Shown here piece by piece: positions 1 through 64,000 of a DNA stretch of 64,000 nt (position 1 is its first letter; each line of letters begins with the position of its first letter). The notes under the pieces were generated by a model. It had not been told where the DNA came from. It made no database searches and saw nothing but the letters and a program-made list of their open reading frames with translations. The position numbers were made by a program, and so were the translations under genes. Source of the DNA: Blepharisma stoltei ATCC 30299 (taxonomy: Eukaryota; Protista; Ciliophora); the NCBI GenBank assembly GCA_965603825.1, contig CBFDEM010000050.1, forward strand, positions 372,001 through 436,000, read 5' to 3'.

Positions 1-3000
1 TTTTGTCAGCTCTTCAATTAGGTGTTTAGTTTTATCGCTAGCATTCGTAAAAACTTCTATTATTTCTTCATCTGTAACGTCCTCATAAATGCATTTTTCT
101 GCGATAGTCTTTATAATTTTTTTAATAAGCAACTTCTTTTCTTTATTTCCTAAGACCTTAGTTTCAGCTTTAGCATGCTTCATGATAGATCTCAACAAGT
201 CTGCCCCTTCATTGTCGCTAATATCTTTATTTTTTAAGATAAGTGTATTTGTATTAACAATCACATTTTCTAAGTGAGTATAAAGGGTCCTGAATGAAGC
301 AATTCTCTCAGATTTAATATTGAAGTTCAAAAATTCTCAGTCAATTAAAGCAAACCACAATTTGATGGCTGAGTCTTTAATGCTCTGCAGTTCATCTTGG
401 CTAAGTATTTTCATGGCATTAAAGTTGCTAATCGTCCTTAAATAAGCAATTGACTCTACATTAACTGACACTGTCTCATCAGTAATAGGAGAATAAATCG
501 CTACTGTGTCCCCATCAATTGCTCTTATGATGCATCTTGTCATCTTAGAGTTAATTAGTTTTGCTTCAGCCAGCTCAATTGGATCGTTTCCGAAAATATC
601 AACCTGCTTCGATAAAATTGCTAAAGCTTCGATTGCTCCAACTTGATACATAGGAAGTGCTTTTCCGTCTTTTAAGTTTTGGCAAGCATCGTTTAAGGAT
701 TCCATAATTGTGGTGAGCACCTCGTCTCTTCATTTTTCTACGTATATAAGTTCTTTCAAAAGCACAATTGCTTCATAGCCACATCTGAAAAGTTTGCTTT
801 TTGTATCTCTGAAGCCATACCAGTAAGTCATTTTCCCAATTCTTATAAGCAAAAATTGGATAAAGTCGGTACTTGTGCTTTTAAAGTGAGGAAGCGCAGC
901 CCAGATTGCACCTAGTGTTTGAGGTGAGTGCTGGGATGGAAGAATTGCTTTGAGAATGCGAGAGCTAAGGGCAAAGTTGCTTTCTGCGCTGCTCAGGTAA
1001 GTAATTTTAAGGAGCTCTGCAAGATATTCTTCACGAGCTAAGAGGCTCACTATTGTACTCGATCCGAAGCACCCATAAATTGTCCACAATAGAGAAGTCA
1101 TATATTCACTTGCAGATTTTCTTTCTTTATATACTTCTAAACAGCTATTAGGAAGATCATCATACTTGAGAAGAGCCCACTTTAGCTCATGATAATAATC
1201 GAAAAACTTGTTCTGGTCTTTAGCTATTGCATGCATTGCTACATACAAATCTAAATTGCCTTCTTCGTTTTTGAATTCTGATGGGCAATTTTCTTGAACT
1301 TTGTCACCCTGCACAATGCCTTTAATTTCTGCTAACTCGAAAAGATCAAAAAATTGTTGGAAAGATTTTCCTTGATGTTTTGGATTGAACCTTGAAACAA
1401 TATTTTTATATATGGTATCAATATTGCAAAAATCATAAGATATAGCTGCTTGCTCAAAATCTTCTGGTATTTCAGTCCAGATCTTGGAGTGGTCAATATA
1501 ATACTGATCTTCTTTAGAAAGTGTATCTTTCATAGCATGGACTGCGTTGATATATTTAAAGAAATCGAAATTTCCTTTAGAATTTTTGTAAGCATCTTGG
1601 CTTGAAAGGAGTTCTGAGCACTCAGGATCAAGTTTCGAAATTTCAGCAGGAGTTAAAACCCCTTTCATTGCAGGGTCAGCTTTGGCAACTAAATCGTTAA
1701 TCGTTTCCTTCAGCAAGGATTCTCCTAGATTTTTAGTCTCTTTATTAAACTGCCTCATCCACTCTTGCATTGGATTCTTTTTAAAAGCTTTGACAGTGTT
1801 CATTTTATTTACCCACAACTCCCCTGAAACTACTTCATTGAGTTTTAGACCTGAGTAGCCCACCTCCAATAGCGATTGATCTCACTTTAATTCATTAAAA
1901 ATTGAATTCAAAAATAAATCTTGGACAGTCTGTTTGACAACTGGATTGCTTTGGCTTACATCTCCAACTGCACTAAAGACTAAAAGCTTATAAGCAGCCC
2001 ATGCTGTTCTACATAATCTATCTTTAAGGGTTTCTCTTAATTTCTTTTCTTCTTCTGATTCATCACCTAATAAATCATAATAAGGCTTGTATTCACATTC
2101 AAGGCTCTCCTGGATACTGACAAGAAATTGGTTCTTTGCACTTGGTTCGCTCTTTTTGATGAAAATATGTTTGGATTCTCCATTTCGAGTGAACTGACCT
2201 AAATTCTCATATCCTTCAATTTCTTCAGATCTGATTTGGAAATCGGCAATAGGAAGTGCTCCTTTGTGCTCAATAATCAAGTAGAGATTCTGACCTTCTC
2301 CTTCCCTGGTTTCTAAGAGAATTTTATCAACATCATCAAAAATATCAGCTTCTATCAAGATTTTGAATCCTGTAATGCACTGGCCCAAAAGGAATGATTT
2401 GGTCTCAACTTCTTCTCCTATATAGCCTTTAGACCAATTCAATAAAAGAGAAATGATAAGTGGGAACTGTTGCTCGACTATCATAAGATTATCAGGCTCT
2501 TTTAATGAGAAGCATAACGCATCTAAAACAGCCAAGTAATGGAAATATGAAGATCTTTCTATGGCTTCTGTTTTGGATTTGAGCAGCTCCCTCTGTAAGT
2601 ACCCATAGATCCTATAAAATGACTTTTGGACACACTTTAATAGGCTTAAATCAATTCCTTCCACATTTTCCCAATAATGGAATTTTACATTGTTTTGTTT
2701 TAAAGAGTCAACAAAGGATCTTATTAGTGAAGTTTCTTTTATAGACGATAAGCTCATTGAGTTGCCTAAGATGGAAAGTCCAAGAGCTCTTGCAATAGCT
2801 TTCACTCTTCTTTTCTCAATGGTGTCAACAATTTTTTCAGCTGAGACAGGAGCTTCGAATAAAGAAAGAATAAGTTCAGATATTCTTTTGATTTCTTTAA
2901 CGTCTTTTGAGTGGCTTTCATCTTCACTTTCATTGCTTTCTAGCTTAGCAACTAAGTTTGAATTTCTTGCAACTCCTCTTTTGGCTTCCTTCCATTTGCT

Positions 3001-6000
3001 TTCATTTCTTTTACTTTTAGGAATGCTGGCTTCTTGGACTACATTTGCTGCCAAATGTTTCATTGTTTTAGTAATCCCAAGCTCATTTAAGCCTTGACTA
3101 TGCTGTGAATTGATTAATAAAGCGCATTTAAATACAACATCTTTAGAAACTTCTTCAAAGGTCATAGATGCAGTTTCCGTTAATTTTTGGATGTATTTTT
3201 CAGCCCATTTTCTATATTTTACTGCATCTTTTATGAGGTATTTTACTGTAGATCCAACAATTGTAGGATCTTGAAGAAGGTTTTTGAAAGTCTCAGCAAA
3301 TTCAAAGATAGCTACATAAACAGCGAAAATGGCTCTTTCTGCTTTATCAAAATCTGGTCCTCCAACTGCTGAATCTTCTTCGCAAACTCCGCTCAAAGTT
3401 TTCAGGGTATTCCAATCTCTTATAATTTCGCTATTCCCTTCAATGAAATCATTGATAAACTGATTGTCAGAATACTTTGCATCTCCCCATTTTCCAAAAG
3501 AGTCAATATACTCTTGCATCGTCAGCTCTGATTTATTATTGCATACCAGCTTTTTAGTAGGATCGCTTTTAATAAATTGATTTAGCATCTTATGCTTAAC
3601 TTTTTCTCCAATTCCTGGCACTTGGGCTAGGGTGATAAGACTTTCTGGGATCGGGCTTTGAGATTTAACAAGTGATAAAGTTTTATCAGAAATTCCGTAT
3701 TTAAGCAGTGGATTTTGAAGCAAAGCTCTCACTTTTTCATCTTCTGGAGTTATCTCAAATTCTCCAGAAATCAATTTTGCGCTGATAAATCCAATCATAA
3801 TCCCTGCTGCATCTTTTGTGGTATCTGGTCATTGTTTAGCATAATATTCAGCTTGGACTTCACCGAAAATATCAATTTTCCAGCCCCAATAGGCTCTATA
3901 GATATCTGAGTGGAATGTGAAGAACAAATATGGGGCATTTACTTCAATTCTTTCACCATTCTTTGGGAAATCGTCTCCGTCCCATCTGAAGAGCTTTTCT
4001 TCTTTTTTGCTGTCTTTCCAAAGCTCTAAATAATCGTAATTCTTATTGGTTTTGCATTGAGGGTCAAAGACCAAATAATATTTTCTTGCTCCAGGGATCT
4101 TTACAGTGTGGGTAATATTAAGATTTTTATCATAATTGTGCTGACTTTCGTAAGCATCTGTTGTAGCTAGAACCCACTCTTTATTTAGGATTTTTGGCTT
4201 TGGATCGAAATACTGTAGAGATGATATGATGATCTGCAAAACTGGTAAAATTTTTGCTAAGAAATCAAGGCTCATTCTGGTTAAAGACAGCATGTAAAGA
4301 AGAGTTTCTAATAAATCTGCAAGGATGGTTTTTCTTAAAGTGCTTGTGAGTTTATCTGACAATGTAGACCCTTTTTCTTTTGCTTTTACAATATGAAGAA
4401 CCTCTTCACATTTCTGGAAAACACTTAATGAGTAGTTCATTAAGATTTCTTGCCATTTTCCTTTGAAGTTAGACTTAGCAGCTTGACCGAATAAAGCAAT
4501 TTGGCTTATTTCAAGAAGTTTCAAGATTCCAACAGATGTCTCTTCTCCCCTCACAAACTTCTTGGAAATTTCTGAAGAAAGCTCAATCAAGTACTTGAAA
4601 TAAGTTTCCACTAAATGCTGAGACTCGTCATTATTAAGTTCCAAAGCTGGGAAAAGTTTGTCAGGTCGAGCCATTTCAAGGAAAATTCTATCTTCAAGCT
4701 CTTTAAGGATACCTGATATCTCAACTCCGTCCATTTGATCTTTAAGTCTATCTAATAAATAAGACAATTTCTCCTGTGGGTCCTTATAAAAGACAGAAAA
4801 GCACGATGTCACAATTTTTGTGGCTTCTTCACAAGCCTTGGACCCTGGCATGCTATTTATTAGATCAATAGCGATTTTCATAATTCTTGTTCTTAGCCGC
4901 CTTTCTAAAGTTGCATTTGGGATCATGTTCGACCCAATTAAGTGCGATCTGGTGAGTTTTAGCACATAAACGAGCATTTCTGAATAAATTTCTTTCGATT
5001 CTCTTTCAACATTTTCTGAGTGAATGTTTTCGATACAAATCAAAGCCAATTTTTCTAAAATTTCGACAGTTTCATTCTTGATGTCAAGGAAAAGCCCGAT
5101 AATTTTTTCAACATTCGCCTTCTTCTCTTTATTTTCTAAATTTTCTATGATATGATCATTTAAGACGTCAAATGATTTAAGAATATAATGTGTGAGTTCA
5201 ATAGGCTTCATTTGGAGATACTCATCAGTCATTTCTCCAGTTGTGATAGCTCTGTCAATGATGCTTAAATCTTCAAGCTTCACTTCTACATTAGACCTTT
5301 TTCTATAGTTTTCAACTTTTATGCGAGCGATTTCTGGCATATCTAGGGGATTATAGATGATTTTGTATTTGCTGATTCCTCCAAGGCACATAAAAAGTTT
5401 CATACTTTTAATACATTCAGGAAGATCGCTAATAGGTTTGGGGTATTCTTTTCCGTTGCGGAAGAAAAGAATTGTGCGCTCATCCATATCCAGCAGAAGT
5501 CCAATTTTGTCACCGACTACGTATCTTTCGAAGGCATATAATTGAAATCCTACTCTATAAATACTTCCCGTAGGTTCATAATGGAAAGTCATCATTTCGT
5601 TTTCAGGGGTCGAGTCGAGGTAAGGATAATATCCATCGCAAATTCCATAGAAAACTTTGTCAGTTTCACCTTCAATCCAAGTCATCTCAAAATAGTGAGC
5701 CCCTTCTGTCCAAGCTTCTGCTGAAAGAATAGCTCCCCAGCCATCAGTAGCTGTTCTGATTAATATATTTGGCTCATCGCTTTTGATTTCTAAGCCTTTC
5801 CCTTTCTTTTGAGCATCTCAAGCAAAAAAATCACTTATTTTTGACTTTGTAAGGATCTTAAAGTTCGTTAGCATAGGGAAAAGTTGTTTATAAATTGGAG
5901 AATAGTCTTGATTTGGATCCAAATTGGCAAATGCTAAAGCTAATGCTAAAGCGGTACACAAATTTCCTGTAGCGACATAAAACCCAAAAAGAATTGAATA

Positions 6001-6717
6001 GCAGGCATTTATGTCTTCTTCTTGGATATTTGGGAGCTCTCTTCTTAGCATTGAGTTGAAAAATGTAAGAACTGATAAAACTACTTGAAAGACCGAAGGG
6101 TCATTATCATGCAGTGCCATTGGGCTTAACCCAACAACTGTACCTGAAGCAACCTGTATGATGATCTTATAAAGCTCAGGCTTATCAGGGCCTAAAACCT
6201 TAATTATCCCAAATAGCGAAGACAGATTAAAAGATACTCCTGATTTGGCAATTGGTTTGAGGGTTTCCTTAATTTTTGAAGCTTCTGGCTTTGATTTTCT
6301 TTTTTCACGCTCATCCATTCTAAGTATAGTTTCATAAGTTCTGCTCAGGAATTGAAGTTTTTTCGTCATCTCAACTGAGGTTGAGTCTTCCCCTCTGCGT
6401 AAGTCAATTTCTTTCAGTAAGCCTTGGATGACTTTTGTATGTCTTACTTTGATAAAACTTTTATCTTCCATGCTGCACAGCATTTGTTCTTCATTTATGT
6501 AGTTCAGGTCTTCAAGATTGGCTGAAGCAGATGATGATGATGATGATGAGCCTGGTACCTGATACTTATTGAGGTCTCCTCGAGCTATCAGAGCACTATA
6601 ATTGAAAAACAGTTTTTGGTCACCGAGAATGCAAAGATCTCCCTTCAGTTCTTTTTCTAGAGCTTCAGAAGTTAAACCTGATATACGAGTTGCTATGCTG
6701 GTGGCTGCGTTACCCAT
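1..6717 (-). CDS. Giant SPRY/CUB-like domain protein (HERC/HECTD4-like E3 family), copy A; 3' end runs off the window
   Basis: ORFs 5818-6717, 3829-5685, 1882-3798, 730-1869 and 337-720 share one frame and are separated only by TGA; the frame stays open to base 1. Colinear paralog of 27319-39474. Several TGAs here align to TGG in copy B (FFA*DA/FAWET, ELK*DQ/ELKWDQ). SPRY motif VGDKIGLLLDMDERT; CUB-like ESQHNY..IPGARK..FHSD..WGWK. Confidence 0.88.
6530..6549. repeat. (GAT)n microsatellite encoding poly-Ser in HECT-like copy A
   Basis: gatgatgatgatgatgatga; 7 Ser here versus 4 Ser at the equivalent site in copy B (~39297). Confidence 0.8.
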
Positions 6718-8310
6718 TAATTATTACTGGTGACTGAAATGGTTCAAATATAGATGATAATAAATCTGTTAAATTTTTTTAGAATCTTTTAAGTAGAATA
6801 TTTAAATCTCCTTTCAGCTCTTTTTCTACGGCTTCAGGAGATAGGCCTAAAACAAGCTGCAAAGATGGTAGCTGCGTTACAATAAATTATTATCCTTAAG
6901 AGAAAAATGGATGTATGAATATAATAAAATCTGTTCTAATTCCATAAAATTTTAAAAATGACAAAATTTGCTTTGGAAAGACTTAAAAGTGTAGGTAAGT
7001 ATAAACAATTCAGAATAATATAATATCTTGTAATTTGATTCTTTATAACTAGTTAATACTGTATTTGCTATAAAAATAAGATAATATTATTCATAGGCTC
7101 TACTTCTGTAACTTATAAATGGATACACCATTCTTTGAGAATTTAATTCTGCAATCTGATCGATAATGTCTAATAAAATTAAAATTAGCTTAATAAAGGA
7201 TGACTTCCCGATCCTTTAGAACAGAAGTGGTTTAAATCTTGTATAGCATAGCATTTAGGTTGCAGACTGATCCAATTTTATTACTAAATAATTATAAAAA
7301 TCTTTTTCTAAGAGCGCTTAGCTTGCATAATAATAAAAAAGACTGAGGAAGGGGATGATTAGATGTGTTAAAAATATATAGCATTCCAAATAAAAAATAC
7401 AAATTTAAGAAATAATTGTTCGAGGATTTTATATTTTTGTATTTATAGATTTTTCTATGATCTTTTAAAATATTATTTAAAATCTTATTGAAATGCTGCC
7501 TTCTGAATTCTAATAATTTCTTAATTGTTAATTTTTGAATAAATATAGCTCCAGAAAATAGCTTTGTTATTTATAAAGAGATAATTTGTGCTCATCCTTA
7601 CAAAGATAAGATTCTCCATCTTAATTATCATTTTATTTAATCATTAAGCTAATAAAATTATTCCTAGCTAAAATATTAGCATTCCTTTATTCTACATTAA
7701 CTATTTGCCGCTTCTATGTTCTTTATTTAAAAGTATGATATTGAAATAATGATTGGATGCCTGAAAGCTGAGTTTTGTAGATAAAAATTTTTGATGAATA
7801 AGCATCAGACTTTTATTTTTAAAAAAAATCCTCAATATGAATTTTATTCAGTTTTATATTTTTAGAAATAATTTCTTTCGCTTTCACGTCAAACAATAAG
7901 ATATTATCCAGTTGGTATTTTTTGCAAAATATCTCACTGTTATTGTAGAAATGGTGCAGCTTGATGTAAACATAGCGAATGTTGTGTCAAATCTGTGAAT
8001 TTGAGGAAGGGATGAAGATAGAAAGATATGATGGGCTCATGGAAGATTATGGAGATGATGCAGTAGGCTTTTTTTAGAAGAATAGAGTTTATAATTCAGG
8101 GAAAGAAGGCAGTTAGTCATTGATGGGCCTACATTGGAGGCTCAAATAAGTACTCACATTATTGCCTGTATTAGATGAATCTGAAAAGAAAATGAGAGAA
8201 GTGCTGCATTAGATCAGAAGTAAGTTAGATAAGATTAAGATAATTATAGAAGTAAACCTCTATTTATGTGTTAAATAACTTAATTTCGAATTTAGAAATA
8301 AATTCTAAAA

Positions 8311-9894
8311 ATGAGCACCGCGCAAAGGATTTGTGATCGAAACAAAGGTTTCCAGCAATCAATAGATCCAGAACTCCTCCAAATCAAGCGAGAAGAGCAT
8401 CACATTGAGCTTCGTCGCAATAAGCGTTTCGAGCTCAGCAAGAAAAGGCGCTTCGCTTCTTCCCAAACTCCCACCCTTTCATTTTCCTCCGATTTCAGCT
8501 CATTCCGTCCTTATCTTCAAAATCTCATTTCAAATAAGCGAATAATCCTTGAATCCTGCATCGAAATTCTAAAAAATAATAACCAGCCAAGCATTATCAA
8601 AGAAGCCCTTTATATTACTCGGAAACTATTAGAATCGATCTCTGAAGACTCAGACCTCGACATTTATGTGGAATTAAACTACATCCCAGTGTTTATACAT
8701 TATTTAAGCCAAGATTATCCTAAAGAAATTCAGTTTGAAGCTTCCTTTGCCTTGTGTTCATTTGCTACTTTTGATCATAATTATGTGGAAATGCTGGTAA
8801 AGAATGGAGCAATTAGAGAATGCCAACTTGCGATCAGTAGAGACTATGATGAAATCGCTGAAAATTGTATATGATGTATAGGAAATATTGCTGGGGATAA
8901 TGAAAAATATAGAGAGATTATTATTTCTGAAGGAATTTTTGATTTTTTGATGGATGCGCTACAAAATATTAGTGTACAAAATAACAAAAGCCCATTGGTG
9001 AATGTCTTGGTATGGGTGCTTAGCAATATTTCTAGAAGTGCAAATAAAATCCCTGATTTGACTATGAGAAAATTGTTGAATATAGTTAGACCTTGTTTAG
9101 ATTTGGAAGATAATGATATAATAGCATCAGTATTCTGGATTTTAAATTATTCTACACAAGGTGATTCATATTGTATAGAAAGAATTCTGGAAGCTAAATA
9201 CGCTCCTATTATAATTAATTATTGTGATTCCCATGATTATTCTATTGCACTTCCTGCGCTAAAAACCCTTGGAAATATTTCTAGTGGAAATAATGCTCAG
9301 ACTGAGCTTATGCTAAATTTAAATGCCTTAGAAAAGCTTCTCAATCATATTAGATCAAGCCAAGCTGTTATTAGAAAAGAAGTGTACTGGGCTCTAAGCA
9401 ACTTTGTAGGAGGGTCTTCTGCACATGTAGAAAGAGTCGCTCAGCATTTAGTGATCCCGCTAGCAATGAAAGGTCTTACAGATGAAGATCATGGCGTTAG
9501 AGTAGAAGCTGGCTGGGTTTTCAGTAATTTCGGTATTAGAGGAAGTCCAGAGTGCACTATTAGTCTCATAAAAAATGGGTTTCTAAATTATTTACAACAA
9601 GCTCTTGATAAAGAGACCGACCCAAATACTTTGAAAAATTTATTAGTGATTACAAAAAGAATATTAGAGGCTGCATCGATTAAACCGCAGGAAGAGAAAA
9701 AAGAAAACAATATTTGTCTCAAGCTATTTGAAAGCTCAGGATGCTTAGCAGCTTTGCATAAACAGCTAGATCATGGCAACAGCTTTGTGAATGAGTTTGC
9801 TTTAAAGCTATTAAAAGAATTTTTTGATTATGAGGAGCCGGAGGAAGAACTTGATATTGAAAATGCAAAAATCACAAAATTTGAGTTTTCATAA
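8311..9894 (+). CDS. Importin subunit alpha (karyopherin alpha), 527 aa
   Basis: IBB domain (KREEHHIELRRNKR..KKRR) and ARM repeats. TGA at 8872-8874 falls in ENCI-W-CIGNIAGD, the conserved (V)WALGNIAGD motif. Also PALKTLGNISSG and RKEVYWALSN. Ends TAA. Confidence 0.93.
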
Positions 9895-9924
9895 TTTTAA
9901 TTAATTTTATGGTAATAAATTTAT

Positions 9925-10030
9925 TTCTAGCTCATACTCTTGCTGAAGGGCTTTGCTTTCGAAACAAATCTGAATATCTTATTGTCAATAGAAAAGTATA
10001 CTCTGCTTTTATGTATGATTTATATGAATT
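9925..10030 (-). pseudogene. Decayed 3' remnant of a Kelch-family paralog
   Basis: Minus strand reads ..VYFSIDNKIFRF.., matching the C-terminus VFFSIDNKVFRF of the 10328-11728 gene; frameshifted and short. Confidence 0.55.
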
Positions 10031-10327
10031 TATAAAGTAATTTGTTTACATGCTAAATATCCCGGTAAATAAATGAAGCACTCTGTAATTATAATTAGAG
10101 ATGAAAAAGGTGATAGCATAAAAGAAAGCTTTAATAGGATTTATTAAAGCATTCTATGTATAACGATGCCAAATGCAGATTGCGGCTTCCTGTTTTATAC
10201 CATAGAAACCACCAAAGAAAATTCGCATTTGCTCTAGTTCAAAGTGCTAAATTTATTCATTAGACATCACAATATAGTCAATTATTTATCTACTAGAAAA
10301 TATTTTTTAATCCTAAATTATTCGTTT

Positions 10328-11728
10328 CTAAACTTCTAATTCCTGTTTAACTGATTTTGTTTTCAAATCAAACCTGAATACCTTATTGTCAATTGAAAAG
10401 AATACACTTCTATAATTGTATGATTTATACATAAGCATGCCCCGATTTTGCACATTTGAAGCAAAAAGGATTTCCCATTCAAAAATATTTCCCGCGAAAG
10501 ATTCATAAATGCTGCCTTCTGTTTCTATGATGTACACCTTTTCATAATGCTTGCAGATTATCTTTTTTCTGCCTTGGCATAATTTTAGAGAGCATTTGTT
10601 ATAGCTGTTGCTATATATATCATATATAAAAAGCCGAGAATGACTGGATCCAGAAATCAAAATCTTATTTTTTATGGCCTCGCAGCAATAAAGAGACCCT
10701 GGAACTGGGAGATCAGCAAGAATTTGCCATTTATTGCTCTTGATATTAAATTTTCTAGCATTTGCTAGCATTTTCCCATTACTCCACCCTCCAAATACAT
10801 ATACAAATCCTTTTTTATATATAGTGCCTGAATATATACTAGGAATTCCATCTCTCAGGGATTTAATTTTACCTTCTTTATTTATAAGAAAAGCTGTCCC
10901 TTGATAAGCTTTATTAAGGCAATTTCCATAGCAGAACAAGTTCCCATCAGCATAGCATAGGGAATACCCATACAAATTATTTGGTAAATTTAATTCACAT
11001 GAGGTCACTATATTCGTATTTGGATTATAAGAGAATAGTTTTTTGGTATCTGGGTATATGCCATATAAATTATGAATATCAAATGGCGTAGTCATTTGGG
11101 AAATTTTTTGGACTGATAAATCAATTATCGAATTTTTCTCCAAATCAGCTAATATGGCGTTTAGGACAAACTTTGAGTTTATCATTTCAATCTGAAGCTT
11201 CAGTTTCAAAGCTCCAGAAGTGATTTTGGATTGCTTTTGGCTCAAATAACTATTGTTTTTGCTTTTTAGAGCCTGCTGAAATGGGCATTTTGAAGACATG
11301 GACAACTTTTTGCATTTCTTTTTTATCCCTTTTAGCAAGGCTAATAAATAGTTTGCATAGCTACTTATCTCTGTTTTTGCATTCTCAGTTTGGGCTAATA
11401 ATACCTTCTTGGTGGCTTTTATCATACTTTTTACTTCCTCAAGCTCACTATTTAAGATCTTAAAATTAGCATTATGATCAGAGCTTGAATTTCTGTGGCT
11501 TTTATGGGAAGGAAATGCAGAGCTTTTGAGTGGATTTGCCTTGATTAATCCTTCACTTTTAGAAGGTGCAGGATTTTGAATTTCTTGTAAGTGATTTATG
11601 TGGTGTTTGCAATTAGGTAGATCTTCAAAATGGTTTGATCTATGGAATTGACACATCAAGGTCTTTTTTGATTTGCATTCACAAACCAAAATTGGTTTTC
11701 TAACACAATTGGAGAAATAGCATTCCAT
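10328..11728 (-). CDS. Zn-finger (B-box-like)/coiled-coil/Kelch-repeat protein, 466 aa
   Basis: N-terminal CxxxxC..CxC..CxxHxxxH, then a helical region, then Kelch motifs (VYVFGGW..ARKFNIKSNKWQILADLP). Ends TAG. Confidence 0.8.
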   Translation of the reverse strand: MECYFSNCVRKPILVCECKSKKTLMCQFHRSNHFEDLPNCKHHINHLQEIQNPAPSKSEGLIKANPLKSSAFPSHKSHRNSSSDHNANFKILNSELEEVKSMIKATKKVLLAQTENAKTEISSYANYLLALLKGIKKKCKKLSMSSKCPFQQALKSKNNSYLSQKQSKITSGALKLKLQIEMINSKFVLNAILADLEKNSIIDLSVQKISQMTTPFDIHNLYGIYPDTKKLFSYNPNTNIVTSCELNLPNNLYGYSLCYADGNLFCYGNCLNKAYQGTAFLINKEGKIKSLRDGIPSIYSGTIYKKGFVYVFGGWSNGKMLANARKFNIKSNKWQILADLPVPGSLYCCEAIKNKILISGSSHSRLFIYDIYSNSYNKCSLKLCQGRKKIICKHYEKVYIIETEGSIYESFAGNIFEWEILFASNVQNRGMLMYKSYNYRSVFFSIDNKVFRFDLKTKSVKQELEV

Positions 11729-11929
11729 TTTACAATTTTAATAAAAATTGTGGTATGAATTAATGCATTTGAATTATATTGATTTTTTTGGTATCGTCTT
11801 TATAAAAATGGAGATTTTTATTTTTTGCCATTATCATTGCTACTGATATTTTAACTAAACACTTCATATCTTTACTGAATTTAAACCAAAAACCTTATTT
11901 CTCATTAAATAATTTAAAAATAATTTTAT

Positions 11930-14425
11930 TTAATATTCTCTATATTTTAAATAGAAATTTTCCAAGGTATCAAAATTTTCTCTATAATTTAAGATTTCTT
12001 GATTTCTGACACTTAATTTAGAGCCAGAAAAATCCGATTCATAATTGCAGACACTGTCATTCTTTGATGACCACTCCAATGAATGACTTAAATCTTTTCC
12101 GATATTCCATAATTTAATATTCCCATCATTTCCATAAGTAGCAATATGACTTTCATCATCTGAAAACACAAGAAATTTAATTCGATAAGAAAAATTTTTT
12201 CTTTCAAAAACAATACTTCTAGATTCAATTTCCCACAATATTATTTTCCCATCTATATCACAAATTGCCATATATTTATTATGTGCAGAAAACACTAACA
12301 TTTGGATTCCAAGATAGTCAAAAGATAGTTTATTTCAATTGGAAAAGTCTCATAATTCCACAGATTTGCTATTTCACCATGCAAAATACATACCTGAATG
12401 GGAAAGAGCTAAGCCTTTAAAATTTTTCGAAATTGGGGCGGATTTCAAATTTTGAAGAGACTCAATTTTCCATAAATAAGCCAAATTTATGGTCCTATGC
12501 ATAGAAATTAAGTATTTTCCGCATGGGGAAAGTGCAATGTCTGAGATTTGATCTTTGCAGCTTCACGTTTGAACGCATTCGTTTAAATCTGTATCTCAAA
12601 TTTCAATTTTCAAATTTATATTAAATGCGAAATACTTACCAGAAGATGAGATTTTTAGATTATCTATAAGTCTTGGGCAAGGTATGATGGAGCATCTTCT
12701 TTTTTGACTGTAAAAGTCTGCTATAACTACTTTACGCTTTTGATATGACTTATTATATAGGCAAGAGACTGTTGATACATTATTAGAATATGCAAATTCT
12801 TTATCAAGAAATGATAATTTTCGGTTGTTTTGAGTGTCCCATATATTAAATTTTGGATTTTTTCCAAAAGTAATAATAAACTTGTTATCATCTGTAATTG
12901 AAATATTATATACAGTATTCTGAGAGTCTTTGCTGCTTATTGATTTGAGAATATTTTTAATATCAAAGGCTTTGATTTTTGTGCAAAAATTAACAAATAA
13001 TAAAGAATTAGAAAATTTGGACTTTAAATAAGGAAAGTTTAAAGTATTTTGATCACTACTTCAGGAGGCCAGTTTCCAAATAAGGCTAAACGATTCAGCA
13101 TCCCATAATTTTATTCATAACTCTCTATTGCAAGATGTTACAATAATGGTTTTACCTTCAAAATTCATTGAATCAATTGAAGAAATAGCTGATAAGTGCC
13201 CTCGAAAATTTTTAGTTTTTTCACTTTTTAAGTCGAATAAATAAATAACCCCTTGGAAATTACCTGCAAATACTCAATTCCCACAAGAAAAGCAAACCAG
13301 ATAGTTTCCTAATATATTAAATGTTTTTATATAGCTTAAGTCTTCTGTTTTGTATATCTCTAATCCTTTATTCCGCTCTCCAAATGTAAAATAGCTTCCA
13401 TAAGGAGAAAACAAAATAGTGTTGTTCATATATTTATAATCCCCTGACAAATTCTTTACTAGAAGTCTATCTTTAATCCTCCAAATATTTATAAAGCTCT
13501 TAGCTTGAGTCATTAGAAATCTTCCACAAGGGGAATATGAAATTTCTAAGATTTCATTTCCCTCAAAAATTTTCCAAATCAATTTTTTAGTTTCAATCTC
13601 CCATAACTCAACCTCACAACGCTTTGTGGCTATTGCAATATATTTTTCACATGGAGAAAAAGCAAGAGCTGTGTCACTTGCCCATGTAGGGATTTCTTCA
13701 ACCCCTCTATTCGTATTTATTTCCCATATTTTTGCAGTTGGAAGGCAGGCTAAATATTTTCCTGAAGCTGAAATAGTAAATGATGTAATTTCTAGCCCAT
13801 TTTGGAATATCGGCAGCTCGTAGAATTTTACATGAGAAAGGTCGCAATTCTTAAAATTAGACTGATAAAAATAACACTGGCTTAATTTTGCATAAGATAA
13901 GTCGCTGTTTTCGAAGCTTGTATTTATAAAAACGCTTCTAGATAAATCAGCATAAGGAGCTCTTATTTTTTCGAAATTTTTATTTTTAAACTGAAATTGA
14001 GAAAAATTCAAAATTGTCAATGCATTGCTCGACGCTATGTCTATTTCATCAGTTTCTTTAGAATACAAAACTATGCTCTCCAGAATTTTCTGTTGAGTCT
14101 CTGATAAAGTCTGCTCAAATTCTTTGACAATATCTATCATTTTAGATAAGTCAATTTGATTAAAATAGCTTACTTTAATATTTTCAGGATTTTCCCAAAA
14201 ATTGATATCATGTGAAATCTTTTTAGCAAGAATGCTAGATATAGTATGCACTGAAGACTTATGTAATGATTTAAAAGGCGATTGCAATTTGTAAGAGCCA
14301 AGCAGTGTTTTTGATGTGCTTTGATGAGATATTTTGTGAGCTTCTAAATTAAAAAAGCCTAATTTCCTTTTAGGTACTTTATTTGTATATTTAACATTCT
14401 CCAATCTAGCTTTCAATTTTTCCAT
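11930..14425 (-). CDS. Pentapeptide-repeat plus WD40-repeat protein, ~831 aa
   Basis: ORFs 13274-14479 and 11930-12301 are in frame; the gap translates without TAA/TAG. IASSNALTILN is followed by pentapeptide repeats (ADLSR/SVFIN/TSFEN/SDLSY) and many WD40 repeats (FSPCEKYIA..VELWE; RGHLSAISS..IKLWD). Start placed at MEKLK (14425); 14479 is possible. Confidence 0.82.
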
Positions 14426-14490
14426 ATTTATAATATGATTATAATTATTTAACCTTAATACTTGCTTAATATAATGCATAATAATGCCTG

Positions 14491-17400
14491 TTATTCAGCT
14501 ATTAATTTCTTATAATCATCAGAGAATTTTTTTTCTATTTTTTTAAGCTCCTCTTTCACTGTATCAAATCTATTTGTAATTTTTTCTTTGTCTTCCAAAC
14601 CTTTGCAGTTTTCCAATTCAAAAAAATAATTTATCCAATCTTTAAGAGACGGCAAATTTTCTATTATATCTTTTGTAGCTATATAAAATTCCTTTCATGC
14701 TTTAGGGATTATTTTATTTGACTCTCGATTTGAATAAAGATAAAATTTTGCAATGAAGTATATTGTTTGGCAATATTTTTTTTTATATCAATTGTCCCAG
14801 GTTGTGCCTGTAAATTTTCTAATGATTTCGATAATGATATATGGCTTCTCGTACCAATCTAAAACACCTGAAAAATATTCATTGATGCACGATATTCAAA
14901 AGTCAGTTTCTTTTGAAATTTCTTTGGTTTGGAGAGTTAAGTTGCAATAAAAATTCTCAAGAATATAGCTTTTGCTATCTGAAAACAGTTGTAATTGATA
15001 ATTTTCTAATAATTCTTGAGAATTCAAACAAAGATCTAAAGCGGGTTTAATAGTGCTTTGGCTTGAAGATTTAAAATAAACAGTCATTTTACCTTTGCTT
15101 TTAAGCTTGAGGTTTAAAAGAGTAACATCATAAATTTTAGTGCTTTTAAATGAAACGGCTGGGAAATTAGAGGATGGCGAGAGAGCATCCATTAAAAGAC
15201 CACCAGAAATGATATAGTTTTTCTTAAGGAATATTACATTTTCTGATAATGGATTGCTTGGATATACTGAAGGAAATATTGATGGATTAAGAGTTTTTGC
15301 AGTATCAAGTATAATAATTCCAAATTCATTTGATTTTCTTTTTTCAAGGCTATAAAATTTCGATAAACATTTAGGCATGTTTGGTCCGACAGCTACTATC
15401 TTAAATCCAATAGGAAGGCCTTTATGCTCGAAAATTATTAAAACCCAAGCATTCTCAAATACCAAGTCATTGATATATACAAAATTGCTTTCTTGTATCA
15501 AATCAATTGATAGGGTTTTCAGGGTTCTTAGATTAACTACTTTCGCTTCTAAATTATCAATGCTCTGAAATTGGTTTATATACCTTACTTTTCTTCCAGC
15601 TGCAAATAAAATTGAATCATTATCTATAGGGATTAGCTTAAAGTTTACCATTGGTAATTTTCTTTGTCGTCTAATTTCTTCAGAAATTTCAATAATTGAG
15701 GGAATTTTAATATTTTTTGAAGACGTGAGCTCTATTTTCATCTTATCAGCTATTGAGTATTGAAACGATTCAGAAAACTTATCTTTATTATATGTTCTTA
15801 TCACAATTTCAAAGTCTAAATTTAATATTGAATACGATAGGATGTGGAATTGATTATAAATGCGATCAATTTGTGATAGAAGTAGCAAGGCTGGCAATTT
15901 CGATGGAGATTCTTGCAAAATAATATTTCTTGGGATATTTTTCATTGCTCCTTCTATAAGTGAAGCTATAATAGTATCTTTTATTAGATTTTGATCACAA
16001 TTTTTTAACTGCTTGGTTATTGGGATATAAATAGCTAATTTTTTATTTTCAATGCAAACTCTATCATCACCATTTGTGAAAATTAGGGAAACCTCTGTTA
16101 TACTTTGGCTAAATAACTTGGCAAGTTGATGGCTTATTGGGTTCTTAATTCATAGTAACTTAGGCTCAAAACTATAAAAACTGAAAGAAATGTCTTCATA
16201 AGAAATAATATCAGTCATGCTCTTTAATAATTCATTCAAAGTTGCAGAAAGCAGATAAAAAATTGCATCAGCATTTAACTTATCTTGTGATAAAGATTCA
16301 TTATTATTTGCTTCTTGAAAATCTACATAAATTGGCATTATCCATGATGGTAATTCTGCTTTTTTCCTTAAAATATCAAAATGTCTATATAACTCACCTA
16401 TTAAATCTTTATACTCTCGAGATCCAAGTATATGCGATTTAATTGAATATTTTGGCTTATTTAAAATAGGAGATACAAATAAATCTTTTGACAGCTTTAA
16501 ATTTATGTTGGAAAAATCATCATCTAAACACCCAAAGGAAATAACTCGAGGAACTGTGCTTAATAATTCAGAAAAATTGACTTCGCATAAATCTTCAAGA
16601 TCGGTTAATGAATTTTCAAAGTTAGGGTAATGGTTTTGCTTATCATATAGAATTGACCCATCTGCAGCACAATACAGCAAAGATCCAATTGAATAGGCTA
16701 GATCTTTGACTGTAGGGAATGTTGGCAAAACTTTAAATACTTGTCTTATTGAGCATATAAAATAGCTGTTATTATTTCCATGAATATATCCACGTAATAT
16801 TTCTGAAATGGTAATAACTTCTGAACAATTAATGAGTAATATATCATTTTTTTTGCAAATTTCAGGAATCTTTGATGGAGGAATGTTTAAAAGGTATTTT
16901 TTCTTTATTTCTTCAAATAGGCATTTTATTGAGCTAACTTCAGGTCCATTTATTTTAGAGCCTAGAATAAAGGTAGAATCGTTGGAAAGTAAATCAGCTT
17001 GCTTTTCATTATAATTTATTGCTGATGACAATAAATTGCTAACATTTATAAGCACTGAATTACTATGAATCTGTTTTCCAATCCATTCCAAATTCTTTAA
17101 TAAGCCCACTTTTGTAGCTAAATTTTGATCGTCACTATATAATATGTTAATAAATCTCTCAATTATTCCCTCAAAGTTTTGTAAATTTCATTCAAGAATA
17201 ATGTTTGGCTTCTCCTTATTTTTCAAATTCTCTTGATAGTCAACAAATGCAGAAAGATTTATGAATTCTTTAATTAATTGAGGGCTTGTCATAAGCGACG
17301 TCAAAAATATCACTCTTATCTCTTCAAAAGCACGTGGGCAGTCTGAGATTTTAACAAATTGTTTGGAAAGATTATGTATCAGCATTTCAAAAGTAACTAT

Positions 17401-20400
17401 TAGGCATTCGGATCTTTTTTCAAAACTAATACCATTTGTAACTATAATTCTATCAATTCCAGACATATTAGAATTATCATAATTAGCATATTTTTTTGTA
17501 AAAGTAATTAACACTGTTTCTATATTTTCAATAATACCAGAATGAATATCAAGAAGTGCTATTAGATTTGCGATTCAGTACGCCAATGAGCTATTTCCAA
17601 ATAACTTTCTCATATTTATGATATCCGGGCGACGTTTTAAAGCTGACAAAGGTGTTATGATTTCATTGATCAGTGAGTCTATATCAAACTTAATCATTCC
17701 TTTCAAGTCATAAAAGCCCCGCAAAAAATTGATAGACTTTCAAGCCAAGGTTTTGTATTTCAAGTTCTTATACAAGAGGCATTTTTGCGGACAAGTTACC
17801 ATTGAGCTATCTTTAAATGTGAAAAACAGCTTATTGTGGCTTGGCTCCAGATACTCAAATTCTGAGTAATCTACATAGACGAGAGATAATTCGGCATCAG
17901 AATTATCTATCAATTCATTTATTTCAATCAAAAAATTTATAAGTGATCATGATGAACTTTCTCTAAAAACACCGTCTTCGTAGCTATCATTTGAAAATAA
18001 TTCAACATTATAGAGTCCATGAAAAACTGAAATTCTCAATGCTCTCATGATTAAAGGATAGATGTTTTTAGGAAGACTCTGATAGTCCATCGTCACTTTT
18101 ATGAGAATTTTTTGATATCGTTTATCAATATATGATAAAAATTGTTTAAAGCCTGAATCTAGCTGATCGACGTTTATATTTATATTAACTTTTTCTATTT
18201 CCTTTATAATAACTTCTCTCCCTCTTTTTGCATAATAAATATCATTATAAGCATCGAGTGTATTTTCAAAGCTAGCTGGGACTTCTTCATTTAATAAGGT
18301 TAAACTAAGCTCACTAAATAGCTTATTTGTCTCGTTTCTGAGATTTAAAATTTCCAAGGAAAGCTTTAAGGAGATTGGGATGTTATACCATTTACATGCA
18401 ATTATTCTTTCAGGAATAATGTCAATATTATGATGAAATTCACTTAAAAATATTTTTCTTATTAGTTTTCTTTGTCCAAATTCTAAGAGAAGAGGAATTA
18501 TTTTTTCACCAGAGATATTCGTTTTGAGTTTGCTTAAAAGCTTTTCTATGTCTAATATATCAATTGAATTTCAATGATTTAAAAATGTTAAAGCCCATAT
18601 ATCAAGCCCTGAGTAATTGTTGGAAAAGATTGATTCAAATGCTTCTATTGTAAATGAATCTGGATGAGTTACTAAAAGAAGTTCTACTGTATATTTAGAA
18701 AGCGTAAGAAGAGCAAGATGCGCTATTTCTCTAATTTGGCTAATATTTAACGCAAAGTTTTGGTCATCTTTATATAGCTCCTCTAATCTATTGAAATCTT
18801 TTTCATAATTTTGACAAGATTGCTCATACTTTTCTTTTAATAGCAAATTACTTATTCCAAAAATTTCAAGAAGTTCAATAGTAATTTCATCTCTTCCTAG
18901 CTCAGCTGAAAATTTTAAGCATTCATAAGGAGGAATAAACTTACACGCTTTTAGAATCCTGACACCATATAGATTATTCAATACTACAGATCCCTTATAC
19001 ATTTCATCAACTATCTTTCCATTTTGTTGTGTCTTATTTTCAAAATTATATATTATGTTATGGATGTTCATACTACTATTCCCTAAACTCAGAATTTTTA
19101 TAAGTAGTTCATTATTGCCTGTCCAAATCGCGCTAAGTAATCTCAAAAGCCAATTCGGAATAGCTTGCCGATCAATATTAAAGTATTTTCTAAATTCGCT
19201 TGGATATTTATATCTTTTGCTGATTTTTACATAATCATTAGAGTTTTTAATAATTTTGTGGTATATAGAACCAAACTGGTTTAGCCTTGCGAGATCTGAA
19301 GCGGTAACTAGAAACTCATCCTTTATTTCACTTTTAATAAACTTCAAAGGTGCTTGCATATATATATTACTTCCATAGCAAAGCAAAAGATCAACAAGCT
19401 TTTCATTTCTATTTTCTGCAGCCCAATGCAGTGCTGAAGGATAAGCTGCCACTTGGCAATCATTTCATGTATCAATTTCCCATATTCTCAATTTTTCATC
19501 ATCCCCAGTATTATAATCTTCATATCTAGGTAAAAGCTCCCAAGATGGAATAGCAACAGATAGATTTGGATTAATTTCCATACTCAATAGTCTTTTTACA
19601 TCTGCTATATAACCATTTCTAGCGCACTCTGATAAAATTCCTCCAAATATTATAGAAGTTACACCCAAGTCATATATTTTACTGTACATGAGTACAGCTA
19701 CCGTTAAAAGTTCAAAATGTAAACAGATATAGAGCACATGTAGGATCTTTATTTTATTTATAGGTGTAGGATCAATATTTTTAGCTAATAAATTCTCCAC
19801 AATGAAAATTAAAAATTCATGATGAATCTTTTTGTCTTTTCGCTTATATTGTGAATGCCTCGTTATCATAATATTTGATGATGTTCCATAGAACGAATTA
19901 AAGTTTGGAGAAAATTGATAAATAAACCCATTTATTGCAGCAATAAAAATATTTACTGAATTTTCTATAATTTGGCTTGGATGTGCTTTTATATAAGAAA
20001 TTACTGTTTTGCTGCCATAAAAAGCACCAATTATCAATGCATCAAGATTTGGCTCAATATAATTGTATAGTAAATTTTTTAATGTTTTTGAAAGATTTTT
20101 CTTGAGACCTTCTACATGCTGGATGAGGATTTTGTAAGGAATTTTTTTTGCTTCTTGAATTTGAGATGGTAAGAAGTTAGGCAATGGCATTCTTAAATAT
20201 TCAGGTTTGAAAGAAACCCCAAGTAATGCATAAAAAGCTGCAGTCTGGTATATACACTTTTCATTGCTGCTTAAAGCTTCAATATACTTCTCAATTTGAA
20301 GCTTGTTCTCTCTAAGAACCGCTTTGGAATCAACCTTCATGAAATCTTCAAGAGAGCTAAAAATCATTTGGTAATTACCTTTAAACGCAGCTATATTTAG

Positions 20401-23400
20401 AGTCGTTGGTGTTATCTCTTTTCTTTCTAGTGCATTATAAATTCTTACTGAAGATTTTATACTAAAAATATTTTTATTCAAAATCAGCATTTTAGCGATC
20501 TTTGCTTTTTTTCAATTATAGGGTCATATAAAATTTCATCAATTTTTACTGTTCATATGCTGTTTCATAATTTGTTCTTTTCTTAACTCAATAAATTTCT
20601 TTAAGTACTTTTTTTGGTTACCCTTAATAATATTTCATATAGTCGTTCTTCAGTAGCTTGAATTTTTAATATTGACTAAAAGATAAGAAAATGCATCCCA
20701 CCAAAGTCTTTTGCTTGCTATATATAAACAATTTTGAAGTAAATCTGAATCAAGCTCATTAAGATTGAGATGTTTTATAAGTGTAATCGCTGTATCTTCG
20801 TAAATGTTGTGCAGAAGACATTCTTTTATAGGATGTTGCCTATATATTTTTTCTTTTGGAAAAGATTTCTTTATCTTTAAATTCCAATCCACCTGTGCAT
20901 CAAAATAATCATTAGGATGAAAGCCTTTTTCAATCAGAAATTCGACGGTATTTGCATTCATAGTGGTAGAGGCAGAAAGTAAAACGCCATTATATATTCG
21001 AGATTCTAAAAATTTTGGCCGGGATCTATCGATTAATCCATTTTCAATGGAATAATTTACTAATATTTTAATAATTGCTTGCCTATTTAATAATTCTTCC
21101 CCATCATATTTTCATATATCAATTTTAACTGGATGCCTATGATTAAACCCAAACAAAGAAACCTTATTTATTGCGCTAGCAAGAATGTTTGAAGGCATGC
21201 TAGGCATTTGTTTTAATAATAAACTCACAATATTAACCTGTGCATATTTGCATGCTTTCAATAATGGATTTGATTTTTCTTCAGCTCAATTAACTCTTGG
21301 GGATTGTTTTTCGAAGATTTTTTGAATTAACGGTAAATAAATTTCATCATCACATAATAAATGAACAAATGGGAGGCTTTTTCGGGTGCATTTTTCTATT
21401 CTTCTCAAAATATGAAGAATTTTCATAGGCCCTTGTAAGCTGAATTTTTCGATAAGAAAATTGTTAAAATCTATGTTTCACCCTAAGCGGTTTAAATCTA
21501 GATATTTCAGTAAAATAGTCAAAATGTTTTCATCAGAAAGAAATCTCTCATTTAAATATAAATCAAAAGGGGTTTTAATAATAAGTTCAAGCATCTTTTC
21601 TAGAATGTTCACTAAATTATGCTTAAGTATAAATTGAAGTCAGCTTTCATATATATCTTGACTTTTAAGATATTCTCTTGAGATTAAATTGTTATAAGAA
21701 ATTTCAAAAATGTAAGAAAAGAGCTCCATATTGTCAAGGTAAATTGCCAAATTAATAGCTCCATAAAAATCAAAATTAGGGAGATTTGGGGCATTAATTT
21801 CACAAATATTGCAAACGATTACTCTGATTATTTCGCAAAGTTTTTCCATGCGATTCCCCTTATTTTTCAAAAATTTATCTTTATATATATCATTAGGGTG
21901 TAAAAAAGTATAAACCTGCTGAAGCGGGAATTCCCCTTCTCATTGGATATTCATTTTCATCAATAACTCAGCGATTTCTTTGTTAGGACTAGGTGAAATA
22001 ATTAAAGCAGCTATGCAGCGATTAGCGAAGCTTTTATTTTCAAGAAAATCTCATACATTAGAACTTTTCATTAAATCTCATAAATCATTACTGAAAATAA
22101 AGTTTACATTGATATTTATATCGAGATTTGTCGCTCTAATAATTATTTTTTCAAATGCTTTAAAGTTTCCATAATAAATTGATCTAAACAAGTAATTATA
22201 AATCAAAATTTTTTCAAATGAGTCTTTACTAATAATCGGATCTAAATGATCTAGCAATAAGGCAATGGTGCCGTTTTTTACAAGTTTAGCAATAATATTT
22301 AGTTTTTTTTTGCTTTTAATTTTAATTGCTTTACTTAATCAATCTTCAATTTTATCCAGGGATCCAATGCAATTTGCTGCAGGCTCATTTATTGATAAAA
22401 TGAAAGAATTAGCCAGCATTTCTGCTATTTTTTGGTCTGTTGTTCTGGAAATATTAAAAAGCCAAGACTTTATGCCAGAATATCTAGACTCAGACTCATT
22501 ATCATAATAAGCAAATGTTTTTTTCCCTTCCTCTCCATCCTTTTCTGCATAATAAAAATGCAATATTCCTCTGCTAATTGCAGATTTAATAATCCCTACA
22601 TTATTAGATTTAATTGCGTCTTCTAAAATCATTTGTCCTTTTCTCCCAAATGAATTTACTCGAAATCCTTTTTCTAATAAAAAATCAAAGATTTCTTCAG
22701 AATTTACTTCAATAGCTATCTCAAGTGGATGAGTAGGAAATTTTCATCTCAAGTTCTTAAAAATTGAACTATTATCTATTCTATTTCTAAAAGGTAAAAG
22801 CTTACAATCCTTGTAAATTTGATTGAAATCATCATCTTTATAAAAATACGGAGTTCAATCATTATCTCTGAAAAAATATGGCAAGCCATGCTTAGGAAAC
22901 ATATCAACAGATCCGTATAATTTTCTGTAAAAAGCAATAACCGTTTTAGTAAACCTGACGTCTTTTAATTTTATTGCAAGAGTAAGCGCACAATCTCCTG
23001 AAAAATCAACAATTTTTAGCATCAATTTGAGCTTTTCAGCATTATAAATATCGAATAAATCCATAATTTCTAATTTTTCTGAAATTTTGATATTTTGGTT
23101 TTTTATTAAAAAATGCAAAGGAGTTGAAGCCTCATAATCGCAAATAGAAAAAGAATTTTTGCGCTTTAAGAGAAGACTAATTCTTTGGTAAATATCTCTT
23201 TGACTAGAAGACAAAATATGCATTAAAATGCATCTGCCACTCGCATCAGTAAAATCTAAAGGAACATTGGAAATTTCAATATATTTTTCAAATAACTCAA
23301 TATCAGCATTTAATGCTATTTCAGCTAATAAGCTATGCTTTATTTCCTTCATAATTTCTATATTCTCATCTAGCATATCTAAAAACCAATTTCTTGTATC

Positions 23401-23913
23401 AATTAAAAGTTCCATTTTACCTTTTAGAGCATTATTCCATATCAAGCCTTGAAATTCTTTATAAAATGTTTTCCATATATCTTTTAAACTAACACCAAAT
23501 TTATTTTTTATCGAAAAATCGGTTTTCCCGCCATATTTCATCATAATTTTTTGTATATCTATAATTTTGGGATATCGGAAGCAGGAGTGCCATATTGTTC
23601 GGCCACTGTCATCAGTAATGCTAATGATATTTTGATTCCTCTGCAAAACATTGTCTAAAATTTCATAAAAGCCTTTTTCTGCTAAAAAATGGGCTGGTGT
23701 TTTCCCAGAAAGGTCTTGCTGAGTGATCAGCACGGAATTAAATTTAGGTAATAGTTGAGGCACTAAGGAGGCTCTATTAGCAATAGCAAGATGATGAAAC
23801 AAATTTAGATGTAAATTGTCTTGAAATTGGAGATCATCAGCATTCATCAGGCAAAAAGACTGAACTTCTTCATTACTTGCATCTGAGTATAATAGATCTA
23901 AAGCTTTTTCCAT
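14491..23913 (-). CDS. Giant ankyrin-repeat protein, ~3140 aa, C-terminal half of unknown function
   Basis: Eleven track ORFs (22855-23913 through 14896-15945) share one frame, joined at TGA. Several gaps were translated and are free of TAA/TAG; first true stop is TAA at 14491-14493. Ankyrin motifs: GKTPAHFLAEKG, GRTIWH, STPLHFLI, HPLEIAI, ALHWAAENRNEKLVDLLLCYG. Confidence 0.82.
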
Positions 23914-24053
23914 TTATATCTAATCTGGCCTATTAAAAAAATTATCAATTACCTCAAAATATAAATCTTATAATTTTTTATAATGTGCCAAATTAAATAT
24001 ATGCACTTTTAGCATTTAGTCACCATTTACTTCTCTAAAACTATATATAATTT

Positions 24054-24660
24054 ATGGGTCACGAGGACTTACTTCCGAAATCTTTTAACTCCAAAATCGT
24101 TTGAAAGCTCAAACTCAACGCTACTATCGGTTCCTTGGTGTTCTTGATTCAAATCAAGAAAAAATCACCGCAGCATTAGGCAGAAGGGATAAAAAGACCT
24201 TTAAAATTTCCAATATGGCCGCTAGTCTTCCATTAGGTGGCTTAGTAGGCTCTTTATATGCAGAGTCTTTAGCAAATAAAGTAGGTTTCATAAGCTCTGA
24301 TGATTACTAGCTTCATAAACATCTGTGAAAGCCTTCTTTTTCCTAATCCCATACACAGATCCATTTGATATTGGAAGACTTGTGACAGGACACACTTCTG
24401 GATCTTTTAGCACTTTATGTCCTTTGTATATAGGAGAAATTTCTCCTCCTGAGGTAATGGGAACTATAGGGAGTTTGATAGCTCTGATTATAGCTTTAGG
24501 TGCCTTGGTAGCATTTATCTTGGCACTTCCCCTTCCGACTGGAGAATATAACTTAGGATGTTTACGTTCGTTTTCCAATCTTTTAACGCATTATTAATTC
24601 TGTTATTTATGCCTCTATGGTATTTACATTAAAATATATAAGAAAAAGCCTTACATACTA
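24054..24660 (+). pseudogene. Sugar transporter (MFS) pseudogene, paralog of 43303-44754
   Basis: Same start (ATGGGTCACGAGGA), a 19-bp deletion in the GYNIG region, further indels, and loss of the 3' two thirds. Confidence 0.88.
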
Positions 24661-24867
24661 TAAATAACCTAGTTATAGTTTTTAAAAATATAAATTAAAC
24701 TTGATTTTCGTTATTTGTGTGTGCTTCCCGGCCATATTTAACTTTTTATTTAATTTGTCTTATTAAATCAGTCCGTAAAGGTATCAATAAATTGGTATGG
24801 ATAAAATAATTTAAGAGATAAGAAATTTAATGCTCTTGAAGCTTATTTTCAAGGCAATTTCACTTCT

Positions 24868-26130
24868 TTCTAAACAAAAATATAGATGAGATATACTTTT
24901 GGCGTTAAAAATATAATATATCGAATGAAACTTAGCTTAATTTTGAATTTCGATTATCTTAAATATTAATGTCTAAAGAATCAAACTTGCTATTGTGGGC
25001 AATCGCAAATATGATCTTCTCTTTCATGATTTCTGGAGATGTATAAGCTGGCAGCTCAAGTCTGAATATAACATTGTCGATAATAGGAATCAATGTATTC
25101 ACAGCTCCAGATTTACTGTGCTTGGCTATTGTAAATTTATGAGGCCAATCCCACTCAATAAGCTTAGACCTTCTGGCAATATAGTCAATAAATTTGGCAA
25201 GCTCACTTTCTTTTAATGATTTTATTGCTCCCCAGAAGTTTTCTATATGCAGGTCTGTTCTTAAGCAATTCTCGTAAACGGTGTTTTCTTCTAAGACTTC
25301 TAAATTGATTTCTTGATTAAGGCATATGAGTTCACGTAGTTGAGCAGCTGTGAATAGGTTCAATTTATCAATAGGAATAACAGCAGCCATACCTTTCCTT
25401 ATAGAACCGTAAGCTTTAGGATTTTCAAATAATTTGTGCTTCTCTAATAGATCGGCATAGTGGTCAACATTTTCAAAAGTAACGTCAATTTTGGCTCCAT
25501 CTTCACAAAGGTCCACAATTTCTTCACCGTATTTTACTATAAACTTCTCAGAAATGTGCTGACCGTAGTTTTCCGAAGTAATTCCATAGGCTTCAAGGTT
25601 CCTTAATTTATGCAAAAACTTGTAGAGTGGCAAGTCAAAGTCTCTTAAATCTTCGGTTGTGAAAATTTTCCAAGAGTTCTGAATAGGTGCTTGTGAGCTG
25701 GGAGAGTGGATGTTGGATTTATCATTCAATTATCTCTTCCATTGCCTACATTAAGGACGTTATTTTGAGATGAAATCATAAGAGGAAGTATCGGAGATTG
25801 AAGCTCTTTAGAAAGTTCTGTCAATAATTCATTATACTTGCCTGCATCATCTTGGATTCCTTCTGGCTTGTATGCAAATTTGAACAATCTTGCAGGATGT
25901 CTAAGAGTTTTATTTGCTGCTGCTTCCAAGGCTCTGCTTATTTGACTAAACATTGAAGCAGTTGAGGAATGATCAACTTCCCCTTTATCTTTTATTTCTT
26001 GTGCTTTAGCTTTATCAATAGTAATGTCAATTCTGCAGTCCGTTTTAGACATACCAAGATGGATTTCCAATCTTTCCTTCTTAAATCTTGATAATAAATA
26101 ATACTTGGCCTTCTTAATAAATTTCATGAG
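24868..26130 (-). pseudogene. Duplicated 3' fragment of the HECT-like gene, with its 3' flank
   Basis: Matches 27229-28572. Carries an ~82-bp frameshifting deletion near 25665 (FGSAIR..LLYEN lost). Homology stops abruptly at ~26130, where the integrase begins. Confidence 0.88.
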
Positions 26131-27143
26131 TACAAGGTCTCTATTGAAGAGGAATTCGCAGATTCTGCGAAGATTACATTGGAAATTGCTTTGCATGTTC
26201 GATTGAGTTTAAAAAAATTGTAAAGCATAATGTTAAAATTCAAATTAAGTCTACTAGACCTTTGGAAAGAGTCCAAATATAGGAATTGCCCGAGGATGGC
26301 GCTATCTTGCGCCATCCTCGGGCAATTGGTATAGACTTGTTTGAACTTACTGAAGATTTGAGCAATGCGTCTAAATATAATTACATTTTATTAATCATTG
26401 ATCATTTTTCGAAATATGCTGCTGCGCATACTATGTTTGCAAAATCTGCTGAAGAAGTAATCAATAGCCTAGAAACAATTATTAATTCATGACCTGATAA
26501 TCCTTTTATCATTCAGAGTGATAATGGAGGTGAATTTTGCAATAGTCTTATTGATGGATTTTGTGAAAGATACTCCATTAGGCACATCACTAGTTCTCCT
26601 TACAATCCCCGTGCCCAAGGCACTGTAGAAAATTTTAACAAGTATCTCCATCATTTATACTTTAGCTGAGCTGATAGCACGCTTAAAGATAAATGAAGCA
26701 TACATGGTTCCATCTTCTCTATTATTCAGAATTACAATCGCTGCAGGAAGCATACAATAACTGGCTTTATACCAACTGATGTATTTTTCGCAAAAGACGA
26801 AAGTATTTATGCATCTGTCACTGAAAACGTTGAAAATAAAAGAAAGAATACTTTTGAGCCATTAAATAAAGCTTTTCACCAAGGCGATAAAGTAATTGTT
26901 CATGATCAACTAGTGAAAAAAAGATTTTGACTCAAATTGCCCAGACCAAGATTTAAATTGAACATGCGTTGATGCATTCCAGCAACAATTACCAATGTAA
27001 AATGCGGTTATTTAGAAATTCTTTTAGACTGTGCTGTTGAAAATGTTGGCGATGTTAATAGTTTATGGCTAATTTCCTTAAGAGATGTGAAGCCTGTAAC
27101 ATTTGATAAGTGGAAAATATGCATGAATAAGCAGAAAAAATAA
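26130..27143 (+). mobile_element. 5'-truncated retroviral-type (rve) DD35E integrase, Ginger/Polinton/Gypsy-like, interrupted by a 54-bp insertion
   Basis: With TGA=W: LYWRGIRRFCEDYIGNCFAC (CxxC half of the HHCC Zn finger), IKSTRPLERVQI[insert]DLFEL, YILLIIDHFSKY, IIQSDNGGEF, then exactly 35 aa to the E of SSPYNPRAQGTVENFN, YN..KHTITGFIP, FHQGDKVIV. TAA at 27141-27143. Confidence 0.92.
26278..26333. mobile_element. TA-bounded palindromic insertion (IES/MITE-like), 54 bp net
   Basis: TATAGG-AATTGCCCGAGGATGGCGC-TATCTT-GCGCCATCCTCGGGCAATT-GGTATA: perfect 19-bp arms, 23/25 paired out to the terminal TAs. Removing 26280-26333 gives caa ata gac (Q-I-D). Confidence 0.8.
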
Positions 27144-27318
27144 GTAGTAAATTTTAGGATTTATTAAGTCTGATGTAATTTAATAATAATTTGATATGAT
27201 GCATCTCATTAATTGCTACTTAGCTCATTCCTAAACAAAAGCATAGATTAGATATAATTTTGGCGTTAAAATATAATATTGTGAATTAAACCTAATTTTG
27301 ATTTTAAATTTGATTATC

Positions 27319-30300
27319 TTAAATATTAATGTCTAAAGAATCAAACTTGTTATTGTGGGCAATCGCAAATATGATCTTCTCTTTCATGATCTCTGGAGAT
27401 GTATAAGCTGGTAGCTCAAGTCTGAATATAGCATTGTCGACAATAGGAGCCAATTTATTCACAGCTCCAGATTTACTGTGCTTGGCTATTGTAAATTTAA
27501 GAGGCCAATCCCACTCAATAAGCTTAGACCTTCTAGCAATATAGTCAATAAATTTGGCATGATCGCTTTCTTTTAATGATTTAATTGCTCCCCAGAAGTA
27601 TTCAATGTGCGCATCTGTTCTTCAGCAATTCTCGTAAACGGTGTTTTCTTCTAGGACTTCTAATTTGACTTCTTGATTTAGGCATATGAGATCACGTAGT
27701 TGAGCAGCTGTGAATAGGTTCAATTTATCAATAGGAACAACAGCAGCCATACCTTTCCTTATAGAATCGTAAGCTTTAGGATTTTCAAATAATTTGTGCT
27801 TCTCTAGTAGATCAGCATAGTGGCCAACATTTTCAAAAGTAACGTCAATATTGACTCCGTCTTCACAAAGGTCCACAACTTCTTCACCGTATTTTACTAT
27901 GAACTTCTCAGAAATGTGCTGGCCGAAGTTTTCCGAAGTAATTCCATATGCTTCAAGATTCCTTAATTTATGCAAAAACTTGTAGAGTGGGAAGTCAAAG
28001 TCTCTTAAATCTTCAGTTGTGACGTTTTCGTATAGAAGATGCTTAAATACAATAATAGGGAGTGAAAGTCTCAGCCCTTGCTTGGTACGAATTGCAGAAC
28101 CGAAGAATTTTCCAAGAGTGGTGAATAGGTGCTTATGAGCTGGGAGAGTGGACGTTGGATTGATCATTCAATTATCTCTTCCATTGCCTACATTAAGGAC
28201 GTTATTTTGAGATGGGATCAAAAGTGGAAGTAATGGAGATTGAAGCTCTTTAGAAAGTTCTATCAATAATTCATTATACTTACCTGCATCATCTTGGATT
28301 CCTTCTGGCTTGTATGCAAAATTGAACATTCTTTCAGGATGTCTAAGAGTTTTATTAGCTGCTGCTTCCAAGGCTCTGCTTATTTGACTAAACATTGAAG
28401 CAATTGCAGAATGATCAGCATCCCCTTTAGCTTTTATTTCTTGTGCTTTAGTTTTATCAATAGTAATGTCAATTCTGCAGTCAGTGTTAGATTCATCAAG
28501 ATGGTTTTCCAAGTTTTGCTTCTTGAATTGTAATAATAAATAATTCTTGGCCTTCTTAATAAACTTCATGAGAGAGTTTTCTGGCTCGTCTGCTTCAGTG
28601 TGCAAATCGAACAGATAGAAGTAATTTTGGAATCTTAAGCAGAAGTTAAACAAAATTTCTTTCAAATTATACAGCTCTGCCTCTGATAATTTTTGTAAGT
28701 CTGGATAATAAATTAACTCTTCTGGAGAAATATTCAATGAAGTGTTTTCCAGTATAGTATAGAAACTAATATTATTGATATCCAGGTAGCCATCCATGAA
28801 TTCAATGAACTGCTGTGCTATGCCATTTTTGAAAAACTTGGAATAGGTAGGCTTGTAGTTTTCTCTCCAATTTTCTCTGTCATCAGCTGATGCAAAGCTC
28901 AAATAGGAATCAATGAGTTTGGTATTTCTTCCTTTGAAATTAGGTGTTAAAGAGAACTTATAGCCCCAGAATTCAGTTTCTTGTTCAGAGTCAATTCTCA
29001 TAAGATCAATACCAGCAGGGTATTTTCCTGTATTACCGATTGATAAGACTTGGTTTTCTTCTGATAAGACACCAATAAATTTGAAGCAGTCTTCAGAGTC
29101 TTCGATATTAAGAGCTACTTTGACAGTGTCTAGCAATTTTTCATTCTTATAAAAGGCAATTTCGTTTTTATCAAAATCTATATAGCTCCCAATGACGTCG
29201 TTCTGGTCATAGCTCACGCTCTCTGCGCTACCAATTTTTCCATTACTATAATAAATTACAGTTTGCTCACTTCCTTCAATAGTGTTCGCATTAATCAAGC
29301 TCTTCTTGGTAAAGCCAACTCCTACAGATCCTTTTGATTCTACAGAGACTTCGATGTAGTATTTGCCGTATCTCATTTCAGCTTCAGTTTCGTGGCAAGT
29401 TTTATCACTTGTTGACTTTGTGACAGTAGTTTTATTCGCGTTGAGTACAGCTCCATTCTGATTGCTGTCCCATAAATGCTTAATGTTAGCAGTTTTATGA
29501 ACTGGGATCCAAAAATAGACTGAGTCTCCTATAACATCAAATTTTCTTTCAGAAAGAGGTTTTGACCCAGCCATTCTTTCAACGCTAAGCACAGTTATGA
29601 CTTGATTTAAAGCACCAAAGCAGACCACTGGGGTGACAGAAGAAGCAATCCCCGTGAACTTGAAGACTTCAAGAGTTCCATTAAAGAAAGTCAGTTCTCT
29701 TAAGTTCATATCAATAAACATTGTGATTACATCTCCCTGCTTAAATCCTTCAAACCCATCTTTGGACCATTCTTTCTTGTGAACTTCTCCAGTTCTTTTC
29801 CAACTCCATACATTATGAGGACAGTCGCATCCTATGTACTCATTTAGATCATAATCTTGGACATCCTTTTCTGTCCTATAAACACCAATGTATCAATGAT
29901 CAGAGCCTCCATCAGATTCTATCTTGAATTTGATACTCACTGTACCATCAGAGTAGTCTTCAGACCAAATTGCGTTGCCCCATCCAGAACCTTTGGCTCT
30001 GGTAACTTGTGAAGTTCCTTCTGAAAAAGTGACTTTCCTGCCACAAGGCTCTTCCCTCCATCTAGCATCGCTTATAGCTTCAATTTTCTTTTCCTCGACT
30101 AATTTCTTACCATATTCGTCATAGCTGAAAATAGCTGTGTCTCTTGGGTCGAGGCTTGAATTTGAATCGAAGACAATACTAATAAAAGAAGCACCAGGAA
30201 TTTGGATGAATTCTTTTGTGGTTTGCCTAATATAAGGATGCTTGGACTCATAAATTCTTCCGAGGTTGCAAGTAACCTTTTTCTTGAATGATTCGAATAA

Positions 30301-33300
30301 GAAAGTTTCTAGCAGCTCATCCTTTTCGCTTAGACCTTTAATGTCAGAGACTAGTTCACAAAATTCCATAAACCAAAGTTCCTCTCCAGTAAGTTGGAAT
30401 TTATGTGAAGCATCTTCTAACAGCCTTGCAGTTGCTTGCATTAAACTATTATCTACTTTATATTCGGTCATAGCATTATTAAGCTCATTTGCTTGAGCAA
30501 TCAAGATGTTAAGAATATTTTTGAGCAGTGGGCCTTTCTGATCTCTTATGATCTTATTCAAGATTCTTACAGAGTCAAGCTTCAAGTCCAAAGTGCTTGC
30601 TGAAAGAGAATGCAAGAAAATAGGCTGGACACATCTAGGATGCGTTAGTTCCATAAATTCTTTAGGTATTGGGTCCATTTTTGAAATCTTATTTAGCATC
30701 CAAATTGCAGGCCAAGGATTATCTGTTGCAGAAACTGGGCTTTCAGGAATCACGTCAAACTTATATCCCCAACAGTTGCCTGATCCATCAGAGTGAAAAT
30801 ATAAATAAACAACTTCTCCTTCTACTTCAAATGGAGCCCAGTTTGCTTCTCCTAATCCTGAATAACGTTTAATTTCATCAATTCATCCTGGATTCTTAAA
30901 AAATCTTAAAGGATCACAACCAGTTTCGGTGTCACATTGTGGATCAAACACAAAACTGAGCTTTTTAGCTCTAGGAATTCTGATTTCTTGATCTAAATTC
31001 ATATTATCATCATATGGATGGTGGCTTTCAATTGTCAATGGAGCCAGAGGTCCTTCTTGCTTTTCTGTGTTGATCAAGGATCTAAGAATCCTTTCTAGGC
31101 AGTCCTTGAAAAGCGTGTCCTTGAATTTCGGATTGTCTTGAGAAAGTAAAGTATCAATCGTTTTAGCAATTTTATTCACAGAACTTCCTAAGAAATAGAA
31201 TAATTTGGTGATACTGAATTCCTCAGCTATTGTTGCAATAGAGGTTGGACATTTTTTGATGAGCATTAGAGCAAGAATTTTGTATGAAGCTTGCTTTGAG
31301 GAATCCATAAGCTTATAAAAGTGACTGAAGAGCTCTTGAATAGACAGATCCTTGAATTGGTCTTCTTGAACTTTTCTTTCGGTATTTTCTGCAGTTTCTA
31401 ATAATCCGCATAGTGGCATTTTAGTTGAATTCATCCTCTTGAATGGTGTAAGCGCGCAATTCAAAGCAGTATCACTTATCTTTACAGCTAAAAATAAGAC
31501 TGATTTCTTTCATAAGTTATGGCCAAGATTTATTTCATTGCCTTCACCATCTTTAATTATCTTATAGCCAAATGGTACTTTTATTTTGTATATTGAAGAA
31601 GATTTGATGTAAATGACATCTTTTATGCAGAATTTTTCTATTTCTCCTTGCTTTACCCAGATGTGAGTCAAAGAGTCGCTGGCTTGGTCTTCAGGGTCAA
31701 AGTTACCTAAATCTGTATGATCTTTAACTTCTGTGCCTAGTGCAATGCTTGAGTAACCATTTCCAGTAGTCGCCTGCTCTTTTTTAGCGCATAAAATCAT
31801 TCTCTTTGGAATATTGAACTCTTTTTGTTTGCCATCTTCATAGATCGGAACTGCTGTAAATCCATTAGGGACTTCACGAATTGTTTTAACTAGTTTTAAC
31901 TCAGTGATGGCATCTTGGTTTAGAGAGCTAATGGTATTTTGGAAATCGTTCGAGAAATTCTGAGAAATGTAGTCTAAGCTAGACCTTAAGTCTCTGTCTG
32001 ATGATAGAGCTTGAGTTATTTGGCCTTCAGTCAAGCCTAAAAGCTTTAGTCTTAGCCTATCATGATTTTCAGATGCTTGAATGACTTTGAATGTTTTATA
32101 AATCTCGGCATCTTTGGATTTATTAACTTTGGTTGGTGCAGACTTGGTGTTTTTACCATCATATACTTCAAAAGTTAACAATGAAGCTCTTGTGCCAGCT
32201 TCCATATAAAGTCCATAAGCTCCCATTTGAAGACCATTAAATGCAGTTGCATCCTGCAGATTAATGCTTTCTTTGGTGTTTTCATTAATTATTCTGATTT
32301 CTCCATTTGCATTTAAATAAATTCTAACAGACAATATTTCACCAAGCTTAGCAGGGCCGACAGCAATACCATTGACTTTAAAGCTTGGCGATCCAGAGTT
32401 TGTGCTAACTCCTATATCTACTCCTCCAAGTTTGAGACCATATGACAACTGATTTTGATAGTGAATACCTTCTAACTGTGCTAGAATAGTCAAAGATTCT
32501 ACAAACTGTGTAGCGTTTCTGAATACAGACAAGTCAGGAACTACAGTTATTTCTTTTCTTGCTGTTGCGAAATTGTTATTTTCTATTACGAATTGGCTAT
32601 TTGAATTTTGGTAAATATCTGCATATCCAGCGATATCAGATATTTCAAGGTTTAAAGATTCAGTTTGCTGAAGCTTGAATAGCAGGCTTGATTTTGGCTC
32701 TTCTATTTTTCCAACAAATTCTAAAATCCCATTTTTATCCTTGATTCCTTTGTCAAGGCACTTAGCGATGATCTTTATCAGAATATTTTCTTTTGTCAGT
32801 TCTTCTATTAGGCATTTGGTTTGATTGCTAGCATTCGAAAACTTTTCCATTATTTCTTCATCTGTAAAGTCGTCATAAATGTATCCGTCTTCGATTGCAT
32901 ATAGTATTCGTCTAATAAGTAGCATCTTTTCTTTATTTTCTAAGATTTTAGTTTCAGCTTTAGCATGCTTCATGAGGGATCTCAATAAGTCTGTCCCTTC
33001 ATTGTCGCTAATGTCTTTCTTTTTTAAGATAAGTGTAATTATATGAACAATAACGTTTTCTAAGTGAGCATAAAGGGTTCTGAACGAAGCAGCTCTCTCA
33101 GATTTCATATCGAAGCACAAAAATTCTGAGCCAACTAAAGCAAACCACAAATTGATAACTGAGTCTTTAATGCTTTGCAGTTCATCTTGGTTAAGTATTT
33201 TCATTGCATTAAAGTTGTTAATCGTCCTTAAATAAGCAATGGACTTTATATTAACTGACACTGTCTCATCAGTAATAGGAGAATAAATCGCTACTGTGTC

Positions 33301-36300
33301 CCCATCAATTGCTCTTATTATGCATCTTTTCATATTAGAATCAATTAGTTTTGCTTCAGCCAGCTCAATTGGATCGTTCCCGAAAATATCAACCTGCTTC
33401 GAGAAAATTGCTAAAGCTTCGATTCCTCCAACTTGATACATAGGAAGTGCTTTTCCGTCTTTTAAGTTTTGGCAAGCATCGTTTAAGGATTCCATAATTG
33501 TGGTGAGCACCTCGTCTCTTCATTTTTCTACGTATATAAGTTCTTTCAAAAGCACAGTTGCTTCATAGCCACATCTGAAAAGTTTGCTTTTTGGATCTCT
33601 AAAGCCATACCAATAAGCCATTTTCCCAATTCTTTTAAGCAAAAATTGGACAAAATGGGCGCTTGTGCTTTCAGGGTTAAAGTGAGGAAGCCTAATCCAG
33701 ATTGCACCTAGTGTTTCAGCTGAGTGTTGGGATGGGAGAACTGCTTTGAGGATGCGAGAGCCGAGGGCAATGTTTCTTTCTGCGCTGCTCAGGAAAGTAA
33801 TTTTAAGGAGCTCTTCAAGATATTCTTCACGAGCTAAGAGACTGGAAATTGTATTTGATCCGAAGCACCCATAAATTGTCCACAATAGAGAAGTCATATG
33901 TTCACTTGAAGATTTTTTTTCTTTATATACTTCTAAACAGCTATCAGGAAGATCATCATACTGGAGAAGAGCCCACTTTAGCTCATGATAATAATCGAAA
34001 AACCTATTCTTGTCTTTAGCTATTGCATGCATTGCTACATACAAATCTAAATTGCCTTCCTCGTTTTTGAATTCTGCTGGGCAATCTTCTTGAACTTTGT
34101 AGCCTTGCACGATACCTTTGGTTTCTGTTAACTCGAAAAGATCAATAAATTGTTGGAAAGATTTTCCTTGATGTTTAGAATTGAAACTTGAAACAATATT
34201 TTTATATATTGTTTCAATATTACAGAAATCATAAGATAAAGCTGCTTGCTCAAAATCTTCTGGGATTTGAGCCCAGATCTTGGAGTGGCCAATATAATGC
34301 TGATCTTCTTTAGAAAGTGCATCTTTCATAGCATAGAGTGAATTAATATATTTAAAGAAATCGAAATTTCCTTTAGAATTTTTGTAAGCATCTTGGCTTG
34401 AAAGGAGTTCTGAGCACTCCGGATCAAGTTTCGAAATTTCAGCAGGAGTTAAAACTCCTTTCATTGCAGGATCAACTTTAACGACTAAATCGTTAATCGT
34501 TTCCTTCAGCAAGGATTCTTCTAGTTTTTCAGTATCTTTATTAAACTGCCTGATCCATTCTTGCATTGGATTCTTTTTAAAAGCTTTGATAGCGTTCATT
34601 TTATTTACCCATAACTCCCCTGAAACTGTTGCACTAAGATTTAGATCTGAGTTGCCCAACTCCAATAGCGATTGATCCCATTTTAATTCATTAAAAACTG
34701 AATTCAAAAACAAATCTTGGACAGTCTGTTTGACAAATGAATTACTTTGGCTTACATTGCCAACTACACTAAACACTAAAAACTTATAAACAGCCCATGC
34801 TGCTCTGCATAATCTATCTTTAAGTTTTTCTCTTAATTTCTTTTCAACTTCTGATTCATCACATAATAAATCACAATAAGTCCTGTACTCTAATTCAAGG
34901 CTCTCCTGGATATTGACCAGAAATTGATCTTTTGCACTTGGCTCGCTCTTTTTGATGAAAATATGTTTGGATTCTCCATTCTGAGTGAACTGACCTAAAT
35001 TCTCATATCCTTCAATTTCTTCAGATGTGATTTGGAAATCTACAACAGGAAGTGCTCTTTTGCGCTCAATAATTAAATAAAGATTCTGGCTCTCTCCTTC
35101 TCTGGTTTCTAAGAGAATTTTATCAACATCGTCAGATATATCAGCTTCTTTCAATATTTTGAATCCTGTAATGCATTGCTCCAAAAGGAATGGTTTAGTC
35201 TCAACTTCTTCTCCTATATAGCCTTTAGACCAATTCAATAAAAGAGAAATGATAAGTGGGAACTGTTGCTCTACTATCATAAGATTATCAGGCTCTTTTA
35301 ATGGAAAGCATAACGCATCTAAAACAGTCAAGTAATGAGAGTATGAAGATTTTTCTATGGCTTCTGTTTTGGATTTGAGCAGCTCCCTCTGCAAGTATCC
35401 ATAGATGTTATAAAATGACTTTTGGACACACTTTAATAGGCTTGAATTAATTCCTTCCACATTTTCCCAATAATGGAATTTTACATTGTTTTGCTTCAAA
35501 GAGTCAACAAAGAATCTTATTAGTGAAGTTTCTTTTTTAGATGATAAGCTCATTAAGTTTCCTAAGCTGGAAAGTCCAAGAGCTCTTGCAATAGCTTTCG
35601 CTCTTCTTTTCTCAATGGTGTCCACAATTTTTTCAGCTGAGGCAGGAGTTTCGAATAAAGAAACAATAAATTCAGATATCTTTTTGATTTCTTTAACGTT
35701 CTTTGAGCGGCTTTCTTCTTCACTTATACTCCTTCCAAGTATGGCAACTAAACGTGAAGTTACTGCAACTTCTTCTTTGGCTTCCTTCCATTTGCTTTCA
35801 TTTCTTTTCATTTTAGGAATGCTGGCTTCTTGGTCTACATTTGCTACAAAATTTTTCATTATTTTAGTAATCCCAAGCTCATTTAATCCTTGATTATGCT
35901 CCGAATTGATTAATAAAGCGCATTTAAATACAACATCTTTAGAAACCTCTTCAAAGGTCATGGTAACAGTTTCCTTCAATTTTTGGATGTACTTATCAGC
36001 CCATTTTCTATAGTTGACTGCATCTTTTACGAGGTATTTGACTGTAGATTCAACACTTGTAGGATCTTGAAGAAGGTTTTTGAAAGTCCCAGCAAATTCA
36101 AAGAAAATTAGATAAACAGCGAAAATAGCTCTTTCTGCTTTATCAAATTCTGGTCTTCCAATTGCTGAATCTTCTTCGCTAACTCCGCTCAAAGTTTTCA
36201 GGGTGTTCCAATCTCTTACAATTTCGCTATTCCCTTCAATGAAATCGTTGACAAACTGATTGTCTGAGTACTTTACATCTCCCCATTTTCCAAAAGAGTC

Positions 36301-39300
36301 AATATACTCTTGCAAGGTCAGCTCTGATTTATTATTGCATACAAGCTTTTTAGTAGGATCGCTTCTAATAAACTGGTTTAACATCTTAGGCTTAACTTTT
36401 TCTCCAATTCCTGGCACCTGTGTAAGGCTAATCAAACTTTCTGGGATAGGGTTTTGAGGTTTAACAAGTGACAAAGTCTTATCAGAAATTCCGTATTTAA
36501 GCAGTGGGTTTTGAAGCAAAGCTCTCACTTTTTCATCTTCTGGTGTTGTCTCAAATTCTCCTGAAATCAATTTTACGCTGATAAACCCAACCATAATTCC
36601 TGCCGCATCTTTTGTGGTATCTGGCCATTGTTTAGCATAATAGTCAGCTGGAATTTCACTGAAAATATCAATTTTTCAGCCCCAATAGTTGACTGAGCGA
36701 TCTGAGTGGAATGTGAAGAATAAATATGGAGCATTTACTTCGATTCTTTCTCCATTCTTTGGGAAATCATCTCCGTCTCAAATGAAGAGCTTTTCTGCTT
36801 TTTTATCGTCTTTCCAAAGCTCTAAACAATCAGCAATCTTCTCGGTTTTGCATTGAGGGTCAAAGACCAAATAATATTTTCTTGCTCCAGGAATCTTTAC
36901 AGTGTGGGTAATATCAAGATTGTTATTGTAATTGTGACTACTTTCGTAAGGATCTGTTGTAACTGTAACCCAGCCTTTATTTAGGATTTTTGGCTTTGAG
37001 CCAAAGTGTTGTAGAGATATTGTGATGCTCTGCAAAACTGGTAAAATTTTTGCCAAGAAATCAAGGCTCATTCTGGTTAAAGGCAACATGTAAAGAAGAG
37101 TCTCTAATAAATCTGCGAGGATGGTTTTGCTGATTGCGTTTGTGAGTTCATCTGACAATATAGACCCTTTTTCTTTTGCTTTCACAACCCTAAGAACTTT
37201 TTCACAGTTCTGGAAAACACTTAATGAGTAATTCGTTAAGATTTCTTGCCATTTTCCTTTGAAGTTAGACTTAGCAGCTTGGCCGAATAAAGCAATTTGA
37301 CTTGTTTCAAGAAGTTTCAAAATTCCAACAGAGGTCTCTTCTCCTTTCACAAGTTTCTTGGAAATTTCTGAAGAAAGCTCAATCAAGTACTTGAAATAAG
37401 TTTCCACTAAATGCTGAGACTCGTCATTAATAAGTTCTAATGCTGGGAAAAGTTTGTCAGGTCGAGCCATTTCTAAGAAAATTCTATCTTCAAGCTCTTT
37501 AAAGATACCTGATATCTCAACTCCGTCCATTTGATCTTTAAGTCTATCTAATAAATAAGACAATTTCTCCTGTGGGTCCTTATAAAAGACAGAAAAGCAC
37601 GATGTCACAATTTTTGTGGCCTCCTCAGAAGCCTTGGATCCTGGCATACTAGTTATTAGATCCATAGCGATTTTCATAATTCTTGTTCTTAGCTGTCTTT
37701 CTAAAGTTGCATTTGGAATCATATCCGACCCAATTAAGTGCGATCTGGTGAGTTTTAGCACATAGACTAGCATTTCTGAATAAATTTCTTTGGATTCTCT
37801 TTCAATATTTTCTGAGTGAATCTTTTCAATGCAAGTCAAAGCCAATTTTTCTAAAATTTCGACAGTTTCATTCTTGATGTCTAGGGTAAACCCCATTCTT
37901 TTTTCAACATTCACCTTTTTCTTTTCTAATTTTTCTATGATACCGTCATTTAAGATGTCAAACGATTTAAGAACATAGTGTGTGAGCTCAAAAGGCTTCA
38001 TTTGGAGATAATCATCAGCCATTTCTCCAGTTTTGATAGCTCTGTAAATGCTTAAATCTTCAAGCTTAAATTTTTTCCAATAGTTTTCAACTTTTATGCG
38101 AGCTATGTCTGGCATATCTAAGGGATTATAAATAATTTTGTGTTTGCTAATTCCTCCAAGGCACATAAAAAGTTTCATACTTTCAGGAAGATCTCTAATA
38201 GCTCCTTTGGGGTCTTCTTTTCCGTTGTGAAAGAAAAGAACTGTGCGCTCATCCATATCCAGCAGAAGTCCAATTTTGTCACCAACTACGTATTTTTCGA
38301 AGGTGTACAATTGAGTAGTACCTTTGCACATACTTCCGTCAGCTTTATAATAGAGAGCAAATGACTGTTCTTCAGGGGTCGTGTCGAGGTTAGGATAATT
38401 TCCATTACAAGCTCCATAATAAATATTATTAGTTGAACCTTGAGTCCAAATCATCTCACAATAGTGAACCCCTTTTGTCCAAGCTTCTGTTGAAAGAACG
38501 GCTCCCCAGCCATCATAATTTGTTCTGCTTAATACATCTGGCTCGTCGCTACTGATTTCCATGCCTTTCCCTTTTTTTTCAGTCTCCCAAGCAAAAGAAT
38601 TACTTGCTTTTTTCATAAGGTCGTTAAAGCTCACTAGCATAGGAAAAATTTGTTTATAAATTGGAGAATGATCTTGACTTGGGTCAAAATTGGCAAATGT
38701 TAAAGCTAATACTAAAGCGGTACACAAATTTCCTGTAGCAACATAAAGCCCAAAAAGAATAGAATAGCAGGCATTTATGTCTTCTTCTTGGATATTTGGC
38801 AGCTCTCTTCTTAGCATTGAGTTGAAAAATGCAAGAACTGATGAAACTACTTGAGAGATCGAAGGATCTTTGTCGTTCAGTGTCATTGGGCTAAGACCAG
38901 AAACTATGCTTGAAGCAGATTCTATGATAATCTTATAAAGTTCAGGCTTGTCAGAGCCCAAAATCTTAATTATCCCAAACAAAGAAGACAGACCAAAAGA
39001 TAGCCCTGATATGGCAATTGGGCTGAGGGTTTCTTTAGTATTTGAAGCTCCTGGCTTTGATTTTCTTTTTTCACGCTCATCCATTCTAAGTAGAGCTTCA
39101 TAAGTTCTGCTCAGGTATTGTAGCTTTTTCACCATCTCAACTGAGCTTGAGTCTTCCACTCTACGTAGGTCAATTTCATTCAGTAAGTCTTGAATGACTT
39201 TTGTGTGCCTTTCTTTGATAAAGCTTTTATCTTCCATACTGCACAACATTTGCTCTTCATTTATGTAGTTCAGGTCTTCAAGCTTGGCTGAGGCAGATGA

Positions 39301-39474
39301 TGATGAACCTGGGACCTTATAATTATTGAGGTCATCTAGGTTTAATAGAGCACCATGATTGAAAAACAGTTTTTGGTCGCCAAGAATGCTCAGATCTCCC
39401 TTCAACTCTTTTTCTAGAGCTTCAGAAGTTAAACCTGACACACGAGTTGCTATGCTAGTCGCTGCGTTACCCAT
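27319..39474 (-). CDS. Giant SPRY/CUB-like/UBA-like/HECT protein (HERC/HECTD4-like), 4051 aa, catalytic Cys replaced by Ala; copy B
   Basis: Seven track ORFs lie in one frame, joined only at TGA; ends TAA at 27319-27321. HECT N-lobe (RMFNFAYKPEGIQDDAGKYNE..ELQSPLLPLLIP..RDNWMINP..LGKFFGSAIR) and C-lobe (FWGAI..PIVDNAIFRLELPAYTSPEIMKEKIIFAI). Three SPRY-like and three ESxHxY CUB-like units. N-terminus MGNAAT is myristoylation-like. Confidence 0.9.
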
Positions 39475-40513
39475 TAATTATTTTTGATGACTGAAAATGG
39501 TCCAAATATCAATAGGTAATAAAATCTGCAAAAAATTATTAAAGTCTATTTAAGTAAAATCTTTAAATCTCCTTCCAGCTCTTTTTCTTGGGCTTAAGGA
39601 GATAGGACTGACGCACCTGCAACAAAGGTGGTAGCTACGCTATCTTAAATTATTATCCATAAGAGAAATATGGATAAGATGTATGCTATAATAAAATCTA
39701 TTTTGATTTCCATAAATTATAAAATTGACAAATTTGCTTTGGAAAGACTTAAAAAAGTATAAATAATTCAGAATAATATAATTATTTATATTGGATTTTT
39801 AAATGCTAGTTAATACTATATTTGCTATAAGAAATACGATAACATTGTCCATAGGCTATGCTTCGTAACTTATAAATGAATATGCTATGATTTAAGGCTT
39901 TACCTCTGTGATGATAATGCCTTTCCTAATAAAAGTAAAATTAACTAAATAAAGGATGACTTCCAAGATCTTGAATTGATGGGATTTGCATTTTCTTCCT
40001 AGCTGATGATAAAATCCTTTTCTAAGTCCGCTTAGATGCATAATAAAAAAATATTGATAATTGGGAAGAGGAGAATTAAATGTTTTAAAAATATATATAC
40101 CTAATAAAAATTAAAAATTTTAAAAAGAATTTTTCGAGGATTTTATTTGTTACTTATATGATTTTCTATGATAAGATTTTACGTTTTTATCATATTTTTA
40201 TTTAGCCACTCAAGCAAAAAAATTTTTAGCTAAAATTTTAGCATTTCTTTATTCGAAATTAACCCTCTGCTGCTCCTATGTTCTTTATGTCAAAGTTTTA
40301 CATACAATAAAATTGTTTGCTTGGAATTTGAGTTCGTAGATGGGAATTTTTGATGAATCAACTTAAACTTTAAGACTTTTATCTAAATTCTCAGAAAGAA
40401 TTTTATTAAGTTTTATAATTATTTCTAAATATTATAATAGATAGAGAAATTAGAAGCAACTTTTATTTGCGTGTTATAATAACCTAAAACCTTAATAGAA
40501 ATAAATTCTAAAA

Positions 40514-41745
40514 ATGAGCACTAGGTAAAGGATTTGTGATGGGAACAAAGGTTTCCAGCAATCAATAGACCCAGAACTCCAATTCAAGCAAGAGAGCATC
40601 AGATTTAGCTTCGCCGCAATAAGTGTTTCGAGTTCAGCAAGAAACGACGCTTCGCTACTTCCCAAACTTTCTCCTTTTGATTTTTCTCCGATTTTATTTC
40701 ATTCCGTCCTTATCTTCAAAAACTCCTTTCAAAAAGCAAATAATCCTTGAATTCTGCATTGAAGAAATAACACCAAATCAAGCATTATCAAAGAAGCCTT
40801 TTATATTACTCGGAAACTATTAGAATTGATTTCTGAAGACTCAGACCTCGACGTTTATGTGGAATTAAACTACATCCCAGTGTTTATACATTGTTTAAGT
40901 CAAGAATGTCCTAAAGAAATTCAGTTTGAATCTTCCTTTGCTTTGTGTTGATTTTACACTTTTGATCATAAATATGCGGAAATGCTGAGAAGAATGGAGC
41001 AATTAGAGAATTCCAACTTGCAATCAGTAGAGACTATGATGAAGCCGCTAAAAATTGTATATAATATTTAGGAAATATCGCTGGGAATAATGAAAATATA
41101 GAGAGATTATTATTTCTGAGGGAACATTTGAATTTTTGATGGATGTGCTACAAAATATAAGTGTAAAGATTAACAACAACCCACAAGTGAATGGCTTGAT
41201 ATGGATGCTTTAGCAATGTTTCTTGAAGTGCAAATAAAATCCTTGGTTCAGAAAAGAAGTGTAGTGGACTCTAAGCAACTTTTAGTTGGACCTTCTGCAC
41301 ATGTAGAAAGAGTCGCTCGTCATTTAGTGATCCAGCTATCAATGAAAGTCTTAAAGATGAAGATCATGGTTCTAGAGTAGAATCTGGCTGGGTTTTCAGT
41401 AATCTAGATATTAGAGGAGTTCAGAATGCACTATTAGTCTCAAAAAAGAATGGGTATCTAAATTATTTACAAAAAGATCTCGATAAAGAGACCGACCTAA
41501 GCACTTTGAAAAATTTATTAGTAATTACAAAAAGAATTTTAGAGACAGCATCTATTAAGCCGCAAGAAGAAAAAAATGAACTCAATATTTATCTCAAGCT
41601 ATTTGAAAACTAAGAATGCTTAGCAGCTTTGCACAACAGCTAGACCACGGCAATAGCTTTGCGAATGAGTTTCTTTTAAATCTATTAAAGAATTTTTTGG
41701 TTATGAATAGATGGAGGAAGAACTTGATATTGAAAATTCATAATT
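40514..41745 (+). pseudogene. Importin alpha pseudogene (copy B)
   Basis: ATG AGC ACT AGG TAA premature stop, multiple frameshifts and an internal deletion of ~300 bp near 41250, relative to 8311-9894. Confidence 0.92.
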
Positions 41746-41774
41746 TAATTAATTTTATGGTAAATGAATTTATT

Positions 41775-42120
41775 TCTAAGCTTATACTCTTGCTGAAGGC
41801 TTTTTTTTAAAATCAAATCAGAATATCTTATTGCCAATAGAAAAGCAGGCACTACTTTTGTCAAATTTATAAATATACATTCAAGATTTTGGACATTTGA
41901 AACTCAGAGAATTTTAACTCGAAAATATTGCCTGGTGAAATTCATAAATAATGCCTTCTTCTATAATGTACATATGTTTTTTTTTGCATATATTTTTCTT
42001 TCTTCCTTGAAATAGTTTTAGATAACTCCTGCAGTAGCTATTACAATTAATCATATATATAAAGCAGGAATGGCTAGATCTAGAAATAAAATTTTATCTT
42101 TAATTATCTTATGACAATAA
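41775..42120 (-). pseudogene. Kelch-family gene remnant (copy B)
   Basis: Aligns by eye to 9925-10030 and to 10360-10700; no open frame. Confidence 0.65.
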
Positions 42121-42389
42121 AGTGAGCCTTCATACAGACTTCTAAGTCCCAAAGATATTAATAAAAACTCAAAATTTAACGCTAAAAAAATTCATTATAG
42201 ACTTATAAGGGTCTATTTTTATATGAAAAAATACATAAGAGAAATAAGGGCGGAAAAAACGCTCCGCTGCTTATTCTTGTAGAAATATCAATAGCTTATA
42301 TAAAGATAAATAGAGGAGTTTAACTTTTGCCTGGCCAAATAATTTGAAAGAAAAATTATATTCATATATAATTATTAGTATCATCTCTC

Positions 42390-43153
42390 AGCATTAATTT
42401 CACAAATATTACTAACAATTACTCTTGCTACTTCGAAAAGTTTCTACGCGATTTCCCTTATTTTTTAACAATTTATTTTTATATAATCAACTAAATTGTA
42501 TAACCTGAAACCGGAACTCCTCTTCTCATTAGATATACATAATCAGCAATTTCTTTGCTCGCAATAGGCAACAGAATTAAAGGAGTTATGCAGTTATTAA
42601 CGGAGCCTTCATTTTCGAGAAAACATTATACATTAGAACTTTCCAATAAATCTGACTGAATATAAAATTGGCATTGGTATTTACATGAGATTTATTGTTT
42701 TTCCAATTATTTTTTCAAACGCTTCATAGTTTCCATAATAAATTGAGCATCTAAACAAGGACAAAGAAATCAAAGATTTTTCAAATGAGTTTTTACTGTT
42801 AAAAGATCTAAATGATCTAGCAGTATGGCAATGATGCAATATTTTACAAGTTGAGCAATAATATTTATTCTTCAGTGCTTTTAATTTTTAGTGCTTGACT
42901 TAATATCATAAAAACCTTTTTCTGCCAAAAAATGGACTGGTGTTTTCCCAATAAGATCTTGCAGAGTGATCAGTAGGGAACCGAATTTAAGAAATAGTAG
43001 AGGCACTAAGAAAGCTCTATTAGCAATAGCAAGACGACGAAACAAATTGAGAAGGAAATTGTATTGAAATTGGATATTACCAGCATTAATCAGATAAAAC
43101 TGAACTTCTTCATTACTTACACCTGAGTATAATAGATCTAAATCTTTTTCAAT
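42390..43153 (-). pseudogene. Ankyrin-repeat gene remnant (copy B)
   Basis: 42390-42905 matches 21790-22340, then jumps to 23660-23915. The ATG is mutated and most of the gene is deleted. Confidence 0.85.
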
Positions 43154-43302
43154 TCATCTATCTATTAAAATCTACTAAAAAATCATCAATTATATTGCAT
43201 ATCACCACAAAATATAAATCTATGATTTTTTATAATGTAAATTGAATATACGCATTTTTAACATTAAGTCACCATTTACTTCACCAGAACTATACATAAT
43301 TT

Positions 43303-44754
43303 ATGGGTCACGAGGATTTACTTCCGAAATCTTTTAACTCCAAAATCGTCTGAAAGCTCACGCTCAACGCTACCATCGGTTCCTTCCTTTTCGGCTACAA
43401 TATCGGTGTTTTTAACTCAAATCAAGAAAATATCGCCGCAACATTAGGCTGAGGGGACAACAAAGACCTTTACATTTCCACCATGGCGGCCACTCTTCCA
43501 CTAGGTGGCTTAGTAGGCTCTTTATATGCAGGGTCTTTAGCAAATAAAGTAGGCTGCCGTAAAGCCCTGATGATTACTGACTTCATAAACATCTGTGGAA
43601 GCCTTTTTTTTCTAATCCCATACACAGCTACATTTGGTATTGGAAGACTTGTGACAGGATACTCTTCTGGATCTTTTAGCACTTTATGTCCTTTGTATAT
43701 AGGAGAAATTTCTCCTCCAGAGGTAATGGGAACTATGGGGAGTTTGACAGCTCTGATTATAGCTTTAGGTGTCTTGGTAGCATTTATCTTGGCACTTCCC
43801 CTTCCTACTGGAGACTATAACTCAGACGTCTTCAATTACTGGTGGATGTTTATGTTCGTTTTTCAAGCCTTTTTTGCATTAACTCAGCTATTTATATTAT
43901 GGAAGGTGTATAGGCTGGATACGCCTATACGGTATTTACATAAAGATATAGAAGAAAAAGCCTTAGAAAGTCTGCAGCAGGTTTATACAGAAGAAGAGGC
44001 TAATAAAACATTAGAAAAATTGAAATTCAGCAGAAATGATAGAAGCACATTAAGCGAAATGGATAGTGTAGAGACAGCAGGAAAAGACCAGAACTTAAAA
44101 AATGATGAAGATTTTACGTATTCTGAACTGATTTGTTGTGTAAAGCCGATAAGAAAGAAAATCAGGCTTGGGATTGCTATAAGCTTTTTACAAGTTGCTG
44201 GAGGAGTAGATGCGCTTTTTACGTATACAGCCAAAATTTTTAGGGAGCTTGGAGGAGGGGTATTTGAGTCTAGAATTTATACAGCGGTATTTGGATTAGC
44301 CAATCTTGCGTCTGTTGTAGTTGTGATTTATATTGTAGAAAAACTTAAAAGAAGAACTCTTTTAATTTTCGGCAATGCAGGAATGGGTATTGCTATGGCC
44401 TTTCTAGGCATTTTTGCCTCAATTCTTTCAGATGCAGGACCAATCCCTCCTTTATTTTTTATGTTTTTATATGTATTTGCATTCAGCAATGGCATCGGTA
44501 CAATTACTTATGTTTATTGTGGGGAGATTTTGACTTCTCGAGCTATGAGCATTTGCATGGCGATTAATTGATTCATGATAGCTTTTGTTATCTTTACTTT
44601 TCCTCATATGGTCGCATTAATGACTATAGGGGTTTCTTTTTGGGTGTTTGGAGTTGTTTGTGGTATTGGGATTCTATATTTCCTTATAGAGTTTGTAGAG
44701 ACAAAAGGGCTGGATGCGGAGCAGATAAAGGCGGCGTTTGATAAATACAAATAA
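43303..44754 (+). CDS. MFS sugar porter (GLUT-like hexose transporter), 483 aa
   Basis: GSFLFGYNIGVFN, GCRKAL, IGRLVTG..PLYIGEISP, VEKLKRRTLL, GEI..RA..AIN-W(TGA), VETKG. Three in-frame TGAs; ends TAA. Confidence 0.92.
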
Positions 44755-45064
44755 ATATTATTTTATTTCCTTAATAATTTTATTCTTTCTTTCATTGTTC
44801 AACTTCATTTTGAGTATTAAATATTTTTCATATATTAATTCTAAAAATCTTTGTTTACTAGGAGTTAGATCTTCAAATGAATAATTATAGGAGTTCTAAT
44901 ATAATTTATGAGCCATTTTAAATACTTTTTCATTTTCAAATTAAAAATCGCCTATTTCTATAAATCCATAATACCTAACATCTGCATCTATTGAACTTCA
45001 GAAGGAGTTCGTATCTATTCTTTAATTTATAGAGACACAATTAATTACGACTGAATAAGTTTTA

Positions 45065-46321
45065 TTATTGAGGTGGGTCTTGAGGTGGCTGATCTTGAGG
45101 TGGCTGATCTTGAGGTGGTTGATCTTGAGGTGGTTGATCTTGAAGAGGCTGGTCTTGTGGTGGCTGGTTTTGAGCAGGCTGATTTTGAGCTGGCTGATTT
45201 TGAGGCTGTGGTGCCACATGTTGTGCAGGCTGAGGAATCTGCTGGAAAGCTGGCATCTGCGGCATCGGCTGATAGTTATCAAACAACAGATTTGCTGCCA
45301 TGGTTTCATTCTTATCACAGCTCAAATATGCTTCTAAAGCATCTCTAGGATGATACCCCAACTCAGACAAGTTTTTCACTTGCTGCTCTTCTTCAGGTGT
45401 CAGCTGAATTTGATGTCTTGGGGCATGTGGTTGTCTTCCAGGCTGTGGCTGATGGCCTGGAACTTGAGGAGCATGGCTCTGTGACCCTGTGCTGGCTCCT
45501 TGAGGAGGTCTTGGAAGTCCTGCAATCAAGCTTGGGTCTATATGTGGTCTTGCAGACTCAGGCAGTGGGTCTTGGATAAGTCTCATAAAGTCTTCTTGAT
45601 GAGCCATGATCATTTGGAAAAGCTGAGGGTTTCCTTGCTGTAGTTGCCCTAGTAAAGGCCCTAACATCTGAGGGTTTTGCTGAAGTAAAGACCTTAATTG
45701 GAGGAACATAGGGTTCTGTAAGAGGAAACTTAAGGCATTTTCACCAGTCTGCTGAGGAGAAGCACCTGGTCTTGCTTGTTCTGCGGGCTGTTCTTGCTGC
45801 TCTGGGATTCCGTTCATTAAATAGTCGATAGCACGGTCTGGGTTGTTATAAGCTGCTCGCATGGCGACTATTACTTGTTCTCGAGGAAAACCCATGTCGA
45901 CGATACCTTTGATGGTCCCTTCAAGCTCTTCACCAGAGACCAAAGCACCAGCGCTTTGGGAAAAGAAGGAAGCTGGCTGACTAGGTTGGCTGGGTTGACT
46001 GGGCTGACTTGGAGGCTGAATTGGCTCTGCAGGTGGCTGCTGGGCTCTTTGAGGAGGAATGACAGGCTGGGCAGGCTCAGGAGCCTTCGCTTGAGGTTTT
46101 GGCTTAGTAATCATGATCACTAGGGTTGCGCCTTCTACAATATTATATTCTGATAGTTGCTTAGCATCCTCAAGAATTTTTCCAGCCAAGATCAATTTCT
46201 GGAGTTCAGGATCGTGACCTTGGAGTGCCTGAATTTTCTGCTTGAGAGATAGCACTGTTTCACTTTGGTCGGCTTCAACCTCTAGCTTATCCCCGCGAAG
46301 GTTCTTGATGTAGACTTTCAT
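45065..46321 (-). CDS. RAD23: UV excision repair / ubiquitin shuttle protein Rad23, 418 aa, with a Q/P-rich C-terminal extension
   Basis: UBL (MKVYIKNL..QKLILAGKILED), UBA1 (MGFPREQVIVAMRAAYNNPDRAIDYL), XPC-binding (FLQLRSLLQQNPQMLGPLLGQL) and UBA2 (LSELGY..ALEAYLSCDKNETMAANLL). Start set at ATG 46321. Confidence 0.95.
   Translation of the reverse strand: MKVYIKNLRGDKLEVEADQSETVLSLKQKIQALQGHDPELQKLILAGKILEDAKQLSEYNIVEGATLVIMITKPKPQAKAPEPAQPVIPPQRAQQPPAEPIQPPSQPSQPSQPSQPASFFSQSAGALVSGEELEGTIKGIVDMGFPREQVIVAMRAAYNNPDRAIDYLMNGIPEQQEQPAEQARPGASPQQTGENALSFLLQNPMFLQLRSLLQQNPQMLGPLLGQLQQGNPQLFQMIMAHQEDFMRLIQDPLPESARPHIDPSLIAGLPRPPQGASTGSQSHAPQVPGHQPQPGRQPHAPRHQIQLTPEEEQQVKNLSELGYHPRDALEAYLSCDKNETMAANLLFDNYQPMPQMPAFQQIPQPAQHVAPQPQNQPAQNQPAQNQPPQDQPLQDQPPQDQPPQDQPPQDQPPQDPPQ
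45069..45205. repeat. 15-bp coding minisatellite (QDQPP/QNQPA), ~9 units
   Basis: Tandem tgaggtggctgatct-like units at the 3' end of RAD23. Confidence 0.85.
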
Positions 46322-46725
46322 TTTATTGATTCTATTAGGACAGATTGACATCATTTTTGATAAGAAGAAGGGAGGGAACACAAAGCAAATTTTACATGGA
46401 ATAGCTTTTAAACAACTTGTAAATAGCTTAAATAGCTTTGAAATTCTATTAATTAAAATTTTTGATTAAAATACACGTATTCAGAAATAGATAGTTACAT
46501 ATTAAAAATAGCATTTATAATAAAACTCTTAAAAACATAAAAATGCATTTTCATAATAAAATATATTAAATAATCCTAATTTATATAGAGGATTACATAA
46601 TTTTTTTCTTTGTTATGTTTCTATATAAATTTTGATTAAAAAATAATGTCATAATTAAAGAAAAGTGATTTTGCCTAGCTAAATACTAAAGAAATAGTAA
46701 AAATACCTATTAAATTTATAGATAC

Positions 46726-49700
46726 TTAAATGTGAGGTAACCAGCCAATCCAGGCACGTCCAAGTATATTAGGATCAGTTGCATGCTCTATCAATATATC
46801 TACTTGCTGATCAACCCCTAGCCCACTTTCCGCGCATGATCTTCTCAAACTATCTTCAGGCCCCATAATGACATCAACTAATTTCTTCGCATAATTCGTC
46901 TTCGCATGCTTCGTCGTCACAAATTCCTCATACATCACATGAGCCGAGTTATACCCAGACAATTTTTTCTTTACAATCTCCAGCTTTTTTCTCGGAAACC
47001 AAGCTGCTTCTTCTTCCTGGCTTAAAATTGTGCTTCCTGATGCTTGGATTTGGCTTGCATTCATTTCTTTGGTCTTTGCAGCCTTCACCCAGTCTAAAAG
47101 CGGCTCTTTTATAAACACTTCACAACAATCCAATATTAAATTTTTATGTTTTCTAAGGGACTTAAGGACATATATCATAGCATGTCTAAGTTCTCCTTGT
47201 AAGCCTTCAGGGCTTAAAACAGCTATAAGCTGCCTTGTTAATCTAAATGGAACAAGCTCAGGAATCCCTAAAGAGACCCCATTCCCAAATGCTATACCAA
47301 AATCAATAGCTAACAACCCTCCATCAGACCTATCAAGCAAAAAGTTTTCTAAATGTCGATCCCCGATCCCTAAAATATACCCACAAATACTAATTGCCGC
47401 TAAGGAATGTATGAACTGTTTTCTTACATATACAAAGCTCTCTGGGGTCGTGCTTAAGCCTAATAGCACTTGTCTTATTAAATCCCACGGCACCAAGCTT
47501 TCTTGGATTTTGAAATTTTTCACGATTTCATCTGAACTTGACCCAAGCAAAATCAAGTGCTTGTCCACAATTCCAGTGCCTTGTATATTAGAAGACAATG
47601 AGCTGATCCAAGACAGCCTATTTTTATTAGCATCTGAGGAGTCTAAATCATTGATCCTATAATGTCTCGCAAGTTCTTTATTTATCCATTTTTTCAGTGG
47701 GTCTGTATTAGGCACCCATTCTACGATCCCTAGCCTTTTATTCATAGGGACGACATTAAAGGTTTTCAAAGTAATTCCGAGCCTTGCACAGTCAGGGTCA
47801 TTTTTAAATATTTGGTTCATCAATGAAAAAAGCTGCTCGATCCTTTGGTCAAGCCTTAAATCTTCCCCTCCTTTTACTAAGGCTAAATATTCTTTTTCGT
47901 CTGACCCATGCATTCCTAGTCTTTTTGGCCTTCTGAGAGAATTTAGGATAAGCAAGTTTTGGTTAAATGAGACAATGCTGACTTCGCCTCCTTTATAAGG
48001 CTCATGAAGACCTGTATGCTGACCTGGGATATAAATAGGACGACCTTTGTGTTCTGTTATATCATAGTCTGCAAGCCATTCAGAAAAGGCGTTAAGTTTT
48101 TCATTGCCGTGGCTAAGCTGTCTTTGAGTTTCTAGAATTTTTTTGTGGGAAGCCCCAATAACCACGTTAAATTGGTCGAAATTCATCTGAGATATTTTGG
48201 TGCCTGATTTTCCGAAGTACTTTAAGAAGACATTTCTCCAGTCGTTGGCGAATTTTCGGTTGTAGGCACCAAGGGATCGGCCAAGTAAAGGATGATCTTC
48301 GTCAAAGACGGATTCAAACATCTGGCTGGACAAATATTCAATGTAAGCTCGGTTAGGGTCAGGGTCTTCGAGGGCTTCTTTTATGTTATCGTAGAAATAT
48401 TTATAACGGTGCTCAGGGTGGGAAAGACATTCTAAAGCAGCTATGAAGGCTTCTAAATGGTTATAATTTTGATATGCTGCTTCTAGTAACAAATAAGTCG
48501 CATTTTTCTTAACTGTCCTATTTTTCTCAAACTGACTTGCACAATCAGCAGAGGTAAAACACTTAAAAGGATAAAATACAGTCTGCGGATACTGCTGCAC
48601 CAACTTATGCACAGCCTCTGCAAGGGCACTTGATTCTTCCTTATCTAAAATTGCCAAAATCTGTGAAATCCACCTAATCAGCATCCACGCAGGTACCTGG
48701 GCTATCAAATTACTAAAAACTTCCATCAAATTCCTATACTTCAGCAGCTCCAAAAGCCTCGGAAACAAGTCATGAGCCCTAGAACTCCCAAGCGCCATTG
48801 CTTCAAGCACCGCAATCACTATATTTCTTGCCAACATTTCTGGCTGTATCCCCATCCTATTAAAGCAAACCCCCAAAATATTCCTTTTTTCATCATTTTC
48901 ATGCTCAAAATCACGCAATAACATGTCACAAAATTGGGCGAATTTCATTTTATTTTTTATGGTATTTTGTGATTGAGATAAGAAATCGTAGGCAGATTTT
49001 GCAGAAACTGGGAGGGTTGTAGCGATTTCTGGGGAACCTTTTTCGAGAAGAATACGGGTTTGGATACGGTAAAGCTGGCCTTTAAGGAAAGAAAAAGCGG
49101 CTTGTTGAGCTTGGTCGATTTGTTGGGCGTCAGCGGTGTTTATGAGTTTTTTGAATTCTTCAGAAATGAAAGGGACGTCCATTGCAAAGGCAGATTTTTC
49201 AAGCTGTTTGGCTTTGAGACGGAGAACTGGGGAGAATAGAGAAAGGTCGGTGACTCGCTTGTTTTCACGTTTTCTCATGCCTTCTCGGAGGTAGCGCTCT
49301 GCAATGTCAAACCAGCCAAGCCTTAAAGGACATTCAGCAGTATCTGCGTATAGAACTGATTTAAACTCTTTTAGCTCCTGATTTTCAATTTGCTGCTTAG
49401 TCTTAATTTTATCATAAAACAGCACTCTTGAGTACAAAACGTCATCCCACACACTTAATTCGTCATAATAAACAGACGGCTTCCTTTCTTTCCACCCCAT
49501 AAACGTCGCTTGTATCCTCTCCACATACTCATCAGCAGTTTCTTCTTTTTTCTCTGCAAAAATCTGCACAAACTCAAAACACTCATAGATTTTCTGGACT
49601 TTTTGTATCAATTTATGCTTCGCAGAGCTAGAAAGTGCATTTAAGCCTTGTCAGCTTTCTACAAACCTAGAGAATTCTTCATCAAGATAATACCTTGTCC

Positions 49701-52700
49701 TATCAGCGTCGTCTTGGGTGATACTAAGAACTGCCATTTCATAAGCATAAGCATTGTAGAGGGAAGCTGGAGGGGCGTTGTTCATTAAATCAGTGAGCTC
49801 TCCGAATTCGTCTAGTCTTAATAGAGACCTTATTTTTAGGGTTGATACGTCGTCTGGGACATTGTTTTTAAGCTCTTCCCATTTTCCTAATAGTGCTAAA
49901 GAGTCTAAGTACTCTTTTTTGACCTCTTCTAATAAATCGGCGTCAAGTCCTCCATCATGGGCTAAAATATTAGCAAAATCACGAGCTGCAGGGTTTATTT
50001 CGCCTCTGATTTTCAAGCCTAAAGTGTCTCTAAATAGTGCTGATAGCTGAGAGCCTTCTTGTTGGGTAATTTGTAGCCATATTCCTCTGACTGCGTCTAA
50101 ATCTCCCATAGACTCATAAACTTTTGTAAGGGCAATTCATAGTCTTCTATTCTGCTGAGAAATTTCGGGTTTTTCAGTCCCACTAATCGCTTGTATCACT
50201 TTTCTCCTTTTAGGCTGGACTGGCTCTTCATTCCTCAAAATGCATTCCTGTAGCAGCATTATAGCACTTTGGTAGCAGAACCCTTTAATTCCACTGTTAG
50301 AAATGCTTTGTGAGTTTAATTCCTGAACAAGTTCGCCGTTAACTGATACAATATCTCTTAAAGTCCTGTGGACGCAAGATATCACTGATGGCTCAAATTT
50401 TTCGCTGGATTCTAAGACCCTGCCAAGGCCTCTGACAATTCGGTGTTTTGAGTCATTACTGATTCCTTCATTACAAAGTCCTGCACATAGAGCAGTCCAT
50501 ACATGTCCAGCGACCTCAGAATCTAGCCTTGATAAGGTCACTAATGGTAAAATCAAATCTTTTGCTGTGATCTGTATATCAGGGAAATCGCCTGTCCTAT
50601 ATTTTCTCATTGTGTTTACTACCCTTGCTCGTTGTTCTTTACTGCGCTGTTCAATCCTTTCCATTTGTTTTTTCCTTATTGATACCCTAAGCTCTTCTTG
50701 ACTCGCTTGTGAGCCATCTATAAAGTGTCTGATTCTTCTTGGAATAGCCCTGGGGACTGCGAAATCTGTGCTTTGGCTTGACTGAGTCTGCAATTTTTGA
50801 GAAAATTTCCTTTCTTCTTCATATTGAAAATAACTAGGAGAAAATATCGGAGTCATAGGGAAAGAAGCTTGGCTTTCAGACCTGATATCAGCGTCTTCAA
50901 AATCAATATTCGCTAATGGCTGGTCAAACAGCACTTTATCATAATCTGTGCTTAGCTCGCTTAGCTTAAGGGCTAAATGAGAAGACGCCAACAGCCATAA
51001 CTCTTCATAGCTTGGGCTATAAAGATCCCACAAGCACTGTGTGACTCTAACTGATAAATCCAGGCCAAGCCTCTCTTGCTGGTTCCAAAATTCTACTATA
51101 TAGTCAGAAAGCTCTGGAGAAAGCTCCCCAAGTGCCCGAACCAAAATTTCTTTGGCTTTTAAACGAATTCTTCCAGCGTCTTCTAGGTTTGGAGCTTCAT
51201 CATATGCTTTTCTCATTAGCGTGTAAAGTCCTTTACGGATATCAAAATTAGGAGAAGCGGAATATGCGCTCAGCAAAGGGATAAACCCAGTCACAGCCTT
51301 TTTTACGCTTGGGTTGAAATGGAGGTCAATAAGGCAGGACAAAAGTTGAAGCAAGGCAAGTCTATGGGAATCTTCATTGTCGTTAGAAATTTTGGCACGA
51401 TCTCTATATAAATATTCAGCAAGGTCGGGGAGGTTCATAAAATCTGGAGAAGTTTTGATGTGTTCGGCGTATTTTAAGACACATTTTAACAGCTGAGCTC
51501 TGGAATTTCCTGATAAAGTCCCGAAAAACTCGCTAAGTTTTCGTGCTAGATTTTTTTGGTTTAGAATTTGTGGGTAGCCTATAGTAACTTTTTCTAAAAT
51601 CGCGACCATAAGTCCTATATCTTTGGTTTCTTTTTTAGCTAAGACGGCTAAAAGCTCATTTTCAAGCTCCCCTGCGTTTCCATTTGCCAGCTTTTTCCCA
51701 ATCACTTCAGAAGCAGCCAGAATGATTTGCTTCCTATTAAATTCCAGGCATTTGATTAAGCCTTCTACAATCATGAATTCTTTATTTTCAAGCCCATCTA
51801 AAACTCCTACTTTTTCACCTACAGCATATCCATATATCAAAATCCCTGCCATTTTCCATGCAATTACTCTTTTTTCCTCCTCAGGCTGAGGATCTTTATT
51901 CATTTGTTTTTTTATCATCCCGTCTATATATTTATGCTCCAAGGTCACCTGTGCTTTTCATTTTTTTATAAGGTTATATATGATATCTAAATTTGACTCT
52001 AAAACAGATTTGCTGGTATCTGCAGCTACACGGATTAAATAATTTACAAATTTGGTAGCTGATCTTTCTTTGCCGACTGGGATTAGTTTTTCCCATTCAT
52101 ATAGAAGAAGACAAGCGACATCTCTTAAGAAATAGTGAAAACCTGTGCCACCGTTGTTAGGGAGAGTCATTGTATTGCAGATAGGCTCAAACCACTGGTC
52201 ACCCCATTTCTCAAAAGTTTTAGGTCTGTTGAGGATGATTTTTATCAAGAAAAGTTTGACTGATAAAGAATTATTAGGGTTGCAGAGGTCGCCATGGAGG
52301 CATTGCATTCATTGAGGCATGTCGTTTCCTCAGGTTTCACTAAAGAGCATTTCCATCTTTTCAATGACTTCGAGGAGTGGCTTCATAATAGGCAATGAGT
52401 TGATTTCGTCGAGTTCTAAGTCGACTTCTGGCTCAATTTCAGGGATTTCGATAATTTTTTTCTTAGGTGGCTTTAAGTAACTGATATCTTGGGATTGCGA
52501 AAATAAAGAAGAAGTGATATATCCCGCCGCAATGCTAGTCGTTTCTTTTTTTTCTGGTGCTTTTTTATTAGATTTTTCTTGAATTTTTGTCCTAAAATCA
52601 GTCTGCGGCGTAAACCCATAGTTTTCTTTTTCCTCAACAACTGCGTTCCAAACTTGGTCTTTAAACAGAAAATTAAAGAAAATCTTTTCCTGGCTTTGTG

Positions 52701-55700
52701 TCTTCCTTATAGTTGTCATTAAACACGCATAACAAGCTGAGCTGAACTCCCTTAACGCTTGGTTTCCATTATCAAAATTCCCTAAAAGCTCAAATCTCTC
52801 AGGTTTCTCTTTTCTGTATTTTCCACAAAAATTAATTAACTGCTTAGTCAGCTCATTTCCTTGCGACCCAGCCCCAAAAAGTGCTTTATGGGTGTTATCT
52901 TTCAGCCTCTGCGATGGCAATCTTGCATAAGTTTTTTCAAAAAACAGCAAAACAAAGCGTTTTTCCATCAGTTTAAAAAAATAATCCAAAGCGTCATGGG
53001 CATCCCCTGGTTTTTCATTTAATTTTCCTAATAACTGATGTGTATGGGCAATAACAAGATTTTCCAGCATTTCTTCATCACAAATATCCATCATAGGCAG
53101 AAGAATCCTTTTCGCCAATCCCCATCTCAAATTATGCTTGATATTTCTATCAATATTTGGATTAAAAAAATGGGTTAAAAAGTCCCTAAAACTATCTTGA
53201 AAAGTCCCTAAAGGCTCTTTTGTGATTTGGTCATCAATAAAAGTATTCAAAACATGGGTAAGTTCAGCTTCATATCCAGAATCTTCTTCTCTTATTAAAG
53301 AAAATATTAGTGTCACAGCATCAATATGATGGGTTGCCTTTATCAGCTCGAAAAATCCTTTTATTAAAGATTCAAACTCATAAGTTTCTTTCCCTGGGCG
53401 CAGATTTTGAGTCCCAGTCAAAAAATGCTGAGATTGGACTTCCATAAGCAAAGGCTTTATTTCATTCCAGTAATTAGGAATCACCATTCTATAATCCCAC
53501 ATCATAGCAATTAAATTAATTGCTTCTCTTTTAATAGACGCCGCTCTATCAGGGCTCAATAAATTCTTTATTATCACCTGTATATGCTGCAAAAACTGAG
53601 GCATTTTTTTCACAATTTCTATACCCTCTCCAAAAATCCCTAAATTTTTACAAAAATCAAGGAAAACACAGTAAACTTTTACGATGATCTGACAGTGCTC
53701 AATGCTGGGGATTACAGAAATCATGCCCATTAAAGGCATAGCACACTCTACAAATTCATTAATAAAGTCTTTAAGAGGCAAAATTTTGGAGTCTTTGACT
53801 GTAGAGGCTCCTTTTTGGAGGATTGGGATAAGAATAGGGAATAATAAATCAGCACGGACTGAGAGGCTTTTAAAGGTAAGTTTTAAAGCAGGGACCCAAT
53901 GAGAAGAAATATAGTCAAGAAGAAGCTCGCTGCAGTTTTGGAAGACTTTTTGGGTAGTTAAAAGAATGCTGAAATCGTCATCTGACAGTTTGGTTTCTTT
54001 GAAAAAGTTAAATAAAGCTTTTCCTTTGCGTAGCTGAGATTGGGTATCTTGGGAAAGGGATTCTACCATGACTGGAAAAATGGTTTGTTGGATTGCTTTG
54101 TATATAGCTTGGCCTTTATTTCCAAGAAGCTTTATAATGCGTGAGAAGCCATATAGAGATACTTTTAATAGTCTTTCTGAGGTATAGATGCTGAAATTGT
54201 TCCAGATTTCTATTATTTGTTGAGCTGTCACCGCATTAATATTCAAAATTTCCATTGCTGACTCCCTTAATTCTTCATATAATTTGCTGATTTCAGGAGT
54301 CTCCACCTGTGGAAAAATCCCAAGCTGATTCGGACTGACTACGATTTTTATTAGAAATTCTGAATTTATGCCTGCATTTGGGTAAAGTTTGCAATAATCC
54401 ATCGTAGCTTTTAAGGAATACAGCTTTTTCACGATATTTTCTTCTGCACATTCTCCTAATGCGAAATCTGTCAGACTTTGCTCTATAAGTCTTGGATTGT
54501 GCTCTATTAAGCCTTCTTTAGAAAGCCAACTAATACAGTCAATAATCCCTTCATATTCTTCATAATTGTCACGATTCCCTATATCCAGCTGATTTTGTCT
54601 GCTTCAGGCTAGTTTGTCAATTCCTACAATTTCTGCTAGTCTTCACCAAATTTTTTTAGAATTTTCTCTACAGGCTCTTTCTGGCCGTAAACATTGTTCC
54701 CAAATCCATTTAAGAAAACTTGTAATTTCTAAAGAATGGGCTCTTTTTGGGTTAGTTTTTAGGAGAATATTGATTTTTAAAGCACAGATATTGAGAAATT
54801 CATATATAATTCCTTCACATAAATTGATGATTTCTTGTGATTCTTTATCATAATGAGAAAGGCGAATTGTTATCATGACTACGTGGCCGATTTCTAATAA
54901 AAATCTGTCTACAAGCTCATCATTATTCCCCATGTGGGTCAGGATATTTCCGATACAAAGAACTGCGCCAAGCCTTTTGGTAGAGTCTGGATGGTTTGAA
55001 TAGGTTTCAATTCTTCTTAAAATTGACTTGAAATAAGCTACAGGGGATGCTGGCTGAGAAATGACTGAGCTTGCAAACTCTCCCATGCAGCTTCCTGCAA
55101 GATTTCTTAAGGCTGCATTATTAGGGTTAGAGACAGCTTGCATTAAGGCATCTAGAAGGGCCATAGTCTCAGGGTGTTCATATCCCCTTGACTTTGCAAA
55201 CCATCTGACAAGCTGTCTGCTTAGTGGCTCAAAAACTTGTCGGCTCACAGCTTCTACATCAGTAGCAAGGTTATAAATAACAGGAAAGAGCTTTTCATAA
55301 ACTTTAGCAAAAGGGTTGGACTCTTTAGATCTCGCTCCTATCTGTGAGTTTTTTCCAAGCATATAAATTATTATAGAGTGCAAAAGCTCACAAGCTGCGA
55401 CCCTTGTTTTTCTATCTGTAGCATTTTCTGCTAAATGCAGAATTCTAGGCAGTGCCGGGTCTAAAAACACTTCCAGCTTTATTTGGTGTAAAGGGATTGC
55501 AAATTTCACCCTAGGCTCTGCGTCCCAAGCTATATGAATATCCTCTACTTTTTTAGGCACAATATAATGAGAAAATCCACCTAAAGACCCTAATAGCTTG
55601 ACCACCCTAAATGCGACTGTTTTTCGCTTTTTCCGAATCAAAGCTTCTTCTGTATCCCCCCCTTGGACTTCTTGGCTGATTTTATCAACTGTTAAATAGC

Positions 55701-57882
55701 TTGATAAACATGGTAAAATTTCAGGCAAAAATGGCTCTAGAGCACTCATAGGGATTTTTTTAGTCCAGTCATTCAAAGCAGAAATTGTGCTATGGGCTAG
55801 CGGCAAATGGGCTAAGCCTAATGATAAAGCTTGGACTATAACAGGAACCCATGTAGGCAAATTGTTTTCTTCAGGGGAGTAAATTAAGCTCACAGGGCAA
55901 GCTAAACAAACCTCAAGACAGCTACCGAGTAATGCGTCATGGAAGCCTTGCATTCTCTTAATTAAGCTTTTAATTGTTTCTGAAATAATCCTTCTTTCAT
56001 GTGGTAAAGTATCTAGAAAGTCTGTTTTGCTGCACACAGTCATTATGACTGTTAAAAAACTATATAAAGATGGCAATAAAGGTAATTCAGACGATTTTTT
56101 ATTGAGTAAGTCCACATATGGCATTACCCACCCTGTCAGTCTTGGAGCCATAACTTTAAAAAAATGCTTGGCAAAGTCACTGGCCTGATAAAAAAACTGC
56201 TGCTCCTCAGGACTATTTGCCACAATTTCAGTATCCGCCAAATTTCCTTTAATTGAGTACTGTAAATCCAAAGTCTGCAGAATATTTAAAAAAAACTGGC
56301 CAATCTCATCAACAATATGCTGGATCAATATTTCTGTCAAGCATTCTTGGCTTAAAATTCCTGCCCACAGCTGACTTGCTAGCTTAACCCTTTCTTCTGG
56401 GTTTTCAACTTCTTCAGGAATAGTCAAAAGCTCATTCATCGCCCTTGTTACAAAAATTTTTATCCAAGGCCCAAACTGTCCTGCTTGCAGATATAAAGAC
56501 GAAAAAAGCTGGGCAATAGACTGATACAGCAAAAACCTGTATTTTTTTATTAGAGTCATATTTCGCTTAAAAATCTCTAAGGTTACCTTGGAAAAATGCA
56601 TCAAAATATGTTCAGGGATGACAGTCAGTGATCTTGCTATGTCAGCATAGGACAGTAAAAATGAGGCTAAGGACTTTTGTTTTAGCATGACAGCTTTGAA
56701 GCTTTCTTCTTCTATTTCTTCTTGGGAAAACAAATAGTTTTCACTCAGCTCTACAAGCTTGTCTAAAAGGTCTTTTAAATAGTCCTCACCTCTGAATTTT
56801 ACTATAGCTTGAGAAAAAACACCAAGGGCTCTTAAGGTGTTAGGATATCCTTGGGTGCCTTGAGGAGTTTCTATTTGTTTTCTTAAAATTTTCAATATAT
56901 ATTCAAAAGTGTGCATATGGGCTTGGGCTTCTCTTGACAAAGTGTCAGCTAAAACCATCAAGCATTGTTCGCAGCAGTCTTGAGCTAGATATTTTATAGA
57001 GTAAGCCCCTGTTTTGGCTAAATCATTCAATGTATTAAACAGTTGTATAGCATTTTCTGTTATAAGATCTGCAAAAACAGTCGAGTTCATTGCAATTATT
57101 TTCATTGCTGCCTTAGGGATCATATATCTAGACTCAATTGGCTGCATTAAGGCTTTCGCGTACCCAAAAAGCTCGGCGAGAATTTCTTGTGGGTAATTAA
57201 AGCTTTTTAGCCCATATGCCAAGCCTTTCATCATTCCCGCTAGTGAACGTTCTTCTGTCTTTTGGCCTTTATTGATTTCTGTTCTTATTCTTATATGGAT
57301 AAGCTGCTGGATTTCAGGGATACGGTGCTGTAGCTCGCCTTCGAAATGGGAAACTAGTAGGCCAAGCATATTATAAATTGCGCCTCTGAGTGTCGATCCC
57401 ATGGTTTTTTCTTCTGTTTTTAGCTTGTTGTCAAGCAAAATTGCGATCATGCCTTCAGGATCAAGGATATCTTTAAGCTTGGTGGCTACAAAAGTCTCAA
57501 GGAGCTTAATTAGAGGCCTGAGGGCAGCTTCTTTAACCATGCTGGACTTGGTTGATTTTGCCATCAATTGGATGCAGACTTCTTTGATTTCGGGGATATA
57601 TTCATTAATTGTATTTGACCGAGTCTTTATATAGTCTGAGACTAAGTCAAGAGAGTTACTCATAGTTTTTCATATCAGTCTGTCAGGCTCTTCACGATGG
57701 GTTTTGATGAAGTTTAATAGAGAAATATCGGAATTCAATAGTTTGGAAGAGCAAAAAGCTACTTGAGCTGAGCTGAGATTTGGATTTAAAACCAAACTAC
57801 GAAGTTCGCCAAGGATGCTGTCAGCATCTGTAAAAGATAAGGCATGTAATGCTCTGAGCAACTCTTCAACGCGCCTTTCCAT
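46726..57882 (-). CDS. PRKDC: DNA-dependent protein kinase catalytic subunit, 3718 aa
   Basis: Seven track ORFs lie in one frame with 8 internal TGA (e.g. MPQ-W-MQCLH, RRL-W-IALTKVY). HEAT region (RKTRVAACELLHS), YRTGDFPDIQI, FAT domain, kinase motifs LVKGGEDLRLDQR, GIGDRHLENFL and IDFGIAFG, and FATC HATDPNILGRAWIGW. Ends TAA. Confidence 0.95.
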
Positions 57883-57963
57883 TTTATAATTAATTGATAG
57901 AGAATATTCCAGCTATCAAGCAGATAGAAGACTTAAATGCAAAAACTGAAGAAATGGCAATAA
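57883..57963. promoter_or_regulatory. 81-bp divergent intergenic region (putative bidirectional promoter) between DNA-PKcs and the DHFR-like gene
   Basis: Head-to-head ATGs at 57882 (-) and 57964 (+); function is inferred from geometry only. Confidence 0.5.
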
Positions 57964-58482
57964 ATGAATAAAGTAATTTTGTATGTTGCAGCGTCATTAG
58001 ATGGATTTATTGCTGATATTAATGGTAAAGTGGATTGACTATGGATGCCAAATGATCCTGATGATATTTTAGGATATCGGAAATTAAAGAATAGGATCGG
58101 AACAATTGTGATGGGGAGTAAAAGCTATCAGCAAGCACTCACATTTGGCCCGTGGGAGTGGTCTGATAAGCATACTTATGTTTTTACATCTAAGCCTTTA
58201 AGGACAGATTTAACATGTGTGGAGTTCATTTCTCAGTCACCTCAAGAATTTATTGAAAATTTCAGAAGAGCAGGAAAAAGCAAAGATATTTGGCTTTTCG
58301 GAGGAGCTGCTTTGGCTGCTTCCTTTGCCCAAGTGCGTTTAATTGATGAAATTGTGCTAACAAGTGTCCCAATTACACTTGGAGATGGGATTTTGCTAAA
58401 TTTACCTTGGCATGATTTTATGCTACAAAGTGAAATTCAATGCATGGAAGGACTTATTCAAAAGACTTATTTTCTTAACTAA
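57964..58482 (+). CDS. Bacterial-type dihydrofolate reductase family / RibD C-terminal-domain protein, 172 aa
   Basis: True start is upstream of the track ORF: MNKVILYVAASLDGFIADINGKVD-W(TGA)-L. Also VMGSKSY, KDIWLFGGAALAASF and LIDEIVLTSVPITLGDG. Ends TAA. Confidence 0.88.
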
Positions 58483-58679
58483 TAAAAAACTTATCACTAT
58501 TCATAAGCATAATTTTTTTACTATTAAAATAATTTTAAATCCAAAGCTCTGAATAAATATATACGCTTGCAGTATTTAGCATTGAGAAAAATTTATTGAT
58601 ATTTTTTAACTTCTTAATATAAAGCTTTCATTGTATAAAATTTACGAATTAAAATAAACAAAATTTCTTCAAAAGTAAT

Positions 58680-60296
58680 CTATTTCCCATTTTTATTCCT
58701 TGAAAGTACCTCTTCAACTACATCTGCATTAGTCTCAAAATAGCACAGCTGAGAAGATATGAAATTCTTATGGGTCATTCCTCCTAAAACTAGCAGTTTT
58801 GATCCATATGAAGCCATACAGTGGCCTCATCTACCTTCTGGCTCACTTCCTTTAATATCAACTCTTTCCCACTTGAGGTTTTCTACATTAAACATATGCA
58901 AATCATTTAGTTCTGACCCTCCTTGGCCATATAAGTCGTCATTCCTCCCTCCAAAAATGTAAAGTCTATAGTTTGCTGTGCAGGCAGAGTGGGAATATCT
59001 TGGTGAAGGAGCATTTTCAGATTTAATTTCTATTCAGTTTAAGCTATCATTTACGATATGAAGGCAGTGGAACCAGTTGCAAGGCTTGTACTCAAAGTTT
59101 AGGCCCCCAAATAAGTAGAAGCCTACATTTGAGATCTGAAAAGGGTTTTTGGCTTGGATTTCAAATAAATTGCTTCGGTAGTCTAAAAGCTGCTCATTAG
59201 AAAAAATTCCTGTCAGAGTTGCATGTGATCTAAAGCCAGGATCATCAAAGACATTTATTTCTGGAATTGACCATTCTTTAGCTTTGGAGTCATATATATA
59301 TAAACAATTTGTTGTGTGGCCTCTTTGATTCATTCCTCCATAGACCACCATAAATCGGCCTACTTTGCTTGCAGCATGATTTCTTAATGCCTGGGGCAAT
59401 TGGCCTGAGCCTGTAAATATTTGTCATTTTTGGTCTTTGAGAGAAAGGATATTAAGCTTTGCTGTGCATCTTCTTGTCCCATCATGTGTATGCGACGCAT
59501 AACCTCCAAAAACCACAATTTTCTTCTTAAAAACTACCATAGAATGCCCAGCTCTCCCTTGAGGGCAATACTGAGTATTCAAAATATTCCATTTCCAACT
59601 AATCAAGTCAAGCTCTCTTACGTCAGGATGCAAAATCCTGCTTTCTCCTGCATATAAATACATCTTTTCTGCAACAATTGCAACTTGGCACCCTTCTCGG
59701 CTATTAGGCATAGATCCTCCTGTACATTTTGTGTCAAAAATTGCAATGCTGGGCTTAGAGAACTGATTTAGTCGTGGGCTTTCTTTATTTGGCTCTTCTT
59801 TTTTAGCTAAATTCATATTGAAGTATGGGATGTGTGAAATCTCTGTAGATATAAATTTAGTTAGGAAAGGCACCAAAAATTTTTTGGAGGGTTTTATTGA
59901 GTCTTTGCTTATGATTGAGGAGCTTTTTCTTATTTTAATGAGGCTGATTGGGGAATTTACCATTTGTGTGTGTCTTAAGGATGAATTTTTTCAGCTAAGT
60001 TGTTTCATTCTTATCCAGTTATTTTGATTGCTTGTATTTTCAAATACATTTGTGGGTGATTTATATACAAAATTTTCAAAGGAAAGATCTTTTAGCACTT
60101 GTGTGTCGCTTAAATTAGCTTTTCTTCTATGCGTCATGCTCCCTTTTATGTCGATTTTCTTTTTAATCTCGATTCTGCTGCTGACAACAACTTGTGATTC
60201 CAGACTTGGGCTATAACGAATAATTTTAAAAGGAGCGATAATCTTCTTTTGAGGTTTTTGGCCAAGAGATTTTAAAGATTCATGCCTGGAGTGCAT
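58680..60296 (-). CDS. Kelch-repeat beta-propeller protein with basic low-complexity N-terminus, 538 aa
   Basis: Three track ORFs plus a downstream frame are joined at TGA. Repeats PNSREG..YLYAG, GRAGHS..VVFGG, LRNHAA..VYGG, PRYSHSA..YIFGG, GRWGHC..VLGG. Ends TAG at 58680-58682. Confidence 0.87.
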
Positions 60297-60964
60297 ATTT
60301 TATTTTTTATTTAAAATCTTCCAATAGTCAAAAGCATTTTGGAATATTTTACTCCAATTTTTATAAATTTCTTATGTAGTTTTTTAAAAAGTCTAAAATA
60401 TGTCTCTTTATGAATTTTCAATCACAATTAGTGATTAATGGAATTAAATTTTTATTCAAAAAATTATTAGATAAAGATTTTATTATATGATAATAAGTAA
60501 TATACTAAAATATTAAGCTATCCCTTGATCGAATTTTAAGTACCTATAAAATGAAGTTAGAAATACTTTTAATATTTAGAATAAACATTGATCAGCTATG
60601 GCTTGACTTGCTTTCTTTAACAGAAACAAAATATAAAATTATTATCAACAATATTATTTTTATTAAATATATATAAAGCAAACTGAATAATATACTTTAT
60701 ATAGGCTATTGCTTACACAAATTTTATCTTTAAGGCATAGTTTGTAAATTTTCTTTAGTTGATTAAAATAATAATTATTCAAAAGGATGATTATAATATT
60801 AATTATCAAAATTTATAGCCAGCTCTTTGGCTTTGCTTTGATAAATATCTTTTTATAATAACCTTTCAAGATATATTCTTCTTTAAAACCCATAAACTAG
60901 AATTTTAGAAATTTTTGCATTAAATGCCTATTCCTTCTATAATTTTTTAAAACAGGGATCAACA

Positions 60965-63900
60965 ATGAAAAGCCTTATAAGCTTGATTGTTCTTATTGGA
61001 CTTGCTAATTGCATAAAATTTGGAACTTATGATCCATACCTCGATCCTGGGAGAATATTATGACCAAAAGACACTTGGTTTAATAACCCTATAGAGCTCA
61101 GCCAAACTAATGCTGGCTCGTCCATCACCTTGACAATTCATTTCAGGCCTTCAACCTCATTGACTTCAGGAACTGTCCAAATCATTTTTCCGCAGACCTA
61201 TTCAACAGAACTAAATAAAGAAGCCACTCTTCCTAGTAATTATAACTTGCAAGCTGGGAAAGACATTAGTGCTACCTATTCTACAATCCTTCCTAGCTCT
61301 GAAGGAGTTTATGGGCCAATCGGAATTGTCACTAGGCACAATGCTGATGGACAAATTGTAGATGCAAATTACCATTTTGGGTTTATTGCTATAACTAGCT
61401 CAGCCCTCAAAGCAAATCTTGATGTTTCTAGAACTACCGCCAGTACTTCAAGTAAAATCAGTACTAATAACGCCCTTGAGTTTGCATTTACCTTGACTTT
61501 TAGCCTTTGGGCTCATGATATCATTGAAATCGTCCCAGATTCTAACTGGACCCCAAAATCAGGGATTACCTGCCAATCAGTGGGAAGCCCAAATCTTCTC
61601 TTTAGCTCAAGTAATTCAAACTCTTTACCTTGTGCACTCGCAGTCAAAAGCTCTTCATCACTTGGAGTTGCAGTTGGGGCTGATTCGACCGATATTTCTA
61701 ATGATAGTATTTATATTTATGGGATTGCTAAAGATGTTTATGTGTCTGCTGGATCAAGTTCAAATTTTTACACTGTTAAGCTTGATGTAAATTATTTTGT
61801 ATCACCACCATTTGCAACCAGTTCAAGCAGCTGGACTATTAATGTTTGACGATGGGGAACCAATAACTTGCTTGCTAAATATACTACAACTACAGGGCCT
61901 GGGTCATCAGCAGGATTGGCTACTTTTATAAATTGGGAAAATCAAAATTATCCTTCTAATAATGCTATGCAGAGTCAAGTTATTTTTACTAAAGTTACAG
62001 TTGGTACTAATAATCCCCTTCCAGCTTTAAGTACTTTGACTGTTGCTTTTACCAATGTTGATATATATAATACAGCCTGGTGGTCAGATTTAGATGGCTC
62101 GACTGAAAAAGCGAGTGGCCTGTGCCATGTTACTCCAGCTATTTCTGGTGCGAGCTGTGAAGCAACCTCTGAGACCACTGCAACTGTAACATTTGCAGAA
62201 GAATGAGCTAAAGGATCAGTATCATTTGTGGTATTAAGCAAGTTTATTGGAGAATCTCCAAAAGTTTATAAAATTACTACTTATTATGGTTCAACTAGCA
62301 ATATTGTAGATCAAAGTGAAACCAATCCTGGTGAATTTGTGATTACCTCAGCGTCATCAACTAATTATAGGATTCCTGATGTTGCTTTGCATGCTCTTCC
62401 TTCTTCAACTGCATCATATCCTCAACTTAATACTGGAAGTGGTTATAGTCCATATTCTCTATATAACTCCAATAATGTAAACCAAGGAGGACTAAATAGC
62501 CAATCTATCTTTATTCGCACAACTCCAGGCAGCACAAATTCATGGGGAGGAACTTCTGGTGCTGCAGCTAGTTTAACTTTTTATTTCAACTGGGCAACAT
62601 CAATTGAGTTTGATACTTTTAACTATGTCTATCTTGGGAGTACAATTAATGATTACATCAATACTGCTACTAGCTTAGGATCATCAACAGCTGGAGATCG
62701 TGTCTTAGAAGCAGCAAGCCCTCCCACTTCTCCTATATTATCAAGCAAAAACAAAATTTCTGTATCATTTTCAGCCTCTTCAAGTTCTCCATCTGTAGCA
62801 TATGGTAACTACTATATTTTAAGAATTTCGGACTCAGGTCTGCCTTTCATAGCATCCAACAAGGCAACTTTTTATGAAATCTGGGCAATAGCAACCTATG
62901 CAGCCACGACTGAAATTGGCAGCTCAGTTATTTCAGTGCTTCCTCAGAAAACTTCATCAAAGCTCTATGCATTGCTAGCTTGCAATGACCAGCTTGATGG
63001 GATTCCGATCGTTGTCTACTTTGAGCCAATAAACACCAGCTTTGATTTTTCTTCCCATGCATACGCAATTGATATTGAAATAGGTAATGGATATGACTGA
63101 TATAAAGGATTTATGGGTACTGGTATTAAGATAACGGATAATGGTGGAACTTTGACTATCAATAGCCATTTTTTATCTTCTAGTTCTTCTGCTACTGCTA
63201 GCTATATATTTTCTGGGACAACACTAACTATTACTCTTAAAAATCTTGGATTTACTTCTATAAATACACCAACAAAGGTAACCACTTATTTTCCAAGTGC
63301 AGTTGCCTCGCTTGGCATAACTCATTTTTCAGTAAGCACATATTTTTATGTCGTCAAGCCATCTGATCCTTTGGCCAAACAAATTCTTTATAAATCTTCA
63401 TATACATCTTGGGATATTCAAACAACTCTTAAACCTTTTGACTCTTCTTCAGCAGGAGCAAAAACTTCAGATTCCTCCACCTGGTATATTGGAGCTTCAG
63501 AAGGTATCACAATATCCAACAAACTTAAAAGCAGCACTTCAGCAACTGCAATATCGTCTAACTATATGATTGGGATTGGTTTATCAGCAGGATTTACTTT
63601 TTCCTCAGTTCCTTCCTATTCTGTAGTAGTTGACACAGCAACAGCGGCAACTTCGCCTACCTCTACGACATATTATTTAAGCTCTTCAAGTGACTATGGA
63701 GCTGGTGGGTTTATTATGGCCTATGGATCATCATGGGGCTCTGCAGCACCTACTTCTGGTGGGATTGATTATAATCTAGCAGTTACCAATCTACAAAGTC
63801 CAAACCACTCTAGCTCAAGTACTTGGAATGTATGGGTGGCAGCCGATTCGCCAGGATTAGATTGCAAATATTCAAAATCTTATTCTGAAAATATCATCAT

Positions 63901-64000
63901 TAAAGAAGCAGCTTTGAACACACCTAAATGCTATTCTGATTCAGATACTATTATGGGAGCTAGTGCAGACTCTGTTAATCTGTCAATGAATTTTGAATTC
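60965..64000 (+). CDS. Large secreted/surface Ser/Thr-rich beta-rich protein, 3' end outside the window
   Basis: Signal-peptide-like MKSLISLIVLIGLANC. ORFs 61130-61849, 61868-62206 and 62228-63100 are in the same frame, joined at TGA, and the frame appears to stay open to the window edge. No family recognised. Confidence 0.78.

What the first reader, a model, noticed from the sequence alone, without database searches (positions are those of the whole stretch)
26278..26333. TA-bounded 54-bp palindrome plugs the integrase exactly at its first catalytic Asp: an IES-like removable lock
Seen: a GC-rich near-perfect hairpin (19-bp perfect arms, 6-nt loop, 23/25 pairs out to the terminal TATA) inserted between ..RVQI and DLFEL, adding an in-frame TAG. 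Excision from TA to TA leaving one TA restores RPLERVQIDLFEL in frame. Known: ciliate internally eliminated sequences and Tc1/mariner-type MITEs are TA-bounded, and IESs are removed leaving a single TA. Inference: a retained IES, a tiny palindromic MITE family, or a switch in which programmed DNA excision re-arms (or retention silences) an integrase. Caveat: this copy is also 5'-truncated, so any switch would matter only in full-length copies.
Basis: partly seen in the sequence, partly recalled or inferred. Interest (0 to 1): 0.88.

Follow-up and report, generated by a model that had tools for sequence, protein, structure and literature searches.

The report
Tiny palindromic transposon escaping genome editing
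The hairpin is one copy of a 54-base repeat family found at many unrelated sites in this ciliate's DNA; it likely jumped by chance into an already broken integrase gene and likely stays in the working (somatic) genome because it is too short to be cut out, so it is unlikely to be an on/off lock.

Summary
Observation confirmed, switch idea not supported. The hairpin (19-bp perfect arms, 6-nt loop) is a 54-bp, TA-duplicating insertion just before the first catalytic Asp of an H2C2-rve integrase remnant in a TGA=Trp ciliate (Blepharisma by inference). Public contigs show: (1) it is a repeat family of fixed length at many unlike flanks, far deeper in runs that look germline-rich; (2) an ~82%-identical integrase paralogue, enriched in those same runs, has the empty site, which proves insertion; (3) this copy sits at flank depth in 4 of 4 runs whose contigs enter it from both sides, with no excised form of this locus, and at least 3 other whole copies lie in contigs at somatic depth. 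The host is 5'-truncated and fused to a decayed HECT duplicate, so excision would re-arm nothing. Best reading: a MADE1-like micro-MITE below the 65-bp first IES size peak published for B. stoltei, likely carried in the germline inside longer eliminated DNA and left uncut in the soma. It may be an already catalogued but unprinted repeat family. Side find: a germline-enriched, Ginger-like integrase element that is uninterrupted at this site.

The parts
26278..26279 (.). Left TA (one copy of the duplicated target)
   Evidence: Sequence; paralogue has a single copy at the empty site (joint 26276>26331, skips 54)
26280..26302 (.). Left arm (23 bp; perfect 19-bp core 26284-26302); begins with the in-frame TAG at 26280-26282
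26303..26308 (.). 6-nt loop; family members keep this length, rare 1- and 3-nt deletions
   Evidence: tables 2, 4, 8
26309..26331 (.). Right arm; this copy departs from the family majority at 26328-26329
   Evidence: loose-end majority behind 26327 in X1, X3, X6 and X2, X4, X7
26332..26333 (.). Right TA (second copy of the target)
26133..26279 (+). Integrase remnant, 5' part: second half of the H2C2 zinc finger and linker; upstream part missing
   Evidence: Pfam Integrase_H2C2 positions 35-53 of 59, E 0.013, below the curated cut-off; paralogue contigs align from 26133 and go on 1,266 nt further upstream (table 8)
26334..27143 (+). Integrase core (rve) and C-terminal part, open under TGA=W; catalytic codons at 26334 (D), 26520 (D), 26628 (E)
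   Evidence: Pfam rve E 3.5e-12; alignment A1
24867..26130 (-). Decayed duplicate (about 92%) of the 3' end of the neighbouring HECT gene, abutting the integrase remnant
   Evidence: self-BLAST; Pfam HECT
27319..39477 (-). 4,052-codon open frame under TGA=W whose 3' end is the source of that duplicate

Best explanation
The hairpin is one copy of a dispersed 54-bp palindromic repeat family that inserted at a TA and duplicated it, likely a non-autonomous transposon (micro-MITE) moved by a Tc1/mariner-type transposase encoded elsewhere, and this copy likely stays in the somatic genome because it is too short for the host excisase. Shown: family of fixed length at unlike flanks; empty site in a paralogue; presence of this and at least three other copies at somatic-type depth; host gene truncated. 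Inferred: the organism is Blepharisma; the deep runs are germline-rich; most germline copies ride inside longer eliminated sequences; copies that land in somatic-destined DNA are not removed and persist only where they do no harm, such as this dead integrase remnant; the mobilising transposase is TA-specific. The hit next to the catalytic Asp is likely chance.
For: Summed contig depth over the hairpin 6,923 to 135,598 against about 100-500 in the integrase flanks (X3, X1, X6). Contigs only partly on the stretch: 21 of 58 (X2), 24 of 62 (X4), 36 of 113 (X12), 140 of 562 (X7), with low-agreement flanks starting at 26275-26278 and a shared TA-ending right terminus. Depth peaks over the loop and whole elements align without gaps, so members are not longer elements with a different centre. 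Three distinct contigs (462, 1,095, 11,969 nt) bridge a whole copy in both X2 and X4 at 0.8-1.9 times this locus's depth (table 8; table cut, so a lower bound). Paralogue contigs (27 differences in 144 nt, 15 in 101 nt) skip exactly 54 nt. Hairpin depth over own-locus depth rises 105, 404, 1,648 as paralogue over own-locus rises 0.05, 1.26, 4.22 (three runs only). Published B. stoltei IES lengths have a first peak at 65 bp and none reported at 54, although predictions of 50 bp and more were kept (10.1101/2022.05.02.489906, sections 4 and 25 passages); residual IES retention in somatic DNA is at most 0.02 (PMC9942856 passage), against about 1 here.
Against: No transposase partner with these ends was found or could be searched for (no genome held). 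'Germline-rich' and 'somatic' labels for the runs are inferred from assembly sizes and the paralogue's depth, not from records. Summed contig depth is no copy number. Whether germline copies are nested or stand-alone was not seen. This copy carries two end substitutions, which could by themselves explain failed excision. Species identity is inferred (nearest named homologue is only 54% identical).
Confidence: 0.65

Rival explanations
1. The family is an ordinary excisable mobile IES (MITIES): most copies are cut out TA-to-TA as stand-alone 54-bp IESs, and this copy is a retained one because its right end has mutated or because retention in a dead gene is harmless.
For: TA-bounded; strongly enriched in the deep runs; its end matches 10 of 11 letters of the boundary signature published for ~153 and ~174 bp IESs; two substitutions in this copy's right end; palindromic IESs are known in B. 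stoltei (376 of 39,799).
Against: No 54-bp peak is described in the main text (first peak 65 bp); at least three other whole copies are also at somatic-type depth.
Confidence: 0.2
2. Programmed lock: developmental excision re-arms, or retention silences, the integrase.
For: Insert abuts the first catalytic Asp, adds a stop, and a clean TA-to-TA removal restores the frame; the rest of the core is open with D..D35E intact.
Against: No own-flank excision contig in 8 runs; the longer paralogue has no insert, so full-length copies are not locked; host copy lacks its 5' part; the same palindrome sits at many unrelated sites; position within chance (3 of 77 TA sites). A lock removed only in the soma would also switch a transposase on in the nucleus that is not inherited.
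Confidence: 0.04
3. The palindrome is a miniature of the Ginger-like integrase element itself and is moved by that integrase.
For: Both are enriched in the same runs; Ginger2 prefers AT-rich TATA-type targets (PMC2836005 passage).
Against: Ginger ends follow TGTNR and make 4-bp (TDD 5-bp) duplications; this element starts TAG and the empty site allows only a 2-3-bp repeat. The ends of the paralogue element were not seen.
Confidence: 0.06
4. One-off template switch or assembly artefact.
For: Single copy within the 64-kb window.
Against: Zero-mismatch entry from both flanks in four runs of two studies; many other sites hold the same element; the arm sequence is not copied from local DNA.
Confidence: 0.01

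Closest known systems
MADE1 (Hsmar1-derived MITE, human)
   Same: Whole element is two terminal inverted repeats around a 6-bp spacer, a near-perfect palindrome (PMC1784062, abstract and passages).
   Different: MADE1 is 80 bp (2 x 37 + 6) with a known parent transposon; this one is 52 bp plus TA (2 x 23 + 6), parent not identified, no sequence relation tested.
Blepharisma MITIES and palindromic IESs (BogoMITE; rnd-1_family-87 and -160)
   Same: Same genus by inference, TA-bounded, palindromic, enriched in germline-type DNA; end resembles the published ~153/174-bp IES boundary signature.
   Different: Described ones are IESs of about 153, 228 or 389 bp that are removed from the soma; this unit is 54 bp, under the 65-bp first peak, and several copies are at somatic-type depth. 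Families 87 and 160 are not given as sequence in the main text, so identity with either is open.
Ginger1 / Ginger2-Tdd DNA transposons (for the host integrase)
   Same: H2C2 plus Gypsy-type DDE core with D..D35E; one database relative carries PF02338 (OTU) with H2C2 and rve (P0006), a domain known from Ginger1.
   Different: Terminal repeats and target duplication of the host element not seen; relatives only 24-31% identical apart from the B. stoltei paralogue; no tree built.
Rickettsia palindromic elements (in-frame peptide insertions)
   Same: Length is a multiple of three and 4 of 6 phase-orientation readings of this copy are free of stops. The comparison is recalled; only a search listing was seen.
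   Different: No protein carrying the element's peptide was found in either open phase tested.

Membership tests
MITE | Short, non-coding, bounded by terminal inverted repeats | tested here: met
   52 bp plus TA, 23-bp arms
MITE | Target-site duplication against an empty site | tested here: met
   Paralogue skips exactly 54 nt with a TA/ATA repeat; one locus only
MITE | Many copies of uniform length at unrelated sites | tested here: met
   Ungapped whole copies and unlike flanks in X2, X4, X7, X12; copy number not measured
MITE | Autonomous partner transposase with the same ends | not testable with these tools
   No genome held; read-laying returns only 30 letters of flank
Tc1/mariner-type element | TA target duplication | tested here: met
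   TA specificity of mariner/Tc1 from search listing PMC5481204
Tc1/mariner-type element | Ends shared with a DD34/35/37(D/E) transposon | tested here: inconclusive
   By eye the arms differ from the two printed B. stoltei TIRs (Bogo, BstTc1); other families not available
Blepharisma IES / MITIES | Bounded by a TA-containing direct repeat | tested here: met
Blepharisma IES / MITIES | Absent from somatic DNA (retention at most 0.02) | tested here: not met
   Insert-bearing contigs at flank depth in X1, X2, X3, X4; no own-flank skip; run type inferred; rare excision not testable on contigs
Blepharisma IES / MITIES | Length within the described IES range (peaks from 65 bp) | tested here: not met
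   54 bp against first peak 65 bp; tail below 65 bp not seen (figures not held)
Ginger MITE (palindrome) | TGTNR termini and 4-5-bp duplication | tested here: not met
Ginger transposon (host integrase) | H2C2 plus Gypsy-type DDE core | tested here: met
   (H2C2 below cut-off, partial)
Ginger transposon (host integrase) | TIRs with TGTNR ends, 4-bp duplication, no reverse transcriptase | not testable with these tools
   Paralogue contig sequence beyond the aligned part is not returned

The most novel reading that the evidence does not exclude
Blepharisma harbours an abundant 54-bp all-palindrome transposon, two thirds the size of MADE1, that lies below the host excisase's size floor: it multiplies inside longer eliminated sequences, and every copy that lands in somatic-destined DNA is stuck there. 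It would be a natural example of the 'MITE that cannot become an IES' branch of the published model and a built-in ruler for the minimum excisable length.
Probability: 0.4. Interest if true: 0.65.

Novelty: new variant of a known kind. Interest (0 to 1): 0.42.

Why it matters
The published model for Blepharisma says a MITE that the domesticated excisase cannot remove should be purged (10.1101/2022.05.02.489906, Fig. 7 legend), and gives no example in the sections read. A fixed-length family just under the shortest IES class, found both in germline-type DNA and uncut at somatic sites, would test that directly and bracket the excisase's minimum substrate between 54 and about 65 bp. If instead stand-alone copies are excised, it is the shortest mobile IES class in this genus. 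The dramatic reading, an excisable lock on an integrase, is not borne out.

Tried and rejected
Own genome: none held. Rfam on 25800-27400: 1 match, MIR390 at 21.5 bits against a 77-bit threshold, a generic hairpin score. ARAGORN: 0 tRNAs in the window. Other copies in the window: none (best unrelated match 29 of 56). Arm in viral contigs: 0; whole element in plasmids: no match; arm in the 32 metagenome loci fetched with the integrase: 0 of 32; those loci are distant (26-43% over the main matches) and were not studied further. In-frame peptide insertions in proteins: one open phase gave no candidate, the other gave 2 hits, both unrelated tandem-repeat translations; weak negatives, reverse orientation not searched. 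Expression: no RNA holder listed on record; run X8, RNA by guess, had next to no cover over the insert and low cover of 26495-27164; not used as evidence. X12 held the family but not this locus's flanks; a hole proves nothing, not used. Earlier findings: 5 look-ups, nothing. Splice rescue considered by eye and dropped: the only GT..AG pair round the TAG spans 12 nt and would also remove V-Q-I. Literature: 'Blepharisma + palindromic + internally eliminated' 1 paper; 'Blepharisma + integrase' 2 papers, neither on this (listing only); 'integrase' and 'rve' occur 0 times in the main texts of 10.1101/2022.05.02.489906, PMC9942856 and 10.1101/2021.12.14.471607; ciliate + tRNA + internally eliminated + SINE 1 unrelated listing. 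Supplements of these papers could not be read and may list both the repeat family and the integrase. PMC9808624 passages show that IESs nested inside other IESs exist in Paramecium; no direct bearing on size.

Full report
Observation. The hairpin is as described: arms 26278-26302 and 26309-26333 pair at 23 of 25 positions, 19 of them a perfect GC-rich core round a 6-nt loop. It folds at -27.3 kcal/mol, z -9.6, with 0 of 200 shuffles as stable, and is the only copy in the window. In the integrase frame it adds TAG and 17 more codons between RVQI and DLFEL; alignment with seven relatives shows an 18-column insertion directly before an invariant Asp, with D65, D127 and E163 (D..D35E) all present. 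Of the in-frame deletions tried, only the four equivalent registers of a 54-bp removal restore Q-I-D.

Organism. Open frames of 3,000-4,000 codons appear when TGA is read as Trp with TAA and TAG as stops; Pfam finds eukaryotic domains (HECT, ubiquitin-UBA-XPC, Kelch; 7 proteins scanned); window GC is 34%. B. stoltei uses this code and has a 41-Mb somatic genome of 66% AT (10.1101/2021.12.14.471607, passages), and the nearest named homologue of the integrase is a B. stoltei protein at 54%. Blepharisma is therefore inferred; the species is not shown.

The host gene is already broken. The remnant starts inside the H2C2 finger (profile positions 35-53 of 59, below cut-off) and abuts a 92% duplicate of the 3' end of the neighbouring HECT gene (24867-26130 against 27228-28572). 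Paralogue contigs align from 26133 and continue 1,266 nt upstream in both X1 and X6 (table 8), so this copy lacks a long 5' part.

The palindrome is a family. Eight of 13 listed runs were laid; all are contigs, not reads. Over the hairpin the summed contig depth is 29,794 (X1), 6,923 (X3) and 135,598 (X6) against about 100-500 beside it. At 5-base resolution the excess runs from about 26274 to 26333 and peaks over the loop in X7, X12, X4 and X2. Contigs only partly on the stretch number 140 of 562, 36 of 113, 24 of 62 and 21 of 58; their loose ends begin at 26275-26278 with low agreement (0.38-0.68), and on the right the majority continues with a short TA-ending terminus before diverging. Whole copies align over 51-57 nt without gaps and with 3-7 differences. 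So the unit has a fixed length and lies at many unrelated sites. Summed depth overcounts and is not a copy number.

The empty site. The only 54-nt skip is in one contig per run in X1, X3 and X6, with 27 differences in 144 nt and 15 in 101 nt, so it is a paralogue of about 82% identity and not an excised form of this locus. It shows that the insertion duplicated TA (exact repeat ATA). The 21 listed differences inside the integrase (a subset; 216 rows not shown) touch 19 codons, 8 silent and 11 changed, none a stop.

This copy stays. Zero-mismatch contigs run from each flank into the hairpin at flank depth in X1 (94.8, 131.6), X3 (84.1, 97), X2 (63.3, 60.7) and X4 (94.3, 104.2), and no joint across this locus's own flanks is listed in any of the 8 runs. 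Three further contigs (462, 1,095 and 11,969 nt) bridge a whole copy in both X2 and X4 at 0.8-1.9 times that depth (764 rows not shown). X2 and X4 assemble to 43-44 Mb, close to the published somatic genome, so they are read as somatic; X6 and X7 (82-84 Mb) as germline-rich. This labelling is inference. Paralogue-to-own depth is 0.05, 1.26 and 4.22 in X3, X1 and X6, and hairpin-to-own depth 105, 404 and 1,648 (118 and 151 in X2 and X4): both elements rise together, on three points. Published residual retention of IESs in somatic DNA is at most 0.02 (PMC9942856, passage).

Is the position special? The remnant has 77 TA sites; 3 lie within one codon of a catalytic residue, and at 23 the element in this orientation would give the same in-frame TAG. 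A 4% event, noticed after the fact in a gene already dead, needs no design.

Mechanism. Shown: fixed-length palindrome, TA duplication, dispersal, presence at somatic-type depth, truncated host. Inferred: mobilisation in the germline by a TA-specific transposase acting on the 23-bp arms; failure of excision because 54 bp is under the shortest described IES class. In B. stoltei the first IES length peak is at 65 bp and no 54-bp peak is described, although predictions from 50 bp up were kept (10.1101/2022.05.02.489906, Results parts 1-2 and passages of Methods). An abundant stand-alone 54-bp IES class should have shown as a peak, so germline copies are more likely nested in longer eliminated DNA. 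The same paper's model predicts that a MITE the excisase cannot remove is selected against (Discussion part 1); survival in nested and dead sites fits that. The main rival is that copies are excisable and this one fails through its two end substitutions.

Comparison. It is built like MADE1 (two 37-bp repeats and 6 bp; PMC1784062, abstract and passages) but smaller. It meets three of four MITE features and the fourth could not be tested. It fails two IES features at this locus (somatic absence, length class), so it is not filed as an IES. It fails the Ginger end and duplication rules (PMC2836005, passages). The paper names two palindromic repeat families without sequence in the main text; family 87 makes up about a quarter of the ~153-bp IES class, which a 54-bp unit inside many such IESs could account for, and the element's end matches 10 of 11 letters of that class's boundary signature. 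The supplement could not be read, so there is a real chance, about 40% by my judgement, that the family is already catalogued.

Verdict. Real element, real family, not a lock. New variant of a known kind; interest 0.42.

Noticed in passing
paralogue contigs aligned to window 26133-27091 (records 4, 12, 18): An H2C2-rve integrase element of at least 2,371 nt, uninterrupted at the insertion site, is 4.2 times this locus's depth in X6 and 0.05 times in X3, so likely a multi-copy germline-limited Ginger-like element; 'integrase' and 'rve' do not occur in the main texts of the three Blepharisma genome papers searched.
   Followed up: partly
loose ends behind window 26326-26327 in X7 (5 contigs) and X12 (10 contigs, mixed): Read by eye on the other strand, the continuation looks like a tRNA 3' half (B-box, T-stem, acceptor strand) followed by a run of six T; on this strand it resembles a primer-binding site. 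Some palindrome copies may abut a tRNA gene or a tRNA-derived repeat. Not tested by any tool.
   Followed up: no
loose end behind window 26329 in X1, X6, X7, X12: One recurring 55-letter continuation shares about 12 letters with the tRNA-like continuation; contigs with the same break point lie at somatic-type depth in X2.
   Followed up: no
window 26131-26132: A TA sits exactly between the end of the HECT duplicate (26130) and the start of the paralogue match (26133); it could be the scar of a developmental deletion that truncated the integrase, or chance.
   Followed up: no
window 1-24653 against 32791-43965: Large decayed tandem duplication (74-87% identity) covering a HECT gene and neighbours, with pseudogenised pieces in both units.
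   Followed up: no
protein P0002 (B. stoltei): A second annotated integrase of this family, 54% identical, begins right at the same DLFEL motif and ends early, likely another somatic remnant.
   Followed up: partly
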